Made by a program: the position numbers and the translations under genes
Notes under the pieces: generated by a model
The model's database searches: none
Told to the model about the DNA's origin: nothing
What the model saw: only the letters and a program-made list of their open reading frames with translations
Shown here: positions 1-64,000 of the stretch, in pieces
How the letters are laid out: each line of letters begins with the position of its first letter
Position numbering within the stretch: the stretch's first letter is position 1
DNA from: Escherichia phage IME08
Sequence record: NC_014260.1
Reading direction: 5' to 3' (one strand)
Length of the DNA stretch: 64,000 nt

Positions 1-621
1 TGTTTTACGGAAGTCAGGAAAGTTTTGCTTAACTAAGGCAGCAATAACTTTAAGGTCTTCGACTTCGACATTTTCGTTTTTACAGATTGCTACAGCACGA
101 TGAATCATTTCTTTCATCATGGATGTTTGGTCTGCCGGAGTGGCTTCACCAAATTTAATAACACGACAACGGGATTGAAGTGGACCGATAATACCATCAA
201 TATTGTTTGCTGTAATAATTACAGAACAGTTTGAGGAATAGGCTTCTAAGAACGAACGAAGGTGACGTTGAGCTTCAGCAACACCGGCACGGTCGAATTC
301 GTCGATAACAATTACCTTACGCTTACCTTCGATAGATTTAGAAGATGCAAAACGAGTAAGTTCATTACGAACGAAATCAATACGGCAGTCAGAACCGTTA
401 ACAAACAGCATGTCTGAATTTGTATCAGCACACAATGCTTTAGCTACGGTAGTTTTGCCCGTGCCTGGTGAAGCAGAGACTAGGATAATGTTAGGGATTA
501 GGCCCTTATTAACAATGGCTTGGAGAGTTTCTTTATCATGTGCAGGCAGAATACATTCAGATAAAGTACCCGGACGATATTTCTGTTCCCACATGAATTC
601 ATTATTATTTACTGTAAGCAT
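1..621 (-). CDS. 44: Clamp-loader large subunit gp44 (AAA+ ATPase), N-terminal part; gene runs past window start
   Basis: Minus-strand frame absent from ORF track because it leaves the window; translation starts MLTVNNNEFMWEQKYRP (T4 gp44 MITVNEKEHILEQKYRP) and contains Walker A SASPGTGKTT; SD GAGGAAA before ATG at 621; lies downstream of gene 45 as in T4. Confidence 0.85.
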   Translation of the reverse strand, partial: MLTVNNNEFMWEQKYRPGTLSECILPAHDKETLQAIVNKGLIPNIILVSASPGTGKTTVAKALCADTNSDMLFVNGSDCRIDFVRNELTRFASSKSIEGKRKVIVIDEFDRAGVAEAQRHLRSFLEAYSSNCSVIITANNIDGIIGPLQSRCRVIKFGEATPADQTSMMKEMIHRAVAICKNENVEVEDLKVIAALVKQNFPDFRKT

Positions 622-658
622 ATTAATTTCCTCAGGTTTGTTTTTACATTATACTCCA

Positions 659-677
659 AGGGAGGAGATTCCTCCCT
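659..677 (-). promoter_or_regulatory. Intercistronic hairpin (AGGGAGG/CCTCCCT stem) between genes 45 and 44, followed by a TATAAT-like hexamer
   Basis: Perfect 7-bp inverted repeat 6 nt after the gene 45 stop; minus-strand TATAAT at about 648-653; function not determined. Confidence 0.3.
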
Positions 678-682
678 ATGCT

Positions 683-1381
683 TTAGAACGAGTGGCTTGA
701 GCCTGCTTCCATAGCTAATACGTAAGAAGCTTGTGAACCTTCAAACTTAGCAGCGAAACGAGCATCTTGACCTTCACCGCGTGCCCATAGCAATACATGA
801 TAATCAGCCGGCATCATTTTCATATTAGTTTTGTTAATAATGAATTTGAATTCAGGGCCATCATGGTCTGCAACCACTAAGGAATACAACGGTCGAGTCA
901 ATTCTTTATCGTCAACTTGTTTATAACCGTTGATAACGATTTTACCATTGTCTACAGTGATAGCAAATGTATCAATACTCAGTCCAGAGGACACACGCAT
1001 CAACTGTTGATAATCTTCGGCTTTAAGGTCAAAAATAACTTCAGCCACCGGGAACGGAATAGCTTTGCTTGGGAATGCAATTGTGCTTGGGTCGGCAATA
1101 GGCCACTTAATAGTTGAACGTTGGTCTTTAATAATTAAAGTGGTTTGGTCTTCACTTACTGAAACTTCAGCACTATCGGATACCAATGACAGGATACTTA
1201 AGAAGCCATTCAAATCATAGATTGCGGCTTCGATATCAAAGGTGTCATTTACAGTAGCTTCACCATAACTGGCACCCGTTACTGAACGGGTTAGAATAGT
1301 GTTACCAGGTTTAAGCATGATACCTGGGTTAATACCGGAGAAGTTTTTCAGAATGTTCAGAGTTTCTTTAGAGAATTTCAT
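683..1381 (-). CDS. 45: Sliding clamp gp45 (DNA polymerase processivity factor)
   Basis: 232 aa, MKFSKETLNILKNFSGINPGIMLK matches T4 gp45 N-terminus and length (228 aa); synteny 46-rpbA-45-44. Confidence 0.9.
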   Translation of the reverse strand: MKFSKETLNILKNFSGINPGIMLKPGNTILTRSVTGASYGEATVNDTFDIEAAIYDLNGFLSILSLVSDSAEVSVSEDQTTLIIKDQRSTIKWPIADPSTIAFPSKAIPFPVAEVIFDLKAEDYQQLMRVSSGLSIDTFAITVDNGKIVINGYKQVDDKELTRPLYSLVVADHDGPEFKFIINKTNMKMMPADYHVLLWARGEGQDARFAAKFEGSQASYVLAMEAGSSHSF

Positions 1382-1409
1382 AATGTTTCCTTATCAAGTC
1401 AAAAATTAA

Positions 1410-1823
1410 TTAAGCAATAACGATCATTTGTTTACGAATGGATTCAGGCAGAGATTCAATATACTCTGGGATTTGGGAAGCAACAATAGCACCGGCTTCA
1501 AGCAATTGTTCGTCAAAATCTACGCAATAATCATCTTCGAGACGTTCAGAACCATCACGGTCGATAACCAGTTTAGCACCTGCGGCCAGTGAATCATTAT
1601 AGTGGCGACGCATAATTTCTACCCACTTATCGGATACGTCGTTATCAATGATACCGTAGAGCATGAACTTAGTTTCTTGTGGAAGAGACTGCAGACGACG
1701 TGCAGAGTCGGTATCAATGTTCAGTACCCATGATTTACGGATACGGTTTTGATTATGTGGGTTGGAATCAGTACGGATAGTTTTAACTTGGATATCTTTA
1801 ACAGTAATAGCGTTAGCAAACAT
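1410..1823 (-). CDS. rpbA: RNA polymerase binding protein RpbA
   Basis: Position between 45.2 and 45 as in T4; start placed at internal Met (MFANAITVK) preceded by SD GAGAGAAAA; the track ORF extends to 1865. Confidence 0.55.
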   Translation of the reverse strand: MFANAITVKDIQVKTIRTDSNPHNQNRIRKSWVLNIDTDSARRLQSLPQETKFMLYGIIDNDVSDKWVEIMRRHYNDSLAAGAKLVIDRDGSERLEDDYCVDFDEQLLEAGAIVASQIPEYIESLPESIRKQMIVIA

Positions 1824-1853
1824 AATATTTTCTCTCATTTGGTTGGTAGATGT

Positions 1854-1877
1854 ATTATAAATCAATATTTTAAAGCA
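1854..1877 (-). promoter_or_regulatory. Candidate MotA-dependent middle promoter upstream of rpbA
   Basis: Minus-strand TGCTTTA (MotA-box-like) 11 nt upstream of TATAAT; matches the T4 middle promoter architecture. Confidence 0.35.
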
Positions 1878-1885
1878 CTTAACGT

Positions 1886-2077
1886 TTAATCAAAGTATTC
1901 ATAAACGAACCAGGCAGGGTTCCTGTTCGACATGATTCTATCATACTCTGACTTAAAAGCATTTCGGAGATAATCTTCAGTAACAAGATGTTCGTCTCCA
2001 GAGAAGTTGTTAACTAAAACATAACGCCTTAGTTCAGGAACGGCCAACAGATGTTGGCCTGTTATAAAATCACTCAT
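1886..2077 (-). CDS. Small conserved protein (T4 45.2-like)
   Basis: 63-aa ORF, ATGA-type overlap with the gene 46 stop; synteny. Confidence 0.5.
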   Translation of the reverse strand: MSDFITGQHLLAVPELRRYVLVNNFSGDEHLVTEDYLRNAFKSEYDRIMSNRNPAWFVYEYFD

Positions 2078-3756
2078 TCCATCACCGTGAATCGTCCAAC
2101 TTTCTTCATTTGAAGATGTTGGCCATAAGCTTGTGGGTCATGGTCTCGGTGAGAGATAATAAACACGTTCGTATCCTCAAGGCTATTCAAGATGGTTGCA
2201 ATGGTCTTAACGCCTTCAGCGTCAGTAGCACTGTCAAATACCTCATCAAGAATTAACGTGCTGATATTAACACCAGATACCTTTGAAGCAATATCACGCC
2301 ATGTAAAAAGTAGTGCGATATCAATACGTGCTTTCTCACCCTGTGAAAATGAAGCATAACTAAAGTCTTCACGTCCACGTGATTTAATCGTCTCATTGAA
2401 CTCTTCATCTAGTGTAAAGACGTAGTCGGCTTCCATAATCTTCAAATAAGAATTTATCTGCTTATTAAAGATAGGAATGTATTTCTTAATAATGGAGCCT
2501 TTAATACCCGTGTCCTTCAACATTTCTGTCAGAATTCCACGATGATATTTTTCCATTACCAAGGACGATTTGGTAGAGACGATTTTATCAAGCTCTGCTT
2601 GAAGCGCGGCAATCTCTTCGGCATTACTTACGAACTCAGCAGCTGCTTGGTCGATTAATACTTTAACTTTTTTAGCTTTCTCTACAGCAGTAATGGCTTG
2701 TTGCTTATGAGTAGCTATCTGAGATTTAATAGCCAGCGCTTTATTACGTTGTTCGGTTACTTGGTCCTTAATGAGCTTGAGTTCTTGGTACTGCTCATTA
2801 ATCTTATCCAAAGATTTTTGAAGTTCAAAGTTCTTATCCTTAATTTTAGTAAGGATATTTCCATGCTCTTCCAATCCTTGCATACATGTAGGACAACTAC
2901 CACCGGTTTCGTATAATTTCACAACCTTAGTAAAGGTTGCCATATCATTCTTGATTGCAAATCCTTTATTGCTCAGGTCACTCATAGAGTTGCTAGGGTC
3001 ATCATCGACGATGACATTGAGTAATTCATCAGTCAGTTTTTCTATATTGCCCTTCGCAGTCCTGGCTTCTTTAACCAGCTCATCGTACATTAACTGTAGA
3101 CGTGCTGCGTTCTCGCCGGATAATTTACGCTGACGTTCTTCGTTGTCATTATAAATTTTAATTTGCTGGGTAATAGAATCCTGTTTAACGTCGATTACCT
3201 GGATTTGGCTATTAGTCTCACGAATCAAAGATTTGTTCAACTTGTCCATATCCGCTAATACAGAAACCTCTAACAGGTCTTCCACAAGCTTTCGGCGCGC
3301 AGGGGTCGACAAACCCATGAAAGGGGTATACCCTGCTGTACCAAGTACGACAATCTGTTTGAAACTGGCATATGACATTCCGATAAGCTGTTCAAATTCT
3401 GCTTGGAAGTCTTTACTGCTGGCAGATTCATCAAGACGTTCACCGCCACAAGTGATTTCAAAAATATTGGGTTTTTGCCCGCGCTTGATATAGTATTCTT
3501 TGCCATCATATTCCATCCACAGTTCGACCAAAAGGTCTTTCTTATTACTTGAGTTAATCAACTGCCCTTTCTTAACATCACGAAAAGGCTTACCAAACAG
3601 AGCAAATGTAACGGCTTCAAGGAACGTAGATTTACCAGCGCCATTTTTACCGGTGACTAAGGTCTTTTGGACCTTGTCAAGTTGGATTGTAATAGGTTGC
3701 TGGCCTACCGACATAATATTTTTATACGTTACTTTCTTTAACTTAAACGTTTTCAT
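2074..3756 (-). CDS. 46: Recombination endonuclease subunit gp46 (Rad50/SbcC-like ATPase)
   Basis: 560 aa, same length as T4 gp46; N-terminus MKTFKLKKVTYKNIMSVGQQPITIQLDKVQKTLVTGKNGAGKST (Walker A), C-terminal LILDEVFD signature region. Confidence 0.92.
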   Translation of the reverse strand: MKTFKLKKVTYKNIMSVGQQPITIQLDKVQKTLVTGKNGAGKSTFLEAVTFALFGKPFRDVKKGQLINSSNKKDLLVELWMEYDGKEYYIKRGQKPNIFEITCGGERLDESASSKDFQAEFEQLIGMSYASFKQIVVLGTAGYTPFMGLSTPARRKLVEDLLEVSVLADMDKLNKSLIRETNSQIQVIDVKQDSITQQIKIYNDNEERQRKLSGENAARLQLMYDELVKEARTAKGNIEKLTDELLNVIVDDDPSNSMSDLSNKGFAIKNDMATFTKVVKLYETGGSCPTCMQGLEEHGNILTKIKDKNFELQKSLDKINEQYQELKLIKDQVTEQRNKALAIKSQIATHKQQAITAVEKAKKVKVLIDQAAAEFVSNAEEIAALQAELDKIVSTKSSLVMEKYHRGILTEMLKDTGIKGSIIKKYIPIFNKQINSYLKIMEADYVFTLDEEFNETIKSRGREDFSYASFSQGEKARIDIALLFTWRDIASKVSGVNISTLILDEVFDSATDAEGVKTIATILNSLEDTNVFIISHRDHDPQAYGQHLQMKKVGRFTVME

Positions 3757-3977
3757 GTATTGTTCTCACGAATTGTTTGTTCAGCATATTCTAGCATTTC
3801 TTCGGAAGAAGCAAACACGTCGTCAAGTTCCATGGCCCATGAAACACCTTCAGAATATTCAGAAGTGATATACATAGTTCCGGTATACCAAGAACCATCC
3901 ACGTCCCATTCTACATTACCGAACCAGCCATCGCCAATATGAAAATCATGTTTATACATTTTCATCATTATAAGCAT
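3753..3977 (-). CDS. Hypothetical protein (46.1-like position)
   Basis: 74-aa ORF between 47 and 46, overlapping stop/start arrangement. Confidence 0.45.
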   Translation of the reverse strand: MLIMMKMYKHDFHIGDGWFGNVEWDVDGSWYTGTMYITSEYSEGVSWAMELDDVFASSEEMLEYAEQTIRENNT

Positions 3978-4215
3978 CCTTGATGCATGATTCAGCCATA
4001 TGAATTAATGTTTCTGGAGTATCATCTACCATTACATTAAAGCTAAATTCCACAGCCCAATCAGTGAAAACATAAACCTTTACGACATCTTCGCTTTCAC
4101 CGTCAGTACAGCCTTCGAACCAGAATTTAATGATTGAAGGATTGCCATCGTCGTCAATAACCATACAATCATGTTTAAAGCATAATCCTGATTTTTTGAA
4201 TTCATCTAAAGTCAT
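3952..4215 (-). CDS. Hypothetical protein (46.2-like position)
   Basis: 87-aa ORF, start overlaps the gene 47 stop. Confidence 0.45.
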   Translation of the reverse strand: MTLDEFKKSGLCFKHDCMVIDDDGNPSIIKFWFEGCTDGESEDVVKVYVFTDWAVEFSFNVMVDDTPETLIHMAESCIKDAYNDENV

Positions 4216-5234
4216 CGTGTAACCTCATTATAAAGTTGTGCAGCCATAGTCTTAAGGGCTTTAACATCGTCTTCAGTGTGGCCATCAGGAAGGGCGTCGA
4301 TATAATCATACATCATATCCAAGAGGGACTTAACTTCATCTTCCTCTTCAGAATCATCGATATCAACACTGTTATCTACCTTAGACACGATACGTAAAGA
4401 ATGGACGACCTTTTCAAGCTCTGATTCGAACTTAGTAAGGCCATCATCGATTTTATCGACTATAACACGAACTGCAATATTTGTAAAATCTTTGTAATCG
4501 ATAGTCGCGTTAGGATAATGAATCTTACGGTGCCAACAGGTTTCATTGATGACGAAATCCATTGTATGGGTTTCTGTATCGAAAATCCAGAAGCCGCGAG
4601 GGTCGTTTTCATCACCTGCAGTCAGGGTCCATGGCGTACCAATATACTTAACGTTTGCTGCATCAGAAATAGTGTGGAAGTGGCCTGACCAAACTTGCTT
4701 ATACCTCTTAAGGAAATCAGGTTCTAAACCATGAGATTTCATTCCTTTATAGAAATAGAAACCATTTAATTCCCAGTGACCTATACAGAAATCTGCTGTA
4801 GTATTTTTGATATGGTCCATGATATCAGTAGTGTTTTCTTCACACATCCATGGAATCAAATCAATTTCGGTACCATCAAAGTTAACCGTAGTAGGTTTCT
4901 CAATAACCTTGATATGGTCGTATTTACCCAGAACTTCAGAAGCAGCGTTCGGAGTCAAGGTATTTTTGTAGTGTGCATCATGGTTGCCGACGACAGTATA
5001 CATGGTAATGCCGTTGGTTTTAAGCAAATCTGAAATATGTCTAGCAAATTCCATACACTTATGAGTAATTGCTTTACGAACATCAAAAATATCACCATAC
5101 TGAATCCAGACAGTGATACCATTTGCTTTAGAATAATTGATGGCATCTTTGATGCCTGCCAATTGGATGTTTTGCACCCAAGGGTCGTCGTTCTTCACTC
5201 CAAGGTGCCAGTCACCCGTATTAAGAATTTTCAT
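4212..5234 (-). CDS. 47: Recombination endonuclease subunit gp47 (Mre11/SbcD-like phosphoesterase)
   Basis: Start at MKILNTGDWHLG (metallophosphatase motif I), about 340 aa as T4 gp47 (339); GNHD motif present; synteny with 46. Confidence 0.88.
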   Translation of the reverse strand: MKILNTGDWHLGVKNDDPWVQNIQLAGIKDAINYSKANGITVWIQYGDIFDVRKAITHKCMEFARHISDLLKTNGITMYTVVGNHDAHYKNTLTPNAASEVLGKYDHIKVIEKPTTVNFDGTEIDLIPWMCEENTTDIMDHIKNTTADFCIGHWELNGFYFYKGMKSHGLEPDFLKRYKQVWSGHFHTISDAANVKYIGTPWTLTAGDENDPRGFWIFDTETHTMDFVINETCWHRKIHYPNATIDYKDFTNIAVRVIVDKIDDGLTKFESELEKVVHSLRIVSKVDNSVDIDDSEEEDEVKSLLDMMYDYIDALPDGHTEDDVKALKTMAAQLYNEVTR

Positions 5235-5838
5235 TACGTATTCGTTCCCACATTTTGGAGGCTGCTTTAGAAGCAGAGCCAGGAAGTTTACCTTTGACCC
5301 ACCCATCAGGAATATTAGATGGGTTAATCAGTTTATGTTCTATTCCGTTATTATACCACTTCCTGCCCTTATTATGACTAGATGCTTTATAATTAGGTGA
5401 ACGACCTTCTACATATCCTTCGGGGACTGTAGGTGCAAAGGTTTGTTCTAATGTAACAGGATTATAGGAATGAATATACCCTTTAGCATTATGAGAGCCG
5501 TAAAGAGGGTGTTGCTCTTTAGGTAGCGAAAGCCCAAAGAATCCTTTAGGAGCTGCGACAGCCCTATTAAAGAATAGAGGATTTTGGGCTGCATCGGTTC
5601 TTAACTGGTACATTCTTTCAGCTTCTAAAGCCTCTTCTCTTGTAGGGTGTTCACTTACAATACATGAGTCAAATAATTCTGGATGCTCTAAAAGCTCATT
5701 TTTATAGATTTCTTTATATGCTTTAGAAAGGACACTCCCGTGATATCCTTTTAAATGCTTCTCTAAAGTGGTAGACCCTATATAAAACGGTGGAAGCTTA
5801 GTCCCGGAATATATTGTCAGGTATGTGATGTATTTCAT
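5221..5838 (-). CDS. Putative homing endonuclease (GIY-YIG-like N-terminus, WYNNG-type C-terminal motif)
   Basis: 205 aa; N-terminal LTIYSG...FYIGST...KHLKG resembles GIY-(8-10 aa)-YIG; C-terminal GRKWYNNGIEHK...IPDGWVKG resembles DNA-binding modules of phage homing endonucleases; occupies the locus where T4 carries alpha-gt. Confidence 0.45.
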   Translation of the reverse strand: MKYITYLTIYSGTKLPPFYIGSTTLEKHLKGYHGSVLSKAYKEIYKNELLEHPELFDSCIVSEHPTREEALEAERMYQLRTDAAQNPLFFNRAVAAPKGFFGLSLPKEQHPLYGSHNAKGYIHSYNPVTLEQTFAPTVPEGYVEGRSPNYKASSHNKGRKWYNNGIEHKLINPSNIPDGWVKGKLPGSASKAASKMWERIRNENS

Positions 5839-5867
5839 AGATTTATTTTATCATCCATTCAGAAAGC

Positions 5868-5893
5868 AAAAAAGGAGCCTAAGCTCCTTTACC
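5868..5893 (-). terminator. Rho-independent terminator (minus strand)
   Basis: Minus-strand RNA GGAGC-UUAG-GCUCC stem-loop followed by UUUUU. Confidence 0.5.
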
Positions 5894-6294
5894 AACTAAT
5901 ACACCATACAGAGGTTCGTGATTAGACCTGAACTTGATAGGCTTATATGTAATAGTACCTTCATTTTCTGCTTTAATACGAGCGGCTTCAAATTTAAGCA
6001 ACATCTCATTTTTGTCAGATTTAATCTTATCAAAATCCATCGAATTCGTCATTCATACAACCTCTTAAACTTTTTCGTATTCGTCTTTCATTAGCCACCT
6101 GTCCATGTTATCATCGTTGCCACCATTTCTTAAGTTGGTGTGAATCCACCCAAACCTTGGCTACAGGCTCAATCCGAAAAATTTCATCGGAATATTGACC
6201 CATCATTTTGTATTCGGTTTCGGACTGCTTAATACAGATATTACCGTATGAGCGAAGTCTAAAGGCGGCTCCAATAAGAAGCCGTTTAAAGGGT

Positions 6295-6606
6295 TTATTT
6301 ACTAGAGCCATTGACGATTTCCCAAATTTGTTTGCGGGTAGATTCCCACATCAATTGAACAAGTTCATCAGTAACAGGTTGACGGTAAATACCACGTAAT
6401 TTAATTAAAGCGTACTTATATGCTTCAAAGTTGTTTTCAAGTACAGCGCCTTGGGCATGGAGATTTAAACGACGGATTTCACGAGCATTCTTCTTAAGAA
6501 TCTTAGCCGCTTGAGAATTAGCTTCTTTAATATTGTGCTCTTCTAAACGTTGCTGGGCTTCTTCAATTTGCTCATCAGTCAATTGAGAAATGTCATGGCT
6601 TTGCAT
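6295..6606 (-). CDS. Hypothetical protein
   Basis: 103-aa ORF, coiled-coil-like basic protein; same strand, tight packing. Confidence 0.45.
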   Translation of the reverse strand: MQSHDISQLTDEQIEEAQQRLEEHNIKEANSQAAKILKKNAREIRRLNLHAQGAVLENNFEAYKYALIKLRGIYRQPVTDELVQLMWESTRKQIWEIVNGSSK

Positions 6607-6607
6607 A

Positions 6608-6838
6608 TTAATCCTTTGGAGTCAATTCAATAGTGAAGTAGAAATTAGCGTTCTCAACATGATAACGATAATCTACGTTATTGTCAGGAGAAGTGAATTC
6701 AATATTCCTGACGTTAAGTGGGTCAATATCAATAGGAAGGCCTTTAACATCCCGTAATATCAATTTAATAAAATAAGGGAGTGCTTCGAAGTCTTCCATT
6801 CCATCTAAAAGTGGAGTGATATTAATCTGATGTTCCAT
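6608..6838 (-). CDS. Hypothetical protein
   Basis: Track ORF 6608-6874 begins with a non-ATG codon; first ATG at 6838, slightly overlapping the gene 55 end. Confidence 0.4.
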
Positions 6839-7379
6839 ATAAAAAATCCAGTTCACCGACTTTAGGTTCGGCACTCTTATCAGACCCTGGTGCTTTAGTT
6901 AAAGAGGTTTCATACTGAGTCATTTTGTCGTAGATATCTTGGATAAAGGTTTCATCTGCGATACCTACCATGTCGTCATCATTACTGTCATAGACGTTAT
7001 GGACGAAGTAGCTATATTTCTTTGCCATTTCTTTACGTTCTTTTTTGATACGCTGAACGAAGGCATTAAAACAAGCCATAGTGATATATGCATGTGGGTT
7101 GTCGTATTTTGTTTCGTCGAAGTTGTGAAGACCTTTAATCGAAGCTTCGATTCCATCAGCAATCATTTCTTGCTTCCAAGATTGGGTATATCCTGAGAAG
7201 TTGAAACGTTTACTTAGTCCTTCAGCAATGAGCATAATAGCCAAGCCAATAACGTCGTTCTGGCGAACTATTTTATTAGGATCAGTATTTTCTCTGAGCT
7301 CTGTTTTCCATTGGGTAATAGCTTTCAGAAGCTCCTTATTATTTACATAGTTATTTTTAGTCAGTTTAATTTCGGTCAT
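6822..7379 (-). CDS. 55: Late-transcription sigma factor gp55
   Basis: 185 aa, same length as T4 gp55; near-identical core [13 protein letters not shown]...[57 protein letters not shown]. Confidence 0.92.
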
Positions 7380-7404
7380 TGTTACCTCAGATAACTCAAA
7401 TCAT

Positions 7405-7445
7405 AGGTCTATTATATCATGGTATTTGAAGACCCTTTTAAAGCA
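7405..7445 (-). promoter_or_regulatory. Promoter-like element upstream of gene 55
   Basis: Minus-strand TATAAT followed by AGACCTATGA, resembling the downstream half of the repeated early promoter cassette; no canonical GTTTAC -35. Confidence 0.3.
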
Positions 7446-7709
7446 TCAACGGAGTAAGCAATAAGCCTGAAATACTGTTTCAAGGATTTTTTTGAACTCT
7501 TCAAAGGAAGGAGCTCCTTCAAACCCTTGGCTTTGAATGTAAAGACAGAATTGTTGGTAAAGGACCAAATATTCTGATTGGTTATATTTGGAAATATGGG
7601 ACTTCCATACTTCAGAAGTCTCTCCACAAATAAACTCAACATTCATATAACTATCTATTAAGAAAATCCCTAGTCCTTCGTAGGCGAGGGTAGTGGATAC
7701 AGGGGTCAT
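7446..7709 (-). CDS. Hypothetical protein
   Basis: 87-aa ORF; overlapping 76-aa ORF 7412-7642 is in another frame and judged less likely. Confidence 0.4.
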   Translation of the reverse strand: MTPVSTTLAYEGLGIFLIDSYMNVEFICGETSEVWKSHISKYNQSEYLVLYQQFCLYIQSQGFEGAPSFEEFKKILETVFQAYCLLR

Positions 7710-7972
7710 TGTAGGAATCGAGCTCCTTCCAGTGCGTCATCAAGATTATCAAACTCATCGACGTAATCAACACCGCCAACTTCATCCTTCGCATAAAGCC
7801 AGTACTGTTTAAATTCGTATTCGATGATAAAGTGGTCACCCTCAATCTGGAGAGTCCCATCACCATTAAATTGAACTGCATAACCTGTAAAGCGGACATC
7901 ATTCAAGAGTTCTTCTTTCATAGCAATCATTTCCAAGTTTTTATCGTAATTAGAGAGTTTTATTTTAATCAT
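7706..7972 (-). CDS. Hypothetical protein
   Basis: 88-aa ORF, ATGA overlap with downstream gene. Confidence 0.45.
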   Translation of the reverse strand: MIKIKLSNYDKNLEMIAMKEELLNDVRFTGYAVQFNGDGTLQIEGDHFIIEYEFKQYWLYAKDEVGGVDYVDEFDNLDDALEGARFLQ

Positions 7973-8213
7973 TCAAATAATCCTCAAATTCATTTAATGT
8001 CATGCCTTCATCCCAAGCTATTTTTGGGTCAGGCATTTTCATATAAGTGGTTTTAGAGCTTATAGGAAATATCCTGAAATCACGATGACTTCCACTTAGC
8101 ATCTTAGCCGCTTTTATAATAGTTTCAATATTATTCATCATGGGTGTACGTTGGAACCCGGCTAAAGCTTTAAGGACTATTATAACCGATACACCCTCAG
8201 GCAAATTATTCAT
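7965..8213 (-). CDS. Hypothetical protein
   Basis: 82-aa ORF, same strand, overlapping neighbours by a few nt. Confidence 0.45.
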   Translation of the reverse strand: MNNLPEGVSVIIVLKALAGFQRTPMMNNIETIIKAAKMLSGSHRDFRIFPISSKTTYMKMPDPKIAWDEGMTLNEFEDYLND

Positions 8214-8539
8214 TTAGCTGCCTTAACAATTTTCAGGTCGACGAATTTTTTCTTACGTTGGTTTTTCATACGACGGATAGTTTTATCCGTGATTTCACCA
8301 GGGCACCAAGCTTTGGATTCAACACCAAAGGCAGCGACATCGAATTCATCAAGGATATATTGGACCAGGATTTCACGAATACCATTCTTACCAATTTTCT
8401 GGTCTTTGGAGTGCATGATTGGTAACAGTTCGGCAACCCATTGGTCAAGAACCTGAGGAGTTACAAAACCTGTTTTCATCAGTTCGTTTACTTTATCGAA
8501 AGCGAAAGAGTTCAGTACGTTTTTAATTGCTTGTGACAT
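8210..8539 (-). CDS. Hypothetical protein (N-terminus MSQAIKNV, shares its initiation region with the gene at 15319-16161)
   Basis: Start moved to the ATG preceded by SD GAGGAAATT, because an early promoter lies inside the longer track ORF. Confidence 0.5.
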   Translation of the reverse strand: MSQAIKNVLNSFAFDKVNELMKTGFVTPQVLDQWVAELLPIMHSKDQKIGKNGIREILVQYILDEFDVAAFGVESKAWCPGEITDKTIRRMKNQRKKKFVDLKIVKAAK

Positions 8540-8578
8540 AATAATTTCCTCAGTTTTAAAGTTATAATCCGTAGGACC

Positions 8579-8608
8579 ATTATACTCTGGTCCCAAGAGT
8601 TTGTAAAC
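8579..8608 (-). promoter_or_regulatory. T4-type early promoter (PeSL-like cassette)
   Basis: Minus strand: GTTTAC (-35), 18-nt spacer, TATAAT (-10); inverted repeat GGGACCA/TGGTCC flanks the -10. Confidence 0.55.
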
Positions 8609-8808
8609 TATTTTTGTGCTTTAGCGCCTTTCCAACCTTCGAACATCATTGCTGCGGAAATTAACAAAGCGCCTGAACAAGCTGAATATTTGTGGTTCCA
8701 AAACCAGTTCAGAAAAACTTCGTCATCAATACCTTGGGCTATCATATTTTCAAAGAACTGACGACGGGCTTCAGAAATTTGCTGTGATAATTTAGATTCA
8801 GGATTCAT
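8608..8808 (-). CDS. Hypothetical protein
   Basis: 66-aa ORF. Confidence 0.4.
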   Translation of the reverse strand: MNPESKLSQQISEARRQFFENMIAQGIDDEVFLNWFWNHKYSACSGALLISAAMMFEGWKGAKAQK

Positions 8809-8940
8809 TTAAATTTTCCAATTGCCATTTTCATCAATGAATTTAACCCAGTCATTTACTGACCACTTGGTTGTATCGCCTTTTGGAGCAACATTTAAAG
8901 TATACAACCCTTGCTTAAAAAGCATTCGTTTGATATTCAT
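8809..8940 (-). CDS. Hypothetical small protein (43 aa)
   Basis: Internal ATG of track ORF 8809-9033 with strong SD GAGGAAACT, 8 nt after the upstream stop. Confidence 0.35.
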   Translation of the reverse strand: MNIKRMLFKQGLYTLNVAPKGDTTKWSVNDWVKFIDENGNWKI

Positions 8941-8947
8941 AGTTTCC

Positions 8948-9241
8948 TCAGCTGTAACGATAACATTCGTTTGATTTACGTTTTGCAACTTGATGAGAAG
9001 TATTGTAATCAGGTTCATCATCGTTGTAAACATCTTTTTTCAGCTTTCTCACTTCTTTACGAAGTTGGCGGTTCATTTCATTCTTAACTTCTGAGTCAAC
9101 GCCTCTCATACGTTTCCACTTGTCGGAACGGAAGATATTTTCTTCAACCAAATCCTGACTTACGCCGACCGGTGCTTTACGACGCCCGGAATAATAAAAA
9201 TCTTTTACAGACAATTCTTTACGACGGATAGTTTTACCCAT
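8948..9241 (-). CDS. Hypothetical basic protein
   Basis: 97-aa ORF, Lys/Arg-rich. Confidence 0.45.
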   Translation of the reverse strand: MGKTIRRKELSVKDFYYSGRRKAPVGVSQDLVEENIFRSDKWKRMRGVDSEVKNEMNRQLRKEVRKLKKDVYNDDEPDYNTSHQVAKRKSNECYRYS

Positions 9242-9243
9242 AG

Positions 9244-9498
9244 TTACCTCAGCAGTTTGTATCCAATAAGATTTTTAATGTATTGGACATCTTTGACATC
9301 CAAATCTAACTTAATATCTTTCAGGCGTTCAGCCAGAGTAAGAAATGTTACACGTTTCCAATTCTTAACAGGACAGCAATAAGTTTTAGGGCCGTTGGCG
9401 ATTTCAATATTCTTATCAGTGACGGTGAGAAAAATCAGGCGCTCATCATCCAGATTAAGGGTAATGATATTTTTCATTGAATGTAATTTCAGGCTCAT
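9244..9498 (-). CDS. Hypothetical protein
   Basis: 84-aa ORF. Confidence 0.45.
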   Translation of the reverse strand: MSLKLHSMKNIITLNLDDERLIFLTVTDKNIEIANGPKTYCCPVKNWKRVTFLTLAERLKDIKLDLDVKDVQYIKNLIGYKLLR

Positions 9499-9677
9499 AA
9501 TTTAATTTCCTTAGCTATCGAACAAAACAAACTACGGTCACATACCATCAATGGAATATTTCTATGGTCTAGTACACGATACCATACGTCTGAATCGCTA
9601 GCAGCAATTACACGAACCGCACGCCCATTTACCAAATAATACTGGTCGGCTTTAATTTCTTTATCTTGGATAGTCAT
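9495..9677 (-). CDS. Hypothetical protein
   Basis: 60-aa ORF, SD GAGGAG upstream, immediately downstream of an early promoter. Confidence 0.45.
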   Translation of the reverse strand: MTIQDKEIKADQYYLVNGRAVRVIAASDSDVWYRVLDHRNIPLMVCDRSLFCSIAKEIKL

Positions 9678-9706
9678 AATGTTCTCCTCATGTGTTGATA
9701 GGATAG

Positions 9707-9735
9707 ACTATAACATGTGAGGAGAGGAAGTAAAC
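9707..9735 (-). promoter_or_regulatory. T4-type early promoter
   Basis: Minus strand GTTTAC, 17-nt spacer, TATAGT, then CTATCCTATCAAC. Confidence 0.5.
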
Positions 9736-9736
9736 A

Positions 9737-10054
9737 CTAATCTTCAATTAAATCTCGGTCATAACCAAGTTCAATCAAAAGTGACTTAAAGGCAGGAATA
9801 TTTTCTATTTTCTTATTATCGACAAATATGACAGGATAGCGTATCGCTAAGCTCTTGAAGCCTGCACGTTTGGCCAATGATACTATAAGAGGCTTGTCAT
9901 ATACTGCGCCTGACGGCGTCTGATTAATCACAGGATAGAAAGTATGTGGGATAGAAAGGGAATTTAGGAGCGATAGAACAGCAATGCACCCTGGACAGCG
10001 CATGACTGTCTCAGGGATACCATAAATCTCAATTTTAGTTAACTTTTGGTCCAC
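9737..10054 (-). CDS. Glutaredoxin/NrdH-like thioredoxin-fold protein
   Basis: 105 aa with CPGC active-site-like motif after a beta strand (IEIYG) and a P-VIFVD element; occupies the T4 nrdH position between 55 and 49. Confidence 0.5.
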   Translation of the reverse strand: MDQKLTKIEIYGIPETVMRCPGCIAVLSLLNSLSIPHTFYPVINQTPSGAVYDKPLIVSLAKRAGFKSLAIRYPVIFVDNKKIENIPAFKSLLIELGYDRDLIED

Positions 10055-10331
10055 AGGAAATAACTCCTTGGTAGTCCCAGGTTTTTAGAACTTCGTCTTC
10101 ATTAGTTCCGTATGGAACGTAAACCTGTACAAGGAACCCGGTATCATCAAAAGAGAAGTAGACAGTAGGTTTAATACCATGAATCTCTGACAGAGCATAG
10201 ATGTCCTTGAGGTCGTCTTCCTTACCTTTAAAGAATTCCGGGTTCAGGTCACAGTCATGGAAGTACCAATCATCACCGAATTTGTCCCAGGCGGTCCAAT
10301 TGGTAGCTACATACTCTTCAAAACGTTTCAT
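10035..10331 (-). CDS. Hypothetical acidic protein
   Basis: 98-aa ORF. Confidence 0.45.
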   Translation of the reverse strand: MKRFEEYVATNWTAWDKFGDDWYFHDCDLNPEFFKGKEDDLKDIYALSEIHGIKPTVYFSFDDTGFLVQVYVPYGTNEDEVLKTWDYQGVISCGPKVN

Positions 10332-10555
10332 TCTTTCACCTTCATCATTTTAGAAATAACACCGTGAACAGCCTGGATTCGTTTTTCGAACTCAGACCCT
10401 TCAAGACCTTTTTCAGTACTCAGGGCACCGATAATAACAAACAGTAATCCAAACGGGATGACCAGGATTAAAAGGCATACGATAAACAGGGCAAATGTAA
10501 TATTGGCCAGGATATCGGAAACAGCATTACGAAATTTGTTCATTAAAGAACCCAC
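10328..10555 (-). CDS. Small membrane protein (two predicted TM helices)
   Basis: 75-aa ORF, hydrophobic core LANITFALFIVCLLILVIPFGLLFVIIGAL. Confidence 0.45.
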   Translation of the reverse strand: MGSLMNKFRNAVSDILANITFALFIVCLLILVIPFGLLFVIIGALSTEKGLEGSEFEKRIQAVHGVISKMMKVKE

Positions 10556-10664
10556 ATGTTAGTTACAACAAATAACCATTGAGCAGGATACTCAACACCC
10601 ATAATACGCACCGCATCGTTCAGAGATTCGGTTAAAGCATAAAATGTGTAGCCATAAAAATTAA

Positions 10665-11138
10665 TCATTTAAGCGATTTCCTCAGTTGTTTTTTAAACGA
10701 ATCGACCATTTGTTTCTTAGTAGCAGATTCATTATAAGTCATTCCATGTGAAAGCATTTCAGCAATCATTTCTTCCTTACCCAACCTGCTGAACTCTTTG
10801 GTTTTATCGGGAACGAAATTAGGATGAATATTGTTTTCAGTATAATCAGCTTTCAGATAGACCAGCAAATTCTCTAACCATTCGAGGTAGTCAACGTTTT
10901 GACCTTTAAGACCAGAACGGTTGAACTTATGCTTCATTTGTCCTTCTGCAGCATTGCACAGGTTACATAGTAAACCACGAACCTTACCGGCTTTTGGCCC
11001 GTTTAACTCGTGGTCGTGGTCAAGGTGGTTACTTTGAACATCAGGGTTTAATTCACGTTTACAAATCAAACACTTACCACATTGTGCATCATAAAGTTTT
11101 TGTTTTTCTTCTTTGTATAATTTGCCGGTCAACAACAT
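10665..11138 (-). CDS. 49: Endonuclease VII (Holliday-junction resolvase) gp49
   Basis: 157 aa, identical length to T4 gp49 and near-identical sequence MLLTGKLYKEEKQK.YDAQ.GKCLIC.RELNPDVQ.NHLDHDHELNGPKAGKVRGLLCNLCNAAEGQMKHKF. Confidence 0.93.
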   Translation of the reverse strand: MLLTGKLYKEEKQKLYDAQCGKCLICKRELNPDVQSNHLDHDHELNGPKAGKVRGLLCNLCNAAEGQMKHKFNRSGLKGQNVDYLEWLENLLVYLKADYTENNIHPNFVPDKTKEFSRLGKEEMIAEMLSHGMTYNESATKKQMVDSFKKQLRKSLK

Positions 11139-11270
11139 AATAAACCCTTACCATTATTAGATAAGGGTATTTATTAATATCCTAATAGTTTAGCAGTGCA
11201 ACTTAGCACTAACAACAATCCGAATAAAACAACTCCTACCCAAAATACCGTAATAAGAGCATCCATATCA

Positions 11271-11444
11271 GACCCCATAGAACGAACGATGCAAACGTTT
11301 GAATTGACGAATCATCTTTTTAGTAGGACGGGTGTATAATCCTACACAGGTGGCCATAAACTGGTCGGTAGGACTTCCTTTGATAAGAAGTTTCCAGACC
11401 TTACCACCATTCAACTTTTCGGTATAGACTAATTTAGTTTTCAT
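11271..11444 (-). CDS. Hypothetical small protein (57 aa, below the ORF-track cutoff)
   Basis: ATG overlapping the upstream stop (TGATG coupling); translation MKTKLVYTEKLNGGKVWKLLIKG...; coordinates approximate. Confidence 0.3.
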
Positions 11445-11659
11445 CAGAACGCCTCGTCGGAAAAGCGAAGTTGAGCTTCAAGCCAATGAATATAATCGGC
11501 TGCAGCTTTAATCAAATCGGATTCTAAGTCAGGTAAAGAACCCGAATCCGACAATTCGTAAAGCGAATGTTCAATCAGACGGCCTTTATGACGGCCAACT
11601 TCAATTTTGGTACCCATATCCAAACTCCATATCGATGAAATCATTGTTTGAAGGTTCAT
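11444..11659 (-). CDS. Hypothetical protein
   Basis: 71-aa track ORF; the true start is probably an internal Met because the -10 of the upstream promoter overlaps the first ATG. Confidence 0.4.
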   Translation of the reverse strand: MNLQTMISSIWSLDMGTKIEVGRHKGRLIEHSLYELSDSGSLPDLESDLIKAAADYIHWLEAQLRFSDEAF

Positions 11660-11686
11660 TATACTCTATTTCGGAATCGTTGTAAA
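11657..11686 (-). promoter_or_regulatory. T4-type early promoter
   Basis: Minus strand GTTTAC, 18-nt spacer, TATAAT. Confidence 0.45.
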
Positions 11687-11733
11687 CCGGTTCCTCTGGC
11701 TCGGTAGTTTTCCACCGAGCGACATACCATGGC

Positions 11734-12042
11734 TTAACGGTCACACCACCAACTACTTACTTCAAAATCAGGTTCACCGTGTTCCCAGTACCAAGGGCCG
11801 ACTGGATGCCAATCGCCATGTTCATCTTCTTCAAATTCTTCAGATTCAAGCCCAACATATTGCCATTGGACTTCATAAGCGGTGCCACCTATTACAACGG
11901 TGTTCTCGCCATATGGGTGAGCTACAGCAAAGTCTATACCTTCTGCTTTAGCCAACCAAACCATATATTCGTATAGTTTATATTCCAGGTCATCTTCGGT
12001 GCCATCACCTAGAAAAATGGTTTGTTCGTTTAATTCAATCAT
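11734..12042 (-). CDS. Hypothetical acidic Trp-rich protein
   Basis: 102-aa ORF. Confidence 0.45.
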   Translation of the reverse strand: MIELNEQTIFLGDGTEDDLEYKLYEYMVWLAKAEGIDFAVAHPYGENTVVIGGTAYEVQWQYVGLESEEFEEDEHGDWHPVGPWYWEHGEPDFEVSSWWCDR

Positions 12043-12215
12043 AATTCCACCATAAATTCAAATAGCTGGTCACGTACACAAGTATCAGTCCAGCCCCATT
12101 CGTTGGCTTCTTCTTTTAACCAATCCGGGAGATTTGCCAATACGGTTTCTTTACTAGGCGCAGGAGTATCAAACTCACTTGCGCAGGTTCCATAAGCTAT
12201 ATCAAATTCAGTCAT
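12039..12215 (-). CDS. Hypothetical protein
   Basis: Track ORF 12039-12284; likely start at MTEFDIAYG, with ATGA overlap onto the upstream small ORF. Confidence 0.4.
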   Translation of the reverse strand: MTEFDIAYGTCASEFDTPAPSKETVLANLPDWLKEEANEWGWTDTCVRDQLFEFMVEL

Positions 12216-12379
12216 TTGAAGTTCCAGAATGAAGCACCAACCAGAAATAAAGGCCAACAAATCATAGACGTCAGCCACCAACAAAAGTCACCTGCACCGA
12301 AATCATCTAATTTAGCTAGGGTCTTAGCATAACCAATACCGATGATAAGATACAAAATACCCAACAATAATTCAATCAT
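12212..12379 (-). CDS. Small hydrophobic protein (55 aa, below the ORF-track cutoff)
   Basis: ATG overlaps the nrdC stop (ATGA); translation MIELLLGILYLIIGIGYAKTLAKLDDFGAGDFCWWLTSMICWPLFLVGASFWNFK; coordinates approximate. Confidence 0.35.
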   Translation of the reverse strand: MIELLLGILYLIIGIGYAKTLAKLDDFGAGDFCWWLTSMICWPLFLVGASFWNFK

Positions 12380-12639
12380 TTGAAATACGCTCGCAGTTGG
12401 TCAAAGCCGCCAATAGAAGTTCCGTCTGGAGCAAATACCTGAGGCATAGTCAAACCTACCTGAGATTCACGTCCAAGAGCAGCCAGGAGTTCAGCAATCT
12501 TCTCATCATCAAATACGCCTTTTTCCGGCATCACGTTAATGAATTCGTAAGGTTGTTTCTTAACATCAAGCAGACGTTTGGCGTTATCACAGAAAACACA
12601 ACGGTGGATATTTGAATCGTAACCATAAACTTTAAACAT
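12376..12639 (-). CDS. nrdC: Thioredoxin/glutaredoxin NrdC
   Basis: 87 aa; MFKVYGYDSNIHRCVFCDNAKRLL...GGFDQLRAYFK closely matches T4 NrdC (CVYC active site). Confidence 0.88.
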   Translation of the reverse strand: MFKVYGYDSNIHRCVFCDNAKRLLDVKKQPYEFINVMPEKGVFDDEKIAELLAALGRESQVGLTMPQVFAPDGTSIGGFDQLRAYFK

Positions 12640-12640
12640 T

Positions 12641-12877
12641 TTAAATTCCTAATATTTGTTTGAATGCTTCAGAACGGTCAAGTTCTGTTCCATATTTTTC
12701 CATGTGCTCATATTTTAAATCATACACATCAGATAGTACATTATTATATGAGCGAGTTAAAGCAGATTTCAATACTGAATAACTGTCCGGGAATTTACCA
12801 TGCTCTTTATAATAAGCTACGGTGAGTTCGCGGACTGCCTTATCGGCAGCCTCTACATATTCTTTACGCTTTGCCAT
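12641..12877 (-). CDS. Hypothetical protein
   Basis: Internal Met ([10 protein letters not shown]) of track ORF 12641-12991; the N-terminal part overlaps the better-supported ORF 12864-13175. Confidence 0.35.
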
Positions 12878-13175
12878 TTTCGTCTCGCTCAAATTTGTGT
12901 TTACAATGGCGGCATTTGTAACGAAGATTACTAGTCTGCCAATGGACCAATTGGACCTGTTCTGTACCACACTCAGGACAGTTAGGAACATCCTTAGAAG
13001 CTTGTTCTCGTCGTGCGACCATAGCCATTACAGCATCCCAATTAACGGCATCACCATAATCATCACAACCATGAATTTTACCAACCAATTCAACTTCAAC
13101 ATCCGCGGCTTTAATAAATTTCAATAAACCGGTATTAGATGCTGAAGCAATATCTTCAGCTAAACGTTGTTTCAT
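12864..13175 (-). CDS. Hypothetical zinc-ribbon protein
   Basis: 103 aa with CPECGTEQ...CRHCKHKF (C-x2-C...C-x2-C). Confidence 0.45.
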
Positions 13176-14182
13176 TTCAGCAGCTCCAGAGCTTGTTCAA
13201 GACGGTCTAAACGATTGGTAGACTCTTCCCAAAGTTTCTTGGCGGCGGTATATTGGCCGGTCAGTTTTTTGTTAATAGCAAGGGCATCTTTATACGCTTT
13301 TTCTAAGGCCACGATTTCCGGTAACTTGGATTTAGTAATTGGTGTAGGGGCCATGATAGGGCTGTTCAAGTCGTTAATCAAATCTTCTAATGTAGCAGGC
13401 TCTTTATCAGTATTCACAATTTCCTCACATTTTTCTTGGTAAATTTCAGCGTCAGTTTTTGGAACGGTACATTTGATTTCACGGACTGTTACTAAAACTT
13501 CATATCCTTTCCAGCCTAAGTGATGTTTAACTTCTTGGGTCTCATATTTCTCTACGGTATCCATCAGAGCTAAAGCTTGTTCGATAGTATTCAAGGTATC
13601 GTAAGCAATATCTTGATACTTTACAACTTCCGCATCATCTTTAGGTTTCCTATTAGGTGACCAAATAACAGAAATAATAGCTTTTCCTTTATAACTATTT
13701 GTTTTAATCATGCAATTGGCCATCGGGTGAATAGTACGACAATCACCGGAAACTATAGTTTTAGAGGCCGCTTTGAGAATTAATGCAGAGTTAGCTTTGA
13801 ATTCGGTAACCCAACGTTGTGGAAATAAACTACTAGGGTCCATACCTTTAATTTTGATATAACTTTTTATGGTATCACCAAACCATTTGTAGCTAACAGC
13901 ATGGCTAGAACCCGGATGTTTCTCTTTGCCAAACTCTGAAAGGATGTCCTTATTGACCAGTCGCGAAAGCAGTCGAGAACCTTTAAATGTTTTAATGATA
14001 TCATGAATGCACAAACGGCCTGCAATCTTTTCGATTTCAGCTTTGAAACAGCGCGATAATGCATCATCAATTTGGTCGACCCATTTATTGATATTAGAAA
14101 CTATTACCACATATGGGGTTAATGGAGGGGTGTTGGCAGTGATATACGTAGTAAAGGCATTGATGTATTCAGTACGAGTCAT
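13172..14182 (-). CDS. Hypothetical protein (336 aa)
   Basis: Long ORF, SD GAGGAG, immediately downstream of an early promoter. Confidence 0.55.
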   Translation of the reverse strand: MTRTEYINAFTTYITANTPPLTPYVVIVSNINKWVDQIDDALSRCFKAEIEKIAGRLCIHDIIKTFKGSRLLSRLVNKDILSEFGKEKHPGSSHAVSYKWFGDTIKSYIKIKGMDPSSLFPQRWVTEFKANSALILKAASKTIVSGDCRTIHPMANCMIKTNSYKGKAIISVIWSPNRKPKDDAEVVKYQDIAYDTLNTIEQALALMDTVEKYETQEVKHHLGWKGYEVLVTVREIKCTVPKTDAEIYQEKCEEIVNTDKEPATLEDLINDLNSPIMAPTPITKSKLPEIVALEKAYKDALAINKKLTGQYTAAKKLWEESTNRLDRLEQALELLK

Positions 14183-14208
14183 GATATTCTCCTCAAGTTG
14201 ATAGAAAG

Positions 14209-14238
14209 ATTATACTCCATCCATCCTTGGATGTAAAC
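14209..14238 (-). promoter_or_regulatory. T4-type early promoter
   Basis: Minus strand GTTTAC, 18 nt, TATAAT, then CTTTCTATCAAC. Confidence 0.55.
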
Positions 14239-14239
14239 A

Positions 14240-15133
14240 TTATTTTAGAGCTAATACTGCGGCGCGGAGCTTGTCACGCTGGAGTTCCATGTTCTTGATG
14301 CGAATCAATACGTCTTGAATACTCTTTTTCTCATCTTCGATCTGACCATTTAAACGGTGGATTGATTCCTGGAGGTGGTCCTCATGATACTTCTCGATAG
14401 GTTTCATCGTAGGGTTAGTAACCACCATAGAATTCTCAGGCTTGATTTTCCACTGATACTGTTTGGAATTGAATGGACTAGGCACAGCCGTGGTTTTGAA
14501 TTTGTCATAGGCTGCATACTGGCCTACGCTGTCACATGATACTGCAGAGATACGTCGTTCCATTTGTGGGTCCTTTTGTTGGGATTGATAAGGGGCATAA
14601 GACAAAAGATATTCACGAGTTAGTTTAATATTAAAATAAACTGCATCAGCCCGACCAGAACAATCAGCGTATTCATCGGTTGTAACCTTATATGATTCTA
14701 CTGCCTTAATACGAGTCATTGCTTCTCTGAATAAGGTTTCAAATGCTCCACGAAGGGCCTTATTACCTTTTGAGGTAGGACGGAAACGAACTTGAATACC
14801 GTCAGCCAAAATATTAATGACTAGGTTACGAGCCGTAAAATTAATATTCTTGATATTGATATGAACCGTAGAAATACGTCCTGCGGTAGCCAAGAGGTCT
14901 TTGATATTAGCTCGTAATGTTGCACCGAACAGGTGGGCTGGGCAAAGGCAATAATCGTTCAAAGAACTAATATAAGTCCCTTTACGGCCTACGCCGTAAG
15001 TATAATTACCATTACAAATATGGCCAAAGTCGGCCAGACGGTCAATAGCGATACGACGTGTGGTATCAAAATCATATCGGGAATATTCTTTACGTGTTTT
15101 AATGTTCATATTAAAGTCCAAATAATTTTTCAT
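14240..15133 (-). CDS. Hypothetical protein (297 aa)
   Basis: Long ORF, same strand, tight packing. Confidence 0.5.
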   Translation of the reverse strand: MKNYLDFNMNIKTRKEYSRYDFDTTRRIAIDRLADFGHICNGNYTYGVGRKGTYISSLNDYCLCPAHLFGATLRANIKDLLATAGRISTVHINIKNINFTARNLVINILADGIQVRFRPTSKGNKALRGAFETLFREAMTRIKAVESYKVTTDEYADCSGRADAVYFNIKLTREYLLSYAPYQSQQKDPQMERRISAVSCDSVGQYAAYDKFKTTAVPSPFNSKQYQWKIKPENSMVVTNPTMKPIEKYHEDHLQESIHRLNGQIEDEKKSIQDVLIRIKNMELQRDKLRAAVLALK

Positions 15134-15317
15134 AGAGTTTAGCGATAGGCCAGGTTATAATAAAAACTATCCCAAACATAGCAAGAACTGGCCAGATAAA
15201 GGTGGCAAACACTGCTTCACCACCCGAGTTAATTTCCATATGATTGCGGCCAATAAGGACGGTAATGAATCCTATCACAAGGTATCCAAAAATAAAACTG
15301 ATAATTAAAGTAGCCAT
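15111..15317 (-). CDS. Small membrane protein (two TM helices)
   Basis: 68-aa hydrophobic ORF. Confidence 0.4.
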   Translation of the reverse strand: MATLIISFIFGYLVIGFITVLIGRNHMEINSGGEAVFATFIWPVLAMFGIVFIITWPIAKLYEKLFGL

Positions 15318-15318
15318 A

Positions 15319-16161
15319 TTAATCCTTAAGAAGATTTAGGATATCGATATATTTTTGACGTTCAGCCTTAGCTTTAGCGTTCAGACCGGAGAGTCGGAAA
15401 ATCTCATCATCTTGTTGTTGAATTGTAACATTCAAGCAAGTAAGCAAATTACTAAAATACTCAATCTGGGCTTGATGCTTCTCATTGCTGCGCACCGGCA
15501 CAGGTTCCGGTTTAGGAGCTTCTGAATGACTCTTAACTTCATTACCTGGCTTAACAAGTTTAATACGCCAGCCTGTACTGGTATTAACATTATCAAAGGT
15601 AAGAATACCGCTACGTTCGAGTTCGGACAAAGCCAGTCGAAGATGGAATTTCCAATTGTCATATTGACAACCACTAAAAGTTGAAGTAAGATACTCGTTT
15701 TCGTTACCTGGTTGGTTGACAATATTAAAGATAATCCAATCGCCTGAACCATTAGTCTTAAATGGCATTTGCTTATCTTTACCTAAAGCCAGACGAGCAC
15801 CCAGTGCTAGTAAACGACGTTGGTTAGTACGAAGGTCTTTAACAACTTCATCAAATGACATCGCCGGGATTAAACGACCATAGAGGTCATAGCCTTTGTT
15901 ATAATTTCTAAGAATAATTCTGGCGTTAGCACGAGTCAACATACCGGCCCTGTGAAGAGATTTCATGACTCGGTCTTCTAACGTAAACAAACCTTTAGTC
16001 TTGTCAAAGATTTTAGTGAATTCATCTACAGAAATACAAACTTCAAACTTTTCCCACATCATGGCCAAAACCTTTTCAACCACTTCTTTATTCAGTGGAA
16101 TACGACCAAATTTAATAACCTTTTTAACTTCAGAACGAATTTGATTAATTGCCTGTGACAT
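15319..16161 (-). CDS. Hypothetical protein (280 aa; N-terminus MSQAINQI)
   Basis: Long ORF; its leader, SD and first codons are nearly identical to those of the gene at 8210-8539. Confidence 0.5.
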   Translation of the reverse strand: MSQAINQIRSEVKKVIKFGRIPLNKEVVEKVLAMMWEKFEVCISVDEFTKIFDKTKGLFTLEDRVMKSLHRAGMLTRANARIILRNYNKGYDLYGRLIPAMSFDEVVKDLRTNQRRLLALGARLALGKDKQMPFKTNGSGDWIIFNIVNQPGNENEYLTSTFSGCQYDNWKFHLRLALSELERSGILTFDNVNTSTGWRIKLVKPGNEVKSHSEAPKPEPVPVRSNEKHQAQIEYFSNLLTCLNVTIQQQDDEIFRLSGLNAKAKAERQKYIDILNLLKD

Positions 16162-16224
16162 AATAATTTCCTCAGTAAGTAATTAAGAACCTAGAACCAT
16201 TATACCATCCTTGGTATAAAGCGT

Positions 16225-16749
16225 TTATGCGAGAACCGTCTTTAAACGCTCTTCAAATTTCTGAAGCAGAGCTTGGCGTTCAGCTCGTTGTGATTTGTAC
16301 TGCTCGATACGACCTGAAGTGAGGGCGTACTGTTCGTTTACTGATTCCCGCATGAATTCAGGAATCTCTTTACAAGCTTTTATTTCGTCAAACTTATCAA
16401 TAACCGCTTGTTCCTCGGCAATCAGATTATCGAAATAAGCGATATCAGATTTAACGTTTGCCAGGTCAGATTCAGTAGGCATTAAACGTTTGTTACGTTC
16501 AGCTTGATAAGCTTGATTGGTTTCACGACTCCAGTGAAGAGTACGTTTTTTGTTAGTGTTTTTATAGAGCTCTACAATACCAACTGAATCGATGACTGCA
16601 ATCCAGTTCCAACGGCTTTTGTAAATCTCTCCTCCAGATACGGTAATCTCATTACCACAAGCAACGTCGTTAAAGAACTTGCTTTGTTTTTCAGATTTGA
16701 AATTACCGTTGTTGAAATTAATCAGTGAAAAAATATCTTTAGCGTTCAT
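16225..16749 (-). CDS. Hypothetical protein (174 aa)
   Basis: ORF with SD GGAGG, directly downstream of an early promoter. Confidence 0.5.
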   Translation of the reverse strand: MNAKDIFSLINFNNGNFKSEKQSKFFNDVACGNEITVSGGEIYKSRWNWIAVIDSVGIVELYKNTNKKRTLHWSRETNQAYQAERNKRLMPTESDLANVKSDIAYFDNLIAEEQAVIDKFDEIKACKEIPEFMRESVNEQYALTSGRIEQYKSQRAERQALLQKFEERLKTVLA

Positions 16750-16775
16750 GATAACCTCCAGTAGTTGATAGGTCT

Positions 16776-16804
16776 ATAGTATCATTTCTACCGGAGATGT
16801 AAAC
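16776..16804 (-). promoter_or_regulatory. T4-type early promoter (PeSL-like cassette)
   Basis: Minus strand GTTTAC, 17 nt, TACTAT, then AGACCTATCAAC. Confidence 0.6.
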
Positions 16805-16806
16805 AA

Positions 16807-17148
16807 CTAATAGAAACTTTTTTCACCTGCTTGTCCACTAAACCACGCTGATTGGGTGTTCTCTTTCCGTTGATGTTCAATACGAATGCGATATTCATTC
16901 CTGATGGCGCAGAGTTCACCTCGGAAGTCGCCTGTCAACTTTACCTGCTTGTGGTCTAGATTTATTAAGGCCTGGGTCTTCGCGGCCAGGAGCAGTCTCT
17001 TGTAGTCTCCTTCTTCACAATCAGTTTTATAAACTCTATTAGTATATCCATCGATAAGTTCTTTATCATAGTCCTCGACAGACTGTTTCATGGCTTTGGA
17101 AAAAGTCTGACCTGCGTTATAAAGATTGTAACTAAATTGTTCGAACAT
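16807..17148 (-). CDS. Hypothetical protein (113 aa)
   Basis: ORF with SD AAGGTGA. Confidence 0.45.
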   Translation of the reverse strand: MFEQFSYNLYNAGQTFSKAMKQSVEDYDKELIDGYTNRVYKTDCEEGDYKRLLLAAKTQALINLDHKQVKLTGDFRGELCAIRNEYRIRIEHQRKENTQSAWFSGQAGEKSFY

Positions 17149-17158
17149 AATTTCACCT

Positions 17159-18139
17159 TTATTTCAGAAGTGTAACTTCAGCGATTTCGTTCCAGTCATT
17201 TTTATCGGTGGCAATGAAGTCCGCCAGATAAAGAGCTGTACGTAATGATACGTTACGAAGACGAGATACATTAGCCTTCATCCATGCTAAAGCTTGATAA
17301 GTCTCAGCATCAGTCAGACCTCGATTTTGCATCATATCAGTAGACAGGATAACGTCTTCAACACGAACCATAATCTCTTCGTTCGAGTGAACTCCGAGGT
17401 CTAAGTAAACTGAACGAGATACTAAAGCCTGGAGGTGCGGAGCAAGTTTAGTTCCACGCTCTAATTCACGGTCAATATCTACGTTGGTGATGAACACGAT
17501 GGTGCCTTCGTATTCGAATTCTTTATCGATGTTTTTATCATCGAGGTAAGAACTTGAAGTGCTCCAGCACACCTTACGTTTTTCACCAGTATCCAATGCT
17601 GCTTTTAACAGGTTCAGGATATCCATATCAGAGAATACATCAACATCATCGATAAGAAGAACACTATTAGGGCCGCGGTTATTCCAAAGCTGCTCGTAAA
17701 GACCGATTCCACTAATCTTTCCGTTGATTGATTTATATTCGATAGTTTCATTTTCGTGGGCATTTTGTAATGCTTTATCCAAAGAATACGTTTTACCAAT
17801 ACCTGCGGCACCAGAGATGATAAGGGAACGAATTTTACCATCGATGATTCCGTTGGTCATCATGTTCATTACTTTAAAACGTTTGTTGATGCGATGTTTC
17901 ATTTCTTCGGCGGATTCAGTAACCATTGCAGGAGCTTCAGCACCTTCCATTTCAACGTCACATTTGAACACCCATACACCACGTTCAACACCATCAATCT
18001 GTACGAATACCTTACCATCACCGAGATGAGCTTCGGATTCATGAATTTTATTAGGGAACCAGGTTTTACCTGAACTCATGAACGTACCAGAGATTTCATT
18101 ACCGCGATAGATACCTTTGTTGATTTTGATAGTTAACAT
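17159..18139 (-). CDS. P-loop ATPase (Walker A GAAGIGKT, Walker B LLIDDVD)
   Basis: Start placed at MLTIKINKG with SD GGAG, because an early promoter lies within the longer track ORF 17159-18226. Confidence 0.55.
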   Translation of the reverse strand: MLTIKINKGIYRGNEISGTFMSSGKTWFPNKIHESEAHLGDGKVFVQIDGVERGVWVFKCDVEMEGAEAPAMVTESAEEMKHRINKRFKVMNMMTNGIIDGKIRSLIISGAAGIGKTYSLDKALQNAHENETIEYKSINGKISGIGLYEQLWNNRGPNSVLLIDDVDVFSDMDILNLLKAALDTGEKRKVCWSTSSSYLDDKNIDKEFEYEGTIVFITNVDIDRELERGTKLAPHLQALVSRSVYLDLGVHSNEEIMVRVEDVILSTDMMQNRGLTDAETYQALAWMKANVSRLRNVSLRTALYLADFIATDKNDWNEIAEVTLLK

Positions 18140-18176
18140 TATATTCTCCGTTTCACTCAGTAGATTTGATAGGTCC

Positions 18177-18205
18177 ATAATAACATGCTCTACGAGGGTG
18201 TAAAC
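18177..18205 (-). promoter_or_regulatory. T4-type early promoter
   Basis: Minus strand GTTTAC, 17 nt, TATTAT, then GGACCTATCAAATC. Confidence 0.55.
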
Positions 18206-18224
18206 TCTTTTTTGCACTAAACCC

Positions 18225-18246
18225 AAAAAAGGCCCGAAGGCCTTTT
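18225..18246 (-). terminator. Rho-independent terminator (UUCG tetraloop hairpin)
   Basis: GGCC-UUCG-GGCC followed by UUUUUU on the minus-strand transcript, just after the stop of the 18248-19258 gene. Confidence 0.55.
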
Positions 18247-18247
18247 A

Positions 18248-19258
18248 TCATTTATAATACGAGTTATGGTTTTCTAGGTAAACCTCTTCAACGAACTTGT
18301 CCCAGAACTTCATGTCTACCTTCTCAGGCATACCATTCTTAGCGGCCCAGATAGCATTAGTTTCGACTTCATCAACGATGGCTTCAAGTTCAGCCTGTAC
18401 ATCTTTAAAAGCATGAAGCCCTTGTTTGATTTCAAGGATAAACGGTGCTGTACGTAAAGGATATTGGAGGTCGCCTGTTTGATAGATTTCCTTCAACTGA
18501 TATCCAGCACGATAAGCATGGCTCAGAGCTTTCCAGTCAATACCTTCGTTAGCTTCAGCTTTACGAGCACGTTCGCCATATTCCGAATCGAGCTTATTCA
18601 GAGATTGCTTGAGCTCGATTAATGACAGAGTGGTTTGGTATTTACGTCCGAGAACAGTATAGAACGTTTGAGGACCTGTTTTCTCATGGTTGTAGAATAC
18701 CCATTCACAGAACTCGTTTTCAGGGAGTCGATGTTTGATATCTTCTACCTTAGTGCGACGTTGCTTAGTAGAACCATCTTCTTGATAATCGACCCACTGT
18801 TCGGGAATCTGGTTAACAATAGCCAGTACACCACGCAGAGCAGCCAGTCGAGAACCTTTAACGCCATATTTAGAAGCTTGCTTACGGACATACCCTAAAT
18901 AGGCTTTCATGTTGGTTGTATAGAACCGTGAACGATTATCTTGGATAAATTTCCATACATCAGGTAAATCAGATTTAACCACCAGTTCAGCTGGAGTGTG
19001 GAGCATATCCAGAGCAACGGTTTCGCCATCAGCCGCTAGTTTAAAGAAATATTTCAGGCTGTAAAGCTCATGGTCAACATCATCTTTAGTGTTTTTGGAA
19101 GCAGTGTTATTCGTGTTCAGGTTGGTATGGTTCATAGCCGTACCTAACAGAATATCACGCGGATGTGGAACAAAGATTTCTTTAAAATCGACATCAGATT
19201 CCGGAGTACTTGTTCCATAAAGGTGGCTACCGAAGTAGCCTTTCATAACTGTTCTCAT
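18248..19258 (-). CDS. Putative nucleotidyltransferase (Pol-beta-like NTase fold motif)
   Basis: 336 aa; N-terminal GSHLYGTSTPESDVDF fits hG[GS]-x9-13-Dh[DE]; a third acidic residue candidate lies in VALDMLH. Confidence 0.45.
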   Translation of the reverse strand: MRTVMKGYFGSHLYGTSTPESDVDFKEIFVPHPRDILLGTAMNHTNLNTNNTASKNTKDDVDHELYSLKYFFKLAADGETVALDMLHTPAELVVKSDLPDVWKFIQDNRSRFYTTNMKAYLGYVRKQASKYGVKGSRLAALRGVLAIVNQIPEQWVDYQEDGSTKQRRTKVEDIKHRLPENEFCEWVFYNHEKTGPQTFYTVLGRKYQTTLSLIELKQSLNKLDSEYGERARKAEANEGIDWKALSHAYRAGYQLKEIYQTGDLQYPLRTAPFILEIKQGLHAFKDVQAELEAIVDEVETNAIWAAKNGMPEKVDMKFWDKFVEEVYLENHNSYYK

Positions 19259-19707
19259 TCTTTGTTCTCGAAGTGGATTACAGGGCAGACCTTAGATTTA
19301 CGAGCTTTGATATATTGGATGACAACGTTTTCTTTAGTTTCTCGGCCTTCACGCTCAGCTTGAATACGCTGCCATTCCTTTTCTTCTCTACGTGCGTCAT
19401 ACCACGAGTGTAAATTCATCGCACCGAATGCCAAACCAATGGATAGCGCAATAATAAGAGATATTGCAACCAACCCTAAAACAAACCCGAGGCTCAACAG
19501 AACAGGGGTACTTAATACAAAGAAATGCTCTAATACACCAGCACCTGCTACAGTTAATCCAAAAAGCGTACTACCTGCAACAACAGCACAAGCAAAACAA
19601 GCCCAAACCATTTTCCAGAAGTAAGCACATAAAGAGTGCGGTCGAGAATGACGGTCATAAAAACGGTCGTGTAATTTAACGTGCCAAGAGTTTGTATTGA
19701 TAATCAT
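19255..19707 (-). CDS. Membrane protein (about three TM helices)
   Basis: 150-aa ORF with long hydrophobic segments. Confidence 0.45.
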   Translation of the reverse strand: MIINTNSWHVKLHDRFYDRHSRPHSLCAYFWKMVWACFACAVVAGSTLFGLTVAGAGVLEHFFVLSTPVLLSLGFVLGLVAISLIIALSIGLAFGAMNLHSWYDARREEKEWQRIQAEREGRETKENVVIQYIKARKSKVCPVIHFENKE

Positions 19708-19717
19708 AATATTTTCC

Positions 19718-20278
19718 TTAAGAGTTCATAGTTGGGATAACAGAGTTCAGATAAGAGACTAAAGCTTTGAGCTCGTCCTTAGTAAATACCACTTCATTTT
19801 CACCGTCGTGTCTTTGGGTCAAGGATAGCAAATCACGGCCCTGATGTTGATACACGGATAATTCAGTATCGTAATCCATTTCTTCTTCATCACCTTCAAA
19901 GGTTTCACTAGAACGAATTACCGCATCTTGGCCAGGGACTTTCCATTCAACTTCCGGATGGCATTCTTCCTGGAACAGTTTAAAAATACATTTAAAGAAA
20001 TTAGCAGAATCACTAATGCTTAGACATTCCCCATCCGTTTCCAAATTAAACCCGTTGTCATGGTTATAAATCTGGGCCCACATATCATCGTTAATATTAA
20101 ATACACCTCTAAAACTACCATTAAGATATTGGTGTTTGTCCAAAACCTTTAAATCGTAAAGTGGTTTGATATCTTGGATAGTCAGTACGATTTTATCGTC
20201 TTCTTGTGAAAGCACAATTGCATTATCAACTACTTCAGCGGTCAGGTCACCAAACAACCCAGATGTTTCAATAATCAT
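19718..20278 (-). CDS. Hypothetical protein (186 aa)
   Basis: ORF, same strand. Confidence 0.45.
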   Translation of the reverse strand: MIIETSGLFGDLTAEVVDNAIVLSQEDDKIVLTIQDIKPLYDLKVLDKHQYLNGSFRGVFNINDDMWAQIYNHDNGFNLETDGECLSISDSANFFKCIFKLFQEECHPEVEWKVPGQDAVIRSSETFEGDEEEMDYDTELSVYQHQGRDLLSLTQRHDGENEVVFTKDELKALVSYLNSVIPTMNS

Positions 20279-20288
20279 TTCCCGTTCC

Positions 20289-20471
20289 TCATTTCACATT
20301 TTGTTTAATAAAATTTAACAACTCTTTAAGAGCTTCATCTTCTTCTTTAGAAAGCCTGCTGCATTCACTAGCTGGGTAATTACGACAAAACGCGGTTTCA
20401 AATCTGGTCACTGCTCCAGCATATGACTCGATAAGCTCTTCAAGTTTTAAATGCTTTTCTTCAGTTTTCAT
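20289..20471 (-). CDS. Hypothetical protein
   Basis: 60-aa ORF. Confidence 0.4.
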   Translation of the reverse strand: MKTEEKHLKLEELIESYAGAVTRFETAFCRNYPASECSRLSKEEDEALKELLNFIKQNVK

Positions 20472-20474
20472 AAA

Positions 20475-20693
20475 TCACCGGTTGTGTTTTAAAATACTAT
20501 AAAGCTCTTCGACCTGGCTTGCGTTCAGACAAATCATATCATTTTCTTGTTGGAGCGTAATTCCACCTTTTTCTTCCCAATCTTTAACAAAGATGTCATC
20601 GTCAGACTCTTCAACATCGGCCAAAAGGACGATAATACCGTCTTCAGAATTACCACTCGGGTCATATAACATTACAGTTTCCTCGCTAACCAT
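20475..20693 (-). CDS. Hypothetical acidic protein
   Basis: Track ORF 20475-20747 begins with a non-ATG codon; first ATG gives about 72 aa. Confidence 0.4.
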   Translation of the reverse strand: MVSEETVMLYDPSGNSEDGIIVLLADVEESDDDIFVKDWEEKGGITLQQENDMICLNASQVEELYSILKHNR

Positions 20694-20791
20694 GAAAAGA
20701 ATAAACCAATTAAAATGGGCCCTACAGCCATTGTTAGCCAAGCCCAAGGCTCAAGATAGTAAATCATCTCATGCTCCTATGCCATCAGCCA

Positions 20792-20974
20792 TTATGCTTT
20801 CAATTCTTCTAAATAATCAACCAAAGCCTGTTTTGATTTAGCCAAATCTCGTTTACACCGTTCTATTCCGGAATATGAATAACCTTCACACATCTCAACC
20901 GCAAGGTCGTTAGAATCTCTTTCAATTTCAATAGCCAATTTAAGAATTTTTGCACACTGTTCAGTAGTTAACAT
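20792..20974 (-). CDS. Hypothetical protein
   Basis: 60-aa ORF. Confidence 0.4.
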   Translation of the reverse strand: MLTTEQCAKILKLAIEIERDSNDLAVEMCEGYSYSGIERCKRDLAKSKQALVDYLEELKA

Positions 20975-20978
20975 AATA

Positions 20979-21215
20979 TCACCAGTATTTGTTAATGGTA
21001 GAAATTAATTCTTGGGCCTGGGCTGTATTCAATTTACATCCACAACCCTTTAATGTGTCTTTAAGGAGCCACGGTTCCTTGAGCTCATCCTTTTCCAGAC
21101 GAATTCTGTATCCTCGATAATCGGCAAATATACTTCGGTCGTCGAATATCTTAATCTCAAGGATACGACCGTTGATTTCATATTCTAATGAAACCGTAGT
21201 ACTTGTAAGTTTCAT
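20979..21215 (-). CDS. Hypothetical protein
   Basis: 78-aa ORF. Confidence 0.45.
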   Translation of the reverse strand: MKLTSTTVSLEYEINGRILEIKIFDDRSIFADYRGYRIRLEKDELKEPWLLKDTLKGCGCKLNTAQAQELISTINKYW

Positions 21216-21228
21216 ACTGTTTTCCTCA

Positions 21229-21459
21229 TTAAATTTTTTCGAATAATGCTAAAGCTTTTTCGATAGCTACAGATTTGGTACCAATAACCATTTTAGGCTG
21301 AGATTGGAACTTAGTAGCTTCGTAAACTTCTAAACCGGTTACTTTACCATTTTGTTCGATAATAGCAAAGGTGGCGTTTTCAAAATCTTCAGCTTTAACT
21401 TTAAGTGCTTTAGAAGCTTTAGCGATATCGATAACTTTCAGGTTGGTGATGGTTTTCAT
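21229..21459 (-). CDS. Hypothetical protein
   Basis: 76-aa ORF with SD GAGGAG, first gene after an early promoter. Confidence 0.45.
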   Translation of the reverse strand: MKTITNLKVIDIAKASKALKVKAEDFENATFAIIEQNGKVTGLEVYEATKFQSQPKMVIGTKSVAIEKALALFEKI

Positions 21460-21487
21460 TTTGTTCTCCTCATTAGTTGATAGGTCT

Positions 21488-21516
21488 ATAGTATCATGTT
21501 CCTAGAGGATGTAAAC
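21488..21516 (-). promoter_or_regulatory. T4-type early promoter (PeSL-like cassette)
   Basis: Minus strand GTTTAC, 17 nt, TACTAT, then AGACCTATCAAC. Confidence 0.6.
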
Positions 21517-21524
21517 ACCTAAAC

Positions 21525-21555
21525 GAAAAAAGGTCCCACCGAAGTGAGACCTTTG
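21525..21555 (-). terminator. Rho-independent terminator (UUCG tetraloop)
   Basis: GGUCUCAC-UUCG-GUGGGACC followed by UUUUUU, right after the stop of the 21557-21940 gene and just upstream of the next promoter. Confidence 0.55.
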
Positions 21556-21556
21556 A

Positions 21557-21940
21557 TTATTCTAACGTCAGCAAATACTTAGTCTGGTAAAAGACGCCAG
21601 TGATATCGTCCAAAGTCGACTGGATGGCCTTGGGAAGGGTGTCATAGATTTTATCAGTTGCTTTAAGAAGCTCATCAAGGAAATCTACAGGGTCCTTAGG
21701 CAAGTCTGAAGCAGACGGTAATGATGCTTTATATTCTTTGCCACTGAATCCAAGATATTGCTCACTAAATTGGTCCAGAGGTCCTTGAACTTCTACATAA
21801 TAGAAGTCATACGCTTTGTGTCTTGCATAGCTTTTGGTTTCTAAATGGGCTGACTTAAAATAGGCTAAAGAAACCAGTAGCCAACCAATATAAGAATCCA
21901 CTTCAGACCCTCGACCGGGTACGAAATCATTGAATTTCAT
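21557..21940 (-). CDS. Hypothetical protein (127 aa)
   Basis: ORF downstream of rI. Confidence 0.45.
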   Translation of the reverse strand: MKFNDFVPGRGSEVDSYIGWLLVSLAYFKSAHLETKSYARHKAYDFYYVEVQGPLDQFSEQYLGFSGKEYKASLPSASDLPKDPVDFLDELLKATDKIYDTLPKAIQSTLDDITGVFYQTKYLLTLE

Positions 21941-22220
21941 CTTCTACCTTCATTAGTTTTGCATAACGCTCTCCGATGGCACGACCTTCAATTGAGCATG
22001 CTTCTATAGTCCGACAACTTGAATTCTTCCAGGAAGCCGTAACATAGGCCCAATAGTCTTCGGAGGCCTTTACGCTTGGTCTACTCATTTGCGCATAAAC
22101 AGGCATCGCACTACTAGCAAACGCGTCCATCAATTTATCGTTGGTATCATTTGCTAGTGAAACTGAAGGGCCTAAACATCCCGCCATAAGGATACAAGCC
22201 GCTGTACGGAAAATATCCAT
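21927..22220 (-). CDS. rI: Lysis-inhibition regulator RI (antiholin)
   Basis: 97 aa, same length as T4 RI; N-terminal signal-anchor-like segment and C-terminal KNSSCRTIEACSIEGRAIGERYAKLMKVE resembling T4 RI KNDPCSSDFECIERGAEMAQSYARIMNIK; adjacent to tk. Confidence 0.7.
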   Translation of the reverse strand: MDIFRTAACILMAGCLGPSVSLANDTNDKLMDAFASSAMPVYAQMSRPSVKASEDYWAYVTASWKNSSCRTIEACSIEGRAIGERYAKLMKVEDEIQ

Positions 22221-22309
22221 ACAAATGTCCTTTGTTGTTTTATACTATTTGCCTTTCGGCCTTAACCGATAGCGATTACCAAAAGCTAAAGCTCTACGGT
22301 TAGTATTAT

Positions 22310-22317
22310 TATTTATA
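22310..22317 (-). promoter_or_regulatory. Candidate late promoter upstream of rI
   Basis: Minus-strand TATAAATA overlapping the stop codon of the upstream gene. Confidence 0.35.
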
Positions 22318-22591
22318 GCTTTTTAAGCTTACGACAATAAGAATAGAACACGTCGTTAAAATTATATTCAACCCAATTCCTCTGTATAGGCGAGGTAATG
22401 GAAAGCATATAATGCGCTTTAATTAAATCCATCCCATTTTTATTAGGACACTCTTTATTATTAGCATTATACGTCGCTGCTACAACCTCTATCTCTCTTT
22501 TGTAAGCCACATCATCCATGATAGGCGAAAGAACAATATAAGAAATAGCCACAGCGAACGCTAGAATTAAAATCTTTGAATTTAGGTCCAT
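22313..22591 (-). CDS. Membrane-anchored hypothetical protein
   Basis: 92-aa ORF with N-terminal TM segment, between tk and rI. Confidence 0.45.
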   Translation of the reverse strand: MDLNSKILILAFAVAISYIVLSPIMDDVAYKREIEVVAATYNANNKECPNKNGMDLIKAHYMLSITSPIQRNWVEYNFNDVFYSYCRKLKKL

Positions 22592-22598
22592 AGTACCC

Positions 22599-23171
22599 TC
22601 AACTCGTTATTTCTATCCAGTGCTTCCTGCACAATGACACGTAAGAATCGTTGCCACCTATAGAAACTTGGGCTCCGTCCTTAATTGCGATACCATCTTG
22701 GATACGAGCCGTCATAGTAGCTTTACGGCCGCAATGGCACACACCTTTATACTCAACGAGTTTATCTGCCGTAGCGAGTAATTCAGCAGAGCCAGGAAAC
22801 AGTTTACCCTGAAAATCAGTTCTTAGTCCATAGCACATAACTGGAACATTATAATTGTCTACTATCTTGGCCAGTTGTTTTATCTGTACAGGTTCTAAGA
22901 ATTGCGCTTCATCCACAAACACACAGTGGATATCTTTTTGAGATTCAGCCCAACGATAGAACTCGTATAGGTCCATATCCGGAGTCACTGCATTAGCCTC
23001 TTGGCTAATCCCTATACGAGATGAAATGCTATGGCTTGATTCTCTATTGTCTATCGCAGGCTTTAAAAGGAGTACGCCCATACCGCGTTCTTTGTAGTTA
23101 TGAGCGGCCGTTAGCAATGAAGCAGTCTTCCCAGAATTCATTGCAGCATAGTGAAAATAAAGTTGAGCCAT
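22599..23171 (-). CDS. tk: Thymidine kinase
   Basis: 190 aa; Walker A NSGKTASLL, zinc-ribbon CHCGRKAT...CRKH typical of type II thymidine kinases; matches T4 Tk. Confidence 0.9.
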   Translation of the reverse strand: MAQLYFHYAAMNSGKTASLLTAAHNYKERGMGVLLLKPAIDNRESSHSISSRIGISQEANAVTPDMDLYEFYRWAESQKDIHCVFVDEAQFLEPVQIKQLAKIVDNYNVPVMCYGLRTDFQGKLFPGSAELLATADKLVEYKGVCHCGRKATMTARIQDGIAIKDGAQVSIGGNDSYVSLCRKHWIEITS

Positions 23172-23180
23172 ATTACCTTC

Positions 23181-23387
23181 TTAAAGACTATTTACATAAG
23201 CTATTAATTCATTTTCTTTCTCATCAAATCGATTGGCAAATTCTTCCTGATGTTCGGCATCTATTGGACCGTATTCATCATAAAAGGCGTTTGCTTCCGT
23301 ATGCTCATCCAAAAGCTCATGGATAAGCTCAAATAATTTATCTTTCTGTTCTTTACTCAGACTCATAACCATTGCACCTTTAAGCAA
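23181..23387 (-). CDS. Hypothetical acidic protein
   Basis: 68-aa ORF. Confidence 0.4.
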   Translation of the reverse strand: MLKGAMVMSLSKEQKDKLFELIHELLDEHTEANAFYDEYGPIDAEHQEEFANRFDEKENELIAYVNSL

Positions 23388-23575
23388 TATTCTTCTACAT
23401 GCTGTTTACGTTTATTTTTATCTATAAAAGTATATTCAACATATTCACCTATATACCATTTATCGGTGTTGTGTTGACTTTTTATAGGGCATTTAGTTAC
23501 TCGAGTTTCGGTCCAGCGTCGAATAATTTCCGCTTTGTTTTTAGGGTCAAACGGATGTGGGTAATGGGCTTTCAT
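23363..23575 (-). CDS. Hypothetical protein
   Basis: 70-aa ORF. Confidence 0.4.
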   Translation of the reverse strand: MKAHYPHPFDPKNKAEIIRRWTETRVTKCPIKSQHNTDKWYIGEYVEYTFIDKNKRKQHVEEYCLKVQWL

Positions 23576-24014
23576 AATCTACCACCACTAAATTGATATC
23601 AGGAGTAAACAAATTAATCAATTGATAAACCTTGTCCCAATCACCACCAGCAATACCACAACCAATGCGAGGAATATAAATTCTTGGTTTAAACAAAAGA
23701 CCTTTTGCGGTACGGTTTAATTCTATCATACAGTTTACTAAAGCACCATAATCAAGATTAGGGCCTGGCTCGTATTGCGTATAAAGATTATAGCAAATTT
23801 GCCCATTATTACCTGTGGCTTGAGTAAATGTGCCAAGTTTTTCTACACCGCCTAAATAAGTGGTTTTATCGATAGCGAGAATAGGCGGATAAGCCTTAGC
23901 CAATTGTCCGGCTACACCTGAACCCATTGTATGGAAACAATTGCACCCGTGTGCAACATTATTACCTTGAAGAAACAGGGCGACGATATCGCCCTTAATA
24001 TAATCAATAATCAT
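23547..24014 (-). CDS. Macro-domain-like protein (possible ADP-ribose binding/processing)
   Basis: 155 aa; GNNVAHGCNCFHTMGSGVAGQL resembles the macro-domain N...GGG(V/I).G.I loop; assignment by motif only. Confidence 0.4.
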   Translation of the reverse strand: MIIDYIKGDIVALFLQGNNVAHGCNCFHTMGSGVAGQLAKAYPPILAIDKTTYLGGVEKLGTFTQATGNNGQICYNLYTQYEPGPNLDYGALVNCMIELNRTAKGLLFKPRIYIPRIGCGIAGGDWDKVYQLINLFTPDINLVVVDYESPLPTSV

Positions 24015-24367
24015 TTAGAATTTAATCCTCGGTTGTACGAGTCAACGAGTCTGTCTACCATAGACGCGCACATTTCTTTGTACTTTTTATCAGATGGAAC
24101 ACATTCAGTAACGTTTAGACGTTGCTCGTACCTTTTAGAAAGAGTTTTCTCTTTCATTCTGCGATGCTCTACGTCGTTCTGTCCATCTTTAAAAGCCGCT
24201 GTGATTTTTGAACTGAATTCGATAACGCATTCAGTATTACTTGGATGACAATAATCTTTTGCTGTGCGGGTAGCATACTCAACAATTGAATTATTGCTAT
24301 CATCAACTTGTGACGCTAATACTCCCGGAGCTATCAACATAAGCGCTATAGTCATCTGCTTAATCAT
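24011..24367 (-). CDS. Secreted/periplasmic hypothetical protein
   Basis: 118 aa with N-terminal signal peptide MIKQMTIALMLIAPGVLASQ. Confidence 0.45.
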   Translation of the reverse strand: MIKQMTIALMLIAPGVLASQVDDSNNSIVEYATRTAKDYCHPSNTECVIEFSSKITAAFKDGQNDVEHRRMKEKTLSKRYEQRLNVTECVPSDKKYKEMCASMVDRLVDSYNRGLNSK

Positions 24368-24907
24368 TTAGTATACCGCCTCAAACATCTTTTTAGATTT
24401 TAGGTAATTGGCCTTTTCTAGAACTTCAGAAGCATACTTACTGCCTGCTTTGACGTTCCAGCCCGCATTATAAGAAGCAATCGCTTTTCTCAGGTCACCT
24501 TTGTGAACATCAATCCAATAAGACAGCTCAATGTAGGCCCAAGAGGCACTGTTCTGTCGTTTTTGGACCATGCGAATTATTTCTTTGTCTGACATCTTCC
24601 AACCTACCTGTTGAACACGACTTCTTAACGTAGGCAAGTAATTTTGGAACATGCCATAAGCATGGTGCTTATCTTTATTTAAACCCTGATTAATTCCGGC
24701 AGATGATTCCTGCCATAGTAATCCGGCCATGATATATCCTAATCCTTTTTGATTAGGGTTTTCTTTGAACTTTCCCGACTTTTGGTATTGTTCACCGAAA
24801 GCATACGCATAATGTAAATTATCGAGTTGTTCATTACTGAAAGTAGGCTCTACGCTATGGGCAGACATACTAACTGTCAATAGTAAAGTGGCTAATACTT
24901 TTTTCAT
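24368..24907 (-). CDS. Secreted lytic transglycosylase (SLT domain)
   Basis: 179 aa; signal peptide MKKVLATLLLTVSMSAHS; SLT motifs WQESS (catalytic Glu-Ser), AYGMFQ, SYNAG. Confidence 0.6.
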   Translation of the reverse strand: MKKVLATLLLTVSMSAHSVEPTFSNEQLDNLHYAYAFGEQYQKSGKFKENPNQKGLGYIMAGLLWQESSAGINQGLNKDKHHAYGMFQNYLPTLRSRVQQVGWKMSDKEIIRMVQKRQNSASWAYIELSYWIDVHKGDLRKAIASYNAGWNVKAGSKYASEVLEKANYLKSKKMFEAVY

Positions 24908-24919
24908 GAGACCTCATTA

Positions 24920-25378
24920 TTAAAGATAGATTACTTTCGTGCTGGTTTTACCTTCTAAACGTTTAGAGTTAACAAATGCCATACGACATTTAAGGGAATA
25001 TCCTTTATCAGGATGTTTACGGTCTACGGTCATACCTAGCCATAAGGTTTTATCGGTAATTTCGAGACGCAATGGACGATACACTTTACCAGGGACAATT
25101 TCGGATTCTACATCAGGCAGAGGTTCCTGGATTAAGAATTCATGGATTTCTTTAACATGGTTATGGAGTTGCTTGAATAAAGCAAAAACGTATTTTTCGT
25201 CGATTTCACGTTGGATAGCACGGTCCAACAAATGATTAGAGTACTTAATAAAGAAGGCTGGGACTCCGCTCTTAACGGCGGCTTTTTTGATGGACGCATT
25301 CAGTTCGCGGAATTCGGTTTCGAACTGACGACGTAATTTGTTGCGGCGGATGAATACTTCTGAATTAATTTCTGACAT
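24920..25378 (-). CDS. regB: Site-specific endoribonuclease RegB
   Basis: 152 aa (T4 RegB 153); EVFIRRNKLRR.FE.EFR...HLLDRAIQREIDE.YVF.LF matches T4 RegB. Confidence 0.85.
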   Translation of the reverse strand: MSEINSEVFIRRNKLRRQFETEFRELNASIKKAAVKSGVPAFFIKYSNHLLDRAIQREIDEKYVFALFKQLHNHVKEIHEFLIQEPLPDVESEIVPGKVYRPLRLEITDKTLWLGMTVDRKHPDKGYSLKCRMAFVNSKRLEGKTSTKVIYL

Positions 25379-25406
25379 TTTGTAATCTCCTGTAGTTGAT
25401 AGGTTT

Positions 25407-25435
25407 ATAGTATCATGTCTACAGGAGATGTAAAC
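25407..25435 (-). promoter_or_regulatory. T4-type early promoter upstream of regB
   Basis: Minus strand GTTTAC, 17 nt, TACTAT, then AAACCTATCAAC; inverted repeat CCTGTAG/CTACAGG spans the -10. Confidence 0.6.
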
Positions 25436-25439
25436 AGCT

Positions 25440-25649
25440 TTATTCTTGGAATGGGGTAAGTTTTCCAGCAGCTGAACAAATTTCTACCAGTACAGGGTAA
25501 AACTCTTTCACTTGTTCAAGGCGTTGGGCTGCATACTGTACTTCGCCTTCTTCGAGACAAGCCATTTGGTCGTCAAGCAAGTATTTGTGGTAGCCTGTAC
25601 AGGCTTCACCGATGATACGCTGGAAATCTTGTAAACTTTCAATTTTCAT
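25440..25649 (-). CDS. Hypothetical protein
   Basis: Internal Met (MKIESLQDF) of track ORF 25440-25691; start codon overlaps the upstream stop. Confidence 0.4.
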   Translation of the reverse strand: MKIESLQDFQRIIGEACTGYHKYLLDDQMACLEEGEVQYAAQRLEQVKEFYPVLVEICSAAGKLTPFQE

Positions 25650-25927
25650 CAGTATTTTTCCTCGGGTTGGAAAACGGAACGACATGCCCACATGCTTGCT
25701 TCTTTCAAGCGTTCGATTGCCGTACGAATCTGGGCTAGGCGTTCATGGGTGAGGTTGAATTCTTCATCACTCATTTTATCAACACCGGAGCATGTAAAGG
25801 CTTCAACATATTCTTCTTCCAAGGCTTTAAAGATTAACCCTAATCGAACTTCGGCATCTTTAATCGCATTCACTTTACCAATTTTATCGTCGGTATGTGG
25901 CTTATAACCCTTAATATCTTCAATCAT
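25649..25927 (-). CDS. Hypothetical protein (candidate Vs.4/Acb2-like by size and position)
   Basis: 92-aa ORF in the regB-to-denV interval where T4 carries vs.3-vs.8; the assignment is positional only. Confidence 0.4.
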   Translation of the reverse strand: MIEDIKGYKPHTDDKIGKVNAIKDAEVRLGLIFKALEEEYVEAFTCSGVDKMSDEEFNLTHERLAQIRTAIERLKEASMWACRSVFQPEEKY

Positions 25928-26142
25928 TTCACTTCCTCATCAGATGCAATATCGTATTCAACTAAATGAATCCCGTCATATCCGCCACGAACAGAGATAT
26001 ATGTGCTAGGATAAACGGTTTCTTTACCATTCCATTGTCCACCATCCCAACATTCCAAAAAGCCTTGTTCGCCCTGTTCGTGGAACCAGTCAACAAACAT
26101 CTTCAGAGCTTCATCAGAGCCTTCAATTGTCAATTTAGACAT
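25924..26142 (-). CDS. Hypothetical acidic protein
   Basis: 72-aa ORF. Confidence 0.4.
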   Translation of the reverse strand: MSKLTIEGSDEALKMFVDWFHEQGEQGFLECWDGGQWNGKETVYPSTYISVRGGYDGIHLVEYDIASDEEVK

Positions 26143-26431
26143 ATTTCTTCCAGTCAGAAATCATATGAATCTCTTGGTCATAAGTTAAGAGACTGCGAGT
26201 AATAATACCCTTACAAGGCCCTGAGATGAACTCGAGGGTGAAGTAAGGAACTTGTTTCATTAATCGGATGCTTGGGGCGTGGCATCTAAAACGAGAGCCC
26301 TTAAAGGGCCCTGTCATGAATACATATTCTAATGGGTAAAAATAAGCATATTCAAAATTCATGGTAAGGTCCTCTCTTCGAACCTTACGTGAGAAATAAC
26401 AGAACTCAAAAAGTTCTTCATCAGTCATCAT
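26135..26431 (-). CDS. Hypothetical protein
   Basis: 98-aa ORF. Confidence 0.4.
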   Translation of the reverse strand: MMTDEELFEFCYFSRKVRREDLTMNFEYAYFYPLEYVFMTGPFKGSRFRCHAPSIRLMKQVPYFTLEFISGPCKGIITRSLLTYDQEIHMISDWKKYV

Positions 26432-26973
26432 TGCATTCCTATCACAAAAAACAGAGGACGTGTGGTTTGATTGGTTTCTTCACATGATGCACGGCAGCAA
26501 TGTTGCACCACCTTTATGTGGGCATCATAAATCTTATCCATATCGGGTGTTTTAACAGGCTCATCAATTATATACAGAACCCGTGAAAGTGATAATCCGC
26601 GGAATTTGCATGCAGTATTACCAATAAAACTACGAACAGAATCAATGTACAAACGGTACTTAATACTTTCTGTATGGTTATTAAAATATTCCTTTCGAAT
26701 AGCTGATGCGGAGACATTAGCATAAGCGCTATTTTGCGATAGAACAATAACAGTACCGCCATCAGCTAACCATTCCGTAGCAAAAATGGATACTGCTTTA
26801 GTTTTACCGGATTGGCGCCCACCATCAAGTTTTAAGGTGCAGCATTCTTTAAACAGGGTTTGTGAATCAGGTACATAAAACCCACTATTACAAATGTGTT
26901 CTACTCTAGCATCAGAATGGTTTGCAAAAGCATTCATCAGGGATAGATAACTACCGGTTAAAAACGTTTTCAT
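26428..26973 (-). CDS. Small P-loop NTPase
   Basis: 181 aa; Walker A GGRQSGKTKA and Walker B-like LYIIDEP. Confidence 0.5.
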   Translation of the reverse strand: MKTFLTGSYLSLMNAFANHSDARVEHICNSGFYVPDSQTLFKECCTLKLDGGRQSGKTKAVSIFATEWLADGGTVIVLSQNSAYANVSASAIRKEYFNNHTESIKYRLYIDSVRSFIGNTACKFRGLSLSRVLYIIDEPVKTPDMDKIYDAHIKVVQHCCRASCEETNQTTRPLFFVIGMQ

Positions 26974-27137
26974 AATTGTCTCTTTTTAAGTGGTGGGGCC
27001 ATTCCTTGGCACATAATTCGTCCATGTATCCGTATGTAAACCCTTTACCGCACTTGGGCTCGACCTTATTACAGGTAGGGAAAGGTCCATCACTCAGAGG
27101 ACGCGACGTTCATGAGGAGAGGGCCGGCTTGCCTTTA

Positions 27138-27437
27138 TTAGAAAGAACCAGAACCTTTAATTGTGTTCTGGCGACCTTTATTTTCTAATTCAGAGTGGTC
27201 GATTTCATATGCTTGTGCTACGCCAAAGGCCTTTTTAACTTTAGCTAAAGAACCTTTAGATGTAACAATATTAAAGGTATTGCCTTTGGTAAAATCAACC
27301 AAATCGACTTGTACACCCTGTTTACCGAGGCTTGCTACAATAGCATCAACATATTCTTGGTCTAAATTGCCTTGAACTCCAATTTGAAATGCTTTAGGAG
27401 CTTTGGCTTCTGTAATAAATTCTTGATAAGTTTTCAT
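27138..27437 (-). CDS. ipII: Internal head protein (IPII-like) with capsid targeting sequence
   Basis: 99 aa; N-terminal MKTYQEFITEA capsid targeting sequence; position next to denV and e. Confidence 0.7.
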   Translation of the reverse strand: MKTYQEFITEAKAPKAFQIGVQGNLDQEYVDAIVASLGKQGVQVDLVDFTKGNTFNIVTSKGSLAKVKKAFGVAQAYEIDHSELENKGRQNTIKGSGSF

Positions 27438-27461
27438 ATTATTCCTTAAGTTGATAGAAGT

Positions 27462-27491
27462 ATTCTATCACGGATTTAATTAAGCGTAAAT
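27462..27491 (-). promoter_or_regulatory. Weak early-promoter-like element upstream of ipII
   Basis: Minus strand ATTTAC, 18 nt, TAGAAT, then ACTTCTATCAAC. Confidence 0.3.
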
Positions 27492-27896
27492 AGCCTTGCC
27501 ATAATGTTTGTACCAGGTAGGACGCTGTGCAATTTTTTCGTCCAAACGGGCCTGAGATATAGCAATAGAAGCTTCGTGGGGAACATAATCGCCACGGAAT
27601 TCCTGAGGAATATCACTAATGTCCTGGACTGTAGTATCCTTGATATTAAAGCCACGTTTTAAACATTCGGCTATAAGCTCGATTTGACGCTTACGTAAAA
27701 ATTCAAGCTTATCATAAAAGAAAGTAACATGGCCTGTACCAAGGATAAAAGTAGAGCTAATTTTAAAATCACGAACACGTTTACCATTAGCAACATGCTT
27801 ACGAACTGCACCGAAAACACGTGGTAATTCGCGATATTCAGCCATTAAGTGTTGGTCGGCCAATTCAGATACTAAGGTAAGGTTAATACGAGTCAT
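27480..27896 (-). CDS. denV: Endonuclease V (pyrimidine-dimer DNA glycosylase) DenV
   Basis: From [47 protein letters not shown] the sequence is nearly identical to T4 endonuclease V (138 aa). Confidence 0.92.
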
Positions 27897-27956
27897 TTTA
27901 GTGTTCTCCATGTTTGTGTGAGAACACTATATCACAGCTATTGTAAAAGTAAACTG

Positions 27957-28259
27957 TTATTTACCTTTAATTGCTTTAGCTGCTTCGGTAGCCGCTTGCT
28001 GAAGGTCATCCATAGACATACCAAACTTAGAAGCAAAGTTATCAATTTTCTTTTCGACAGAATTCAAAGGCTTGGCCTGTTTACCTTCATTAGCGCCCGG
28101 GAGAGCGAGAATACGCTCTTTGTCAATATAAAGGCTTACAAGTTTCTTACGGTCTTTATCTGGCAAATCATGAAATGAATGGGCCTTTTTATTTACAGCG
28201 GCTTCTAATTTACCTGCGGTTACGCGGGCTTCAGTGATAAATTCATTATAAGTTTTCAT
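27957..28259 (-). CDS. Internal head protein with capsid targeting sequence
   Basis: 100 aa, N-terminal [11 protein letters not shown]; lies between denV and e where T4 carries ipIII. Confidence 0.65.
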
Positions 28260-28740
28260 ATGCTTTCCAAGTACCTGTTTTAAATGTTGAAATCACGCGC
28301 TTAGCACGATTAGGAGTTTGTTTATACCAACGGGATTGAGCCAGGTTAACTGCCGCATCGTCCCAACGTTTCTGTTGGAGCATACGTAAAGAGTTAGTGA
28401 ACCCAGCTACACCTGCTTCACCCATCTGGAAGACCATGTTAATTAAAGCACAACGACGAACTTCGTCCAGTACATCATAAACAGGTTTCAATTTAGGATT
28501 ACGCAGAATAGCTCTACGAGCATTTTCAACCGATCGGTTAAAGAGTTGTTCAGCTTCAGCCATAGTAATACGACCGTTGCAAACCCGGCCCATAAGCTTA
28601 TCAAGTTCGGCACGAGCAACATCTTTTGAAGGGTTTTTGGTAATCAACTGGCCAATCCCAATAGTCCAATAACCTTCGGTGTCTTTATAAAGATTTAAAT
28701 CAAGACCTTCGTCTTGACGTAACATATCAAAAATATCCAT
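28246..28740 (-). CDS. e: Lysozyme (endolysin) e, glycoside hydrolase family 24
   Basis: 164 aa, same length as T4 lysozyme; [35 protein letters not shown]...[32 protein letters not shown]. Confidence 0.93.
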
Positions 28741-28742
28741 AA

Positions 28743-28771
28743 TACCTCCTGAGTATAGGAGGTATTTATAT
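28743..28771 (-). promoter_or_regulatory. SD-sequestering hairpin plus late promoter for gene e
   Basis: 8-bp inverted repeat (UACCUCCU / AGGAGGUA) pairs the SD of e; minus-strand TATAAATA abuts and overlaps the 5' arm. Confidence 0.6.
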
Positions 28772-29220
28772 CAAAAGAGCGAATCTAAAACCTTAAACAT
28801 CGACTTACCCATGACATATTCCCATTGTGGACGTTTAATCAAGGCAAACGCATCGAATTCAGGAATCGTGCGACCGTCAGGGAACGTATGGTAAGCCGTA
28901 CATTTGCAATTCTTGAACTGCTCGTGTTCCACAGGCACCGTATATAAGAACAGATGTAGATTCTTATTGCTTGAATATTTGAACTCACCTAGGTCTTTCA
29001 GGAACGCAGGATCGTATGCTGTGAATCCAATCTCTTCTTCGGTTTCACGCATTGCCGCTTGAATAGGCTCTTCGCCTGGTTCGACATGACCTTTAGGAAT
29101 GTCCCATTTATGACGCATATTCTCTGGATTACGAGAGCCTGTTACACGCCCCATGACCAGTTCTTTATCAACAGTCATGAACAAAATACCTGCCGATAAT
29201 TCCTTAGCTTTCTTACTCAT
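28771..29220 (-). CDS. nudE: Nudix hydrolase NudE
   Basis: Nudix box GHVEPGEEPIQAAMRETEEEIGF; start set at MSKKAKEL (about 150 aa, T4 NudE 151); position next to e. Confidence 0.75.
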   Translation of the reverse strand: MSKKAKELSAGILFMTVDKELVMGRVTGSRNPENMRHKWDIPKGHVEPGEEPIQAAMRETEEEIGFTAYDPAFLKDLGEFKYSSNKNLHLFLYTVPVEHEQFKNCKCTAYHTFPDGRTIPEFDAFALIKRPQWEYVMGKSMFKVLDSLF

Positions 29221-29449
29221 TGTCTCGGTCCCATGATTGTTTAAAGATATCTCGTATAATAATTTCAACACACGTTTCTGTTGACGGACTTTCACTATCA
29301 GATATTTGGACCATATAATCAGAAATAGGTCGGAACATATCCAAGTCGCTTTCTAAATCTTCTTTGATTTTTTCTTCTGACGTTCCGGTATCATAGGAAT
29401 ACAGATAAGAATCACATGACTCAGATTTAATATAAATTGCAATACTCAT
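29213..29449 (-). CDS. Hypothetical acidic protein
   Basis: 78-aa ORF. Confidence 0.4.
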   Translation of the reverse strand: MSIAIYIKSESCDSYLYSYDTGTSEEKIKEDLESDLDMFRPISDYMVQISDSESPSTETCVEIIIRDIFKQSWDRDNE

Positions 29450-30033
29450 TTACGGCATTCCTCAATAAAAGAGTTTAATGTATTTTTCTTGGAGATATCA
29501 TCATATACCTTTTTAACTTTAGAAATACGAAAAGGTACTTCGATAACCGAGGTCCATAAAAATGACGCAATAAGACCCGAGATAGCCGCAGACATCGCTG
29601 AAGCGAATACACAAATAGGCAGGTCATTATCTGTTGTCAGGAAAAACCAAAGGAGTGGAAAAAATAATATTCCCATCCAAACATAGAACCTAGAACTCAC
29701 TAATTTGTCATATTCGTCACTCCATGCGCGAAAGCCGTATTTTTTACTATAACAAATCAACGGGTCCGGAGTCTGCTCTTTATGTGGTTCAGGTTGCCAA
29801 CCGTTTACGATATAACCCATTTTATATTCCTCAATTAAAAGCTGTTTCATTTCAGCAGTACAACCTGACCAATCTATTGTACTGGCTGAAATTCCTTCAT
29901 CACCGTCATCGAGATTTCGCCAGGACTTTTTAATAATCATATTCTCACCGCTTGGGATAATAATTCCGGCATTTTCCGACCGACGGATGAAGTTTACATC
30001 AATGCCCATACACCCGGGTTCATAAAGGGCCAT
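29446..30033 (-). CDS. Membrane protein (195 aa)
   Basis: C-terminal hydrophobic segments (FYVWMGILFFPLLWFFL, AMSAAISGLIASFLW). Confidence 0.45.
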   Translation of the reverse strand: MALYEPGCMGIDVNFIRRSENAGIIIPSGENMIIKKSWRNLDDGDEGISASTIDWSGCTAEMKQLLIEEYKMGYIVNGWQPEPHKEQTPDPLICYSKKYGFRAWSDEYDKLVSSRFYVWMGILFFPLLWFFLTTDNDLPICVFASAMSAAISGLIASFLWTSVIEVPFRISKVKKVYDDISKKNTLNSFIEECRK

Positions 30034-30719
30034 TACCAGCCCTCCATAGGGAATTCCAGATAAACTTGAGCATTAACACGGATTTCATTAGTAATCTTTT
30101 TAACACGGTCGGTATTACGAGAGACACGACCAAACCAGCGCCAACCGTTACTTACTGCACGAGAACCTGTATGCCATGTCTGCCAATCAAATTGGAGCAA
30201 CGTGCGGTCAGGAGCATCCCACTTGGTTAATTCATTGGACTCAATTTTTTCCAGAACTTCTTTATGCCACTGGCGATAGATAAGTTCGCCTTCAGGAATC
30301 TGGCTAAATTGCGCAGTTCCGGTTGCAAAATGGGTAGGACACACATCAGCGTTAACAAGACCAAGAATATGTTCAGAATGGTAACGAGGATTATCATAAT
30401 CAGGCTGCCCTGCGGTAATAAAGTGTTGGCCAACCGGAATATCCGGACGTGGTACATCATCATGGTGATAACCTGGGATAGCAGGGTACCAGCCAGGCAT
30501 CAGCATATGAACACGAGAATCAAATACAACCCGGTCAGTGTTCCAATCATCCGGTAGGTTCATGATGAAGCTGCGAGTAATAGGGCCACCATTATCAAAA
30601 GCGAAGGCCAACGAGCTGTTGAAGAACATAGGTTCGTTTTTGATTTTATCATTAGAAATTTTACCAGCGAAACCACCTACTGCACGAGCTTTAGAATTAA
30701 AAGTTTTTGGACCGTTCAT
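30033..30719 (-). CDS. Hypothetical His-rich protein (228 aa)
   Basis: Several H-x-D/H clusters (HMLMPGW...GYHHDD...H); no family assigned. Confidence 0.45.
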   Translation of the reverse strand: MNGPKTFNSKARAVGGFAGKISNDKIKNEPMFFNSSLAFAFDNGGPITRSFIMNLPDDWNTDRVVFDSRVHMLMPGWYPAIPGYHHDDVPRPDIPVGQHFITAGQPDYDNPRYHSEHILGLVNADVCPTHFATGTAQFSQIPEGELIYRQWHKEVLEKIESNELTKWDAPDRTLLQFDWQTWHTGSRAVSNGWRWFGRVSRNTDRVKKITNEIRVNAQVYLEFPMEGW

Positions 30720-30733
30720 AATATTTTCCTCAC

Positions 30734-30946
30734 TTACTTTTTGTTGAAAAAGTACATTTTACCTTTAGGGGATAAGGATACACGAAGTGCGTTACCGATA
30801 CCAACTGAACATTTAACCAGGTCAGCAGATTTCAATTCACCGAATGCTTGACGAAGGTCACCGTCACGAGTGTTAACCATCAGGCATTTAGCACCAGCTG
30901 CACGAACTTCGTTTAACATGTTGATTGCTTGGTTAGAAAGTTTCAT
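30734..30946 (-). CDS. Hypothetical protein (70 aa)
   Basis: Start at MKLSNQ with SD GGAGAA downstream of an early promoter; track ORF extends to 31024 across the promoter. Confidence 0.45.
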   Translation of the reverse strand: MKLSNQAINMLNEVRAAGAKCLMVNTRDGDLRQAFGELKSADLVKCSVGIGNALRVSLSPKGKMYFFNKK

Positions 30947-30983
30947 TTTATTCTCCATTTCACTCTGTTGTTTTGATAGGTCT

Positions 30984-31012
30984 ATAGTATCATGCCTATA
31001 GACCTTGTAAAC
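30984..31012 (-). promoter_or_regulatory. T4-type early promoter (PeSL-like; identical 46-bp copy at 39181-39226)
   Basis: Minus strand GTTTAC, 17 nt, TACTAT; perfect 10-bp inverted repeat AGGTCTATAG/CTATAGACCT spans the -10. Confidence 0.6.
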
Positions 31013-31024
31013 AATTTTATGCAA

Positions 31025-31984
31025 TTATTTTTCGAAAGGACGAATTAAATGATGGTTATCTTGGAATCGTTTGATGTAGTCGTTTTCACCTAAAGTCTTG
31101 TACATATTAACCACAGCTTGGTAGTTTTCCCAGGCGTACTCACGGAACCAACCTGAAGTGATTGAGGTACACACTTTCTCAAGAGCCATATAGAAACTTA
31201 ATGATGGTGAAATATTGAAGTCATTAGGAACCTGTGAACGTTCTAGTGCCAGGACACAAGTTTCTTCATATACACCAGCCAGTTTAATAGCTTCAGGCAA
31301 AGCCTCGAACTTCTCACGAGAGGTCATGACTTCAGAACCTTCCTTCATATAAAAGGTATATGCCGGGCGCCCTGCCAATGCCACGGCTTCATGGATAGAG
31401 TCGTGGTCTAGCGTATAAATGGTATCGTTAAAGAACGATGATTTGTTTACATCCAATTTAGGGTGGGAATAGCTCAACGTTTCTTTTTGACGCTGCAGCA
31501 TAATTTCCTGGAGTTCTTCATTCAGGGTGATACCTTTATTACGAAGGTATTTGATGTGGGACATAGTTTTCAAGAAGAAAGGATTATTCTTCAGGAAACG
31601 ATGAGAGGTTTTGATAGCCAGACAGATATCAGGCGTAGCCCAATAGAAACCTGTAAGACGGTCCTTTTTAATACGATTTTCAGCATATTTCAGGAGACGA
31701 TAACTTGAGGTGAAATCTTCGTCTTGGAGCTCACCAGTGATTTCACGTACGTTAGTCAGAGCACGGACGATATAAGCTTCGAAATAGGTTTCTTTACCAT
31801 TATGCATACATTTGAAAGCCTGAACATCAGGATTGTCAACGTGTACATGGGCGCCGAACATCCGAGCTTTAAAGTGGTTCCATGAGCCTTGGTCGGCAAT
31901 GAAATCCCAATCAGAATTTTCGATATACTTATTTTCAATCAGACCAGCGTGGTGCAGTGCGCGAGAACCAATAACTAGCATCAT
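31025..31984 (-). CDS. Hypothetical protein (about 319 aa)
   Basis: Start at MMLVIGSRALHHAG with SD GAGGAAAA; N-terminal GS...SDWD is NTase-like but the spacing is atypical. Confidence 0.45.
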   Translation of the reverse strand: MMLVIGSRALHHAGLIENKYIENSDWDFIADQGSWNHFKARMFGAHVHVDNPDVQAFKCMHNGKETYFEAYIVRALTNVREITGELQDEDFTSSYRLLKYAENRIKKDRLTGFYWATPDICLAIKTSHRFLKNNPFFLKTMSHIKYLRNKGITLNEELQEIMLQRQKETLSYSHPKLDVNKSSFFNDTIYTLDHDSIHEAVALAGRPAYTFYMKEGSEVMTSREKFEALPEAIKLAGVYEETCVLALERSQVPNDFNISPSLSFYMALEKVCTSITSGWFREYAWENYQAVVNMYKTLGENDYIKRFQDNHHLIRPFEK

Positions 31985-32003
31985 AATATTTTCCTCAGTA
32001 AAC

Positions 32004-32243
32004 TTAAATTTCGGCAACGTAAGTGTTATGCAATTCCCACATATCATTGGAATTACTCTCAACGATAGGAATTATCTCATTAGAAATTTCTTCTGCATAA
32101 GGGTCATTGATACAGTGAGCATCTTCAAAACGAACACCGTAATCAGACTTCTTATAAGCAAAGCCATAAATCTTTTTAAACTTGGCACGAGTAATGCGTA
32201 CCGGTTCATTAGACTTATCGGACATCGGAGCGTAATACCACAT
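32004..32243 (-). CDS. Hypothetical protein
   Basis: 79-aa ORF. Confidence 0.4.
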   Translation of the reverse strand: MWYYAPMSDKSNEPVRITRAKFKKIYGFAYKKSDYGVRFEDAHCINDPYAEEISNEIIPIVESNSNDMWELHNTYVAEI

Positions 32244-32286
32244 ATGTTCTCCTCATGTTTGTGTAGGGTAATAGTAACACGTATTT

Positions 32287-32637
32287 TTAGAGTTGTACAT
32301 CACTTCTGCAATATTCTAAAAATAATTTATCGTTGTCTACCGTATCCCAACGACGCCAAGATGGATTCCAGACCAGAGCGTTGTCACCACAATCATTGAG
32401 CTTAAAATGGTCGTAGTACATAGCTATACGTCTAGTTTCGTCACCAGAGAACCCCAGTATAGGCTCGCCATGGGTGTGATACATATGATGGTGCATTGAG
32501 AGGTCGCATTTGTAAAACATCTCACGTTTACCACGAACGAACAAGAAGGCTTGCCCATTCATATAGAATTCTTTATCTGTTTTCAAAAGATATTTGAATA
32601 CTGAATCTTTATGCATAAGTCCTCCTACCACATCCAT
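32287..32637 (-). CDS. Hypothetical His-rich protein
   Basis: 116-aa ORF containing HHHMYHTHGE. Confidence 0.4.
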   Translation of the reverse strand: MDVVGGLMHKDSVFKYLLKTDKEFYMNGQAFLFVRGKREMFYKCDLSMHHHMYHTHGEPILGFSGDETRRIAMYYDHFKLNDCGDNALVWNPSWRRWDTVDNDKLFLEYCRSDVQL

Positions 32638-32646
32638 GTGGTTAAA

Positions 32647-32874
32647 TTATTTTCCTAACGAAACACGAGTAGGTTTTTTACCAAAATAGTCTTCGTAAGA
32701 ACCATCTAAACGGCCTGCTTTAGACCGACAATACGAATCATACTTTTTGTAATAAGTCATCTCGGTATTATAACGTGGGTGTCTATCAGCCATAATAATA
32801 CTTAGTGGCCAACCTTTGGCATAATCGCGAAGACCGTTTATTTTACGAATGTATCGTTTTTTCAATTTTAGCAT
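32647..32874 (-). CDS. Hypothetical basic protein
   Basis: 75-aa ORF. Confidence 0.4.
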   Translation of the reverse strand: MLKLKKRYIRKINGLRDYAKGWPLSIIMADRHPRYNTEMTYYKKYDSYCRSKAGRLDGSYEDYFGKKPTRVSLGK

Positions 32875-33092
32875 GAGCTTGGGTACCAGATTTTACCATC
32901 GGATCGAGCAACGAAGGTGCGACCAGCTTCTTCACCATAACAAGAGCTATTCAGCCAATCTTCGAGACGAACTTCACCGTCATAATCATCGAGCTCAACA
33001 CCAAAATCCTGAGCAGAAGCCATATCTTTTACTTTCTTATACAGTGCAGCCAGTTCAAGTGCCGCTTTTTCTAATTCATTAATATCAGTCAT
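32868..33092 (-). CDS. Small acidic protein, W-SSS-C tail family member 5
   Basis: Start at MTDINELEK (SD AAGGTGA); C-terminus ...GKIWYPSSC. Confidence 0.45.
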   Translation of the reverse strand: MTDINELEKAALELAALYKKVKDMASAQDFGVELDDYDGEVRLEDWLNSSCYGEEAGRTFVARSDGKIWYPSSC

Positions 33093-33102
33093 TTTTATCA
33101 CC

Positions 33103-33312
33103 TTAGCAAGACATAGAGGAGCTAAACCAGAAACCTTCACCTTCAGGAATACCGTAGTCATCACGGACCCATTCGTAATCATCATATTCCGGACTAGAAG
33201 CTGGAATATATTCTTCGCCACCAGCGTGGAAGTGCTGACCTGTTTCGTCAGCCACAGACTGGCCTTTACGTACTAATTCACGGATTTGTTTTTCAATTTC
33301 ATCAATAGTCAT
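33103..33312 (-). CDS. Small acidic protein, W-SSS-C tail family member 4
   Basis: 69 aa; C-terminus ...GFWFSSSMSC. Confidence 0.45.
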   Translation of the reverse strand: MTIDEIEKQIRELVRKGQSVADETGQHFHAGGEEYIPASSPEYDDYEWVRDDYGIPEGEGFWFSSSMSC

Positions 33313-33321
33313 TTTATTTCC

Positions 33322-33519
33322 TTAGCATTCGTAAGAGGAGGACACCCAAGAGGTACCACTAATAGTAATACAACCGTTATAAAGCGTGATATGTCGTTCT
33401 AGGTCACGAACACCATCGATATAGATATCGGCTTCTTCGCGTTCTTCTTTACAAATCTGGATAACGTTTTCAATAGCTGCGGCTGCAGTACGGATTGCAC
33501 AATCTAATTCACGAGACAT
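33322..33519 (-). CDS. Small protein, W-SSS-C tail family member 3
   Basis: 65 aa; C-terminus ...TSWVSSSYEC. Confidence 0.45.
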   Translation of the reverse strand: MSRELDCAIRTAAAAIENVIQICKEEREEADIYIDGVRDLERHITLYNGCITISGTSWVSSSYEC

Positions 33520-33528
33520 AATAATTCC

Positions 33529-33810
33529 TTAACATTCAGAAGAAGAGGACACCCAACCACCATTTTCCAGGTCAGTTGTATAGTCATGAGTATTAACAAT
33601 AGCCCATTCAGGATGACCATCTTCTTCCCAGTGGGCCAGGTCAGCTTTCAGGGCGCCAGGAGAATAATAGTCACCGCCCATACCGCGAGCAGGGTATATA
33701 TTAAAATGAGTCTCATATTTGTCTGCAATTTCCTCAGCACGACGAATAGCTTCATGGATTTCTTTTACTGCGGCCAGAAGCTCCGGGTTGTTATGGTTAT
33801 CATTCATCAT
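33529..33810 (-). CDS. Small acidic protein, W-SSS-C tail family member 2
   Basis: 93 aa; C-terminus ...GGWVSSSSEC; internal EEIADKYETHF. Confidence 0.45.
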   Translation of the reverse strand: MMNDNHNNPELLAAVKEIHEAIRRAEEIADKYETHFNIYPARGMGGDYYSPGALKADLAHWEEDGHPEWAIVNTHDYTTDLENGGWVSSSSEC

Positions 33811-33819
33811 AGCGTTTCC

Positions 33820-34110
33820 TTAGCACATTGCTGAAGAGGAGACCCAAGCACCAACTGTAACGACGCCGTTTTCAACTTCACCGCCGTTGTTTTCAATTTC
33901 ATCTTTAAACCACTGGGAGCATTCATAACCGACAGGATAATATGTACGGCCTGAACCATAATCACCGGTACCGAATTGGATACCATACTTATCGGCAATA
34001 GCTTCACATTCATGTTCGATGGTATTCACTTTATTCAGAAGAGCATAGATAGCCTTTTCTGCAGATTTCTCATCGTTGTGTTCTGGGATTTCGATTTCAA
34101 TTTTATTCAT
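33820..34110 (-). CDS. Small acidic protein, W-SSS-C tail family member 1
   Basis: 96 aa; C-terminus ...GAWVSSSAMC; internal EAIADKYGIQF. Confidence 0.45.
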   Translation of the reverse strand: MNKIEIEIPEHNDEKSAEKAIYALLNKVNTIEHECEAIADKYGIQFGTGDYGSGRTYYPVGYECSQWFKDEIENNGGEVENGVVTVGAWVSSSAMC

Positions 34111-34457
34111 GATTTACATTCCTTAATAAAGATTTCAAGGTCATTACGTTTAGTTTGTTTTACATGCTCATTATAATTAGCCATCTCTAAAGCATATCTC
34201 TTACGGATGGGAGCATTCAAAGCGTTTGTATGGCAAATATCATACACAACAGGGATAAAATAAGCCACGACAGCCGGAGCGATTATCATATAAAAACCCA
34301 TCTCAATAGGCGTGACTCCTTCGATTGCCGCCATAACCGTGGTCATTACCAGACCAACCAAACCTCCTAGCATACCGGTGACAATTCCCATAAATAAGGA
34401 AATAGCAATATCATATTCAGCCAATTGATAAACATGTGATGAAAGACTAGGCCGTTC
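34107..34457 (-). CDS. Membrane protein
   Basis: Internal Met (MERPSLSSH) of track ORF 34107-34634; two or three TM helices. Confidence 0.4.
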   Translation of the reverse strand, partial: ERPSLSSHVYQLAEYDIAISLFMGIVTGMLGGLVGLVMTTVMAAIEGVTPIEMGFYMIIAPAVVAYFIPVVYDICHTNALNAPIRKRYALEMANYNEHVKQTKRNDLEIFIKECKS

Positions 34458-34989
34458 CATTTTGAACCTCTTTAGCGTATTCGCGACATTCAGCAATAAA
34501 ACGATTAAGCTTCCGTTGTTGTTTTCGAATCTCTGATGTATACTCATTAGCCAAAATAATAAGCTCATCTTTATCGTAATTTTTAATATCCGAATAACTC
34601 GGGCGGCGGTCGACCATACCAAAGTGGTCACCATTTTCTAACATCAAATAGCATACTAAATGGTAATCATCGTCAGCATCAACAAGCTGTTTACAATCAC
34701 TTGGTTCATTTAAAGCGTATACTGAATAGCATAATCCAGCGAATTCCACTCGTTGAATACCCAGATTTACGTCAATAATTTCTAAAGCTTCTGCAAAAGA
34801 AAGGTCTTCAGCTAAAGCGAAGATAAAGGGCAATTTGGTAGTGTGTCCATGGCTACTTGTTCGACTTAAGAAATCATTGGAATAACCTAGGTCTTGGCGA
34901 ATTCTATAAAGAACTGCATTAGTTTCATGGGAAAGACCGCTATGTTTAAACCAATCAATATTTGATATCAGGTCATCATATAAACTCAT
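34447..34989 (-). CDS. Hypothetical protein (180 aa)
   Basis: ORF with strong SD GGAGGAG. Confidence 0.5.
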   Translation of the reverse strand: MSLYDDLISNIDWFKHSGLSHETNAVLYRIRQDLGYSNDFLSRTSSHGHTTKLPFIFALAEDLSFAEALEIIDVNLGIQRVEFAGLCYSVYALNEPSDCKQLVDADDDYHLVCYLMLENGDHFGMVDRRPSYSDIKNYDKDELIILANEYTSEIRKQQRKLNRFIAECREYAKEVQNGTA

Positions 34990-35012
34990 AATATTCTCCT
35001 CTCCTCCAAATA

Positions 35013-35030
35013 GGGAGACCGAAGTCTCCC
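35013..35030 (-). promoter_or_regulatory. Intercistronic UUCG-tetraloop hairpin
   Basis: GGGAGAC-UUCG-GUCUCCC between the 35038 gene stop and the 34989 gene SD; no U-run follows. Confidence 0.4.
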
Positions 35031-35037
35031 GGTAACA

Positions 35038-35631
35038 TTACTTAAGTGAATTAATGTAGTCGTCGATATCAGCAGAAGTCGTATCCATTCCAACCTGTGG
35101 GCCTTTAAACGTTTCTACACGCAGCAGGGTATCTTCAATATCAATCTTAGTCAGTGCAGCGATTTCAACAACATCATCGGCAGTAGCAATACCAAGGGCA
35201 GCCATATTACGAGTTTCACGGATGTACTCGAGCTTAACAGCCAGTTCCTGACGAGAGTCATCAAGTTCCTTGACCTTCAGTTTAATTTCATTACGCATTT
35301 CGATATAATCATCGGCTTTCTTACGAAGCTGAGTAGCCGTACGACGATAAAGGAGGCCGAGTTTAGCATGTACCTGGACATCAGCGCCTTCGGCAATCAG
35401 TTTACGAATTTCACGTTCTTTAGAAGCAGCAAGCTGGTCTTTTTCATTAGCCAACGCACGAATACGTTTTTCTTCATTCACAGACTTAACATGAGCAGTC
35501 TGGAGTTCAGTGATTTTATCAATCAGGGTAGAAGCAGCTTTAGTATACTGGTCTTCGATTGACAGGTTCTGAGCCATTGCAGTACCCAGTTTAGAACGGA
35601 TGAATTCAACGATTTTCTTTAAAGTGTTCAT
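35038..35631 (-). CDS. Coiled-coil protein (possibly PspA/IM30-like)
   Basis: 197 aa, long heptad-rich helical sequence with the length and charge pattern of PspA-family proteins; similarity is not established. Confidence 0.4.
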
Positions 35632-35673
35632 AGTATTTCCTTCAGTTGGTTAAGATTTATAATCCATGAGGAC

Positions 35674-35703
35674 ATTATACCCTGTCCTCTGAGGGATGTA
35701 AAC
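35674..35703 (-). promoter_or_regulatory. T4-type early promoter
   Basis: Minus strand GTTTAC, 18 nt, TATAAT; inverted repeat GAGGACA/TGTCCTC. Confidence 0.5.
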
Positions 35704-35706
35704 ATT

Positions 35707-36105
35707 TTATTTCATTTTTGCGAGGCAGATTTCATTGGCTTCCCATTGAGCTTGCTTAATAATAGCTTTGGATACAGGAGCCCTTTGGCCATAAGTTTTT
35801 GACGTTGAGAGAACAATATATTTGTTTGTCTCATTATGCCAGCCCCATGATTTTTCGCCATGGGTACCTTTAACTACAGCTGACACCTCAACAGAGCAAC
35901 CACCATCAGAAATCTTGGTTTCGACAATCCATTCATTTCTTTCGGCGGCTTCAAGTTCTAATCTAGTTTTTTCTTCATACATGGCAGCCCAATCAGTTTT
36001 TGCCAAGTTGAAAGTGAGAGCTTTCTCTAATTCTTTGGCAGCTTTTTGTTGTTCAGGCGTTAATGAATTGTACAACTCTTGCATTTCTTTATCTTCGATA
36101 TTCAT
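35707..36105 (-). CDS. Hypothetical protein (132 aa)
   Basis: ORF with SD GAGGAG downstream of an early promoter. Confidence 0.5.
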   Translation of the reverse strand: MNIEDKEMQELYNSLTPEQQKAAKELEKALTFNLAKTDWAAMYEEKTRLELEAAERNEWIVETKISDGGCSVEVSAVVKGTHGEKSWGWHNETNKYIVLSTSKTYGQRAPVSKAIIKQAQWEANEICLAKMK

Positions 36106-36128
36106 TATGTTCTCCTCAAATTATGGGC

Positions 36129-36158
36129 TCATAATATCTTAATCATGAGCCCATGTAA
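36129..36158 (-). promoter_or_regulatory. T4-type early promoter
   Basis: Minus strand GTTTAC, 18 nt, TATTAT; perfect inverted repeat ATGGGCTCAT/ATGAGCCCAT. Confidence 0.55.
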
Positions 36159-36162
36159 ACAA

Positions 36163-36441
36163 TTATTTCATATTATTGAAATACTCTTCCGCATCAAAAT
36201 CGTTATCATGATAAACTTTGGTAGACAATTTAACATAACCTTCGGCGGCAAACATATTAACCACAACCTTTACAGTATACCACTGTCCGTCATCATTACC
36301 CATTACTGCGTAAGTTTCAAATATAGGATGGTCATCACCTATAACCTTAATATCGTTAACAGTAGCACCAAATTCTTCAGGAACGCATTTCATAAAGAAA
36401 TTAAACAATTCACCATAATTATCCATTTTACTCTCCTTCAC
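36163..36441 (-). CDS. Hypothetical acidic protein (92 aa)
   Basis: ORF with SD GGAG, downstream of an early promoter. Confidence 0.45.
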   Translation of the reverse strand: MKESKMDNYGELFNFFMKCVPEEFGATVNDIKVIGDDHPIFETYAVMGNDDGQWYTVKVVVNMFAAEGYVKLSTKVYHDNDFDAEEYFNNMK

Positions 36442-36461
36442 TCTGTTGTTTTGATAGGTCT

Positions 36462-36490
36462 ATAGTATCATGTTTAAAGGAGGTGTAAAC
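36462..36490 (-). promoter_or_regulatory. T4-type early promoter (PeSL-like cassette)
   Basis: Minus strand GTTTAC, 17 nt, TACTAT, AGACCTATCAAAACAACAGAGTG. Confidence 0.6.
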
Positions 36491-36523
36491 AACTTTGTGA
36501 AATTATTTTTAGTCTAAACCCCC

Positions 36524-36546
36524 AAAAGGAGACCGAAGTCTCCTTT
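36524..36546 (-). terminator. Rho-independent terminator (UUCG tetraloop)
   Basis: GGAGAC-UUCG-GUCUCC followed by UUUU, right after the stop of the 36549-37166 gene. Confidence 0.45.
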
Positions 36547-36548
36547 CA

Positions 36549-37166
36549 TTATTTACGGGTCTTTTCGAACTGGGCCGCGTCACCAGCCAGACGACGAGCT
36601 TGACGAAGTTTGTTGTCGATTTCTTCGCGCATAGGCTGGGTATACTTAAGGCCTTCAACCGTCAGATAGAGGCGATAAAGGTCTGGGGTGTCTAGGTTGT
36701 TAATGTGCTGTCCGTTACGAAGAGTATTGAATTCACGAACAAGGTGTTTAGTTTCGGATTCGATTTCAGAAACCAAAGAAGCCAGTTGATTATATTTTTT
36801 AACTATAGTGCTGGTGTCAAACTTGATTTTAGGTTTAGGAGCTTCTTTTACCGGTTCGGCTTTAGGCGTCGGTTTCGGCGCTGCAACTTTGGCCTGGGCT
36901 GCAGGTTTAGCAACAGGAGCTTTAGCTGGTTTAGCAGGCTTAGTAGCGCCGCCAGCTACGATATCTTTAAAAGCTTTAGAAGCTTTGTAATATTCTTTCT
37001 GGTTACTAGTATCAAAACCATACATATCATAAACGTTTTTAAAGAATTCGGTGGTGGTTTTAGTCCCAGAAATTTTATCATAAGCCGCTTGCCACATATC
37101 TTTAGTCATGCGGACGCCGGCTTCGGTCAGAACGCTTTCGTTCAAAAATTCATTGTAAGTTTTCAT
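36549..37166 (-). CDS. Internal head protein (IPIII-like, basic Lys/Ala/Pro-rich) with capsid targeting sequence
   Basis: 205 aa; N-terminal [11 protein letters not shown]; Ala/Lys/Pro-rich basic middle region; its own late promoter upstream. Confidence 0.6.
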   Translation of the reverse strand: MKTYNEFLNESVLTEAGVRMTKDMWQAAYDKISGTKTTTEFFKNVYDMYGFDTSNQKEYYKASKAFKDIVAGGATKPAKPAKAPVAKPAAQAKVAAPKPTPKAEPVKEAPKPKIKFDTSTIVKKYNQLASLVSEIESETKHLVREFNTLRNGQHINNLDTPDLYRLYLTVEGLKYTQPMREEIDNKLRQARRLAGDAAQFEKTRK

Positions 37167-37194
37167 TATTGTTTCCTGTGTTAATTAACTTATC

Positions 37195-37202
37195 TATTTA
37201 TA
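37195..37202 (-). promoter_or_regulatory. Late promoter (TATAAATA) for the internal protein gene
   Basis: Minus-strand TATAAATA about 29 nt upstream of the ATG, SD ACAGGAAAC in between. Confidence 0.55.
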
Positions 37203-37203
37203 C

Positions 37204-37233
37204 AAAAAAGGCCCAACCTTTCGGAAGGGCCTT
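37204..37233 (-). terminator. Rho-independent terminator downstream of the tRNA cluster
   Basis: Minus-strand GGCCC...GAAA...GGGCC hairpin followed by UUUUUU. Confidence 0.6.
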
Positions 37234-37401
37234 TAACCTAGGGTAACCTTGTCGGGGTTCCACCTGCTAGGCAAGTGTTCGGTGCGCCGTTTCGGCTGTG
37301 AGATAAGGGACTTTAAGAGGAACTCATGTACGCCTTAAAGTCGGGTCTTATTCAGGGAACTTCAGTCCGACGACTTACCGGTAGCGACCCGGTTTCTTGT
37401 T

Positions 37402-37477
37402 TGGCCGAGACAGTAGGGATCGAACCTACGACCCAGGACTTAGAAGGTCCTTGCTCTTCCTTCTGAGCTATGCCTCG
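37402..37477 (-). tRNA. tRNA-Arg (anticodon UCU)
   Basis: 76 nt cloverleaf folded by hand: acceptor CGAGGCA/TGTCTCG, D-stem GCTC/GAGC, anticodon stem AGGAC/GTCCT with loop CTTCTAA, T-arm GTAGG-TTCGATC-CCTAC, encoded CCA. Confidence 0.8.
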
Positions 37478-37481
37478 TATT

Positions 37482-37556
37482 TGGCGGACATGCATGGATT
37501 CGAACCATGGACCAATTGATTAACAGTCAACTGCTCTACCACTGAGCTACACATCC
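37482..37556 (-). tRNA. tRNA-Asn (anticodon GUU)
   Basis: 75 nt: acceptor GGATGTG/CATGTCC (two G-U pairs), D-arm GCTC-AGTGGTA-GAGC, anticodon loop CTGTTAA, T-arm CATGG-TTCGAAT-CCATG, encoded CCA. Confidence 0.75.
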
Positions 37557-37560
37557 AAAT

Positions 37561-37634
37561 TGGTGGCCCTGGGTGGAATCGAACCACCATCCAGCGATTA
37601 TGAGTCGCTCGCTTGACCGTCCAGCTACAGGGCC
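37561..37634 (-). tRNA. tRNA with CAU anticodon (Ile2/lysidine-type or Met)
   Basis: 74 nt: acceptor GGCCCTG/CAGGGCC, anticodon arm AGCGA-CTCATAA-TCGCT, T-arm GGTGG-TTCGATT-CCACC, encoded CCA; anticodon arm resembles bacterial tRNA-Ile2. Confidence 0.7.
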
Positions 37635-37719
37635 TTAATTCTATTATGAAAGGCTCTTTGAGGGAAGAACCTTTGGTAATAGAGGGTATTAATGATAGAG
37701 TAATAATATCACATAATTC

Positions 37720-38004
37720 TTAAAGCATATTAATGTAATCAAGTTTAATAGAAGCAATCTTCAAAGGATTTTTAAAGATGTCGTATTCGACCAATCCATT
37801 TTCAGTTGCGGTATAAAAAGTAAAGTTAACAGAATTATAACGATGGCTGTTAACTTTGAGCTTAACATCGCTTGAACTACGTCCTATATTAACCTGTTGA
37901 ACATCAAGAACAGCATCTTTGCCATAATTGCGAATCAACAACTCAGCTGCAACCTGATCGGATTTATAGCCATTCTCTGGATTAGTAACCTTAACGTATA
38001 GCAT
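37720..38004 (-). CDS. Hypothetical protein (94 aa)
   Basis: ORF upstream of the tRNA cluster. Confidence 0.45.
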   Translation of the reverse strand: MLYVKVTNPENGYKSDQVAAELLIRNYGKDAVLDVQQVNIGRSSSDVKLKVNSHRYNSVNFTFYTATENGLVEYDIFKNPLKIASIKLDYINML

Positions 38005-38406
38005 TTAACCCTCGTCTACAATTGTGTGGGTATTGGCATTAACAATCTGCCACCAGTCAAAACGATTAGAACCGTAACAAGGCTTATTCTCGTTATCTTT
38101 AATGATATTACGTAGTTCATCTTCAGTAGCAGCTTTTGCGATTAAGTCAGTGTATCCACCACGTGGATAATAGTTGTCACCGGCGAACAAAAGGAAATTT
38201 ACCTTTCCAGAAGGAATATATGCTTCCTTAGGATACTTGTTTCCTGCATGGTCTACCACTTCAATATAACGATAAGGGATATCAGTACTTTCAACCCATT
38301 GCCAAGCTGCAGCAGGAGAGTCAAAAGCATCAACACCTAAACGGTTATCTTCATCTTTAGACGGGTTATTTTCATAATCCGCATATACATAATATTCAAC
38401 GTTCAT
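38005..38406 (-). CDS. Hypothetical protein (133 aa)
   Basis: ORF, start overlaps the upstream stop. Confidence 0.45.
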   Translation of the reverse strand: MNVEYYVYADYENNPSKDEDNRLGVDAFDSPAAAWQWVESTDIPYRYIEVVDHAGNKYPKEAYIPSGKVNFLLFAGDNYYPRGGYTDLIAKAATEDELRNIIKDNENKPCYGSNRFDWWQIVNANTHTIVDEG

Positions 38407-38603
38407 TATTCACCTTTAGAGATTTTATCCATTACGAAAGAGATTGAACCAATTAAAAATGCCACTACTAAAGAGATTATATTCTCGGAAGTTGAAAGCA
38501 TATCGAGCATGAATCCTGCAAACATACTAAAGCCAAAAGCAGTAACGGCTGCCAGTGCAGTAACATTTCTAATTAATTCACAACGTTTCATTTTATTCTC
38601 CAA
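38406..38603 (-). CDS. Small membrane protein (65 aa)
   Basis: Hydrophobic ORF with SD GGAG, downstream of an early promoter. Confidence 0.4.
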   Translation of the reverse strand: MENKMKRCELIRNVTALAAVTAFGFSMFAGFMLDMLSTSENIISLVVAFLIGSISFVMDKISKGE

Positions 38604-38627
38604 TCACTCATTTGTTTTGATAGGGCT

Positions 38628-38657
38628 ATAGTACCATCACTAGAGCCCGTTGTAAAC
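38628..38657 (-). promoter_or_regulatory. T4-type early promoter
   Basis: Minus strand GTTTAC, 18 nt, TACTAT, then AGCCCTATCAAAACA. Confidence 0.55.
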
Positions 38658-38659
38658 AA

Positions 38660-38932
38660 TTATTTTAAATAAATTGCATACTTTTTATAACCAGCCGTTT
38701 CGTGACGCAGCCCTTTTTCATTAGCAAAACGTTCAATATTGTTAATTTGATTCTGGTCGAGTTCTGAAGTATCAAATACAAAAAAGTTTCGCTTATTGCC
38801 TAAAGTTACATGATTAGTCAAATCGATGTTATAGAGATGATTTATATTATCAATCATAGTCTTAACAGATTTGTTAATTTTTACTTCTTCATTAAGAATA
38901 GATTCAGCGATAAATTCTTGATATGTTTTCAT
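38660..38932 (-). CDS. Internal-protein-like protein with capsid targeting sequence
   Basis: 90 aa, N-terminal MKTYQEFIAES. Confidence 0.55.
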   Translation of the reverse strand: MKTYQEFIAESILNEEVKINKSVKTMIDNINHLYNIDLTNHVTLGNKRNFFVFDTSELDQNQINNIERFANEKGLRHETAGYKKYAIYLK

Positions 38933-38934
38933 TT

Positions 38935-39159
38935 TTATTCAGCGCCAGCGGCTTTCAAAAGTTTTTTAAGATTAGCGGTGCCTTGAGCAGAAAATGTGAC
39001 CTTGCCGTCTTTTTCGCCGATGCTCCCGGTCAATTTAGCGAGCTTATCACTAGGGACTTTTTTAAAATCAGCCAATGAACCGTCAAAGGTTTTTGTAACA
39101 ACCGGCAGTTGGTCTTCGTGTTTTTTAGCTTCGGTAATAAATTCTTGATAAGTTTTCAT
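38935..39159 (-). CDS. Internal-protein-like protein with capsid targeting sequence
   Basis: 74 aa, N-terminal MKTYQEFITEA. Confidence 0.55.
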   Translation of the reverse strand: MKTYQEFITEAKKHEDQLPVVTKTFDGSLADFKKVPSDKLAKLTGSIGEKDGKVTFSAQGTANLKKLLKAAGAE

Positions 39160-39196
39160 TTTGATTTCCGTTTGGTTAGTTTGTTTTGATAGGTCT

Positions 39197-39225
39197 ATAG
39201 TATCATGCCTATAGACCTTGTAAAC
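39197..39225 (-). promoter_or_regulatory. T4-type early promoter (PeSL-like; identical copy of the 30984 element)
   Basis: Minus strand GTTTAC, 17 nt, TACTAT with AGGTCTATAG/CTATAGACCT inverted repeat. Confidence 0.6.
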
Positions 39226-39237
39226 ACCTTTTTTAAA

Positions 39238-40121
<884 letters not shown>

Positions 40122-40129
<8 letters not shown>

Positions 40130-40883
40130 TTTTATTTCCTAATAATTTATCAATAGTAGTGTATAGTTCAGAAAGAGTGCCGTTATTTTCAACAACAACG
40201 TCACCAGGTAAAATTGGCAGACCCGCTTCAGTGATGTGCGAGTCTTGTACTTGACCGGTTTCAGAGCGAACTACATGAATAATCGTAGCACCCATCGCTC
40301 TGAGCGAATCAATTTCATGTGTTTGACGAACATCAGGTACGACATAGTATTTCGCATCAGAGTATATTTTATCAAAATAGTCTAAAGCGAACAACTTAAC
40401 CCAATACATCTTATCAAATTGGTTAACAATAATATCAGTCCCAAGGGTCTGCATGAGACGACGTACTGACCAATTGTTATTTTTATTTATTACTTCAAAC
40501 AGTTGGTCTTTTGTTTCTTCAGACAGATACTGGACTGGGGTAAGACCATAATGATATGCGGTACGAACATCAATTCCTGGAATAGGAAGGATATTATTCA
40601 GTTTGACAATAGCATTTTCAAAGATATCAATAACATCATATGGTTTTAAAGGAATGATTTCTTCACGGTCGTAACCGATACCTTCAAAACAGTTAAAATC
40701 GAGTTTAGGCATATAACTACGGTCGAATACAGGGTCATCAGAGATGTATTCATAGGCTTCAGCCAGATACTTTTTAATAGGACCCGCGAGCTGAAATTTT
40801 ACCGAATCCATATTTTCGATTACATAGTTAGCAACGGTATCCTTACCGCTACGTTTGATTCCTACAATTGATATTAGTTTCAT
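40122..40883 (-). CDS. 1: Deoxynucleoside monophosphate kinase gp1
   Basis: 253 aa; MKLISIVGIKRSGKDT (P-loop) and WSVRRLMQ.LGTD.IVN.FD.MYWVKLFALDY match T4 gp1. Confidence 0.88.
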
Positions 40884-41473
40884 TATTTTCTCATAGATGG
40901 ATGCATAGACATACGAGCCACACGTTGTTCAGCGTACGAATCAATTTGTGGACGACCTGTAACTATTGTACCATCTATTTCTACAGCAAACGATTTGAAG
41001 TTGAATGTTGCGGTAGCGATTATCGCAGGGTCAGAATCTTCTTTATATGAATACTGGATTTCCGAGAGGTCGGATGGCCAACCACCGTAGTAATGAATGC
41101 TCATTACGATTTTCTGTTTGTTATTATCAAGAATATGGAGCGTAATTGCTTCAGGTAAGCCTTTAGGATGCCAAGCTTCGGATTCATGGGTTACGTAGTT
41201 GTTTAATGACAACATCCACTTATAAACGTCAAGCCATGATTTCAATTCACGGTCTACAAGAAAGTTCACGATCAATGGGTCGAATTCTACAGTAGAACCT
41301 GGCAGCTTAGCACGATGTATGCCCTGGGTCGATCCTGGGACGTCTGAGATCGGAATATGGATACCAGGTAGTGTTACATCTTGTACGTTCAATTTGAATG
41401 ACTGTGTCATTCCTGAGTCACTAACCTCTAAGATAAAGTTGGTGGTGTTAGTTTGGTTAAATAAACCGTTCAT
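40883..41473 (-). CDS. 3: Tail completion / sheath stabiliser protein gp3
   Basis: Synteny 4-2-3-1; start placed at MNGLF (SD AGGA at 6-nt spacing); an alternative start at 41410 (MTQSFKLNVQ) would give the 176-aa T4 length. Confidence 0.65.
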   Translation of the reverse strand: MNGLFNQTNTTNFILEVSDSGMTQSFKLNVQDVTLPGIHIPISDVPGSTQGIHRAKLPGSTVEFDPLIVNFLVDRELKSWLDVYKWMLSLNNYVTHESEAWHPKGLPEAITLHILDNNKQKIVMSIHYYGGWPSDLSEIQYSYKEDSDPAIIATATFNFKSFAVEIDGTIVTGRPQIDSYAEQRVARMSMHPSMRK

Positions 41474-41555
41474 AAGGTTCCTATATTGCTTAAGTCCCAG
41501 ACAGTGTATAATGGTCCTAGGTCTGTTCCATTCAATAACTGGCTGGGATAATAGA

Positions 41556-42383
41556 TTATGAATTCTTCCATACTTTCTGAGCTGAGTAACGCTTGCCTTT
41601 AGACATGAATTGCTGAAGTGGAAGCATGACCACATTAGCCCAATCAGATGGTTTTATCTCTACTAAAGGTCCCTTGATATTTCCAGGGATATAAGCCTTA
41701 ATCATCACGTCGGCTCCGGCGAATCCTTTTACCTTGCTCCAATCGATTTTTAATTTAGTCGAGTTCGTAATGGTAGGCGTACTCGCGTATTGCTTCAGCA
41801 ATTCTTCCAGAAATTGTTGTCGTGCTTTAGGCGGGATATAGTGTAAGTTCAGCCCGTACATTAAATTATGCTTACCTAACCCAAGATAAATGATTAAAGG
41901 ATATTTGTCCCAATACGGTAGGGTATCCTTGTGCTTGGCGTCATAGATATAAGCATAAAGCTTACCGGGAGATGGTTTAGATACCTGGTGTCCACGAATT
42001 CCTTTCTTTAATGTTTCTGTAAACCATTTAGCTGATTTATTGTTTACAGCAGCGCCTTCGTTAGCAATCTTATCACGAATACTCTTTCTAAAACTATTCA
42101 CCAAAATTAATTGACGTTCGGCTTTGGTTAATTTATTGCCAGGTTTATTCTGAAGTTTTTCAACCTGTACAGCAGTTTTAATTCGACTCGAGTATCGAGA
42201 CATCGCAGATGTAAAGCTAGAATACTTAATGCCTTTATCTTCAGCAAATTTCTTAGCCGAGACACCTTTAGCCTTAGCTTTAGCGTATTCAACACCTAAT
42301 GCTATCCATTGTTGTTCTGAACGGGTAGGCTTGGAACCCTTTGTGGTTTCAGTAGCCTCATTGATGTAGGAAAATATACTCAT
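41556..42383 (-). CDS. 2: DNA end protector protein gp2
   Basis: About 275 aa (T4 gp2 274); start MSIFSY by ATGA overlap with the gene 4 stop; track ORF begins 9 nt upstream. Confidence 0.75.
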
Positions 42384-42829
42384 CCTTTCCATCCTAATTT
42401 TTTCAGTGAATGTTCGGTAATCAATCTAAAGGTGATACCCATTTTATCTGCTGTAGCTTTAGCTGCTTTCCACTTATCGGTATTAACAGACCAAGTATAG
42501 TGTTCGTTGATATATCTCTTTTTAGCAGCCGTAGTCATTTTAACAGGCGCCGCAGGAGCATGGGTTTCTTTAAAAGGTTTGACTTCAAAAAAGAATTGTT
42601 GACCTGTATCAAATTTAACCCAGAAGTCCATAAAATATCGTCTTTTCTTTCCTTCGGCATTGCAAAAGTATGGAATCACCACCTCTTCTGAATTCCACTG
42701 GACTACATTAGGATGGTTGTCAAGCCAACGCATAAACCATGCTTCCCAAGAGGAACGATATTGGATTTTCTTCCAGTCACCTTTATATTTTTGTAAGTTT
42801 GTAGGTTTAAATTTCCCTGAGTAAGCCAT
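42380..42829 (-). CDS. 4: Head completion protein gp4
   Basis: 149 aa; MAYSGK...YRS.WE..F..WLD..P....[21 protein letters not shown] matches T4 gp4; divergent from gene 53. Confidence 0.88.
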
Positions 42830-42840
42830 AGTCGCCTCCT

Positions 42841-42848
42841 TATAAATA
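42841..42848 (+). promoter_or_regulatory. Late promoter (TATAAATA) for gene 53 and the baseplate operon
   Basis: Plus-strand TATAAATA 28 nt upstream of the gene 53 ATG, SD GGAGG in between. Confidence 0.6.
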
Positions 42849-42875
42849 TTAATATTATTTATACTCGGAGGCCCT

Positions 42876-43478
42876 ATGCTCTTCTCATTTTTCGATCCTA
42901 TCGATTACGAATCAAAAACAGTCAAGCCAGATTCCGGCTCATTAACAAATGCCGATGTATTGAGCGTGCCGATGACTGATATATTTAGAAATTATAAAGA
43001 ATATTTTGATAAAGTGGCTAAAAATTATACACTAAAGACTTATTATATCAATGGGGCCCCTCGTCCAGAAGAATTGGCTAATCAACTTTATGGCAACGTC
43101 CAATTATATTGGGTTTTATTGATGTGCAATAATATATACGACCCCTATTACGGCTGGATTACAGGTCAAGAAGCGGCCTACCAAGCGGCAATCCAAAGAT
43201 ATTCTACTGCAGGTGGTAATCAGGTTCTTTATCATGTTAATGAAAAGGGTGAGAAATTCTGGAATCTTGTTAATACTCCAGAAAACCCATATACTTGGTA
43301 TGATAAAGGCGATACAGAAAAACGTTATCCTCAATATGAGGGCCCTTTGGCCGCAGTAGATATTTACGAGGATGCTATTCGTAAAAATGAATATAAGCGC
43401 GAAATAAAGATTATAGACCCTAATGATATTGAGTCCTTTATTTCAGCCCTTATTCGTGAAATGGAGAAAGCCCTCTAA
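42876..43478 (+). CDS. 53: Baseplate wedge protein gp53
   Basis: 200 aa; MLFSFFDPIDYESKTV...PMTDIFRNYKEYF...YYINGAPRPEELANQLYGN.QLYWVLLMCNN.YDPYYGWIT matches T4 gp53. Confidence 0.88.
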   Translation: MLFSFFDPIDYESKTVKPDSGSLTNADVLSVPMTDIFRNYKEYFDKVAKNYTLKTYYINGAPRPEELANQLYGNVQLYWVLLMCNNIYDPYYGWITGQEAAYQAAIQRYSTAGGNQVLYHVNEKGEKFWNLVNTPENPYTWYDKGDTEKRYPQYEGPLAAVDIYEDAIRKNEYKREIKIIDPNDIESFISALIREMEKAL

Positions 43479-45220
43479 TGATTAACATGTCTGATAATGT
43501 AAGTTGGTTCGTCGGTGTAGTTGAAGACCGAATGGACCCACTCAAACAGGGTCGCGTGCGCGTACGTGTATGGGGTATGCATCCCTATGAAAAAGTACAG
43601 GGCCCTGTAAAAGGCCTTCGTACAGAAGATTTACCATGGATGTCGGTATTAATGCCTACATCTTCTGCCTCTGTTTCTGGTATACAAACCGCTATGACTG
43701 GTATGGTTCCAGGTACACAAGTTTATGGTCACTTTCTTGATAAGTGGAAACTAAACGGGCTTGTCCTCGGTACATACGGTTCTGCTTCAAAACAAAAAGC
43801 GAATCCTAATGAAGGTTTTAGTGACCCAACAGGCCAATATCCACTTTATTTAGGTAACGATGCCGCTGCACTAAACCGAGGTGGTGAAGTTGGATATGAT
43901 GCAACTTCTAACGTAATACAAGATGCAAACACTGATGTAGGTATTAATCCTGATGGTTTAGATTTAAGTCAAGTCAAGCCTGATGATAATCCCAATTTCA
44001 CAATAGAAAACATGCTTCATCGTGATGAGGGTCTTCGTCTTAAAGTATATTGGGACACCGAAGGATATCCAACTATAGGTATAGGCCACCTTATTACACC
44101 GCAACCTATTAGAGATATGAATCAGATAAACAAAATATTATCTAATCAGGTAGGACGGGAAGTTAAAGGTAACCCTGGTGCAATATCAATGGACGAGGCT
44201 TCTAAATTATTCCAAGAAGACCTTAAAAAAGTCCAAAACGATATAGGCAGGCATAGTGTTGTAGGTCCTGTTTACAATAAAGAAAACCGTTCAAGACAAA
44301 TGGCTCTTGAAAACATGGCTTTCCAAATGGGATTAGGTGGGCTTGCTAAATTCCGTGGAATGCTTAGTGCAATGTTAATAGGCGATTATAAAAAGGCATT
44401 TGAGGAAGCTCGTAATTCAGTATGGTTTAACCAAACTAAAGGCCGCGCATCAAGGGTGTCAATGATTATCCTTACAGGTAATATGGAATCGTACGGCATA
44501 ATGGCCCCTAAAGAAAGAGAATTTAAAGGGCGCTCATATAGAATGATTCAAACCTTTGCCGCTCCTACAAATTCAGACCCTGCCGACCCATGGACTCCAG
44601 AAGACACAAGGATTCTTTTTAAAGAACCCGATTCTAGTTATAAAGGCGAATATCCATATGTCCAAACCATGCAAACTGAAGGTGGACATGTCCAAGAATT
44701 TGATAACACCCCAGGTCAAGAACGTTATCGTTTAATCCATCCTACAGGTAGTTATGAAGAGGTTGCTCCTGACGGACGTAAAACTTCTAAGACGGTAGCC
44801 GATGGATATTATATGACCCAAGGCGATTCTAATACTTATGTTGGTGGTAATAATAAAGTCAACATAGGTGGTGATGAAACCTATTATAATATGGCAAACG
44901 TGCGCCGCCAAACTGACGGGTCCGAAAGCATCCATATTCGCGGTAATGAAACTAAAACTGTAGAAGGTGATGGAACCCTTATTGTTAAAGGAAACGTTAC
45001 GGTTATTGTCGAGGGTAATGCAGATATAACTGTTAAAGGTGATGCAAAAACATTAGTTGAAGGCAACCATGACTATACAGTAAATGGAAACGTTAAATGG
45101 TCGGTAAATGGAAACGTTGATATGACTGTTGCAGGCAATTGGTCCGAAACTATGTCAACCATGAGTTCTATCGCATCAGGTCAATATACTATTGATGGTT
45201 CGAGGATTGACATTGGCTAA
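43478..45220 (+). CDS. 5: Baseplate hub and tail lysozyme gp5 (cell-puncturing device)
   Basis: 580 aa (T4 575); internal lysozyme domain MLHRDEGLRLKVYWDTEGYPTIGIGHLI; C-terminal beta-helix octapeptide repeats (VEGNADITVKGDAKTLVEGNHDYTVNGNVK). Confidence 0.92.
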   Translation: MINMSDNVSWFVGVVEDRMDPLKQGRVRVRVWGMHPYEKVQGPVKGLRTEDLPWMSVLMPTSSASVSGIQTAMTGMVPGTQVYGHFLDKWKLNGLVLGTYGSASKQKANPNEGFSDPTGQYPLYLGNDAAALNRGGEVGYDATSNVIQDANTDVGINPDGLDLSQVKPDDNPNFTIENMLHRDEGLRLKVYWDTEGYPTIGIGHLITPQPIRDMNQINKILSNQVGREVKGNPGAISMDEASKLFQEDLKKVQNDIGRHSVVGPVYNKENRSRQMALENMAFQMGLGGLAKFRGMLSAMLIGDYKKAFEEARNSVWFNQTKGRASRVSMIILTGNMESYGIMAPKEREFKGRSYRMIQTFAAPTNSDPADPWTPEDTRILFKEPDSSYKGEYPYVQTMQTEGGHVQEFDNTPGQERYRLIHPTGSYEEVAPDGRKTSKTVADGYYMTQGDSNTYVGGNNKVNIGGDETYYNMANVRRQTDGSESIHIRGNETKTVEGDGTLIVKGNVTVIVEGNADITVKGDAKTLVEGNHDYTVNGNVKWSVNGNVDMTVAGNWSETMSTMSSIASGQYTIDGSRIDIG

Positions 45221-45230
45221 TATTTTACCT

Positions 45231-45752
45231 ATGAGCACAGATTTAGGAGACTCCATGGAAGGAGCCTCAATCGATGTTACGTTTACTGCTCAATTAGAAA
45301 CAAACGAAACATTAGTTGAAATAAATATAACAGAATATGAGCCTACAGAAGGCATTATTGTCGATGGAGCCCATTTATATGGAACCTACGAATCGGTATT
45401 TGGATTCTCTGAGGATGCATTAAAATACCGATTAGGAGATGAATTTAAAACTGCAGGCTCATGGAAAGATTTACCAGAGGACGAGAGCACTCAATTATAC
45501 CTCTGGAAAGCCCCTAGCAATCTCCAGAAGACGTTTTCTTACACAGTCACATTAACCTATGACTTTCAAGAAGAGTCATCAGGAGGTGATACAGGGAACT
45601 CAGGCGGTAGTAACTCTAGAGCTGGCGCAGAAACCGATCCACCTCCGGCTCCTGTAAGAAAAACCCTTACTAAGGTTTATACCAAGGTTATAGTGGGTAA
45701 TTGGAGCAAATGGGCTTCACAATTAAGAGAATACGTATATGCGAGGCCATAA
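45231..45752 (+). CDS. Hypothetical protein between genes 5 and 5.4 (5.1-like position)
   Basis: Track ORF 45192-45752; first Met after the gp5 stop taken as start; Ser/Gly/Thr-rich C-terminal half. Confidence 0.5.
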
Positions 45753-46045
45753 TGTCAGGCTTAAGTTACAACCAATGCGTAACGGCAGGTCATGAAGCAT
45801 GGCCTCCTACAGTAATAAATGCCACCCAAGGTAAAGTATTTACAGGTGGTATTCCTGTATTAGTTGCAGGAGACCCTATTACAGAACATACAGAAATTAA
45901 AAAACCATATGAAACCCACGGTGGGGTAACCCAACCTAGAACATCAAAGGTATATGTTACAGGCAAAAAGGCTGTCCAGATGGCAGACCCTATTTCATGC
46001 GGAGATACAGTCGCACAAGCCTCATCCAAAGTATTCATAAAATAG
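45752..46045 (+). CDS. 5.4: PAAR-repeat spike tip protein gp5.4
   Basis: About 97 aa from [21 protein letters not shown]; ATGA overlap with the upstream stop; size and position as T4 gp5.4. Confidence 0.6.
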
Positions 46046-46053
46046 GAATTAAA

Positions 46054-48012
46054 ATGGCTACTCCTACGAATTACCAATTAACAAGAACCGTTAACGCTAT
46101 CCCAAAAGTATTTGTGGGAGCTACGTTTGAAGAAATTAAAAAGAATATTATAGACTGGCTTTCTAGCCAGGACGAATTTAAGGATTATGATTTCGTTGGT
46201 TCTCGAATGAATATCCTTATTGATATGCTTGCTTATAATACCCTTTATATGCAACAATTTGCTAACACAGCTTTATACGAATCTTTTATAGGAACAGCAA
46301 ACCTTCGTTCTTCGGTTGTCCAGGCGGCACAAGATAATGGTTATCTTCCTAGTTCTAAATCAGCAGCAAAAACTACCGTAATGCTTACGTGTACTCAGGC
46401 CCTTAATGAAAAGAATATTCGTATTCCAAGAGGCACTAAATTCCTGGCTTATGCCCGTGATACATCCGCCGACCCGTATTCTTTTGTGACCACTGATAAC
46501 GTTATTGCAGTGCGTGATGTTAATAACCAATATTGGCCTATTGTTTCTCTGGCTCAAGGACGTATTATTCGTACCGAACTTAAATACGATCCTAAAACTC
46601 CTATTCTTATTCGTGACCAGGATATTGATAGACAAGAAGTTAAACTTTATGTTGATGGCGCGGAATGGATTAACTGGACCAATAAATCAATGGTTCACGC
46701 TGGTAGCACCTCGACAATTTATTATATGCGTGAAACCGTAGATGGTAATACTGAATTCTTCTTTGGTGAGGGTGAAGCCGAGAAATCTGTTGCGGGTGGA
46801 GTATTAGAAGCTAATTATATCGGCGGTCTAAAACCTGTTAAAGATTCTACCATTGTTATAGAATACCTTCGTACAGACGGTGAAGTTGCAAACGGTGCGG
46901 TTGACTTCAGTTATGCCGACTCCTTGGCTTATATTACTGTAGAAAAAATTACTGAAAACTATAACGATGACCCTGATTATGTTGGTGCCGATGGTGGTGG
47001 TGACCCTGAAGATATTGAACGTATTCGCGAATTGGCTGTAGTTAAGCGCGAAGCCCAGATGCGTGCTGTAACAGGAACCGACTACGATACATTCGTGTCC
47101 GAACGTTTTGGTTCTATTGTACAAGCAGTACAAACCTTTACAGACCCAAATAAGCCGGGTTATGCTTTTGTCACCATTAAACCTAAATCAGGGCTATATT
47201 TGACAGCAGTCCAACGTGAAGATATCCAAGACTACCTAAAAGAATTTAACTTGGCCCCTATTACCGCTTCTGTTATTTCTCCTGATTATTTGTTCTTAAA
47301 GCATAAAATTAAGGTGTCGTATGCCTTGAATAAATTACAGGAATCTGAACAGTGGTTATCGGCTCAAATTCTTTCTCAGATAGACCGTTATTATATTAAC
47401 GAAGTGGAAATTTTTAACCATGGGTTCGCTAAGTCAAAAATGCTGACTTATATTGATAATGCCGACCATAGTATTTTAGGCTCCTCTGCTACTATAACAA
47501 TGGTTCGTGAGGTATTGAACTTTTTCAAAACCCCTGAATCAGGTATTAAATACTATAATCAATACACTAACCGTTCTGTGGTTTCTAGTGAATTTGAGTT
47601 TGTCCCTACTATCGTTTCTGAAGACAGTCCGGCATATAATGTCAGAATTGCCGCTACAGATAAAGACGAACGTGGTGATGGTAAAATTGTTATTGGGCCA
47701 TTCCGTCCAGGAGATGTAATTGAAAACCAATATATTAAACCATATACAGGAAATGACTTTGATAAAATGCCTGCTCCTGCAGACCAATCCGTTTATTACG
47801 TTATAGGTGAAATTGATTATTATTCAGATTTCATTTTCTGGGACATTGCGGCTATCGGTTTAACGTCCGATCGTTTTGAAGTTCAATCTATAGAACTTTA
47901 TGCGGGACCCGACCAAGACAACATCTTTACAAAAGACGGTTCGTTAATCGTATTTGAAGATGACCTCCGCCCTCAATACACGACCATTGAATTAGAACCT
48001 ATTACAATATAA
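46054..48012 (+). CDS. 6: Baseplate wedge protein gp6
   Basis: Start MATPTNYQLTRTVNAIPKVFVGATFEEIK matches T4 gp6 N-terminus; about 652 aa (T4 660). Confidence 0.9.
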   Translation: MATPTNYQLTRTVNAIPKVFVGATFEEIKKNIIDWLSSQDEFKDYDFVGSRMNILIDMLAYNTLYMQQFANTALYESFIGTANLRSSVVQAAQDNGYLPSSKSAAKTTVMLTCTQALNEKNIRIPRGTKFLAYARDTSADPYSFVTTDNVIAVRDVNNQYWPIVSLAQGRIIRTELKYDPKTPILIRDQDIDRQEVKLYVDGAEWINWTNKSMVHAGSTSTIYYMRETVDGNTEFFFGEGEAEKSVAGGVLEANYIGGLKPVKDSTIVIEYLRTDGEVANGAVDFSYADSLAYITVEKITENYNDDPDYVGADGGGDPEDIERIRELAVVKREAQMRAVTGTDYDTFVSERFGSIVQAVQTFTDPNKPGYAFVTIKPKSGLYLTAVQREDIQDYLKEFNLAPITASVISPDYLFLKHKIKVSYALNKLQESEQWLSAQILSQIDRYYINEVEIFNHGFAKSKMLTYIDNADHSILGSSATITMVREVLNFFKTPESGIKYYNQYTNRSVVSSEFEFVPTIVSEDSPAYNVRIAATDKDERGDGKIVIGPFRPGDVIENQYIKPYTGNDFDKMPAPADQSVYYVIGEIDYYSDFIFWDIAAIGLTSDRFEVQSIELYAGPDQDNIFTKDGSLIVFEDDLRPQYTTIELEPITI

Positions 48013-48040
48013 GCCTCTTAGGAGGCTTTGAGGAGATTTA

Positions 48041-51000
48041 ATGTCTGTGCAAGCGCCTTCCGTTACTAGTTTGAGAATCGATAAACTCTCGGCTAACCAT
48101 GTAAGTATTCTTTGGGATGACGTAGGCGCCAATTTCTATTATTTCGTAGAACTGGCCCAAACCAAGGATGCGGGTGAATCTATACCCGATGATAAGTTAT
48201 TTTGGAGAAATTTAGGTTACACCCCGAACAATAACTGGTTCGAAGAAAGATTTATTTCTCCTAATTCGTTTTATAAAATGCGTGTCGCTGTAGCTGCTCA
48301 AGGATTTGAACAATCTGACTGGGTTTATACAGAAGAATTCGAGACATTTTCTACTAACGCATATACCTTCGAGCATATGCGTGAATTCACTTTATCCAAT
48401 AAATTCATTGAAGAAAAATTTACCAAAAATAACCAGAGTTACGTGGATTTTAATAGTGATGCCATTATGGCTTCTATGATGACCGAAGATTTTACTTGGA
48501 CTCCGGCATATTCACACCTTTCTTCAATTTCCAATTATGTATTAAAGGCCGACCGCTTCCACGAGATTCAAGGAAGTATCCAAGCCGTTTGTAAAGACCC
48601 TAATCGTTCTATTTTAATGGAGCTTGGTGGCGTACTTTACCTTTTAGAAAGATTCCAGAACACCGCTAAGGTATCTAACGATAAGGCCCAGAACTGGCAT
48701 TATATCCGTTTGTTTAATGATAGAGTAGGTAATCCGGTTTCACGTACGGCTCATTATCAAACAGATACAACAACTTATGTTCTAGGTTATGACCGTATAT
48801 TTTACGGACGTAAATCGAGTGATATTCGTTGGTCGGCTGATGATGTACGTTTTAGCTCACAAGACGTGACATTTGCCAAAATTGGTAGTGATATCGACCT
48901 GGACTTCGAAATTGAAATTTTTGGTTCTTATGCGCGTTTACCATTAGCTATTTCTACTATCGCAGAAGCTATGTGTGCTTCGGATGATTTTATTTACGTT
49001 GCGGCTCGTGACAGAGTTTATAAAGCAAAAACTACTGATGCCCCTATTGATACCGACCCGGGTTCTCCTACTTATGGTGAAAAAATATTTGAAAGCGGAT
49101 ATTCGACTATAACCGGTAACCCTAAAGCAGTTTGTTATAAATTGGATTCTATCCAAGGAAATACCTTTGCCTTAATTACGGGTGAAGTTAAAGAAGAAAG
49201 AATGGACCCTACTAAAGAAGAAAACGTGGTTGATTCTGAATCTAAAGGTGTTTATTGGTTGGATGTCGAAACTGATACATGGACCCGAGTATTTGGTAAT
49301 ACTGAAGAAGAGAGACGTCGTATTGAGCATGGCTATACTAGCATGTCTACCGATGGCGAAGAAATATTCTTTAGCTCAAGTAACTTCAAATATGAAGTAG
49401 AAGTTGATAACGAATTACCTTTGGAATACCCTATTGTGGCCTCAGCGGTAAAATACGTTAAGGACGAACAGTGGATTCACGATAAACATTATCTGATGAT
49501 GAGCTTTAGAGCTAACAGTAAATCAGATTTTAAAGAATTCAAACCAGGTCGAATGGCCTATTATGCTGAACCATTCTTTAGTTGGTCTAGACGAGATGGG
49601 ACCCGTTCTTGGATTACCACAAGTAATCATGCAATGGTTGTTTATAACGACGCATTGTATCAGAAAATTATTGATTTAAACAGCGGTTCTTCTCCTGAAC
49701 GTATTATTCGCGAAATTTGGGATAAAGGCTTTTGTACCGTAACATGTCCTAACATCGAATTCAATGGATTTAAAAAATACTCTTCAGGTATAATGATTCA
49801 CAAATCATCAGGTGAATTGGTTGGATATTTCGAGTTCGACTACCGAGTTCGAGATGAAGTTAGAATAATTTGGAAGCCTAAAGAAATAATGTTTACGGCT
49901 GAACTTCAAAACCAAGAGCATGAAATTCCATGGACCCCTAAAGAGGAAACCGGTGAACAAGACCCAGATTTGCGTCCTTTATTGGTTAAAATGGTTCCTG
50001 ATAGTTATTTGCTTCAAGATTCTAACTTTGAAAAATTCTGCGAATATTATCTCCAGTTTATTAGTGATGGCTCCGGCACTCATTATAATAATCTATTAAA
50101 TCTTATTCGTAACCAATACCCTAGAGAAGAAGATGCGTGGGAATACTTATGGTCTGAAATCTATAAACGCAATATCTATTTGTCTAAAGAAAAACGCGAC
50201 GAAGTAGTTCGTTTCTTCCAAGCAAGACAATCGGATTTCTGGTCTACAAAAGGTACTGAAGCTTCATATAAATTCCTGTTTAAATTGCTTTATAACGAAG
50301 ACGTTGAAATTGACATCGAGTCCAAGAACTCGATTGAATATGATATCATCGTAGAATCCGACAATATCAGTGAAGATATCGTAGGTCAAACGATTTATAC
50401 CCCTACAGGAAGAAGTAATGTTACTTATATAGAACGAAATTACAAAGATGGTAAATTGCAATGGCGTTTAACCATCCACAATCTTTTAGGCCGTTTTATA
50501 GTCGGACAAGAGATTAAATCTGAACGCACCTCATTTAAAGGTATGATAGTGCAGGGTGTACGCGGTAAAGAATTGTTAAGTAACAATATCGATTATATTA
50601 ACCGTAACCGTTCTTATTATGTTATGACTATTAAATCCAACCTCCCTACTTCTCGATATCGTAATGACGTGTTGAGATTTGTTCACCCTGTAGGATTTGG
50701 TTTTATAGGGATTACGTTGCTTTCTATGTTTGTTAATGTTGGTTTGACATTAAAGCACACGGAAACCATTATTAATATACTTAAGAACTATAAGTGGGAC
50801 TCAGGTCTTCCGTCCGAGTGGTACGATAGAGTTGCTGTAATCGGATTTGATGGTAATATAGAAAGAGACCCTAGAACAGGACTTCCGGTTTATAACGTTG
50901 GACCTAAAGCAGGCGAACCGTTCCCTATTCCTGATGGTTATGATGCAGAAAATGATTTCTCTGTATTCCAAGGTCAATTACCTCATGAACGTATTAAAAA

Positions 51001-51133
51001 GCATAGTCCTTTATTTGACCAAAGTGCAGTAACATTTTCAAAATGGCGTGCTTTAGTTGATGACAGACTTAAAGCTGATATTGGAAACCCTAGAGACCCG
51101 CAAGACCCAACTCAGGTAAAAATTGATGATTAA
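48041..51133 (+). CDS. 7: Baseplate wedge protein gp7
   Basis: 1030 aa (T4 gp7 1032), synteny between 6 and 8. Confidence 0.88.
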   Translation: MSVQAPSVTSLRIDKLSANHVSILWDDVGANFYYFVELAQTKDAGESIPDDKLFWRNLGYTPNNNWFEERFISPNSFYKMRVAVAAQGFEQSDWVYTEEFETFSTNAYTFEHMREFTLSNKFIEEKFTKNNQSYVDFNSDAIMASMMTEDFTWTPAYSHLSSISNYVLKADRFHEIQGSIQAVCKDPNRSILMELGGVLYLLERFQNTAKVSNDKAQNWHYIRLFNDRVGNPVSRTAHYQTDTTTYVLGYDRIFYGRKSSDIRWSADDVRFSSQDVTFAKIGSDIDLDFEIEIFGSYARLPLAISTIAEAMCASDDFIYVAARDRVYKAKTTDAPIDTDPGSPTYGEKIFESGYSTITGNPKAVCYKLDSIQGNTFALITGEVKEERMDPTKEENVVDSESKGVYWLDVETDTWTRVFGNTEEERRRIEHGYTSMSTDGEEIFFSSSNFKYEVEVDNELPLEYPIVASAVKYVKDEQWIHDKHYLMMSFRANSKSDFKEFKPGRMAYYAEPFFSWSRRDGTRSWITTSNHAMVVYNDALYQKIIDLNSGSSPERIIREIWDKGFCTVTCPNIEFNGFKKYSSGIMIHKSSGELVGYFEFDYRVRDEVRIIWKPKEIMFTAELQNQEHEIPWTPKEETGEQDPDLRPLLVKMVPDSYLLQDSNFEKFCEYYLQFISDGSGTHYNNLLNLIRNQYPREEDAWEYLWSEIYKRNIYLSKEKRDEVVRFFQARQSDFWSTKGTEASYKFLFKLLYNEDVEIDIESKNSIEYDIIVESDNISEDIVGQTIYTPTGRSNVTYIERNYKDGKLQWRLTIHNLLGRFIVGQEIKSERTSFKGMIVQGVRGKELLSNNIDYINRNRSYYVMTIKSNLPTSRYRNDVLRFVHPVGFGFIGITLLSMFVNVGLTLKHTETIINILKNYKWDSGLPSEWYDRVAVIGFDGNIERDPRTGLPVYNVGPKAGEPFPIPDGYDAENDFSVFQGQLPHERIKKHSPLFDQSAVTFSKWRALVDDRLKADIGNPRDPQDPTQVKIDD

Positions 51134-52130
51134 TTCAACAGTAATATACCGTTCTATTGTTACTTCTAAATTTAGAACGGAAAAGATGTATAACTTTTAC
51201 AGAACAATCGGTGATGGTGAAGACCAGAACACAATGTATGTATCTTTCGGGAGAGCCCAACCATGGGCTCCTAACGAAAACGACCCAGGCTTTGCTCCAC
51301 CTTATCCTGTAGATGATTCTGAGGGCGTAGAAGACGTCTGGACAAACATGATGGGTTGTGTTAAGGTTTATAAGAGTATGTTGGATTGTGTTGTTCCTCG
51401 CAAAGACTGGGGCGATACCTCTTATCCTAACCCTTTCACTTTCCAAATCGGTGAAATTGTAGTGGCTAACAGCCAACCTCAAAACCGTACTGATGTTGGT
51501 GCAGGTTGGATGGTTTATCGTTGTGTAGACGTGCCTGAATCAGGAGCATGTTCTATTTTGTCCCTTGATAATAAAACCGAGTGTATTAAACTTGGTGGTA
51601 AATGGACTGCTAACGTTCCTTCAGTTAAAGCCCCGGCCGGACAAGGCGATACGGAAGGTATGGTAGACACCGGTGACGGTTACCTTTGGGAATATCTTTA
51701 TGAGATTCCACCTGATGTAAGTATCAACCGTTGCACTAACGAATATATTGTAGTACCATGGCCAGAAGAAATTGCCGAAGACCCTGAACGTTGGGGATAC
51801 GAGAATAACCTTACTTGGCAGCAAGACGATTATGGATTAATTTATCGTATTAAAGGCAATACTATTCGTTTTAAAGCATTCTTGGATTCGGTTTATTTCC
51901 CTGAATTTAGTCTGCCTGGTAACAAAGGGTTTAGACAGCTTTCGATAATTTCTAACCCGTTAGAAGCTAAAGCTCACCCATCCGATCCGATCATTAAAGC
52001 TGAAAAAGAGTACTATGATGTTATAGACCTCTCCCGCCATTCAGGTGAAATGATTTATATGGAAAACCGTCCTCCGGTTATTCGTTCCATGGACCAAACA
52101 GAAGAAATTAACATTATCTTCGAATTCTAA
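51123..52130 (+). CDS. 8: Baseplate wedge protein gp8
   Basis: 335 aa (T4 334); VIYRSIVTSKFRTEKMYNFY and CTNEYIVVPWPEE match T4 gp8. Confidence 0.9.
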   Translation: MMINSTVIYRSIVTSKFRTEKMYNFYRTIGDGEDQNTMYVSFGRAQPWAPNENDPGFAPPYPVDDSEGVEDVWTNMMGCVKVYKSMLDCVVPRKDWGDTSYPNPFTFQIGEIVVANSQPQNRTDVGAGWMVYRCVDVPESGACSILSLDNKTECIKLGGKWTANVPSVKAPAGQGDTEGMVDTGDGYLWEYLYEIPPDVSINRCTNEYIVVPWPEEIAEDPERWGYENNLTWQQDDYGLIYRIKGNTIRFKAFLDSVYFPEFSLPGNKGFRQLSIISNPLEAKAHPSDPIIKAEKEYYDVIDLSRHSGEMIYMENRPPVIRSMDQTEEINIIFEF

Positions 52131-52133
52131 TAA

Positions 52134-52150
52134 GGGCCGCAAGGCCCTTT
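52134..52150 (+). promoter_or_regulatory. GNRA-tetraloop hairpin after gene 8
   Basis: GGGCC-GCAA-GGCCC followed by TTTCGGGGG; weak U-run, possible RNA end/stability element. Confidence 0.35.
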
Positions 52151-52156
52151 CGGGGG

Positions 52157-52164
52157 TATAAATA
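52157..52164 (+). promoter_or_regulatory. Late promoter (TATAAATA) for gene 9
   Basis: Plus-strand TATAAATA 27 nt upstream of the gene 9 ATG. Confidence 0.6.
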
Positions 52165-52190
52165 CATTATATCAATAATGAGGCATACCT

Positions 52191-53051
52191 ATGATTAAGC
52201 AAACTGGTAAGTTACTAATTGACGTCGGTGAGATTGGTAATGCCAGCACCGGCGACATCTTATATGACGGCGGTGTTAAACTGAACACCGACTTAAACAA
52301 CATCTATAATACTTTTGGTGACCAACGTAAAGCAGCCCTTACAGGTGAAACTACCGGTCAGAAATTACATGCCACTGGATACTATCAAAAATTCGGCGAT
52401 ACTGACCAAGCGGGTTCTGTTGACCTTGGCTCTTTGGTTGATATTGATGCCTCTACAGGTTCTATAGTTTTGACAACTGTAAAAGGAGCTGTGGGTGAAG
52501 GTATTGAAATAATTAACTCTAACGGAAGCATTTCAGCTACTAACTATCTTGAAATCCGTATATTGGATTCATTTTTAAATCACCCTACATCAACCCTAAG
52601 AATAGTAACTCCTTATACTCGAGTTCTGTTGTGGTGTGTAAGTGATATAAACGGTATAGCTGTATGGGATTATTCTATTGAGAGTATGTTTGGTGATAAG
52701 CGAGTACCATTAAATAGAACATATAATATTTCTAACGTACCTAGAGATATCCCAGTGGTTTTTTCAGGCCAATATTCTTTGGTTAAGCTTTTAGTTACGG
52801 CAGTAAATGCCAATGAAACCATTTATAAAGCTTCTGAATATCTTTTGTTTATGGATAACCAAGCTAAAAAAATATATTCTACAGAATACGCTGTTATCCG
52901 TCGTGGTCAGGCCACTGATGAAGACGAAATTTACAAACTCGATTTTAAATTTGATGCAACTAACTATATAGTGGCTACGGCATCATCTGAAATCCCTATG
53001 AGATTGGCAATTAAAGTCGTAGATACCCAAACTATTGGAGTCCCAGTATAA
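52191..53051 (+). CDS. 9: Baseplate wedge / long tail fibre socket protein gp9
   Basis: 286 aa (T4 288), synteny. Confidence 0.85.
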   Translation: MIKQTGKLLIDVGEIGNASTGDILYDGGVKLNTDLNNIYNTFGDQRKAALTGETTGQKLHATGYYQKFGDTDQAGSVDLGSLVDIDASTGSIVLTTVKGAVGEGIEIINSNGSISATNYLEIRILDSFLNHPTSTLRIVTPYTRVLLWCVSDINGIAVWDYSIESMFGDKRVPLNRTYNISNVPRDIPVVFSGQYSLVKLLVTAVNANETIYKASEYLLFMDNQAKKIYSTEYAVIRRGQATDEDEIYKLDFKFDATNYIVATASSEIPMRLAIKVVDTQTIGVPV

Positions 53052-54862
53052 TGAAACAAGAATTAAAAATCGGCCAGGCCGTTGACGATGGCTCCGGAGA
53101 TTACCTGCGCGCAGGTGGTCTAAAAATCAATAATAACTTTAATGAGTTATATTATCAATTAGGTGATGGAGATAATCCACATGCGGCCGGTGCCTGGAAA
53201 CAATATTCTACTGCAGACGGTCCTTTACTTAATGCCGTTATGGGTCATAGCTACACATTGAATACCCAAGGTGGAAGGATTAACGTTCAACTTCCTAAAG
53301 GCACCCCATCAGAATACAACTTTGTAATTCGTTTACGTGACGTTTATTCTTCTTGGCAAGCTAACCCTGTAACGATTATACCTGCTCCAGGTGATACAAT
53401 TAAAGGTTCTGCTGTACAGGTTGAAATAGCACGTAACTTTGCTGACCTTGAACTTGTTTACTGTGCTCCAGGACGTTGGGAATATGTTGAGAACAAACAA
53501 GTTAACCGTATCCCAAATAACGACCTCGCTACTGTAGCAACTAAACAGTTTATTGCCACTGAAGGTCAAACTGATTTCTTGGATATTTTCCCAGGTCTAA
53601 CCTATAATATTTCAAGTCTTAGCGTTATCCAACGTGGTAACACCTTGTTTTATGGTGTAGACGATATATTTGATGAAGCTACTTCCGAGTTTGGTAGCCC
53701 AGGTGCAAACCCAGGCGAATTGGTTGAATTGAACGGTAAAGATATCCGTTTGAAATATCCTTGTGAAGCTGGTGATACGGTAATTATTAAATCGTATAAC
53801 GATGGATTGGCCCAATGGCGTAGTTCTTATAACCGTCGTGATATTACCATTTTAGATAAAACCTTGACCCATGAAACCACAGTTAATGGTTCTAAAGTAG
53901 TATTAGACCTTTCTACCGTACAGACTATTACATCAGCAGAATTAAACGTTTCTCCTACAAGCCCTATTAACCCTAATGCTTGTCAGGTAATGCTTAACAG
54001 TACTTTATTGCACCAAGCTGGTACTGCCGGATTCCCTGCTTTCTATTGTGAAGGTGTTGATACGGATGATGCAGGCCTTTGTGCAGATTCAGGTGGTGTA
54101 TGGACCCAATCCAAATCTGATTATATTTTGAATATAGCAGATGATGACAAAATCGAGTCATTTGAATTTGGACGTAAACTGGAACATGGCGATATCCTTA
54201 CTGTAATTTGGTATAATAACGATATCGGTACCACTATGACTATTGATGAGATTTTAGATACAACAAACGATATCTATATTTCTCAAGGTCCTTCGGTATC
54301 TTTGACTGGCCAGGTTCGTATTACTGATGTGGATAATCCATTTTCTCCTAACTTTGAACCTGTAGCAGAATCTGAAGTTTCTATTAATACGGCCGCAGTG
54401 ATGTTTGATTTGTTCCACCCTATTGGAACCATTTATGAGAACACAGTGAACCCTAATAACCCTGCAACTTATATGGGTATGGGTAGTTGGAAACGATTGT
54501 CAGATAGTTTCCTTGTAGGTTGGTCTCCGGATGCCGATTCATTGTTCAATGCAAACAATAATGATTTAGATTCTTCTGGTATTCCTAAATCCACTGCCGG
54601 CGGAACAGGTGGTTCTCATAATATTTCCATTAAATATGAAAACGTTCCTGAACTTAATACAGATGACAAGGTATTAGTTGCTGATGATAACGGTCCTATT
54701 GTTATTGGTGGATGTTTGGTAGACCCGGATGCCCAAGGCCCTGCTTATACAAAATATCGTGAAGATAAAGCTACGATAAACAAGCAGCAATCTACAACGC
54801 CTATTCCTATTGATACTTTGCCTCCATATACAACCGTTTATCGCTGGGTGAGGATTGCGTAA
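53051..54862 (+). CDS. 10: Baseplate wedge tail-pin protein gp10
   Basis: 603 aa (T4 602), synteny, ATGA overlap with gene 9. Confidence 0.85.
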   Translation: MKQELKIGQAVDDGSGDYLRAGGLKINNNFNELYYQLGDGDNPHAAGAWKQYSTADGPLLNAVMGHSYTLNTQGGRINVQLPKGTPSEYNFVIRLRDVYSSWQANPVTIIPAPGDTIKGSAVQVEIARNFADLELVYCAPGRWEYVENKQVNRIPNNDLATVATKQFIATEGQTDFLDIFPGLTYNISSLSVIQRGNTLFYGVDDIFDEATSEFGSPGANPGELVELNGKDIRLKYPCEAGDTVIIKSYNDGLAQWRSSYNRRDITILDKTLTHETTVNGSKVVLDLSTVQTITSAELNVSPTSPINPNACQVMLNSTLLHQAGTAGFPAFYCEGVDTDDAGLCADSGGVWTQSKSDYILNIADDDKIESFEFGRKLEHGDILTVIWYNNDIGTTMTIDEILDTTNDIYISQGPSVSLTGQVRITDVDNPFSPNFEPVAESEVSINTAAVMFDLFHPIGTIYENTVNPNNPATYMGMGSWKRLSDSFLVGWSPDADSLFNANNNDLDSSGIPKSTAGGTGGSHNISIKYENVPELNTDDKVLVADDNGPIVIGGCLVDPDAQGPAYTKYREDKATINKQQSTTPIPIDTLPPYTTVYRWVRIA

Positions 54863-55527
54863 TGACTTTAACAGAAATGAAAAGCGGGTTAAAATCCCGC
54901 CTTGCTGACTTTTTAGAATTTTCTTTTACAACTAATCAACCTGCCGCAGTGGCAGGTCAACGTCCTATTGGCGGTCCATCGGCAAACCAAACCCAAAAAG
55001 GTGTTTATTACCCTACAGTCCAAAGTGCTATTGATGATATTGCTTTCCGTGCAGAACTTCCTGTTAATGCGGTGGTAACTACTACTGAAAACAGGGCACC
55101 TGGTTTTATTCAACAATCGGATAAATTAACTTTCTCTGGCTCCATTTCTTCTGGTGGCGAATTAGGCGATACGGTTATTATTAAGGTGTTCGGTTTGCCT
55201 GTTGAAGTTATTGTAGGCGATTCTTCGGTCCTGGTTGCTTCTAAAGTTAATGATGTTTTTATAAGCGCTATTGCCGATAGTTATATTTTGGCAGAAACGT
55301 CTATTGACCCTCTAGACCAATCTACTTTAAACATTAAATATAACGACTACCAAAACCATATTTTTGAGCCATTTAAACAAGCAGGATGCACCATTTCTCA
55401 GACTATAGTTCAAGAGCCTCGTGCAGGTTATGGATACTGGGAATATTTGGGTTCTACTACAGAATCTATGACAGGTGGAACCGTAAATGGAACAACAACC
55501 TTATATCACTATAAGCGAGTAAGTTAA
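54862..55527 (+). CDS. 11: Baseplate wedge / short tail fibre attachment protein gp11
   Basis: 221 aa (T4 219), synteny. Confidence 0.85.
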   Translation: MTLTEMKSGLKSRLADFLEFSFTTNQPAAVAGQRPIGGPSANQTQKGVYYPTVQSAIDDIAFRAELPVNAVVTTTENRAPGFIQQSDKLTFSGSISSGGELGDTVIIKVFGLPVEVIVGDSSVLVASKVNDVFISAIADSYILAETSIDPLDQSTLNIKYNDYQNHIFEPFKQAGCTISQTIVQEPRAGYGYWEYLGSTTESMTGGTVNGTTTLYHYKRVS

Positions 55528-57059
55528 TGTCTACAAATACACTAAAACACATAAGTGATAAATCAGAATTTAAAACATTCGACCCTACCGGGTCGAATTT
55601 TGACCCCTCTATTACTAATGTCCAAGACGCATTGGCGTCTATTTCCGCTATAGGTGTTACAGGTAATATACCTTCGGCTTCTGAAACAGAACAGGGTATT
55701 ATTAGATTAGCGACCCAACAAGAAGTTATTGATGGTACTGATACTTTCTCTGCGGTAACTCCGGCCACTTTAAAAGGTCGTTTAGATATTCCTACTCAAG
55801 CAACAGAAACTTATGTAGGCATCACCCGTTATGCCACTAATGATGAAGCCATTGCTGGAACAGAAACCCAGGCTGCAATCGTAGCATCGTCTTTGAAAGC
55901 TACTATAGATTATACATTCACCAATCGTTTAGCCACAGAGAACACTACAGGCGTACTCAAGATTTCAACCCTGCCGGCTGCTCTAGCAGGTACAGATGAT
56001 ACAACAGCAATGACGCCTCTGAAAACTGCTCAGGCAATTGGTGCGGCTACATCGGCATTACCGACTTATGCCAGCGCTACCCAAACTGTTGAAGGTATTG
56101 TTAGAATCGCAACAAATGCCGAAGTGGCAAATGGTACATTGACCAATGGTGTGGCAATTTCTCCTTCCGGGTTAAAATCTTTAACTTCTACCCAAGGGCG
56201 AGCAGGTATTATTAGATTAGCCACCCCGCAAGAAGCTTCTGCCGGCAGCGATTCTAATATAGCTTTATCTCCTTCAACTCTTCTTTCTCGTACTGGTACT
56301 ACTGGAAGGTTGGGTGTTGTTAAATTATCGACTACGGTTGGTTCTGGTGATGGGAATACGGCATTGGCATATAATGCTAACGTTATTTCTACCACAGGCG
56401 GCACCATTAACGGTACTTTAAACGTTAATGGTAATTTGCGTCGCAATGGGCGTGATGTTGTTACTATCGACCAATTAAAAGATTCTGTCCCTATCGGTAC
56501 TATTGTTATGTGGGGAGGCCAGATTAATAATATCCCTGCAGGTTGGGCTGTTTGTGATGGTGGTAACTCTGGTGAACAAGGATTCCGAAATGTAGTTGGT
56601 AGTAAATGGGGTTCAACTGGTGCTCGTCCCGACTTCCGTGGATTATATCCGCGTGGAGCAAACCAGACTAATGACGGCGGATTAAGAGAATGGGATGCCA
56701 ACGTTAGAATTAGAGATGCCAAAGGTAATGATGCCAAAGGTAAACCAAGATTAGGCGTAGGCTGTGGTTCATATGGCCATGGTACAGTACAAGCCCAGCA
56801 ACTTCGTTTCCATAAACACGCTGGCGGCTTTGGTGAACACGACAATGCGGGTGCATTTGGTAATACCGTTCGTTCTAACTTTGCTGGTACTCGTAAAGGA
56901 CTGGACTGGGATAACCGTTCTTACTTTACAAACGAAGGATACGAAATTGATGGTTCAGGTTCACGAGATTCAAGAACTACCCTAAACAGTGAAGGGTTAA
57001 TTGGTAACGAAAACCGTCCTTGGACTATGTCCATCCTATTCATTATTAAAGTTGCTTAA
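55527..57059 (+). CDS. 12: Short tail fibre protein gp12
   Basis: 510 aa; C-terminal KPRLGVGC...HKHAGGFGE.D.SGAFGNT.RSNF.GTRKGLDWDNRSYFTN.GYEID matches the T4 gp12 receptor-binding domain. Confidence 0.88.
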   Translation: MSTNTLKHISDKSEFKTFDPTGSNFDPSITNVQDALASISAIGVTGNIPSASETEQGIIRLATQQEVIDGTDTFSAVTPATLKGRLDIPTQATETYVGITRYATNDEAIAGTETQAAIVASSLKATIDYTFTNRLATENTTGVLKISTLPAALAGTDDTTAMTPLKTAQAIGAATSALPTYASATQTVEGIVRIATNAEVANGTLTNGVAISPSGLKSLTSTQGRAGIIRLATPQEASAGSDSNIALSPSTLLSRTGTTGRLGVVKLSTTVGSGDGNTALAYNANVISTTGGTINGTLNVNGNLRRNGRDVVTIDQLKDSVPIGTIVMWGGQINNIPAGWAVCDGGNSGEQGFRNVVGSKWGSTGARPDFRGLYPRGANQTNDGGLREWDANVRIRDAKGNDAKGKPRLGVGCGSYGHGTVQAQQLRFHKHAGGFGEHDNAGAFGNTVRSNFAGTRKGLDWDNRSYFTNEGYEIDGSGSRDSRTTLNSEGLIGNENRPWTMSILFIIKVA

Positions 57060-57069
57060 GGAAATAAAA

Positions 57070-59469
57070 ATGATTGACAAACTGAGTATTAAAGAACTTC
57101 CGTTTGTCGATGGTGTACCTGATGCATCCCAAGAGCGTATCCGTTGGATACGCAATGGAGAATGTATTGAAGGAGCCACGACTAAATACGGTCACGACGG
57201 TAATTTGAACGCCCCTGCTTTAGGAGTACAAACCAACGTAGTTAGATTAGAAGAAAACAGTATAGCTTCTAAAGACAAAATTAACGAGCTTGTGGATAAC
57301 GTTAATTTGATTAATGAAGCCCTAGATATTTCTACTGATACGGCGGTTATTCAGCAAATTGAAAAGAACCGTGTCGATATACTGGCTGTGGATGAAAAGG
57401 CTTCCGAAACTAAACAAGAATTAGGTGACTTAACCGTTAATTTTAATTTTTTAGAAGAAGATGTAGGTTATTATGGCCCGTCTTTAGATGGCCCATATCT
57501 CACCGTCAGAGAAAATATAAATCTTCTTAAATCTGAAATTGGTCACTATGCAAACCAGGACATAAACAGCCAGCCGCTTCCTCCAGGTGAAACCTCTGAA
57601 GCCACCGGCATGAAACGTCGCATTATGGATAATACCAGTGCTATTGTCGACCATTCACAACGTATAGATACCCTTGAAAAGAATTACGAAGATTCTGATG
57701 TAGGGCAACTTGGGCTTAAGATTAACGAAATTCGTGAAGAACTCGGTCCACATATTGATACAGTAGGTAAACAACCAGCATATACCAGGATTTCTGCTCT
57801 TGAAACTGCTGCTGAAAGCTTTAATGAATCAATAGATTCCATCAAGACCAGTATAGGTTTTGATAAAGGCTCTATTGATACAAGAGTAAGCACGCTGGAA
57901 ACTAAAACTTCCACTTTAGAAAACACGGTTAATAACGGTTTGGTTCCTAGAGTTACTGCGGTAGAGACCGCTATCGGTACTGCGGATACCCCTACTTCTA
58001 TTAACGGTAGATTAGGTGGCTTACGTACTGATGTTAATGAGCTAAAAAATATAGTTGGTGATAGTTCGTCTGAAGGGCTTCGTTTCCAGGTTTCTGATAT
58101 TGACCGTAAAATTGGTGCTGATGTAAGTCCGGCGGCAGGAACAATTAATAAACGTTTGAATGACCTTACAACTCAAGGTAATACTTCAGCCTCTACTATT
58201 CAGGACCTGCAGGCAGAGATTGGTAATAACCAAACAGGTATTAAGGGTTCTATTCTTAAAATTACCAACCAGATTGAAGGAACCAACCCTAACGGTAGTA
58301 CTGTAGAAGAACGAGGGTTAATAAACTCTGTTAAAGGCCTTGAAGCCCAAATGCCTACTAAATTGGGTGAAGCTCCTGCTGATGGTAAATTGTATGGGCG
58401 TAAGGATTCAGCTTGGTCTGAAATTATTGACGGCACCACAGAAATTGATGCAGTCAAAGCTTCTTTATTGGTTACAGACGGTAAAGTATCAGCTTTAACG
58501 GCAAGAGTCGATTCCAATGACACTTCAATTTCTTCTCTTGATACACGTACCGGAGCTTTAAACACTTCAGTAGGAGAAATTAAAGCCGATATCGTTTTGT
58601 TAAAATCTAAAGACACCGAGCAAGATAGTCGTATCACAGCTTTAGAAGAAAGTGATGTTACCGTTAATGGAAAAATAACGGCACTTGAATCTAAAACCGA
58701 TACCACTGATTCTGATGTTACTGCTTTGGCCTTAGATGTGAGTTCTATAGAATCGCAATTAACTCCTATTAAAGCTGATATAACTAAGAACAAAGGCGAT
58801 ATCGTTACTTTAACCGGACGAGTAGCTGCTAATGAAGGTGAAATTACCGATATTAAATTGGACACCGCTAAAATAGCTCCTTTAACCACCAGAGTCACTA
58901 CTGCTGAAGGTAAAATTGCCACCTTAGAAACCGGTTTAGCTGCTGTTAAAGTTGAATCTGATAAAGTTGCAGGAATTAATACCCGTTTAGGTACAGCTGA
59001 AGGTAAAATTACCACCTTAGAAACCGGTTTGGACGATGTTAAAGTTGAATCCGATAAAGTTGCAGGGATCGATACCCGTTTAGGTGTTGTTGAAGTTGAA
59101 TCTGGTAAAGTGGCTGGAATCAATACCCGCTTAGGCGTTGTTGAAGGTGAAGTTAGTACTCTTGAAACCGGGTTGGCAGCAGTTAAAGTTGAATCCGATA
59201 AAGTTGCAGGAATCAATACCCGTTTAGGTACGGTAGAAGGTAAAGTTGGTACTCTTGAAACAGGTTTAGCGGCGGTTAAAGTTGAATCTGATAAAGTTGC
59301 TGATTTAGGAACCCGTTTAACTGCGGCTGAAGGTAAAATCACTGCACTAGAAACTGAGTTGGCTAAACGCCCTCCTGTTGCTCCTGCAGCTGATGGACTT
59401 CCGTATGTTCTGGTTGATAATGCATGGGTTCTATTGTCAGATTTTGTGACTTTAAACTCAGCACCATAA
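57070..59469 (+). CDS. wac: Fibritin (whisker antigen control, wac), expanded repeat form
   Basis: Start MIDKLSIKELPFVDGVPDASQERIRWIRNGE resembles T4 fibritin MTDIVLNDLPFVDGPPAEGQSRISWIKNGE; foldon-like C-terminus (AWVLLSDF); 799 aa against 487 in T4. Confidence 0.85.
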   Translation: MIDKLSIKELPFVDGVPDASQERIRWIRNGECIEGATTKYGHDGNLNAPALGVQTNVVRLEENSIASKDKINELVDNVNLINEALDISTDTAVIQQIEKNRVDILAVDEKASETKQELGDLTVNFNFLEEDVGYYGPSLDGPYLTVRENINLLKSEIGHYANQDINSQPLPPGETSEATGMKRRIMDNTSAIVDHSQRIDTLEKNYEDSDVGQLGLKINEIREELGPHIDTVGKQPAYTRISALETAAESFNESIDSIKTSIGFDKGSIDTRVSTLETKTSTLENTVNNGLVPRVTAVETAIGTADTPTSINGRLGGLRTDVNELKNIVGDSSSEGLRFQVSDIDRKIGADVSPAAGTINKRLNDLTTQGNTSASTIQDLQAEIGNNQTGIKGSILKITNQIEGTNPNGSTVEERGLINSVKGLEAQMPTKLGEAPADGKLYGRKDSAWSEIIDGTTEIDAVKASLLVTDGKVSALTARVDSNDTSISSLDTRTGALNTSVGEIKADIVLLKSKDTEQDSRITALEESDVTVNGKITALESKTDTTDSDVTALALDVSSIESQLTPIKADITKNKGDIVTLTGRVAANEGEITDIKLDTAKIAPLTTRVTTAEGKIATLETGLAAVKVESDKVAGINTRLGTAEGKITTLETGLDDVKVESDKVAGIDTRLGVVEVESGKVAGINTRLGVVEGEVSTLETGLAAVKVESDKVAGINTRLGTVEGKVGTLETGLAAVKVESDKVADLGTRLTAAEGKITALETELAKRPPVAPAADGLPYVLVDNAWVLLSDFVTLNSAP
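58860..59360 (+). repeat. In-frame tandem repeat array (about 93-nt / 31-aa unit, roughly 5 copies) inside wac
   Basis: Repeated protein unit TLETGLAAVKVESDKVAGINTRLGTAEGKIT with near-identical DNA copies. Confidence 0.6.
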
Positions 59470-59470
59470 T

Positions 59471-59492
59471 AAAAGGGCTTCGGCCCTTTTTT
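59471..59492 (+). terminator. Rho-independent terminator after wac (UUCG tetraloop)
   Basis: AAAA-GGGC-UUCG-GCCC-UUUUUU immediately after the wac stop. Confidence 0.65.
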
Positions 59493-59494
59493 GC

Positions 59495-59502
59495 TATAAA
59501 TA
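59495..59502 (+). promoter_or_regulatory. Late promoter (TATAAATA) for gene 13
   Basis: Plus-strand TATAAATA 22 nt upstream of the gene 13 ATG. Confidence 0.6.
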
Positions 59503-59523
59503 CGGTTATTAGAGGAATAAAAT

Positions 59524-60456
59524 ATGGCAAGTGAATCATTTAACCCTAAGCAACTCAAGGACGCTATTCTGCGCCGCCTGGGTGCGCCAATTACAAATAT
59601 TGAAGTAACTACAGACCAAGTATACGATTGCATCCAGCGGGCCCTAGAGCTCTACGGTGAGTATCATTATAACGGGTATAACAAAGGTTATCAGGCTTTT
59701 TATATCGGTCATGGCGATGAAGAAAAATTCCGTAATGGAGTATTTGACCTTAAAGGCCGTAATATATTTGCAGTGACACAAATTTTGAGAACCAATGTAG
59801 GTTCTTTAACATCTATGGATGGGCAAGCAACTTATCCGTGGTTTACTGATTTTGTATTAGGCTTAGCAGGTATTAATGGCGGGTTAGGGTCTTCGTGTAA
59901 CAGTTTTGGACCTAATGCCTTCGGTGCTGACCTTGGTTATTTTACCCAGTTAATGCAATATCGTTCTATGATGCAGGACCTTTTGGTTCCACTACCTGAT
60001 TATTGGTATAACGACGCCACCGAACAGTTGAAGGTAATGGGTAACTTTGTTAAAGGCGATTTTATTGTAATTGAAGTTTATACTCACTCTTTTAATGGGG
60101 TCGATTCTATGGTAGGAAATACTGTAGGATATGGTTATGCTTCAGCTTGCGGTGAAGATGCATGGAGCCCGGGTGCTGTTTGGGATAACCCATCACGTCG
60201 TATTTCTGGTATGCGTGTAGGTGAGGACCTAGGTCTTCAAGATGGTGCATATAATAACCGTTGGGTTAAAGATTATGCCACTGCATTGGTTAAAGAAGTC
60301 AATGGTAATATTTTAGCCAAACACCAAGGCATGCAACTTGCAGGTGGAACCACCGTAGATGGTATTCGATTGATTGAAGAGGCTCGTTTAGAAAAAGAAC
60401 GTCTTCGTGAAGAATTAGATTTACTCGACCCACCAACACCTATTTTAATTGGATAA
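59524..60456 (+). CDS. 13: Neck protein gp13
   Basis: 310 aa (T4 309); [35 protein letters not shown] matches T4 gp13. Confidence 0.9.
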
Positions 60457-60458
60457 TT

Positions 60459-61232
60459 ATGGCTACTTTCGATTCGAGTTTATTCGCTAAGCTGGAAGAT
60501 AATACTGGCTATGCTAATACGAACGAAACTGAAATAATGAACCCTTTCGTCAACTTTTACAAGCATGAGAATACCCAAACATTGGCTGATGCTTTAGTTG
60601 CTGAGTCTATTCAAATGCGTGGTATTGAGCTTTATTATATACCACGCGAATACGTTAAACCTGACCAGCTATTTGGCGAAGACCTTCAGAACAAATTTAC
60701 TAAAGCCTGGAAATTCGCAGGTTATTTGGATTCCTTTGAAGGTTATTCCGGTGACAATACTTATTTCAGTAAGTTCGGTATGATGGTTAATGATGAAGTA
60801 ACAATCACAATTAACCCTAACCTTTTTAAACACCAATGCAATGGCACTGAACCTGTTTCAGGTGACTTGATTTATTTCCCAATGGACAATAGCCTATTCG
60901 AAATTAACTGGGTACAACCTTACGACCCGTTCTATCAAGTAGGTGCTAACGTCCAGCGTCGAATCACTGCTACCAAGTTCATTTACAACGGTGAAGAACT
61001 TCGTCCTGAATTACAGAGAAATGAAGGTATTAATATTCCTGAATTCAGTGAGCTTGATTTAATGCCTGTTAAGAATATCGACGGGTTGGCTGATATCTCT
61101 GACATTCAATACGAAGAGGTCAATGAGATTAATGCCGAAGCTGCAGAATTCGTACACCCTTATGTTGTAATTAATGGACGAGGAGAAGATGCTCCTCCTA
61201 CAGCATTTGATGATGCTTTTTTAGATGATTAA
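60459..61232 (+). CDS. 14: Neck protein gp14
   Basis: 257 aa (T4 256), synteny. Confidence 0.88.
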
Positions 61233-61270
61233 ATAATACATGGCGCATGGTGCGCCATTTAGGAGGTTTG

Positions 61271-62133
61271 ATGTTTGGACATTGGTATAATAGTTCGCTA
61301 CGTCGCTATATTGTTTTGATGGGTGATTTATTTTCCCATGTTCAAGTAGCACGTCAAAGAGAAGATACAGGGCTTAAATTTATTAAAGTTCCTATTACGT
61401 ATGCTTCTAAAGAAAGATTTATGGCAAATTTGGGTAAATGGACTGCTGTTCAAAATATTCCAAACCCTAATATGTCTCCTAAAGAACGAGCTGAACAAAA
61501 GGCTAAAGTGGAAACAGTTCTTCCACGTATGAACCTTCAAATGGTTGATATGCTTTATAACTCACAATACAAAACAGCTCTTCAGAACAGAACACAAATT
61601 CAATTTGAGAATGGTGACCCTAGAAAACGAGTTAGCCAATATTCTCCTACTCCGGTTAAAATGATTTTCGAACTGGGTATTTACACTAGAACCCAAGATG
61701 ATATGTTCCAAATTGTGGAACAGATTATGCCTTATTTCCAACCTCACTTTAATACAACAATCACTGAACTCTATACAAACGAGATTAAATTCGACCGAGA
61801 TATTCGTATTGTGTTTCAGTCTATTGCTATGGATGAACAACTTGAAGGCGATACCGCTTCACGTCGTCGTTTAGAATGGTCTATGATGTTTGAGGTTAAC
61901 GGATGGTTATATCCTCCGGTGAAAGAAATGGAAGGCGAAATTAAAACCATTTATCTTGATTTCTTTGCTAACTCAAAGGAACTCGCTCCTGAAGGTAATT
62001 TCGAATCGGTTGATAGCGAAGTGGTTCCGAGAGGTGTAGAACAAACAGAATGGGATGGAAGTTCCGTTCAAACATATTCACAAGATATTCCAGTGCCTGT
62101 CGAGCCAGCGCCTCCAGCACCAAGGAGAAACCC

Positions 62134-62137
<4 letters not shown>
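61271..62137 (+). CDS. 15: Tail sheath stabiliser / tail completion protein gp15
   Basis: Start [21 protein letters not shown] (T4 MFGYFYNSSFRRYATLMGDLF) preceded by SD AGGAGG; track ORF starts 24 nt upstream. Confidence 0.85.

Positions 62138-64000
<1,863 letters not shown>

Follow-up and report, generated by a model that had tools for sequence, protein, structure and literature searches.

MenAT1 and the MenT/AbiEii (DUF1814) systems pair a nucleotidyltransferase whose target is the tRNA 3' end rather than a protein with an antitoxin encoded upstream that neutralises it; in MenAT1, MenT1 is neutralised by the 68-aa MenA1. Protein substrates are found elsewhere in the same fold superfamily, where the MNT antitoxin AMPylates the HEPN toxin and GlnD and GlnE act on PII and glutamine synthetase, the known acceptors being tyrosines in folded loops. 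ANT(2'') and LnuA are small-molecule O-nucleotidyltransferases of ∼160–180 aa that act on antibiotics without a protein partner. No large phages have been studied more thoroughly than the T4-like ones, yet the function of most genes in their hyperplastic early regions is not known. Here, the window (64,000 nucleotides of Escherichia phage IME08, NC_014260.1) was found to hold five such genes that can be linked to a predicted nucleotidyltransferase.

The five genes are consecutive on the minus strand (Table 1), and their open reading frames show 100% identity to GenBank coding sequences of MH051917 (Dhakavirus vB_EcoM_IME341). The array lies in an early, hyperplastic part of the genome bounded by nudE/e.2 and e.6, where internal-protein genes are also found. 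Each product terminates in W-x-[S/P]-S-S-(x-x)-C directly before the stop codon and is acidic (pI 4.2–4.6, net charge −6 to −12), with an F+W+Y content of 6–13%. An ADKY-type motif is present in subtypes A (IADKYG) and B (IADKYE), and weaker forms occur in D (VADETG) and E (SAQDFG). The first-pass annotation had described this as a tandem array of five acidic, aromatic-rich paralogs with an ADKY-type motif in at least two members, and this observation is confirmed. It had also failed to recognise the family from T4; none was found in T4 bases 1–72,000, the syntenic e.2–e.3 junction included. The frames are intact in related genomes, with 83 records at the nucleotide level and 391 by tblastn, gene C being polymorphic for presence or absence among close relatives.

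The ATG of subtype A overlaps the stop codon of an e.3-like gene upstream (ATGA). Upstream of the block, the sequence that best matches a promoter is of the early type, and the minus strand between this candidate and the array revealed no terminator-like site. Judged from sequence, the array probably lies behind one or more early-type promoters, and the module is probably expressed early.

Table 1. Coordinates of the tail-protein genes, the partner gene and associated features in the window
Feature	Position	Strand	Length (aa)	Sequence features	Matches and evidence
Candidate sigma-70/T4-early-type promoter	35674-35702	-		TTTACA-17-TATAAT	11/12; consensus scan only
Tail protein subtype A	33820-34110	-	96	Start MNKIEIEIPE; contains IADKYGIQFGTGDYGSGRTYYP; end GAWVSSSAMC	phrog_899, E 1.4e-23; AF2 pLDDT 92
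Tail protein subtype B	33529-33810	-	93	Start MMNDNHNN; IADKYETHF then ARGMGGDYYSPG; end GGWVSSSSEC	phrog_899, E 3.4e-19
Tail protein subtype C	33322-33519	-	65	Start MSRELDCA; MSRELDCAIRTA; end TSWVSSSYEC	phrog_4882, E 2.4e-36
Tail protein subtype D	33103-33312	-	69	Start MTIDEIEK; VADETGQHF; end GFWFSSSMSC	phrog_899, E 2.2e-13
Tail protein subtype E	32868-33092	-	74	Start MTDINELE; end GKIWYPSSC	phrog_899, E 4.9e-10
Four inter-gene junctions (within 33093-33819)	33811-33819, 33520-33528, 33313-33321, 33093-33102	-			
Intervening gene	32647-32874	-	75	Basic, pI 10	phrog_7065
Intervening gene	32287-32616	-	109		phrog_9796
Intervening gene	32004-32243	-	79		
Partner gene	31025-31984	-	319	DUF7277 + DUF7275	phrog_2141

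The tail family was defined here as proteins of ∼50–150 aa ending in W-h-[S/A/P/T]-S-[S/T]-x(0-3)-C-COOH, and all five array proteins fall within this definition by size and C-terminal motif. The defining short motif is [E/D]-G-G-W-h-S-S-S-x-x-C-COOH. Across 184 family sequences, W(−7), S(−4), S/T(−3) and C(0) are invariant, the last two being stated for the 169 members with 7-residue spacing. The spacing from Trp to Cys is 7 in 169 of 180 sequences; 172 of the 184 end exactly at the Cys, and the terminal Cys is the sole cysteine in 91 family sequences, as it is in subtypes B and D. A search for the tail in other phages, suggested by the first-pass annotation, showed the motif to be invariant in ∼260 clusters (50% identity) whose phages are unrelated.

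Within the array, the junctions follow the pattern TG(C/T)-TAA-GG(A/T), with 9–10 nt from the stop to the next ATG, and each Shine-Dalgarno sequence (AAGGA or AAGGT) starts within the TAA that follows the Cys codon. Such near-identity could mean that the terminal similarity is an artefact of the embedded ribosome-binding site or of gene conversion between neighbours, and the repeated tail and Shine-Dalgarno DNA does act as a recombination site: in L013, where gene C has been lost, the deletion junction falls within GAATGTTAAGGAA. Against this, 135 distinct tail-coding sequences mix serine codons (17–30% AGY, the rest TCN) and cysteine codons (84 TGC, 51 TGT) and use all three stops (TAA, TGA and TAG). 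The tail is also retained whether the following gene overlaps it, lies far away or is missing, and the motif is invariant throughout the unrelated clusters. Given that serine and cysteine codons, stop codon and downstream context all vary, selection on the tail acts on the protein. A nucleotide-level origin is refuted by the same variation and can be regarded as vanishingly improbable, in line with the earlier view that W-x-SSS is not forced by the embedded Shine-Dalgarno sequence.

The W-x-x-S-S core also recurs internally, in 44 of 145 representatives as compared with 2.9 expected from shuffled sequences; P0085, with WESSSEGWESSSEGWVSSSSQC, is an example. Subtype E contains the core twice, in an internal DWLNSSCYGE and a terminal KIWYPSSC, the latter with no x-x spacer before the Cys. 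Motifs that are modified or recognised at several sites typically show such repetition. The top matches in the representative search, P0040 (4728 aa) and P0041 (2519 aa), were rejected as compositional, since both are long, repetitive and rich in Ser, Thr and Ala with many partial matches.

Similarity beyond the tail was confirmed for three members and not for the other two. Against a hidden Markov model built without the tail from 141 unrelated metagenomic members, A, B and D scored 64.5, 60.7 and 39.3 bits, respectively, compared with at most 7–16 bits for shuffled controls. Stripped of their tails, C and E scored 3.5–3.8 bits, within the shuffle range. A, B and D thus have a homologous body, as judged by these profile scores, consisting of a helix ending in A-D-x-x-G-h-x-F followed by a YG(M/S)GG..YYP loop; C and E, indistinguishable from shuffled sequences in this comparison, share the tail motif only. 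The five genes belong to a large uncharacterised protein family confined to phages. In PHROGs and Pfam, the window proteins are members of phrog_899 (A, B, D and E), phrog_4882 (C), phrog_2141 and DUF7277/DUF7275, all of which are annotated as of unknown function, and neither the five proteins nor their neighbours gave anything above threshold in Pfam, NCBIfam and PADLOC scans. The AF2 model of subtype A (pLDDT 92) has no fold match in the PDB. Given that W-V-S-S is modelled as a confident β-strand (block pLDDT 96), with the last five residues less certain (77), the tail Trp may be a core residue rather than part of a free tail.

Linkage of the tail genes to an enzyme of roughly 310 aa with the domains DUF7277 and DUF7275 was examined both from the small proteins to the enzyme and from the enzyme to the small proteins. 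The enzyme gene was downstream in 10 of 10 phage records retrieved with a small protein. It was also downstream in all 5 metagenome contigs that divergent small proteins had retrieved, usually at a distance of 12–17 nt. In the reverse direction, tail genes adjoined the enzyme gene on the same strand in 74 of the 80 IMG/VR loci retrieved with the enzyme, upstream of it in all but L088, and were present near it in 20 of 21 enzyme lineages, at 1–6 per locus. L072, L074, L076 and L082, from one sub-lineage, together with L033, carry the enzyme with no tail gene within 4 kb upstream. In the window, the enzyme gene is 0.9 kb downstream of the array on the same strand, and the three intervening genes are lineage-specific inserts outside the conserved module. 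The module occupies different contexts, namely the e region in Tevenvirinae and a site beside nrdD in Aeromonas phages, and occurs also in phi92-like, Otagovirus-like and ∼360-kb jumbo phages; subtypes E and A form a minimal module in phages of Aeromonas, Serratia and Cronobacter. The small-protein clusters and some 2,500 enzyme clusters at 90% identity lie essentially all on phage contigs, and bacterial genomes essentially lack the module (2 MAG contigs among 100,044 species). No third gene co-occurring with the tail genes and the enzyme was found; the 228-aa protein at 30033-30719 was rejected as a third component, having co-occurred in only 2 of 21 lineages. This linkage, which was missing from the first-pass annotation and is the strongest clue to function, points to an undescribed two-part phage system, and literature searches returned no paper on the tail motif or on the pairing. 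Five “hypothetical proteins” thereby become a defined two-gene system that is very widely distributed, has a predicted enzyme as partner and can be recognised by a sharp signature of one invariant Trp, two Ser and the Cys at the end.

The model of the enzyme (pLDDT 91) identifies it as a pol-β-fold nucleotidyltransferase of MenT/AbiEii-like type, closest to the MenT1, MenT3 and MenT4 toxins and to ANT(2''). The hG[GS]...DxD signature of motifs I and II is present as hhhGS..DxD, with G6, S7, D25 and D27 invariant and catalytic motif I intact. Conservation is also high in the helical C-lobe (K125, H128, R129, H194-D195, E240-E241 and CTSITSGWFRE). Among 49 diverse members, only DUF7277 and DUF7275 were matched and no nucleotidyltransferase Pfam model, PF08843/DUF1814 included, was hit at E ≤ 1; PDB searches with a single sequence or with the 49-sequence profile gave no real match. 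The phage RNA-ligase-associated nucleotidyltransferase RlaP was considered and rejected, the enzyme having no match to its model PF10127, and the T4 nucleotidyltransferase nrdC.11 did not match the DUF7277/7275 profile. The module thus differs from MenAT1 and MenT/AbiEii not only in lacking the PF08843/DUF1814 sequence match but also in its much larger, highly conserved C-lobe (DUF7275), in partners unrelated to MenA1, MenA3 and AbiEi, in having one to six diverged partner paralogs defined by the invariant W-x-S-S-S-x-x-C tail, and in residing in virulent phages. MNT/HEPN and GlnD/GlnE resemble it in combining an enzyme of the same fold superfamily with one or more small protein partners, whose hydroxyls would, by analogy, be the acceptors. 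They have no sequence relationship to the module, and a Ser-rich C-terminal tail here takes the place of their looped tyrosines.

The preferred explanation, put forward tentatively, is that the small folded acidic proteins are partners of the nucleotidyltransferase encoded just downstream, the two forming a two-component, probably early-expressed module. The enzyme would recognise the Trp-anchored tail as a shared handle and transfer NMP onto the invariant Ser hydroxyls, so that effectors with differing bodies (A–E) and a common tag could all be modified or activated by one enzyme; the terminal Cys may serve a second chemical or metal-binding step. In this reading, the components would interact physically, the tail would enter the active site and Ser would be the acceptor. 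The three unrelated genes between array and enzyme in the window, the enzyme-only loci, the modelled strand that may place the Trp in the core and the invariant terminal Cys, whose role is left without explanation, all sit uneasily with this proposal. Somewhat more doubtful is a role as antitoxin-like regulators, in which the enzyme would be a MenT-type transferase of the tRNA acceptor end, causing host shut-off or toxicity, and the acidic proteins would bind, neutralise or time it, the tail blocking the active site in the manner of a pseudo-substrate. That the closest structural relatives are tRNA-directed and neutralised by upstream antitoxins favours such inhibition. However, antitoxins do not usually come as up to six anciently diverged paralogs per enzyme, what is invariant is a set of nucleophiles (Ser, Ser and Cys) rather than the helix that carries MenA1 activity, and no likeness in sequence or fold to MenA1 (a twisted V of two helices), MenA3 or AbiEi was found. 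The enzyme-only loci and the near absence of the module from bacterial genomes, the home of such toxin-antitoxin systems, also speak against it. Given that several anciently diverged subtypes accompany a single enzyme and share the tag alone, one enzyme with many substrates fits better than one toxin with one antitoxin, and a Ser-OH acceptor role is favoured over that of inhibitor. Substrates of this kind would represent a new protein modification and a means of deploying many effectors with one enzyme, whereas inhibitors would constitute the first MenT-type toxin/antitoxin-like pair in virulent phages, with bearing on how phages handle tRNA and translation.

It is unlikely that the small proteins act independently of the enzyme in host takeover or against defences, as mimics of DNA or protein, as decoys or as sponges, and lie near it only through a shared accessory-gene island, their tails binding a host target or a metal ion, or pairing in dimers like the two motifs of subtype E. 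Their acidity and the hyperplastic early location would suit such a role, as would the two W-x-x-S-S-C units within one E chain. Half of the family has no Cys but the terminal one, as would fit subunits bridged by a metal ion or a disulfide. Of the earlier suggestion of DNA mimicry, the strongly acidic character is borne out, but no likeness in fold or sequence to Ocr, ArdA or Arn was found, and the linkage argues for a relationship between enzyme and partner rather than a free-standing mimic or degradation tag. Terminal tags have precedents in the capsid-targeting sequence of T4 and in C-terminal degrons of bacteria, and the strictly C-terminal position of the motif would accord with a packaging signal or with a degron read by a host protease. 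Such a signal is nevertheless very improbable, given that the core is often internal too, that W-V-S-S is modelled within the fold and that the enzyme linkage would be left unexplained. Capsid sorting, as envisaged in the first-pass annotation, was not substantiated: none of the five proteins has the MKTYQEFIAE-type N-terminus with a gp21 cleavage site of T4 internal head proteins, whereas T4 IPII in the same comparison begins MKTYQEFIAE, and the promoter context is early, not late.

The substrate proposal can be extended to an undescribed form of phage protein tagging, for which our expectation is low, in which a MenT-like enzyme would O-nucleotidylylate Ser of a portable C-terminal tag on diversified small acidic effectors. 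Ser-O-NMP could be the end product or, alternatively, a leaving group that allows the Cys to form a thioether or other covalent bond, either inside the tail or with a host target. If so, T4-like, phi92-like, Otagovirus-like and jumbo phages would all carry enzyme-armed effectors for host takeover or anti-defence. The Ser/Thr(i)-Cys(i+3) arrangement of RiPPs of the lanthipeptide type is present in the 169 members in which S/T(−3) and C(0) are invariant, and subtype E (..SSC) lacks this spacing. No Pfam match to RiPP enzymes (LanB/C/M/KC/L, YcaO, radical SAM or LanD) was found in the neighbouring genes. RiPP precursors are unstructured leader and core peptides, whereas the small protein here is predicted to be a confidently folded domain.

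The window matches Enterobacteria phage vB_EcoM_IME341 (Dhakavirus, Tevenvirinae) at 100% identity. Five consecutive open reading frames lie on its minus strand at exactly the positions reported in the first-pass annotation, each matching a CDS annotated as 'hypothetical protein'. The acidity attributed to their products was confirmed for all five (pI 4.2-4.6, net charge -6 to -12). Each gene, A to E in transcription order, stops at a TAA that merges into the ribosome-binding site (SD) of the next, 9-10 nt from that ATG. The array occupies a hyperplastic region, with an e.2 homolog on one side and e.3/e.6 homologs on the other; in T4, by contrast, e.2 and e.3 adjoin with no gene between them. 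Upstream of the array is the best match to an early-type promoter (TTTACA-17-TATAAT); a second, near-consensus match (TTTACA-17-TATTAT) was also found, and both are 5' of the e.6-like gene block leading into the array. Gene E carries two motif copies, internal WLNSSC and terminal WYPSSC, and its Cys codon and stop are overlapped by the ATG of a strongly basic ORF (pI 10). This overlap (tcATGcTAA) suggests translational coupling of the acidic and basic genes; in other lineages, the basic ORF is not conserved with the tail genes and enzyme described below.

Features of the array and its surroundings
Feature	Position	Strand	Length	C-terminus or assignment
Gene A	33820-34110	minus	96 aa	GAWVSSSAMC
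Gene B	33529-33810	minus	93 aa	GGWVSSSSEC
Gene C	33322-33519	minus	65 aa	TSWVSSSYEC
Gene D	33103-33312	minus	69 aa	GFWFSSSMSC
Gene E	32868-33092	minus	74 aa	GKIWYPSSC
Basic ORF	32647-32874		75 aa	phrog_7065
Enzyme gene	31025-31984	minus		DUF7277+DUF7275, phrog_2141
Conserved protein	30033-30719		228 aa
Best early-type promoter	35702-35674	minus
Second early-type promoter	36131-36159	minus

The first-pass annotation had raised the concern that part of the tail's conservation could be forced by the SD embedded in Cys-stop-GGA, while placing the W-x-SSS segment upstream of that constraint. The question was examined in 135 distinct sequences coding for the tail, drawn from phage loci both related and unrelated. 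Both classes of Ser codon were used at the three tail positions (AGY 17-30%, the remainder TCN), Cys was encoded by TGC (84) or TGT (51), TAA, TGA and TAG all served as stops, and the context 3' of the tail ranged over GGA-type junctions, overlapping ATGs, long spacers and hairpins. Selection on the tail therefore acts at the protein level, and a nucleotide-level artefact is refuted by this variety to the point of being scarcely credible. The logo of 184 family sequences reads [E/D]-G-G-W-[V/I/..]-S-S-S/T-x-x-C. The protein ends exactly at Cys in 172 of these (one extra residue in 8), 169 of 180 have a Trp-to-Cys spacing of 7, and the terminal Cys is the sole Cys in 91. The W-x-x-S-S core is repeated internally in 44 of 145 representatives (for example, WESSSEGWESSSEGWVSSSSQC), against 2.9 expected from composition-preserving shuffles.

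Paralogy beyond the tail, as proposed for all five proteins, stood for A, B and D. Queries stripped of their tails were scored with a tail-less HMM of 141 unrelated metagenomic members, giving 64.5, 60.7 and 39.3 bits, respectively, against maxima of 7-16 for shuffled controls; the bodies of C and E scored no higher than shuffles. In PHROGs, C falls in phrog_4882 and the other four in phrog_899, neither family having a known function. The subtypes are old: A-E have orthologs in Dhakavirus, Gaprivervirus, Mosigvirus, Karamvirus and Klebsiella T4-like phages (Marfavirus); Aeromonas, Serratia and Cronobacter phages retain only A and E. The family is large: searched by profile, 1.84 billion representatives yielded 260 clusters, nearly all of 60-150 aa and matching to the final residue. 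The small proteins had no matches in Pfam, NCBIfam or PADLOC. An AlphaFold2 model of subtype A (pLDDT 92) predicts a helix of 29 residues and, after it, a small beta-sheet whose last strand is W-V-S-S; confidence is lower for the last five residues.

In every locus retrieved with a small protein, a same-strand gene for a product of ~300-320 aa lay downstream. These ten proteins are mutually homologous (41-84% identity), and all are DUF7277+DUF7275 proteins (phrog_2141), hereafter the enzyme; in the window, three small lineage-specific genes stand between it and gene E. When IMG/VR was queried in reverse with the enzyme, 74 of the 80 loci obtained had 1-6 same-strand tail ORFs within ~3 kb, upstream throughout with the sole exception of L088. 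By lineage, linkage was observed in 20 of 21, the remaining locus having just 353 nt of upstream sequence. Divergent metagenomic small proteins used as queries had the enzyme gene downstream in all five contigs with room, and the gap in metagenome contigs was usually 12-17 nt. Tail gene(s) and enzyme gene form a conserved two-gene module, and no third co-occurring gene was found across enzyme lineages.

The 228-aa protein, which has no Pfam match and contains a strikingly conserved stretch (HMLMPGWYPAIPGYHHDDVPRPD...NEIRVNAQVYLEFPMEGW), recurs 1-1.4 kb downstream of the enzyme gene in Tevenvirinae and Aeromonas phage Aswh_1; its presence in just 2 of 21 enzyme lineages means that it probably does not belong to the module. 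Four loci of one sub-lineage (L072, L074, L076 and L082) have the enzyme gene with no tail ORF in the 4 kb upstream; a 177-178-aa ORF (MFKVGDRVEIAEGSRYYGQ...) instead ends ~43 nt before it, and in L076 the enzyme gene, split between two ORFs, may be a pseudogene.

The modelled enzyme, a putative pol-beta nucleotidyltransferase, scored 10.4 against the MenT1 toxin, 8.9 against TglT/MenT3, 8.8 against ANT(2''), 8.0 against MenT4, 7.8 against JHP933 and 7.3 against LnuA. ANT and Lnu enzymes transfer NMP onto small-molecule hydroxyls. The N-terminus carries the motif hhhGS...DxD (invariant G6, S7, D25 and D27), and invariant C-lobe residues comprise K125, H128, R129, H194-D195, E240-E241 and C272-R281. 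Given no match to PF08843/DUF1814, RlaP or any other NTase Pfam model, the enzyme appears MenT-like in fold while lying outside the MenT family by sequence.

The invariant tail residues provide an aromatic anchor and three nucleophiles, and the W-x-x-S-S unit is repeated; NMP transfer to a hydroxyl is the chemistry of the enzyme's family and the activity predicted here. From these features and the module itself, we infer that the small proteins meet the enzyme through the tail. Tentatively favored is a mechanism in which the enzyme would O-nucleotidylylate Ser of a common tag on diversified effectors, since several ancient subtypes are maintained beside a single enzyme, the conserved residues suggest chemistry more than an interface, many members have several copies of the motif and enzyme-only loci occur. 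Somewhat less probable is that the small proteins inhibit the enzyme as antitoxins do. In fold, the modelled enzyme is closest to toxins whose antitoxins are encoded upstream, an order that the module shares. The substrates of MenT toxins are tRNA 3' ends, to which they add nucleotides. An antitoxin of 68 aa, encoded upstream and built round a long helix, blocks MenT1 (PMC10435456).

That the proteins are independent acidic mimics or decoys is less likely again, the main objection being their linkage to the enzyme. The same linkage would go unexplained were the tail a sorting or degradation signal, which internal motif copies and the early-promoter context make distinctly improbable.

Among known systems, the MenT/MenA toxin-antitoxin pair comes closest; the module differs from it in an enzyme lacking sequence-level membership and having a much larger conserved C-lobe, in partners from an unrelated multi-paralog family with an invariant C-terminal tag, and in its confinement to phages. 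Both proteins are already clustered by PHROGs and Pfam as 'unknown function', and a literature search found no paper with the DUF or PHROG names, locus tags or tail sequence. There is a real, if minor, chance that the module represents a new protein-tagging chemistry.

The module is a phage module, found in unrelated neighborhoods. In Tevenvirinae it lies in the e region and in Aeromonas phages beside nrdD; it also occurs in phi92-like, Pseudomonas Otagovirus-like, Acinetobacter T4-like and ~360-kb jumbo phages. Among species genomes of bacteria and archaea (100,044), a degenerate DNA pattern encoding the invariant enzyme peptide CTSITSGWFRE matched only two contigs, both from MAGs and 73-87 kb long; the one whose upstream sequence was examined had two tail ORFs. 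Neither tail family nor enzyme occurs in T4 bases 1-72,000. T4 nrdC.11 (L102:5435-6445; N-terminus ..FGSHLYGTSTPESDVDF) is a different putative nucleotidyltransferase, with no match to the DUF7277/7275 profile. On an unrelated metagenomic phage fragment (L096:2-2234), five tandem tail genes directly precede the nucleotidyltransferase gene; multi-gene arrays thus arose or have been maintained independently of T4-like phages.

Gene C shows presence/absence polymorphism. A 97%-related phage (L013:2603-2716) lacks exactly one 207-nt unit, comprising gene C and its junction, and the loss junction falls inside the repeated tail and SD sequence GAATG(T/C)TAAGGAA; the conserved tail DNA is therefore also a recombination site that alters array copy number.

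Follow-up and report, generated by a model that had tools for sequence, protein, structure and literature searches.

The product of gene e.6 of the T4-like phages belongs to a branch of the PspA/IM30 (Vipp1, LiaH) family that is small, strongly diverged and confined to phages, an assignment made here for the copy carried by the window, i.e., the whole stretch of 64,000 nucleotides of Escherichia phage IME08 (NC_014260.1) that was analyzed. On computational grounds, the homology to PspA/IM30 and the corresponding fold are very probable. The best explanation for the observations as a whole, which we consider reasonably probable, is that e.6 is an early-expressed, diverged PspA/IM30 protein that stabilizes the inner membrane.

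The e.6 gene, its family and its expression signals

The gene is an ATG-to-TAA open reading frame of 197 aa plus stop at positions 35038..35631, exactly where the original prediction had placed it, and lies on the minus strand, which that prediction had not given. On the basis of orthology, family-level homology and fold, it is described here as the coding sequence of a T4 e.6 ortholog and of a diverged member of the PspA/IM30 (ESCRT-III) superfamily. The window comes from a T4-like phage. In tblastn searches the product matches a protein of Escherichia phage AnYang (Straboviridae, Dhakavirus) with 100% identity, and the AnYang copy is annotated as 'hypothetical protein'. The window gene is the ortholog of T4 e.6 (NP_049742, UniProt P39224): both proteins have 197 aa and can be aligned without gaps over 197/197 aa with 146/197 identical residues (74%), and both genes are found downstream of the tRNA cluster in the early-transcribed region between the tRNA cluster and gene e, which is transcribed counter-clockwise. 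The window copy represents the Dhakavirus (AnYang) version, with no substantive difference to T4 e.6, the homologs of which include gp163 of Klebsiella phage Metamorpho.

The gene is real and conserved across phages, as the window protein matched 1,109 phage records (tblastn), all but two of them (1,107/1,109) at ≥80% coverage. Most of these phages infect Escherichia, Klebsiella, Shigella, Aeromonas, Enterobacter, Yersinia and related hosts, and the family is confined to phages infecting Enterobacterales and Aeromonas. Membership in the T4 e.6 family (PHROG 1203) is given by synteny in T4-like genomes and by a full-length profile match to phrog_1203 (PHROGs, 'unknown function'; E 1.6e-83), in which residues 1-197 are aligned with profile positions 1-199 of 200.

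As far as sequence can show, e.6 of the window is transcribed from its own early promoter, in line with the original prediction. A promoter-like site of the sigma-70/T4-early type (TTTACA-17 nt-TATAAT) at 35674..35702 (minus strand) lies ~40 nt before the ATG and has 11/12 consensus matches. The region preceding T4 e.6 has the GTTTACA (-35) and TATAAT/TATTAT (-10) boxes in the same place, whereas the sequence between these boxes and the start context has diverged between the window phage and T4. The Shine-Dalgarno sequence AAGGA was read from the sequence at 35638..35642 (minus strand), at a distance of 6 nt from the ATG, and T4 e.6 has exactly the same Shine-Dalgarno/start context, AAGGAAATACTATG. 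In a time-resolved omics study, in which the protein was detected, T4 e.6 is classed as 'early RNA / middle protein' (PMC9697503 supplement).

These expression data also bear on the names under which e.6 homologs are found in databases, which disagree and include 'host specificity protein', 'tail completion protein', 'recombination endonuclease subunit D12' and 'shock protein A', the last being given to the e.6 copy in one GenBank record. That e.6 is a virion or morphogenesis protein would follow from merely propagated names in some GenBank, UniRef and BFVD entries, and is highly improbable: these names contradict one another, the gene has an early promoter in the early tRNA-to-e region and its T4 counterpart an early RNA, and likeness to tail proteins does not go beyond generic coiled-coil matches. 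The virion annotations 'host specificity protein' and 'tail completion protein' were rejected as unsupported and contradicted by early expression. Among the conflicting names, the evidence backs 'shock protein A' only.

A 7-bp GC-rich hairpin with a UUCG loop (35013..35030, minus strand; -13.4 kcal/mol) is located 8 nt past the e.6 stop codon and before the ribosome-binding site of the next gene. The corresponding place in T4 is occupied by a hairpin with another stem (GGGGC-UUCG-GCCCC), and the post-e.6 hairpin is a predicted terminator in a T4-like genome paper (PMC5931544). At 35013..35030 there is no U-tract, and the fold is not significant against shuffles. The hairpin is a candidate terminator or RNA stabilizer. 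A near-identical UUCG hairpin (GGAGAC-UUCG-GUCUCC core) follows two genes of the window, at 35013..35030 and at 36525..36546 (both minus strand). The latter comes after a 205-aa ORF and is more stable (-15.2 kcal/mol, z = -4.0), and the repeated hairpin gives the impression of an RNA stability or terminator element that is used more than once.

The 205-aa ORF itself (36549..37166, minus strand) contains a lysine/alanine/proline-rich low-complexity linker (…KPAKPAKAPVAKPAAQAKVAAPKPTPKAEPVKEAPKPK…) and gave no significant Pfam match. It is located between the tRNA cluster and the genes at the e.8/e.7 position, where T4 has no counterpart of the same size. In the tRNA cluster (37402..37634, minus strand) three tRNA genes only were found (Arg-TCT, Asn-GTT, Met-CAT), compared with eight tRNAs plus rnaC/rnaD in T4, and in the AnYang annotation a homing-endonuclease gene lies upstream, at the segB position.

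Homology to PspA and Vipp1 at the level of the family

The relationship to PspA is undetectable from the single sequence. The window protein has no match to PF04012 (PspA_IM30) in Pfam even at E up to 10 and thus lies below the gathering threshold of PF04012, which is an operational cut-off and not a biological definition. A phmmer search of PDB with the same protein returned nothing relevant, and hhalign of the window protein alone against an alignment of PspA and cyanobacterial Vipp1 (A6) gave a probability of 0.8%. The closest relatives behave similarly: a profile of 28 close T4-like e.6 relatives (A1) reached 8.8% only against A6 and did not find PspA in PDB, where its best matches were LptE, CopN and KCNQ1, all with E >0.2. 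An exhaustive HMMER search with A1 in 1.84 billion representative proteins recovered no bacterial PspA and just 46 clusters, the representatives of which are without exception e.6-like and, a few fragments aside, ~195-209 aa long; the e.6 family is thus small and closed. A search of NCBIfam gave generic coiled-coil noise only (SMC, LysB), plus one LiaH match at 0.005.

The link to PspA is provided by distant members of the family. Two of these, P0075 and P0069, both from Vi1-like phages, match A1 over their full length (HMMER; E 7.5e-18 and E 9e-21, respectively) and also score above the cut-off of Pfam PspA_IM30 (39.0 and 35.1 bits; cut-off 33.9), with residues 6-146 aligned to profile positions 2-143, while the members P0071 and P0073 reach 22 bits on this profile. 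A phmmer search of PDB with the bridging protein P0075 found nothing. In tblastn, P0075 directly matches annotated e.6 genes of T4-like Aeromonas and Escherichia phages as well as Dhakavirus genomes. Proteins of the P0075 type are encoded by Ackermannviridae (Vi1-like) phages, e.g., Kuttervirus FEC14, and within the e.6 family it is the members from the Ackermannviridae that resemble PspA most, with scores over the Pfam cut-off.

When the whole family is used as the query, the relationship becomes apparent. A profile of the 41-sequence e.6 family alignment with the window protein as its first row (A2), compared with 177,635 distinct PDB sequences, found Vipp1/PspA at all of ranks 1-7 (best E 4.5e-5), the alignment spanning residues 1-146 against 1-147. 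With hhalign, A2 matched A6 with a probability of 95.2% (E 2.6e-8, columns 4-144 against 1-142), which places e.6 residues 1-140 against PspA residues 1-142, in register from residue 1. Against enterobacterial PspA alone the value was 52% (E 1.4e-4), hence the addition of Vipp1 sequences to the PspA alignment raised the probability from 52 to 95%. Controls were clean, as reversed A6 gave 0.3-0.4% (score 15-16) and column-shuffled A6 (20 times) ≤0.4% (score ≤16), and with circularly shifted A6 the same homologous register was recovered. When the five members with a Pfam PspA_IM30 match, whatever its E-value, were taken out of A2, the probability was still 90.1% (E 1.6e-6). Because of these profile matches and the clean reversed and shuffled controls, the similarity to PspA is real at the family level, with the correct N-to-C register, and cannot be explained by coiled-coil composition. 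The alignments reach from alpha0 to alpha3 only, and the C-terminal 55 residues are specific to the e.6 family. The original prediction had described a PspA/IM30-like character that was weak and judged by eye: the character is borne out by the family profile and by the two distant members above the PF04012 cut-off, and the word 'weak' is a fair one for a single sequence that finds nothing in Pfam, PDB (phmmer) or hhalign.

The predicted fold and its relatives

A first single-chain AlphaFold2 model, built on a 28-sequence alignment, had a pLDDT of 70.3, and the model built on the 41-sequence alignment had a pLDDT of 80.9 and a pTM of 0.63. In agreement with the almost entirely helical product that had been foreseen from the sequence, ~88% of the residues are in predicted helices (2-22, 25-80, 86-145, 151-176, and 186-196), the layout of which corresponds, in the model, to alpha0/alpha1/alpha2-3/alpha4/alpha5 of PspA and Vipp1. 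The central hairpin of roughly 120 residues is predicted with high confidence (pLDDT 85-98 in the 41-sequence model), both ends being less certain.

Residues 2-22 (35566..35628, minus strand; pLDDT ~60) form a predicted N-terminal amphipathic cationic helix equivalent to alpha0, with a hydrophobic moment of 0.46 and a net charge of +3; the moment of E. coli PspA residues 2-19 is 0.42. The net charge of this helix is positive in 41/41 family members, most of which have values of +2 to +4. Residues 25-80 (35392..35559, minus strand; pLDDT 89-98) make up the first arm of the long hairpin, which is in register with alpha1 of PspA/Vipp1 in the profile alignments, and are followed by a tip loop (residues 81-85) that includes G82. 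The second arm, equivalent to alpha2/3, comprises residues 86-145 (35197..35376, minus strand; pLDDT 85-98), and is followed by G147, which does not vary among the close T4-like proteins and is conserved to ≥90% in the broad family. Beyond the hairpin, a predicted alpha4-like helix (residues 151-176; 35104..35181, minus strand) has low confidence (pLDDT 50-65) and a family-specific sequence outside the PspA profile alignments, and a short C-terminal alpha5-like helix (residues 186-196; 35044..35076, minus strand), assigned from the model and from conservation, contains the conserved Y192 and L196. The prediction therefore shows the order expected for the family, namely alpha0, an alpha1-alpha2/3 hairpin, and then alpha4/alpha5, the last two at low confidence.

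A Foldseek search of PDB returned Vipp1 at all of ranks 1-10 (E 1.6e-4 to 2.6e-2, ~190-220 aligned columns), followed by the PspA rods of Synechocystis (rank 12), a Vipp1 hairpin fragment (rank 14) and, further down, PspA 7ABK and the ESCRT-III chains CHMP2A-CHMP3. The first model led to the same picture, with archaeal CdvB2 and E. coli PspA 4WHE as further matches. The Foldseek E-values are modest, with generic coiled coils (chemoreceptors, SMC arms, BAR domains) close behind, and the rmsd is large, as expected for proteins that can move their helices from an open to a closed conformation and back. In a viral structure library, significant matches were found only to e.6 homologs. The structural and profile comparisons both led to PspA/Vipp1, the latter through the family profile and not the single sequence, and neither of the outcomes that the original prediction had named as speaking against it, i.e., the lack of any PspA/IM30 profile match and a generic coiled-coil fold, was observed.

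Among known systems, Vipp1 (IM30; cyanobacterial/chloroplast; 7O3W, 6ZVR, 8QBR) is the best match of e.6 in both profile (PDB E 4.5e-5) and structural (Foldseek E 1.6e-4, ~210-220 aligned columns) searches, at 14-16% identity, and the Vipp1 hairpin-tip motif xxGxxxLAxxAL is recognizable in e.6. In contrast to Vipp1, e.6 does not have the Vipp1-specific C-terminal extension (alpha6), and it is phage-encoded and unrelated to thylakoids. E. coli PspA (PDB 4WHE) is similar in size (222 aa versus 197 aa) and has, as is predicted for e.6, an N-terminal amphipathic helix followed by the alpha1-alpha2/3 hairpin, in register from residue 1 to ~142, and like PspA, e.6 is a predicted peripheral membrane protein; however, the identity is ~9-13% and the C-terminal alpha4/alpha5 region cannot be aligned. 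Eukaryotic and archaeal ESCRT-III proteins (CHMP, Snf7, CdvB) share, as judged from the model, the same superfamily fold. Their likeness is much more distant and holds at the superfamily level only, with CdvB2 and CHMP2A-CHMP3 as weaker structural matches, and neither a Vps4-type ATPase nor a MIM motif was identified.

Genomic context and possible roles at the membrane

Pfam searches of the genes near e.6 in the window gave no PspB-, PspC- or PspF-like match. Since e.6 has no such partners (pspBCDE or pspF) nearby and is preceded by a sigma-70-type early phage promoter, compared with the sigma-54/PspF-dependent promoter of PspA, it is a member of the family by descent that stands outside any Psp operon. 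The gene order in T4-like phages is e.6, e.5, e.4. The Ackermannviridae homolog lies in the replication-gene region, between the helicase (gp41-like) and DNA ligase genes, and is followed by a gene for a single-TM protein that is unrelated to e.5 and e.4; no similarity was found between e.5 of the window and the gene downstream of the Ackermannviridae homolog. In two of the Ackermannviridae loci, L006 (Kuttervirus FEC14; 4001..5225) and L004 (6001..7210), the homolog directly precedes the gene of an N-terminally anchored membrane protein of ~190 aa.

The window carries the e.5 homolog (180 aa, soluble) and the e.4 homolog (two TM helices) at 34107..34989 (minus strand), with an overlap of 14 nt and a likely start of the e.4 homolog at 34460. 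Their C-termini are alike (FIAECREYAKEV in e.5 and IFIKECKS in e.4), as are those of T4 e.5 and e.4 (FVKECREYVKAI and FVKESRCKS). Both genes evolve much faster than e.6, and even within the T4-like phages their conservation is weak. The place of T4 e.3/e.2, downstream of e.4, is taken in the window by five tandem small ORFs of 117, 69, 65, 93, and 96 aa (32868..34110, minus strand) that encode acidic paralogs with no obvious known function. They share a C-terminal motif, W-[VFL]-[SN]-S-[SC], with a terminal Cys shortly after; four end in WVSSSAMC, WVSSSSEC, WVSSSYEC, and WFSSSMSC, and the fifth has WLNSSC and a terminal YPSSC.

The neighborhood bears on the question of whether e.6 has kept the PspA fold without a PspA-like activity and serves as a scaffold or adaptor for e.5, for the two-TM protein e.4 or for an unrelated process. 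In both T4-like and Vi1-like phages a gene for a membrane protein follows within one or two genes, the C-terminal third of e.6 is unrelated to PspA, the window subfamily is very far from PspA, and knock-down of T4 e.6 has no fitness phenotype, all of which would suit such a function. Full length and the character of alpha0 are, however, strongly conserved across the two phage families, and the downstream genes are not homologous between them, so that a conserved partner is not evident; a search of the T4-like and Ackermannviridae neighborhoods for a conserved partner gene or module showed none. An adaptor function therefore appears unlikely.

The reading of e.6 as a membrane-stabilizing PspA/IM30 protein can be put in mechanistic terms. 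T4-type phages shut off host transcription. The host psp response is then probably not inducible, and a phage would supply its own PspA-like protein because the psp operon could no longer be induced after the shut-off. In this way, e.6 would stand in for the sigma-54/PspF-dependent psp response of the host. Like PspA and Vipp1, e.6 would use its N-terminal helix to attach to the inner membrane from the cytoplasmic side, and its hairpins may assemble into polymers that limit the leakage of ions and protons and keep the membrane energized through infection, with tail penetration, superinfection and the accumulation of holin during lysis inhibition as possible sources of envelope damage. We propose membrane binding, polymerization and the physiological role only tentatively, and the stabilization of the inner membrane during infection or lysis inhibition, already suggested in the original prediction, is inferred from the kinship with PspA. 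The CRISPRi-ART study gives T4 e.6 as a gene of unknown function and scores its knock-down as 'Not Fit', i.e., without a fitness defect under standard conditions; any role would therefore be conditional, and the result fits such a conditional role (PMC11879866 supplement).

Alternatively, the likeness to PspA could be directed at proteins. The e.6 family is found only in phages of Enterobacterales and Aeromonas, and hosts of these groups carry psp operons (the presence of the operon was checked in E. coli K-12). In E. coli, it is the hairpin of PspA that binds PspF, and e.6 is predicted to have this hairpin; moreover, e.6 is an early, non-essential accessory gene, as is typical of host-takeover and anti-defense genes. 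The phage protein might thus be a PspA mimic that does not protect the membrane but binds PspF, PspB/C or another PspA partner, or abortive-infection effectors, and it would either hijack or silence the host Psp response or act as a counter-defense against effectors that depolarize the membrane. We regard this as improbable, as an identity of ~9-13% to E. coli PspA over the aligned region makes the conservation of a specific interface doubtful, and the conserved cationic amphipathic N-terminus points to lipid binding.

The likeness of e.6 to PspA has been published in brief: in a 2021 genome announcement, Metamorpho gp163, a T4 e.6 homolog, was matched by HHpred to E. coli PspA (4WHE_A) at 99.9% (PMC7862958). 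The identification is hence not new, and neither was the PspA-like guess of the original prediction. A search of the literature for a function of e.6 or for phage-encoded PspA/ESCRT-III proteins yielded this announcement and the mention of a 'pspA-like' gene in gut jumbo phages, with no functional study among the results, and phage copies are not discussed in the reviews of the Psp and ESCRT-III families that were consulted. What is added here is that the PspA identification is confirmed with controls and extended to the Ackermannviridae.

[quoted passage not shown] Membrane stabilization by e.6 would bear on the old question of how the infected cell keeps its membrane sealed and energized after tail puncture as well as during superinfection and lysis inhibition. 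In its furthest form, which is possible but doubtful, T4-type and Vi1-type phages would carry their own ESCRT-III-like membrane-repair polymer that replaces the phage-shock response of the host and is needed only under envelope stress, such as superinfection, prolonged lysis inhibition or host defense systems that kill by membrane depolarization. If this is true, e.6 would be the first functionally defined virus-encoded PspA/ESCRT-III protein.

Follow-up and report, generated by a model that had tools for sequence, protein, structure and literature searches.

Phage T4 rnaD has been known for about 50 years, and since the 1970s no function has been assigned to either of the two stable RNAs of this phage. 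T4 from which the whole tRNA region has been deleted is viable. The T4 RefSeq entry (NC_000866) places rnaD at positions 71053-71171 (119 nt) and annotates it as "small, stable RNA; species 2 RNA". Transcription of the T4 tRNA cluster starts from a middle promoter located just upstream, and the primary transcript is a 1.75-kb precursor comprising all tRNAs and both stable RNAs, with its 3' end after species I (PMC2330249). RNAC and RNAD were classed as late RNAs by RNA-seq (PMC9697503), the Northern probes listed in the methods of that study being those for RNAC and ssrA only, and the roles of both RNAs are given as unknown in the literature (PMC3014915, PMC9697503). Phage RB55, which belongs to the T4 species, contains eight tRNAs (Gln, Leu, Gly, Pro, Ser, Thr, CAU and Arg) followed by rnaD and then rnaC; the sequence-only reading of the DNA studied here had thus given the T4 complement correctly as eight tRNAs and no tRNA-Asn. 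The second stable RNA of the T4 tRNA operon, rnaC (species 1 RNA, 140 nt), resembles rnaD in that it is embedded between tRNAs in other genera, e.g. in phage Moon. The sequences of the two RNAs, however, are unrelated. The 3' two-thirds of rnaC resemble a tRNA in that they contain a T-arm (GGGUUCGAAUCCC) and match the tRNA-Sec model weakly (E 0.68), features which rnaD does not have.

The window, i.e. the whole stretch of 64,000 nt from Escherichia phage IME08 that was analysed, carries a full-length orthologue of T4 rnaD at positions 37400-37280. It is part of a tRNA/rnaD unit all features of which are on the minus strand:

37703-37727, minus strand: candidate MotA-type middle promoter of the tRNA operon (homology to the upstream region of T4/RB55 and RB69)
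37649-37674, minus strand: leader hairpin AAAGGUUCUU-CCCUCA-AAGAGCCUUU, conserved, between promoter and first tRNA
37561-37634, minus strand: tRNA-CAU (ARAGORN and Rfam tRNA model)
37482-37556, minus strand: tRNA-Asn (GUU) (ARAGORN and Rfam tRNA model)
37402-37477, minus strand: tRNA-Arg (UCU) with encoded CCA (ARAGORN and Rfam tRNA model)
37280-37400, minus strand: rnaD (species 2 RNA) orthologue, 121 nt (blastn, covariance model, covariation)
37234-37279, minus strand: conserved 3' trailer, 46 nt (84-100% identity across T-even-type loci)
37204-37233, minus strand: intrinsic terminator of the tRNA/rnaD operon, hairpin plus U6 (fold and compensating stem differences)
37195-37202, minus strand: T4-type late promoter motif TATAAATA for the next gene, ORF 37166-36549

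Escherichia phages dhaeg and dhabil are 99.7% identical to this region of the window and JS98 is 96% identical, all three being members of the genus Dhakavirus (Tevenvirinae).

Both ARAGORN and the Rfam tRNA model return exactly the three tRNAs that had been folded by hand before (Arg-UCU, Asn-GUU and CAU), with scores of 62-73 bits in the Rfam model and an encoded CCA in all of them. The description of the cluster as minimal is a relative one: RB69, VR25, ecom005 and IME341, all relatives, have just the tRNAs for CAU and Arg. The CAU tRNA is probably tRNA-Ile2, which reads AUA after lysidine modification, rather than tRNA-Met. It contains the pairs C4-G69 and C5-G68, and its anticodon stem-loop is identical to what we take to be the sequence of E. 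coli ileX. In phage FriedrichZschokke (BASEL), the CAU tRNA that occupies the corresponding site of the cluster is annotated as tRNA-Ile/ATA, a likeness that is positional and by annotation. Codon usage in the long ORFs of the window amounts to 7.7 (AGA) and 11.0 (AUA) per 1000 codons, several-fold above the usage in E. coli.

The assignment of rnaD is based on position, sequence and a family model. The RNA lies on the tRNA strand, 1 nt past the CCA of tRNA-Arg(UCU) and upstream of the operon terminator, as it does in T4: the rnaD start and the tRNA-Arg CCA end are at 37400 and 37402 in the window and at 71171 and 71173 in T4. In blastn, positions 37400-37280 align end to end with RB3 rnaD ("species II RNA", RB3 870-990), the ends being highly conserved and the middle diverged, and a full-length alignment was likewise obtained with the rnaD annotated in T4. 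Identity to the RNAs of RB3 and RB69 is 77-80% over 121 nt; in comparison with T4, identity is 96% over the 5' 51 nt and 89% over the 3' 27 nt. The family covariance model gives a score of 124.9 bits (E 2.6e-30) and has this sole match in the window. In addition, an e.8 homologue is located downstream of the locus in the near-identical phage dhaeg, and rnaD, the trailer, tRNA-CAU and tRNA-Arg occur in every T-even-type cluster examined. The locus has no annotation in dhaeg and JS98, while a "hypothetical protein" CDS has been placed over it in many other records. We put the probability that identity, fold and biogenesis are jointly as proposed here at about 0.8.

Before this analysis, the 168 nt at 37234-37401 had been regarded as one unassigned stretch, devoid of ORFs and of any cloverleaf that could be folded, that might encode a structured RNA analogous to the T4 stable RNAs. 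An rnaD orthologue is indeed present, but rnaC is absent from the window, and the RNA proper is confined to 37280-37400, the last 46 nt forming the separate conserved trailer. That there is no further cloverleaf in 37234-37401 agrees with negative results from ARAGORN and RF00005, and a permissive Rfam covariance-model search of 37100-37750 (E<=10) yielded no match inside this interval. These results bear on the idea that rnaD is a decayed tRNA gene or a tRNA mimic acting as decoy for tRNA-targeting nucleases. Such an origin might be suspected from its location among tRNAs, from the ...ACCA end of T4 and RB3 rnaD, and from the tRNA-like T-arm and acceptor stem of the sister RNA rnaC. Yet neither ARAGORN nor the tRNA model recognizes rnaD even at E<=10, and its conserved fold is a rod plus a hairpin without a cloverleaf, so that we consider this explanation largely refuted and very improbable. 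A tRNA-like ACCA 3' end was also rejected as a family trait because the tails found elsewhere are ACCG, ACAG, ACCU, AAAC, AACA and AAUC. A self-cleaving ribozyme at the tRNA junction was dismissed as well; there was no Rfam ribozyme match and no plausible P1 for an HDV-like fold.

The statement that the stretch has no ORF holds in substance, as only ORFs of 21-47 aa touch it which are not conserved and overlap tRNA genes or the terminator. A small protein-coding gene is nevertheless what several GenBank records imply by a CDS drawn across rnaD or rnaC (e.g. JB75_0133, Marfa_147, and Merlin). This possibility is largely excluded, and we give it next to no weight: there is no conserved ORF, the lengths of homologues (116, 117, 119, 121 and 123 nt) differ by numbers not divisible by three, the substitutions compensate each other within helices and show no codon-like pattern, and the short ORFs of the window run into tRNA genes or the terminator.

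Comparison of 33 T-even-type and eight distant sequences revealed a common fold which consists of a 5' hairpin (P1) followed by a bulged rod (P2-P3-P4). In the window it is composed of the following elements (position 1 of rnaD corresponds to 37400):

37400-37394, minus strand: 5' leader ACAAGAA (family consensus NNNAGAA)
37393-37377, minus strand: P1 hairpin, 8-12 paired with 20-24, loop GUCGCUA, followed by an AA linker
37374-37368 with 37289-37284, minus strand: P2, pair G27-C117, N28 bulged, 29-33 paired with 112-116
Between P2 and P3, minus strand: purine-rich internal loop GACUGA/GAAA
37361-37358 with 37297-37294, minus strand: P3, 40-43 paired with 104-107
37357-37355 and 37298, minus strand: CCC/C loop (3x1)
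37354-37299, minus strand: P4 arm, made up of P4a, P4b and the distal hairpin
rnaD positions 47-49 with 100-102: P4a, with a one-base bulge at 99
rnaD positions 50-54 with 94-98: P4b, followed by the distal hairpin
37283-37280, minus strand: 3' tail ACCG

Taken alone, the sequence 37280-37400 does not fold significantly (z = -1.5), and the case for structure therefore rests on the comparison with homologues. GenBank records, IMG/VR and metagenomes provided 33 distinct rnaD sequences of the T-even type; in their MAFFT alignment 96.3% of the cells are paired, as opposed to 31-51% when partners are slid, and five pairs show changes on both sides. RNAalifold applied to the RB3/T4-type subset predicted P1, P2, P3 and P4 independently, with six compensatory pairs. 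Among 17 diverse members, changes on both sides were found in 14 of the 22 pairs, 95.8% of the cells are paired (77% in shuffles), and the covariation score is 0.423 (0.128 in shuffles), with none of 500 shuffles matching the observed values on any measure; a 37-sequence alignment had the same outcome, both alignments being fitted to the covariance model, which favours structure. The invariant U-G pairs are possible on the rnaD strand only. The window RNA forms every pair of the model except A40-C107; this mismatch lies in P3, and in the closest relatives an A-U pair takes its place.

Three other pairings were considered and rejected. An extension of P2 by G27-C119 and U28-A118, as given by RNAfold and RNAalifold, was replaced by G27-C117 with N28 bulged because N28 can be U, A or C and distant members have an A at position 119. 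The minimum-energy fold of the window RNA itself contains an alternative CUG/CAG pairing together with a GCCG-AAA-CGGC hairpin, which is unsupported in view of the pairwise covariation between positions 40 and 107. Finally, a long-range pairing between rnaD and the trailer would use a part of the trailer that is not conserved and is deleted in some phages.

The RNA has two parts of very different conservation. The core is 95.7% identical between the window and RB69 (mean pairwise identity 95.5%), whereas the adjacent tRNA-Arg of the window is only about 75% identical to that of RB69-like phages (Mosigvirus). The distal hairpin exists in three unrelated types which are 23-41% identical to each other:

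Type A: window, JS98, VR25
Type B: RB3, T4, RB69, and also Dhakavirus VR5 and ecom005
Type C: T2, IME341

These types cross genus boundaries and have therefore presumably been exchanged by recombination. The window RNA shares with T4 rnaD its size class (119-121 nt), its location on the tRNA strand with a start 1 nt past tRNA-Arg(UCU), and the same P1, P2, P3 and P4, but the distal half of its P4 is of an unrelated type, only about 33% identical to that of T4. Further differences are the tail (ACCG instead of ACCA), the single A-C mismatch in P3, and the trailer, which follows directly without an intervening rnaC.

A search for rnaC in the whole window returned only chance matches of 11-23 nt. 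The junction of rnaD and trailer corresponds to a clean indel of about 146 nt relative to rnaC-bearing loci, and rnaC is also missing at the matching place in JS98, IME281, VR5, ecom005 and IME341. Two loci contain an insert of about 520 nt with an ORF in its place. Wherever rnaC is present it is 97-100% conserved. The phage of the window thus represents a natural case of rnaD without rnaC; rnaD accompanies tRNA-CAU and tRNA-Arg in all T-even-type clusters that were examined, whereas several Dhakavirus genomes lack rnaC.

The sequences flanking the unit are conserved too. The region 5' of the first tRNA of the window is homologous to T4 sequence upstream of tRNA-Gln. It contains a MotA box (UGCUUUA, 37727-37721), a spacer of 12 nt and a -10 box (UAUUAU, 37708-37703), and judged from its homology to the corresponding sequence of T4/RB55 and RB69, the segment 37703-37727 is likely to be a MotA-type middle promoter that drives the tRNA operon. 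The leader hairpin downstream of it is also found 5' of the first tRNA in T4/RB55, RB3 and RB69. At the other end, the terminator proposed previously is borne out by a hairpin (AAGGCCCUUCC-GAAA-GGUUGGGCC) plus U6 in the fold and by stem positions which, among related phages, differ in a compensating manner when the window type is compared with the RB3 type; a simple terminator scanner misses 37233-37204 because the stem has an internal UU/UU mismatch. Taking promoter and terminator together, a precursor of about 0.5 kb is to be expected. The late promoter motif lies outside the RNA unit, marks its boundary, and is located after the terminator in most related loci.

The trailer follows rnaC where rnaC exists, as in T4, and rnaD otherwise. 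Accordingly, positions 37279-37200 of the window are 85% identical in blastn to RB3 1137-1217, a segment that comes directly after rnaC and includes the terminator. The trailer begins with a hairpin (CACUUGC-CUA-GCAGGUG, 37277-37261) for which one compensatory change (G-C to A-U) and one G-U change occur among T-even-type loci. A near-invariant 16-mer (GGAACCCCGACAAGGU, 37261-37246) comes next and then a small variable hairpin, which is deleted in three loci. The trailer may function as a signal for processing, or it may be a small RNA of the 3'-derived kind.

A precedent for a regulatory RNA from such a location is the 3' external transcribed spacer of E. coli glyW-cysT-leuZ, which according to Lalaouna et al. 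in 2015 reportedly acts as a small-RNA sponge by pairing with RyhB and RybB. If rnaD is functional, it would share with this spacer its release as a side product of tRNA operon processing; the spacer, however, is short and base-pairing, whereas rnaD is a long, conserved and structured rod with no target complementarity in the window. A role of this type, in which the C-rich loops of rnaD or the terminator-bearing trailer base-pair with small RNAs of the host or G-rich ribosome-binding sites, would fit with excision from the tRNA transcript, with an invariant UCCC-containing segment (GUUCCCUG), with further C-rich loops in many distal hairpins, and with a trailer made of the near-invariant 16-mer, a terminator hairpin and a U-tail. 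We nonetheless consider it improbable because the CCC sits in a 3-nt loop that is clamped between covarying helices, and because sites complementary to the conserved segments tested are not in excess in the 64-kb window and none is near a start codon. For the trailer 16-mer in particular, no complementary sites beyond chance were found elsewhere in the window. Moreover, a search of 5,426 genomes of E. coli (E<=10) detected no similar sequence, and mimicry of a host RNA is hence not supported either.

RNAs of the rnaD type are not confined to T-even phages. A search with rnaC led to Moonvirus and Kanagawavirus genomes, and a covariance model (R1) combined with further searches extended the family. 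Its more distant members are each located within a tRNA array and on the tRNA strand:

Citrobacter phage Moon (Moonvirus): 31.7 bits, directly after tRNA-His
Enterobacter phage CIP9 (Kanagawavirus): 30.3 bits, directly after tRNA-His
Edwardsiella phage PEi20 (Kanagawavirus): 19.3 bits, 1 nt before tRNA-Asp
CF1-like contig (L193): 36.5 bits, within a 10-tRNA array
Metagenomic contigs L192 and L196: 68.2 bits, between tRNA-Lys and tRNA-Ile
Escherichia phage phiWec188 (Stephanstirmvirinae): 75.2 bits, just before tRNA-Thr
Cronobacter phage CR9 (Vequintavirinae): 59.4 bits, between tRNA-Lys and tRNA-Asn
Klebsiella phage Marfa (Marfavirus): 34.7 bits, after tRNA-Asn

A regex-anchored comparison, which is independent of the model, revealed the common scaffold AAG-N-CGUCS-[6 nt]-WGYU-CCC-UG-[hairpin of 30-59 nt]-CA-C-ARCW-[4 nt]-SGGCG-C-A. 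Within this scaffold the last pair of P2 alternates between G-C and C-G, and the sequences of the P1 hairpin are entirely different. In a phage collection, blastn found about 735 records with the T-even type, 37 with the Moon type, 83 with the CR9 type and seven full-length copies of the phiWec188 type. Most of the approximately 735 carrying records leave rnaD unannotated or mis-annotated as "hypothetical protein". Rfam 15 contains no rnaD-like family, nor was a match to T4 rnaD found in it. With the protein of the adjacent gene trna.2 as query, only close relatives were retrieved, and blastn with tRNA-Arg provided no useful lead to other genera. Matches to the pattern only, in bacterial genomes and seven viral contigs, were set aside as chance since they have no significant covariance-model support; those in four other viral contigs were judged likewise, since these lack both a match at E<=0.01 and tRNAs in the vicinity.

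Based on these features we propose the following route to a mature RNA. Transcription from the MotA-type promoter at about 37727-37703 would produce one precursor of about 0.5 kb comprising tRNA-CAU, tRNA-Asn, tRNA-Arg, rnaD and the trailer. Host tRNA-processing nucleases, i.e. RNase P, which acts at the 5' ends of tRNAs, together with RNase E and 3' exonucleases, would free the tRNAs and thereby excise rnaD, whose ends may be shielded by P1 and P2 such that a stable RNA of about 120 nt accumulates as in T4. This RNA might then act in trans by binding a protein, with the invariant P2-loop-P3-CCC core as recognition surface, and the phage may do without it in laboratory hosts, while on certain natural hosts it may matter for fitness. 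That rnaD is a trans-acting, protein-binding stable RNA is a tentative proposal which we make with low confidence. We favour it because the loops rather than the helices are conserved, the position in the array varies, and the RNA accumulates stably in T4; in other phages, the RNA resides in the middle of arrays with tRNAs within 1-6 nt on its flanks, which likewise points to action in trans rather than to protection of an end. In its architecture rnaD is reminiscent of 4.5S/SRP RNA, 6S RNA and Y RNAs, where an irregular helix displays conserved sequence in internal loops and bulges and not in the helices. This likeness is architectural only, there being no sequence or model similarity and no Rfam match at E<=10.

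The same positional data may be read differently, namely as indicating a cis-acting processing or stability element, e.g. an RNase E entry site or a barrier to exonucleases, that aids maturation or protection of the neighbouring tRNAs and leaves the stable 120-nt RNA as a by-product. The invariable location within tRNA operons at a distance of 1-6 nt from tRNA ends, the placement between the last tRNA and the terminator in T-even phages, and the tolerance of T4 to loss of the region would all be compatible with this. For such a task, however, a simple hairpin would suffice, while in fact the internal loops and the 3x1 CCC/C loop are conserved across subfamilies and more strongly than the adjacent tRNA-Arg. 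In addition, the position within the array is variable (after Arg, His, Lys, Asn or an ORF), and in T2 and RB69 rnaD follows a protein gene and not a tRNA. We therefore regard an exclusive role in cis as unlikely and, being less probable than a protein-binding role in trans, as the next choice after it.

A hint of a host-dependent effect of rnaD on fitness comes from phage BW-1. PMC12685909 describes three lines of BW-1 which, after evolution on the semi-permissive host ECOR34, have exactly one fixed change in common (164264 T>C), and the sequenced lines described there are ECOR34-evolved only. This change maps to position 76 of rnaD (A>G in the RNA), a location on which the authors do not remark. 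It restores the pair C66-G76 of the type-C distal hairpin, which is present in every other type-C sequence. Instead of being adaptive, the change in these lines could reflect a laboratory stock that differs from the reference sequence. Extending the favoured trans-acting role to the entire family, it is tempting to speculate that rnaD-like RNAs form a widespread class which is exchanged horizontally, is carried in tRNA arrays by large enterobacterial phages that are virulent and represent three or more lineages (Tevenvirinae genera; Vequintavirinae; Stephanstirmvirinae plus Marfavirus), and whose members serve as host-specific fitness or counter-defence factors by means of an invariant protein-binding core and a swappable distal hairpin; we consider the odds to be clearly against this wider scheme in its entirety.

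Our analysis adds an unannotated orthologue to a known RNA of T4; what is new is the fold, the modular architecture and the distribution across phage families. The covariation-backed structure separates a near-invariant core from a replaceable hairpin and thus guides the choice of bases to mutate. With A76 and G76 variants of BW-1 on ECOR34, a concrete phage/host pair is at hand for testing an rnaD phenotype. The occurrence of the family beyond T4-like phages, always in tRNA arrays, argues for a general role that is tied to phage tRNA biology.

Position 107 of rnaD (T4 species 2 RNA; window 37294) is C, and U occupies it in dhaeg, JS98 and other A40-type sequences. With C here, helix P3 contains an A-C mismatch and an alternative hairpin, GCCG-AAA-CGGC, is favoured; either natural variation or a sequencing error may account for the C. 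The Dhakavirus ecom005 and two further loci (L138 and L142) carry, between tRNA-Arg and rnaD, a 66-nt 'mini-rnaD', in which a distinct P1-like hairpin is followed by AAG-CCGUCG...GGACUGAU...CCGGCGCAACA and P3 and P4 are missing. This element resembles a tandem copy that has decayed. The second T4 stable RNA, rnaC (species 1), is present in 744 phage records, Kanagawavirus and Moonvirus among them. Its 3' two-thirds are tRNA-like, with a T-arm (CCGGGUUCGAAUCCCGG) and an 8-bp acceptor-like stem, and the match to the tRNA-Sec model is weak (E 0.68).

Features in related loci and in the window
L139 (ecom005) 3344-3409: 66-nt 'mini-rnaD', between tRNA-Arg and rnaD
L143 2322-2460: rnaC, T4-type
L188 (phage Moon) 1501-1642: rnaC, between tRNA-Met and tRNA-Gly
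L020 (Bp7) 1501-1537: terminator-hairpin copy, 3' of uvsY.-2
L011 1704-1734: terminator-hairpin copy
Window 36549-37166 (-): 205-aa ORF, directly past the operon terminator
Window 37195-37202: late-promoter motif TATAAATA, the ORF's own

In many GenBank records 'hypothetical protein' CDSs span rnaD and rnaC (JB75_0133/0133A, Marfa_147 and entries under H35, H46, H51 and others); these are probably spurious gene calls.

The hairpin that terminates the operon (37204-37233) has near-identical copies elsewhere in related genomes, two of which are listed; it seems to be a terminator module that is used repeatedly. A plus-strand terminator called by the terminator scanner at 37377-37393 (+) consists of the complement of P1 and a T-rich run; it stems from the rnaD hairpin as a by-product and does not point to antisense transcription.

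The product of the 205-aa ORF has a middle part rich in Lys, Pro and Ala, and its first 17 residues resemble MKTYQEFIAE, the sequence that targets T4 internal head proteins to the capsid. Two related loci (L004 and L154) have a 127-aa ORF that shares this N-terminus (pairwise E 4e-5) and lies between rnaD and the trailer, i.e. in the place of rnaC in T4. Between trna.2 and the CAU tRNA, JS98 (L141 2783-3665) and IME281 (L140) contain about 880 additional bases, which end in an ORF; in the window this interval holds only the likely promoter and a leader hairpin.

In T2L, RB1 and RB3, the gene for tRNA-Asn is the preferred cleavage site of SegB, a homing endonuclease of T4 (PMC2330249). Because IME08 possesses a tRNA-Asn gene (37482-37556) and no segB, this gene may be a SegB target during mixed infections.

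Follow-up and report, generated by a model that had tools for sequence, protein, structure and literature searches.

The fibritin (neck whisker) gene of Escherichia phage IME08, wac, encodes a protein that exceeds T4 fibritin by 312 residues, and this raises the question of where in the protein the additional length lies and how it came about. A first-pass annotation of the window, i.e., the whole stretch of 64,000 nucleotides that was analysed, had put some 300 extra residues down to an in-frame tandem repeat located between a T4-like N-terminal and a foldon-like C-terminal domain. The coding sequence (57070..59469, with all its parts on the + strand) starts with an ATG at 57070 and specifies 799 aa and a stop codon. 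Its product matches PHROG 1056 ("fibritin neck whisker", E=3e-195) and T4 fibritin (PDB 2bsg, E=2e-74), with residues 6-429 collinear with residues 5-431 of T4. It is preceded by gp12, the short tail fibre (55527-57059, identified from the Pfam domains of the ORF), and followed by the counterpart of the gp13 neck protein that is annotated downstream of wac in IME341 (59524-60456). The 54 nt between the wac stop codon and the start of gene 13 hold no ORF, hence there is no dedicated downstream chaperone gene. A scan for sigma-70 promoters and terminators around wac gave nothing exceeding shuffled sequences, and an antisense ORF of 477 aa (58200-59633) was rejected as a gene, being an unsupported by-product of the codon composition of the repeat. 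We think it very probable that the product is a JS98-type fibritin, i.e., the double-foldon neck whisker (collar fibre) of a JS98-like (Dhakavirus) T4-type phage, in which a second rod and a second foldon follow the T4-like part.

The first half of the protein closely follows T4. The N-terminal neck-attachment domain (aa 1-50; 57070..57219) aligns from T4 residue 5 and matches PDB 1ox3 and 2ibl (E=2e-14); its role in attachment to the neck is described for fibritin (PMC3797505, PMC12929629). Next comes a long, segmented coiled-coil shaft (aa 51-430; 57220..58359), which by alignment is collinear with the T4 coiled coil and is predicted to be a parallel trimer; in our heptad scan its register shifts every 20-40 aa, i.e., the segments are short. 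The shaft leads into an internal beta-hairpin motif (aa 431-452, GEAPADGKLYGRKDSAWSEI; 58360..58425), which was located with Pfam Fibritin_C, spanning aa 373-452 (profile positions 4-90 of 93), and with the T4 foldon, to which aa 433-452 are identical at 10 of 16 positions (score 57, shuffles 18±4). In an AlphaFold2 (AF2) model, aa 442-445 and 448-451 form strands, with low pLDDT. The motif is thus foldon-like in sequence, and a trimeric foldon fold is predicted for it. Both this motif and the terminal foldon are carried by 12 of the 12 Dhakavirus Wac proteins examined. Judging from these alignments, residues 1-452 correspond to almost the whole T4 protein and the T4-equivalent part stops at the internal foldon, so that the extra length is the 347-aa extension after it. 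The first-pass annotation was right about the 799-aa ORF, its T4-like N-terminus and its foldon-like C-terminus, which the ORF, the T4 alignment and the foldon score bear out; it had overlooked the internal foldon.

The extension comprises about 136 aa of unique coiled coil, a degenerate 31-aa unit, a 141-aa repeat array (41% of the extension) and the terminal foldon. The non-repetitive spacer (aa 453-588; 58426..58833) is a long uninterrupted coiled coil according to the heptad scan, AF2 and Pfam DUF7310 (aa 452-506, E=2e-11), and the repeat search reported no similarity between it and the 31-aa unit. The heptad pattern spans aa 465-766, in a single register up to aa 605 and with one register shift per repeat unit beyond. 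We modelled aa 400-799 as a monomer and used the model for secondary structure only (mean pLDDT 57, and below 50 over aa 656-725, a part of the array that includes a sub-duplication); it has helices at aa 455-592 (the spacer, as one helix with pLDDT up to about 90), 603-665 and 686-765, and hairpins at aa 442-451 and, in the terminal foldon, 779-788. This foldon (aa 767-799, RPPVAPAADGLPYVLVDNAWVLLSDFVTLNSAP; 59368..59466) is where PDB 1avy and 1aa0 align; its motif (aa 769-795) is identical to the T4 foldon at 13 of 25 positions, including WVLLS-F (score 58, shuffles 17.5±3.9), and is nearly invariant in Dhakavirus and Gaprivervirus. Searched by itself, the extension matched only coiled-coil families, and a receptor-binding or enzymatic role was rejected on these grounds. 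Of the 1474 phage records that matched Wac, only 57 span 80% or more of the query, and among the matches listed, a spread sample, nearly all end at about aa 450.

The array is the sole strong tandem repeat within the window. Tandem Repeats Finder (TRF) reported a 93-nt period at 58899-59337 and a 51-nt sub-period at 59037-59151, and each 31-aa unit is made up of four heptads and a shift of 3 residues in register. Identity of the degenerate unit U0 (aa 589-619; 58834..58926) to U1-U4 is 45% in amino acids, as it is to their consensus, and 54-62% in nucleotides. The units proper are U1 (aa 620-650; 58927..59019), delimited by TRF and unit alignment, U2 (aa 651-698; 59020..59163), U3 (aa 699-729; 59164..59256) and U4 (aa 730-760; 59257..59349), after which a partial unit, ETELAK (aa 761-766; 59350..59367), runs into the terminal foldon. 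U2 holds a 51-nt/17-aa sub-duplication (59092-59142; aa 675-691) whose copies are 82% identical in nucleotides. An in-frame 31-aa repeat in coiled-coil sequence, with one internally sub-duplicated unit, had therefore been correctly recognised in the first pass. Two details were amended: the array consists of four full units plus the 17-aa half unit (4.5 units, with degenerate flanks) instead of about five, and its DNA, which had been called near-identical, shows 72-86% identity between unit pairs, with 29 nt as the longest exact shared stretch.

We compared relatives via tblastn and megablast against a phage collection; a protein homology search with the extension gave 27 matches, was saturated by coiled-coil words, missed even the IME341 protein, which is 98.6% identical, and does not amount to a copy-number census. 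Among fifteen Dhakavirus and Gaprivervirus relatives, Wac ranges from 514 to 827 aa (514, 689, 720, 734, 737, 751, 768, 772, 799, 827), and the differences are mostly whole 31-aa units and ±17 aa, with additional small rearrangements in CLB_P2 (772 aa) and Esco_phi_B-01 (827 aa). Hybrid units and units of 14 aa (31 minus 17) also occur, and the starts of the two foldon motif matches lie between about 52 and about 365 aa apart. The units group by position across genomes, not by phage: each is 95-99% identical to its closer orthologues in other phages (U1 97% in ABTNLS3; U3 95% in MX01, with a further orthologue at 88% in JS10; U4 99% in MX01 and 98% in ABTNLS3) versus 72-86% to the paralogues of its own array. 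Most relatives examined end their array with U4, apart from VR5 and Eco005, whose last units are divergent and cluster apart; the U2 sub-duplication recurs in JS10, VR5 and Eco005, and JS98 lacks it; and the Gaprivervirus phages MN01 and VR26 repeat a U0-homologous unit 3-6 times. This orthology by position indicates that the array is old and has been reshuffled by recombination, neither recently expanded in IME08 nor mis-assembled. The distal module is 97-99% identical to those of ABTNLS3 and MX01, whereas the shafts are just 68-69% identical to those of the same phages.

What this architecture may do in the virion can be proposed from T4, in which the role in collar and whiskers and in the attachment and retraction of the tail fibres is known and from which we extend it to IME08. 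T4 fibritin measures 530 Å in length and attaches by its C-terminus to the tail-fibre knee (PMC3004832); gp13 is bound by twelve fibritin trimers, of which six make up the collar and six the whiskers (PMC12929629); and fibritin has a role in tail-fibre retraction (PMC3797505). By analogy, gpWac would be a trimeric fibre forming the neck collar and whiskers, its chain running from the neck-attachment domain through the segmented shaft, the foldon-like hairpin and the second rod (an unbroken coiled coil of about 140 residues, then the segmented coiled coil built of repeats) to the second foldon. The latter most likely nucleates and registers trimerisation and, on the T4 analogy, probably contacts the long tail fibre at its knee. 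A fully helical extension could add up to about 460 Å to a whisker of T4 length, at most about 46 Å per unit and about 25 Å per 17-aa half unit. On this reading, the array evolves in two registers (93 nt and 51 nt) through slippage or unequal recombination, and phages also swap the distal module; together these processes give a genus-wide series of whisker lengths.

Whether such lengths are adaptive is a separate matter. The distal rod could act as a quantised length dial, set through the two recombination registers and module exchange, with a unit number that is linked to the environment and does not simply drift. Whiskers would then range from about the T4 length to about twice that, and their reach would set how readily the long tail fibres stay retracted. 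Tuning of retraction by the array, also suggested in the first pass, is plausible, and yet we consider an adaptive dial unlikely. In C6, AnYang and JS98-C3 (514 aa), the spacer was lost by an in-frame deletion of 285 codons, and these are deposited phage genomes with named hosts; the phage thus seems able to do without the extension, the length of which may be close to neutral and not tuned.

A stronger version would make the array a contingency locus, where frequent changes in unit number within a population dial whisker length, tail-fibre retraction and adsorption. The ±31 and ±17 aa steps between close relatives, hybrid and 14-aa units included, the viable short form without the spacer and the known part of fibritin in retraction speak for it, but near-identical tandem units, by which contingency loci are recognised, are not what we observed, and exact matches as short as those found here argue against high-frequency slippage. 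The array is moreover stable with respect to IME341 and its layout is conserved with respect to JS10, copy-number differences being seen only with relatives more distant than the former. We regard this version as improbable.

The explanation given in the first pass, that the fibritin of IME08 is of the ordinary T4 type and gained about 300 residues in its central coiled coil through a recent in-frame expansion of the 31-aa unit, fares worse. There is indeed an in-frame 93-nt array and relatives do differ in unit number, but the array supplies 141 of the 312 extra residues (178 with its degenerate flanks), the 136 aa of the spacer are non-repetitive, and the extension sits after the internal foldon, outside the T4-equivalent shaft. 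Furthermore, the units are closer to their orthologues in other phages than to each other and the layout is shared with JS10, a phage with 75% gene identity; recent expansion in this phage was rejected on the former ground, and the explanation as stated is, in our view, very improbable. Expansion and contraction by recombination, as had been proposed, hold across lineages and fail as a recent event in IME08. Finally, the worry that units were collapsed or expanded in assembly, which reflects only the general risk of tandem repeats in short-read assemblies, can be dismissed with near certainty, since the units are divergent enough for unambiguous assembly, the independently deposited IME341 genome shows a matching array (units 99-100% identical; the one nt that differs is gene nt 1863, within U1) and the units of JS10 follow the same order, at 83% nt identity.

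A double-foldon fibritin of the JS98 type is thus our preferred reading, and on it the gene is an ordinary, well-explained feature that holds nothing surprising for a T4 specialist. The practical value lies mainly in annotation: what Dhakavirus fibritins have in excess comes after the first foldon and carries a second one, and is not an enlargement of the T4 shaft. Across the genus, whisker length also varies naturally, mostly in 31- and 17-aa steps, on otherwise similar virions, a series that could serve to probe whisker length against tail-fibre retraction and adsorption. Protein engineers, who commonly use the foldon as a trimerisation tag, may take some interest in one that lies within the chain and has further coiled coil behind it.

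Comparison with known systems sets these results in proportion. T4 fibritin (487 aa; PDB 2bsg, 3j2o, 1aa0, 1avy) shares the N-terminal domain, the shaft, the foldon motif and the position between genes 12 and 13, but has a single, C-terminal foldon where IME08 Wac has an internal foldon-like hairpin and then 347 residues with a second foldon. The last coiled-coil segment of T4 (about 25 aa before the foldon) best matches the stretch before the terminal foldon of IME08, not the internal one. Even the Wac of dhaeg, with a single unit (689 aa), is 202 aa longer than that of T4. Some non-T4 phage fibre proteins have APxDGxxYxRxxxxW hairpins that bracket repeat-built coiled coil and match Pfam Fibritin_C (its foldon part) and DUF7310; these cassettes have C-terminal globular or glycine-rich domains, a different repeat unit and no Wac N-terminal domain, and the relation is at the level of motifs only.

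The remaining comparisons concern JS98-type fibritin and the fibritin of IME341. Latypov et al. reportedly studied the fibritin of JS98C3 in 2007. A pair of foldon motifs, separated by a coiled-coil spacer whose length differs between JS98-like phages, is already published as the architecture of the JS98 type (Letarov & Krisch 2013, Ecol Evol 3:3628, PMC3797505), and JS98 fibritin trimerises through its foldons alone (PMC3797505). That paper does not mention quantised 31-aa/17-aa length steps (it never uses the word "repeat"), and we found no other literature on the 31-aa repeat or on Dhakavirus whisker length; our dissection at the level of units adds modest detail. The fibritin of Enterobacteria phage vB_EcoM_IME341 (AWD92041.1, MH051917), annotated as "fibritin neck whiskers protein", also has 799 aa and is 98.4% identical in nucleotides and 98.9% in amino acids, differing by 39 nt and 9 aa, with 13 of the nt differences clustered within 56 nt across the internal foldon. 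JS98-type fibritin and IME08 Wac are alike in the foldon pair, the spacer, the genus and the gene position, without any categorical difference: the Wac of JS98 (751 aa) runs collinearly with that of IME08 and lacks only one of its 31-aa units and the sub-duplication of 17 aa, the number of units being 4.5 in IME08, 3 in JS98 and none in JS98-C3.

The extra length of the IME08 fibritin, Wac (799 aa), is only partly due to its repeats. Residues 5-431 of T4 fibritin (487 aa; PDB 2bsg, 3j2o) are collinear with residues 6-429 of Wac (E=2e-74), and this T4-like shaft is immediately followed by GEAPADGKLYGRKDSAWSEI (aa 433-452, foldon 1), which shares 10 of 16 residues with the hairpin of the T4 foldon, EAPRDGQAYVRKDGEW, and scores 57 against that foldon (500 shuffles: 18±4, maximum 36). 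The Pfam domain Fibritin_C covers aa 373-452 (profile positions 4-90 of 93, the foldon part included). From the collinear shaft and the motif that closes it, the T4-equivalent protein ends at about residue 452. A second foldon (foldon 2), PVAPAADGLPYVLVDNAWVLLSDFV, forms the C-terminus; it is identical to that of T4 at 13 of 25 positions, WVLLS-F tail included (score 58; shuffles 17.5±3.9). Set against these two motifs, the foldon of T4 looks like the foldon 1 hairpin combined with the foldon 2 tail.

The excess over T4 is 312 residues, i.e., a 347-aa C-terminal extension minus a slight shortening of the shaft. The extension comprises a non-repetitive stretch (aa 453-588, 136 aa), a degenerate repeat unit (U0, 31 aa), the repeat array (141 aa), a partial unit (6 aa), and the terminal foldon region (33 aa). 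The array makes up 41% of it, or 51% with the degenerate flanks, and the 689-aa Wac of phage dhaeg, which has a single unit, still exceeds T4 fibritin by 202 aa. The first-pass annotation, which attributed an excess of about 300 residues to the repeat, was thus right about the foldon-like C-terminus and the in-frame array but not about the source of most of the length. Only 57 of the 1474 phage records matched by tblastn covered at least 80% of Wac, and matches ended at about residue 450 in nearly all records of the listed spread sample.

The repeat itself is real and far beyond chance. Tandem Repeats Finder, the check proposed for wac, returned a 93-nt period over 58899-59337 (matches 79-89%) and a 51-nt period nested at 59037-59151; no other tandem repeat scoring at least 80 was found in the 64-kb window. 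A separate repeat search gave six copies in wac, with successive spacings of 93, 93, 51, 93, and 93 nt. In the protein, U1 (aa 620-650), U3 (aa 699-729), and U4 (aa 730-760) are full 31-aa units, and U2 (aa 651-698) is a 31-aa unit with a 17-aa internal duplication (aa 675-691), the sub-duplication announced by the first-pass annotation. U0 (aa 589-619, window 58834-58926; 45% identity to the consensus) lies upstream and the partial unit downstream of U4. That annotation also had the gene length right, but its description of the repeated DNA as near-identical did not hold: pairwise identities between units are 72-86% in nucleotides and 61-90% in protein, and the longest exact stretch common to two units is 29 nt. 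The differences are mostly synonymous, which gives the units the look of old duplicates under purifying selection.

The wac ORF (57070-59469, + strand) is counted from the ATG at 57070 rather than from the upstream TTG of a mechanical ORF list. It lies between a gene whose product has gp12 short-tail-fibre Pfam domains (gap 10 nt) and a gene 13 homologue (gap 54 nt). The T4 late-promoter consensus TATAAATA occurs in the latter spacer (59495-59502, +); no copy lies directly upstream of wac (the closest upstream on the + strand is at 52157), and the count across the whole window is not above chance. An antisense ORF of 477 aa (58200-59633, - strand), itself repetitive in translation, covers the repeat region and is almost certainly a by-product of sense-strand codon composition.

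In vB_EcoM_IME341, an Enterobacteria phage of the genus Dhakavirus, the protein annotated as 'fibritin neck whiskers protein' shares 98.9% amino acid identity with Wac, and the genes 98.4% nucleotide identity. One of the 39 nucleotide differences falls within U1-U4 (gene nt 1863, in U1). Thirteen others are packed into 56 nt over the internal foldon (58383-58438), where identity drops to 83% vs 98-100% elsewhere; this cluster suggests a small recombination patch. Phage JS10, 75% identical over the gene, has the same layout of U1, U2 with its 17-aa duplication, U3, and U4. An assembly artefact is ruled out, since the array layout is shared by IME341, one nucleotide different, and JS10.

Both foldon motifs were present in all 12 Dhakavirus Wac proteins of the first batch extracted. 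In this batch, together with UP19 and Esco_phi_B-01, lengths were 514, 689, 720, 734, 737, 751, 768, 772, 799, and 827 aa, and most differences amount to whole 31-aa units (689/720/751; 737/768/799) plus the 17-aa piece. The latter occurs duplicated (31+17) or deleted (14-aa units, 31−17, in CLB_P2, UP19, and Esco_phi_B-01), with further small rearrangements in CLB_P2 (772 aa) and Esco_phi_B-01 (827 aa). The Esco_phi_B-01 protein, the longest seen, comes from an unannotated record (locus L016, wac end near position 2794) and has a hybrid of a 31-aa unit joined to U0 (TLQSDLAAVKVDTAKIAPLTTRVT) plus a 14-aa unit. The 93-nt units cluster by position and not by genome. Examples are the first unit of ABTNLS3, which matches U1 at 97% identity, that of MX01, which matches U3 at 95%, and the last units of these two phages, which match U4 at 98-99%. 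The array must therefore be old. Phages carry different subsets of it: U1+U4 in ABTNLS3, U3+U4 in MX01, and U1'+U2 (without the duplication)+U4 in JS98. In the Gaprivervirus phages MN01 (789 aa, L012:401-2770) and VR26 (722 aa, L018:323-2491), the two-foldon architecture is kept, but the unit expanded there (3-6 times) is another one, ~22-23 aa long (EGEITAIKLDTAKIAPLTTRVTS) and homologous to U0.

The wac gene is, in addition, a mosaic. The arrays of ABTNLS3 (L009) and MX01 (L011) are 97-99% identical to that of the window but their shafts only 68-69%, which points to exchange of the distal module (58426-59469) between lineages; the shaft of C6 is 95% identical. In the 514-aa form (C6, AnYang, JS98-C3), window codons 468-752 (58471-59325) are deleted exactly and in frame, with only 1-3 nt of homology at the junction (C6, L007:401-1945); the existence of this form means that the whole spacer appears dispensable for viability.

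In a simple heptad scan, the T4-like shaft changes register frequently, as is classic for segmented coiled coils; aa 465 to 605 keep a single unbroken register, and each repeat unit adds exactly one shift because 31=4×7+3 and 17=2×7+3. Modelled as a monomer with AlphaFold2, aa 400-799 gave a low mean pLDDT (57), and the model was used for secondary structure alone. It predicts beta-hairpins at aa 442-451 and 779-788, a single helix over aa 455-592 (pLDDT up to ~90), and helices at aa 603-665 and 686-765. Searched by itself against Pfam and PHROGs, the extension matched coiled-coil families only (e.g., a P22 tail-needle-like family and DUF7310), and no enzymatic or receptor-binding family. At ~1.5 Å per residue, its ~314 helical residues could lengthen a T4-length fibritin (530 Å; PMC3004832) by up to ~460 Å.

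In T4, twelve fibritin trimers sit on the gp13 dodecamer, six forming the collar and six the whiskers (PMC12929629), and the C-terminal end touches the long tail fibre near the knee, a contact that promotes attachment and keeps fibres retracted in unfavourable conditions (PMC3797505, PMC3004832). Wac is expected, by homology, to act likewise. The terminal foldon, nearly invariant across Dhakavirus and Gaprivervirus, would be the folding nucleus and probable contact tip, and the repeat-built rod a spacer. Near-neutral length drift with modular recombination is compatible with the data. A device that switches fast or is tightly tuned is disfavoured by the modest identity of the units, by the stability of the array between IME08 and IME341, and by the fact that phages with the spacer-less form are viable. 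That the units form a quantised, adaptive dial of whisker length seems improbable.

Foldon-like motifs recur in other arrangements. At its C-terminal end, the 607-aa Wac of Escherichia phage EcS1 (Kagamiyamavirus; L014:1501-3324) has five foldon-like hairpin motifs in tandem (e.g., EAPNDGKEYVRKSKAW, DAASDSKLYGRQDGAW, EAPKDGKAYVRKDGAW), not separated by any coiled coil, and two Fibritin_C stretches are reported for it. Non-T4 fibre-like proteins from metagenomes and phages (P0009-P0014) have a foldon-like motif, a coiled coil built of the repeat ALE.ADT.QD.KI..., a second such motif, and then a globular or glycine-rich C-terminal domain; they match the foldon part of Fibritin_C and DUF7310. The Wac of phage pEC-M719-6WT.2 (L013:950-2626) and protein P0005 are annotated as beginning with MEYVFKLYYQNSLLRTK, in an overlap with gene 12 and ahead of the conserved MINKLSLKELPY; the start codon is probably mis-called.

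The architecture of Wac is already known, and the protein, of a known kind, is in essence present in the databases. The architecture agrees with the published description of JS98-type fibritin, which has two T4-like foldon motifs (Letarov & Krisch 2013, PMC3797505) and, in JS98, needs no chaperone to form trimers but relies on its foldons, as T4 fibritin does. The word 'repeat' does not occur in that paper, to which the quantised 31/17-aa basis of spacer variation and the orthology of the units may be a small addition.
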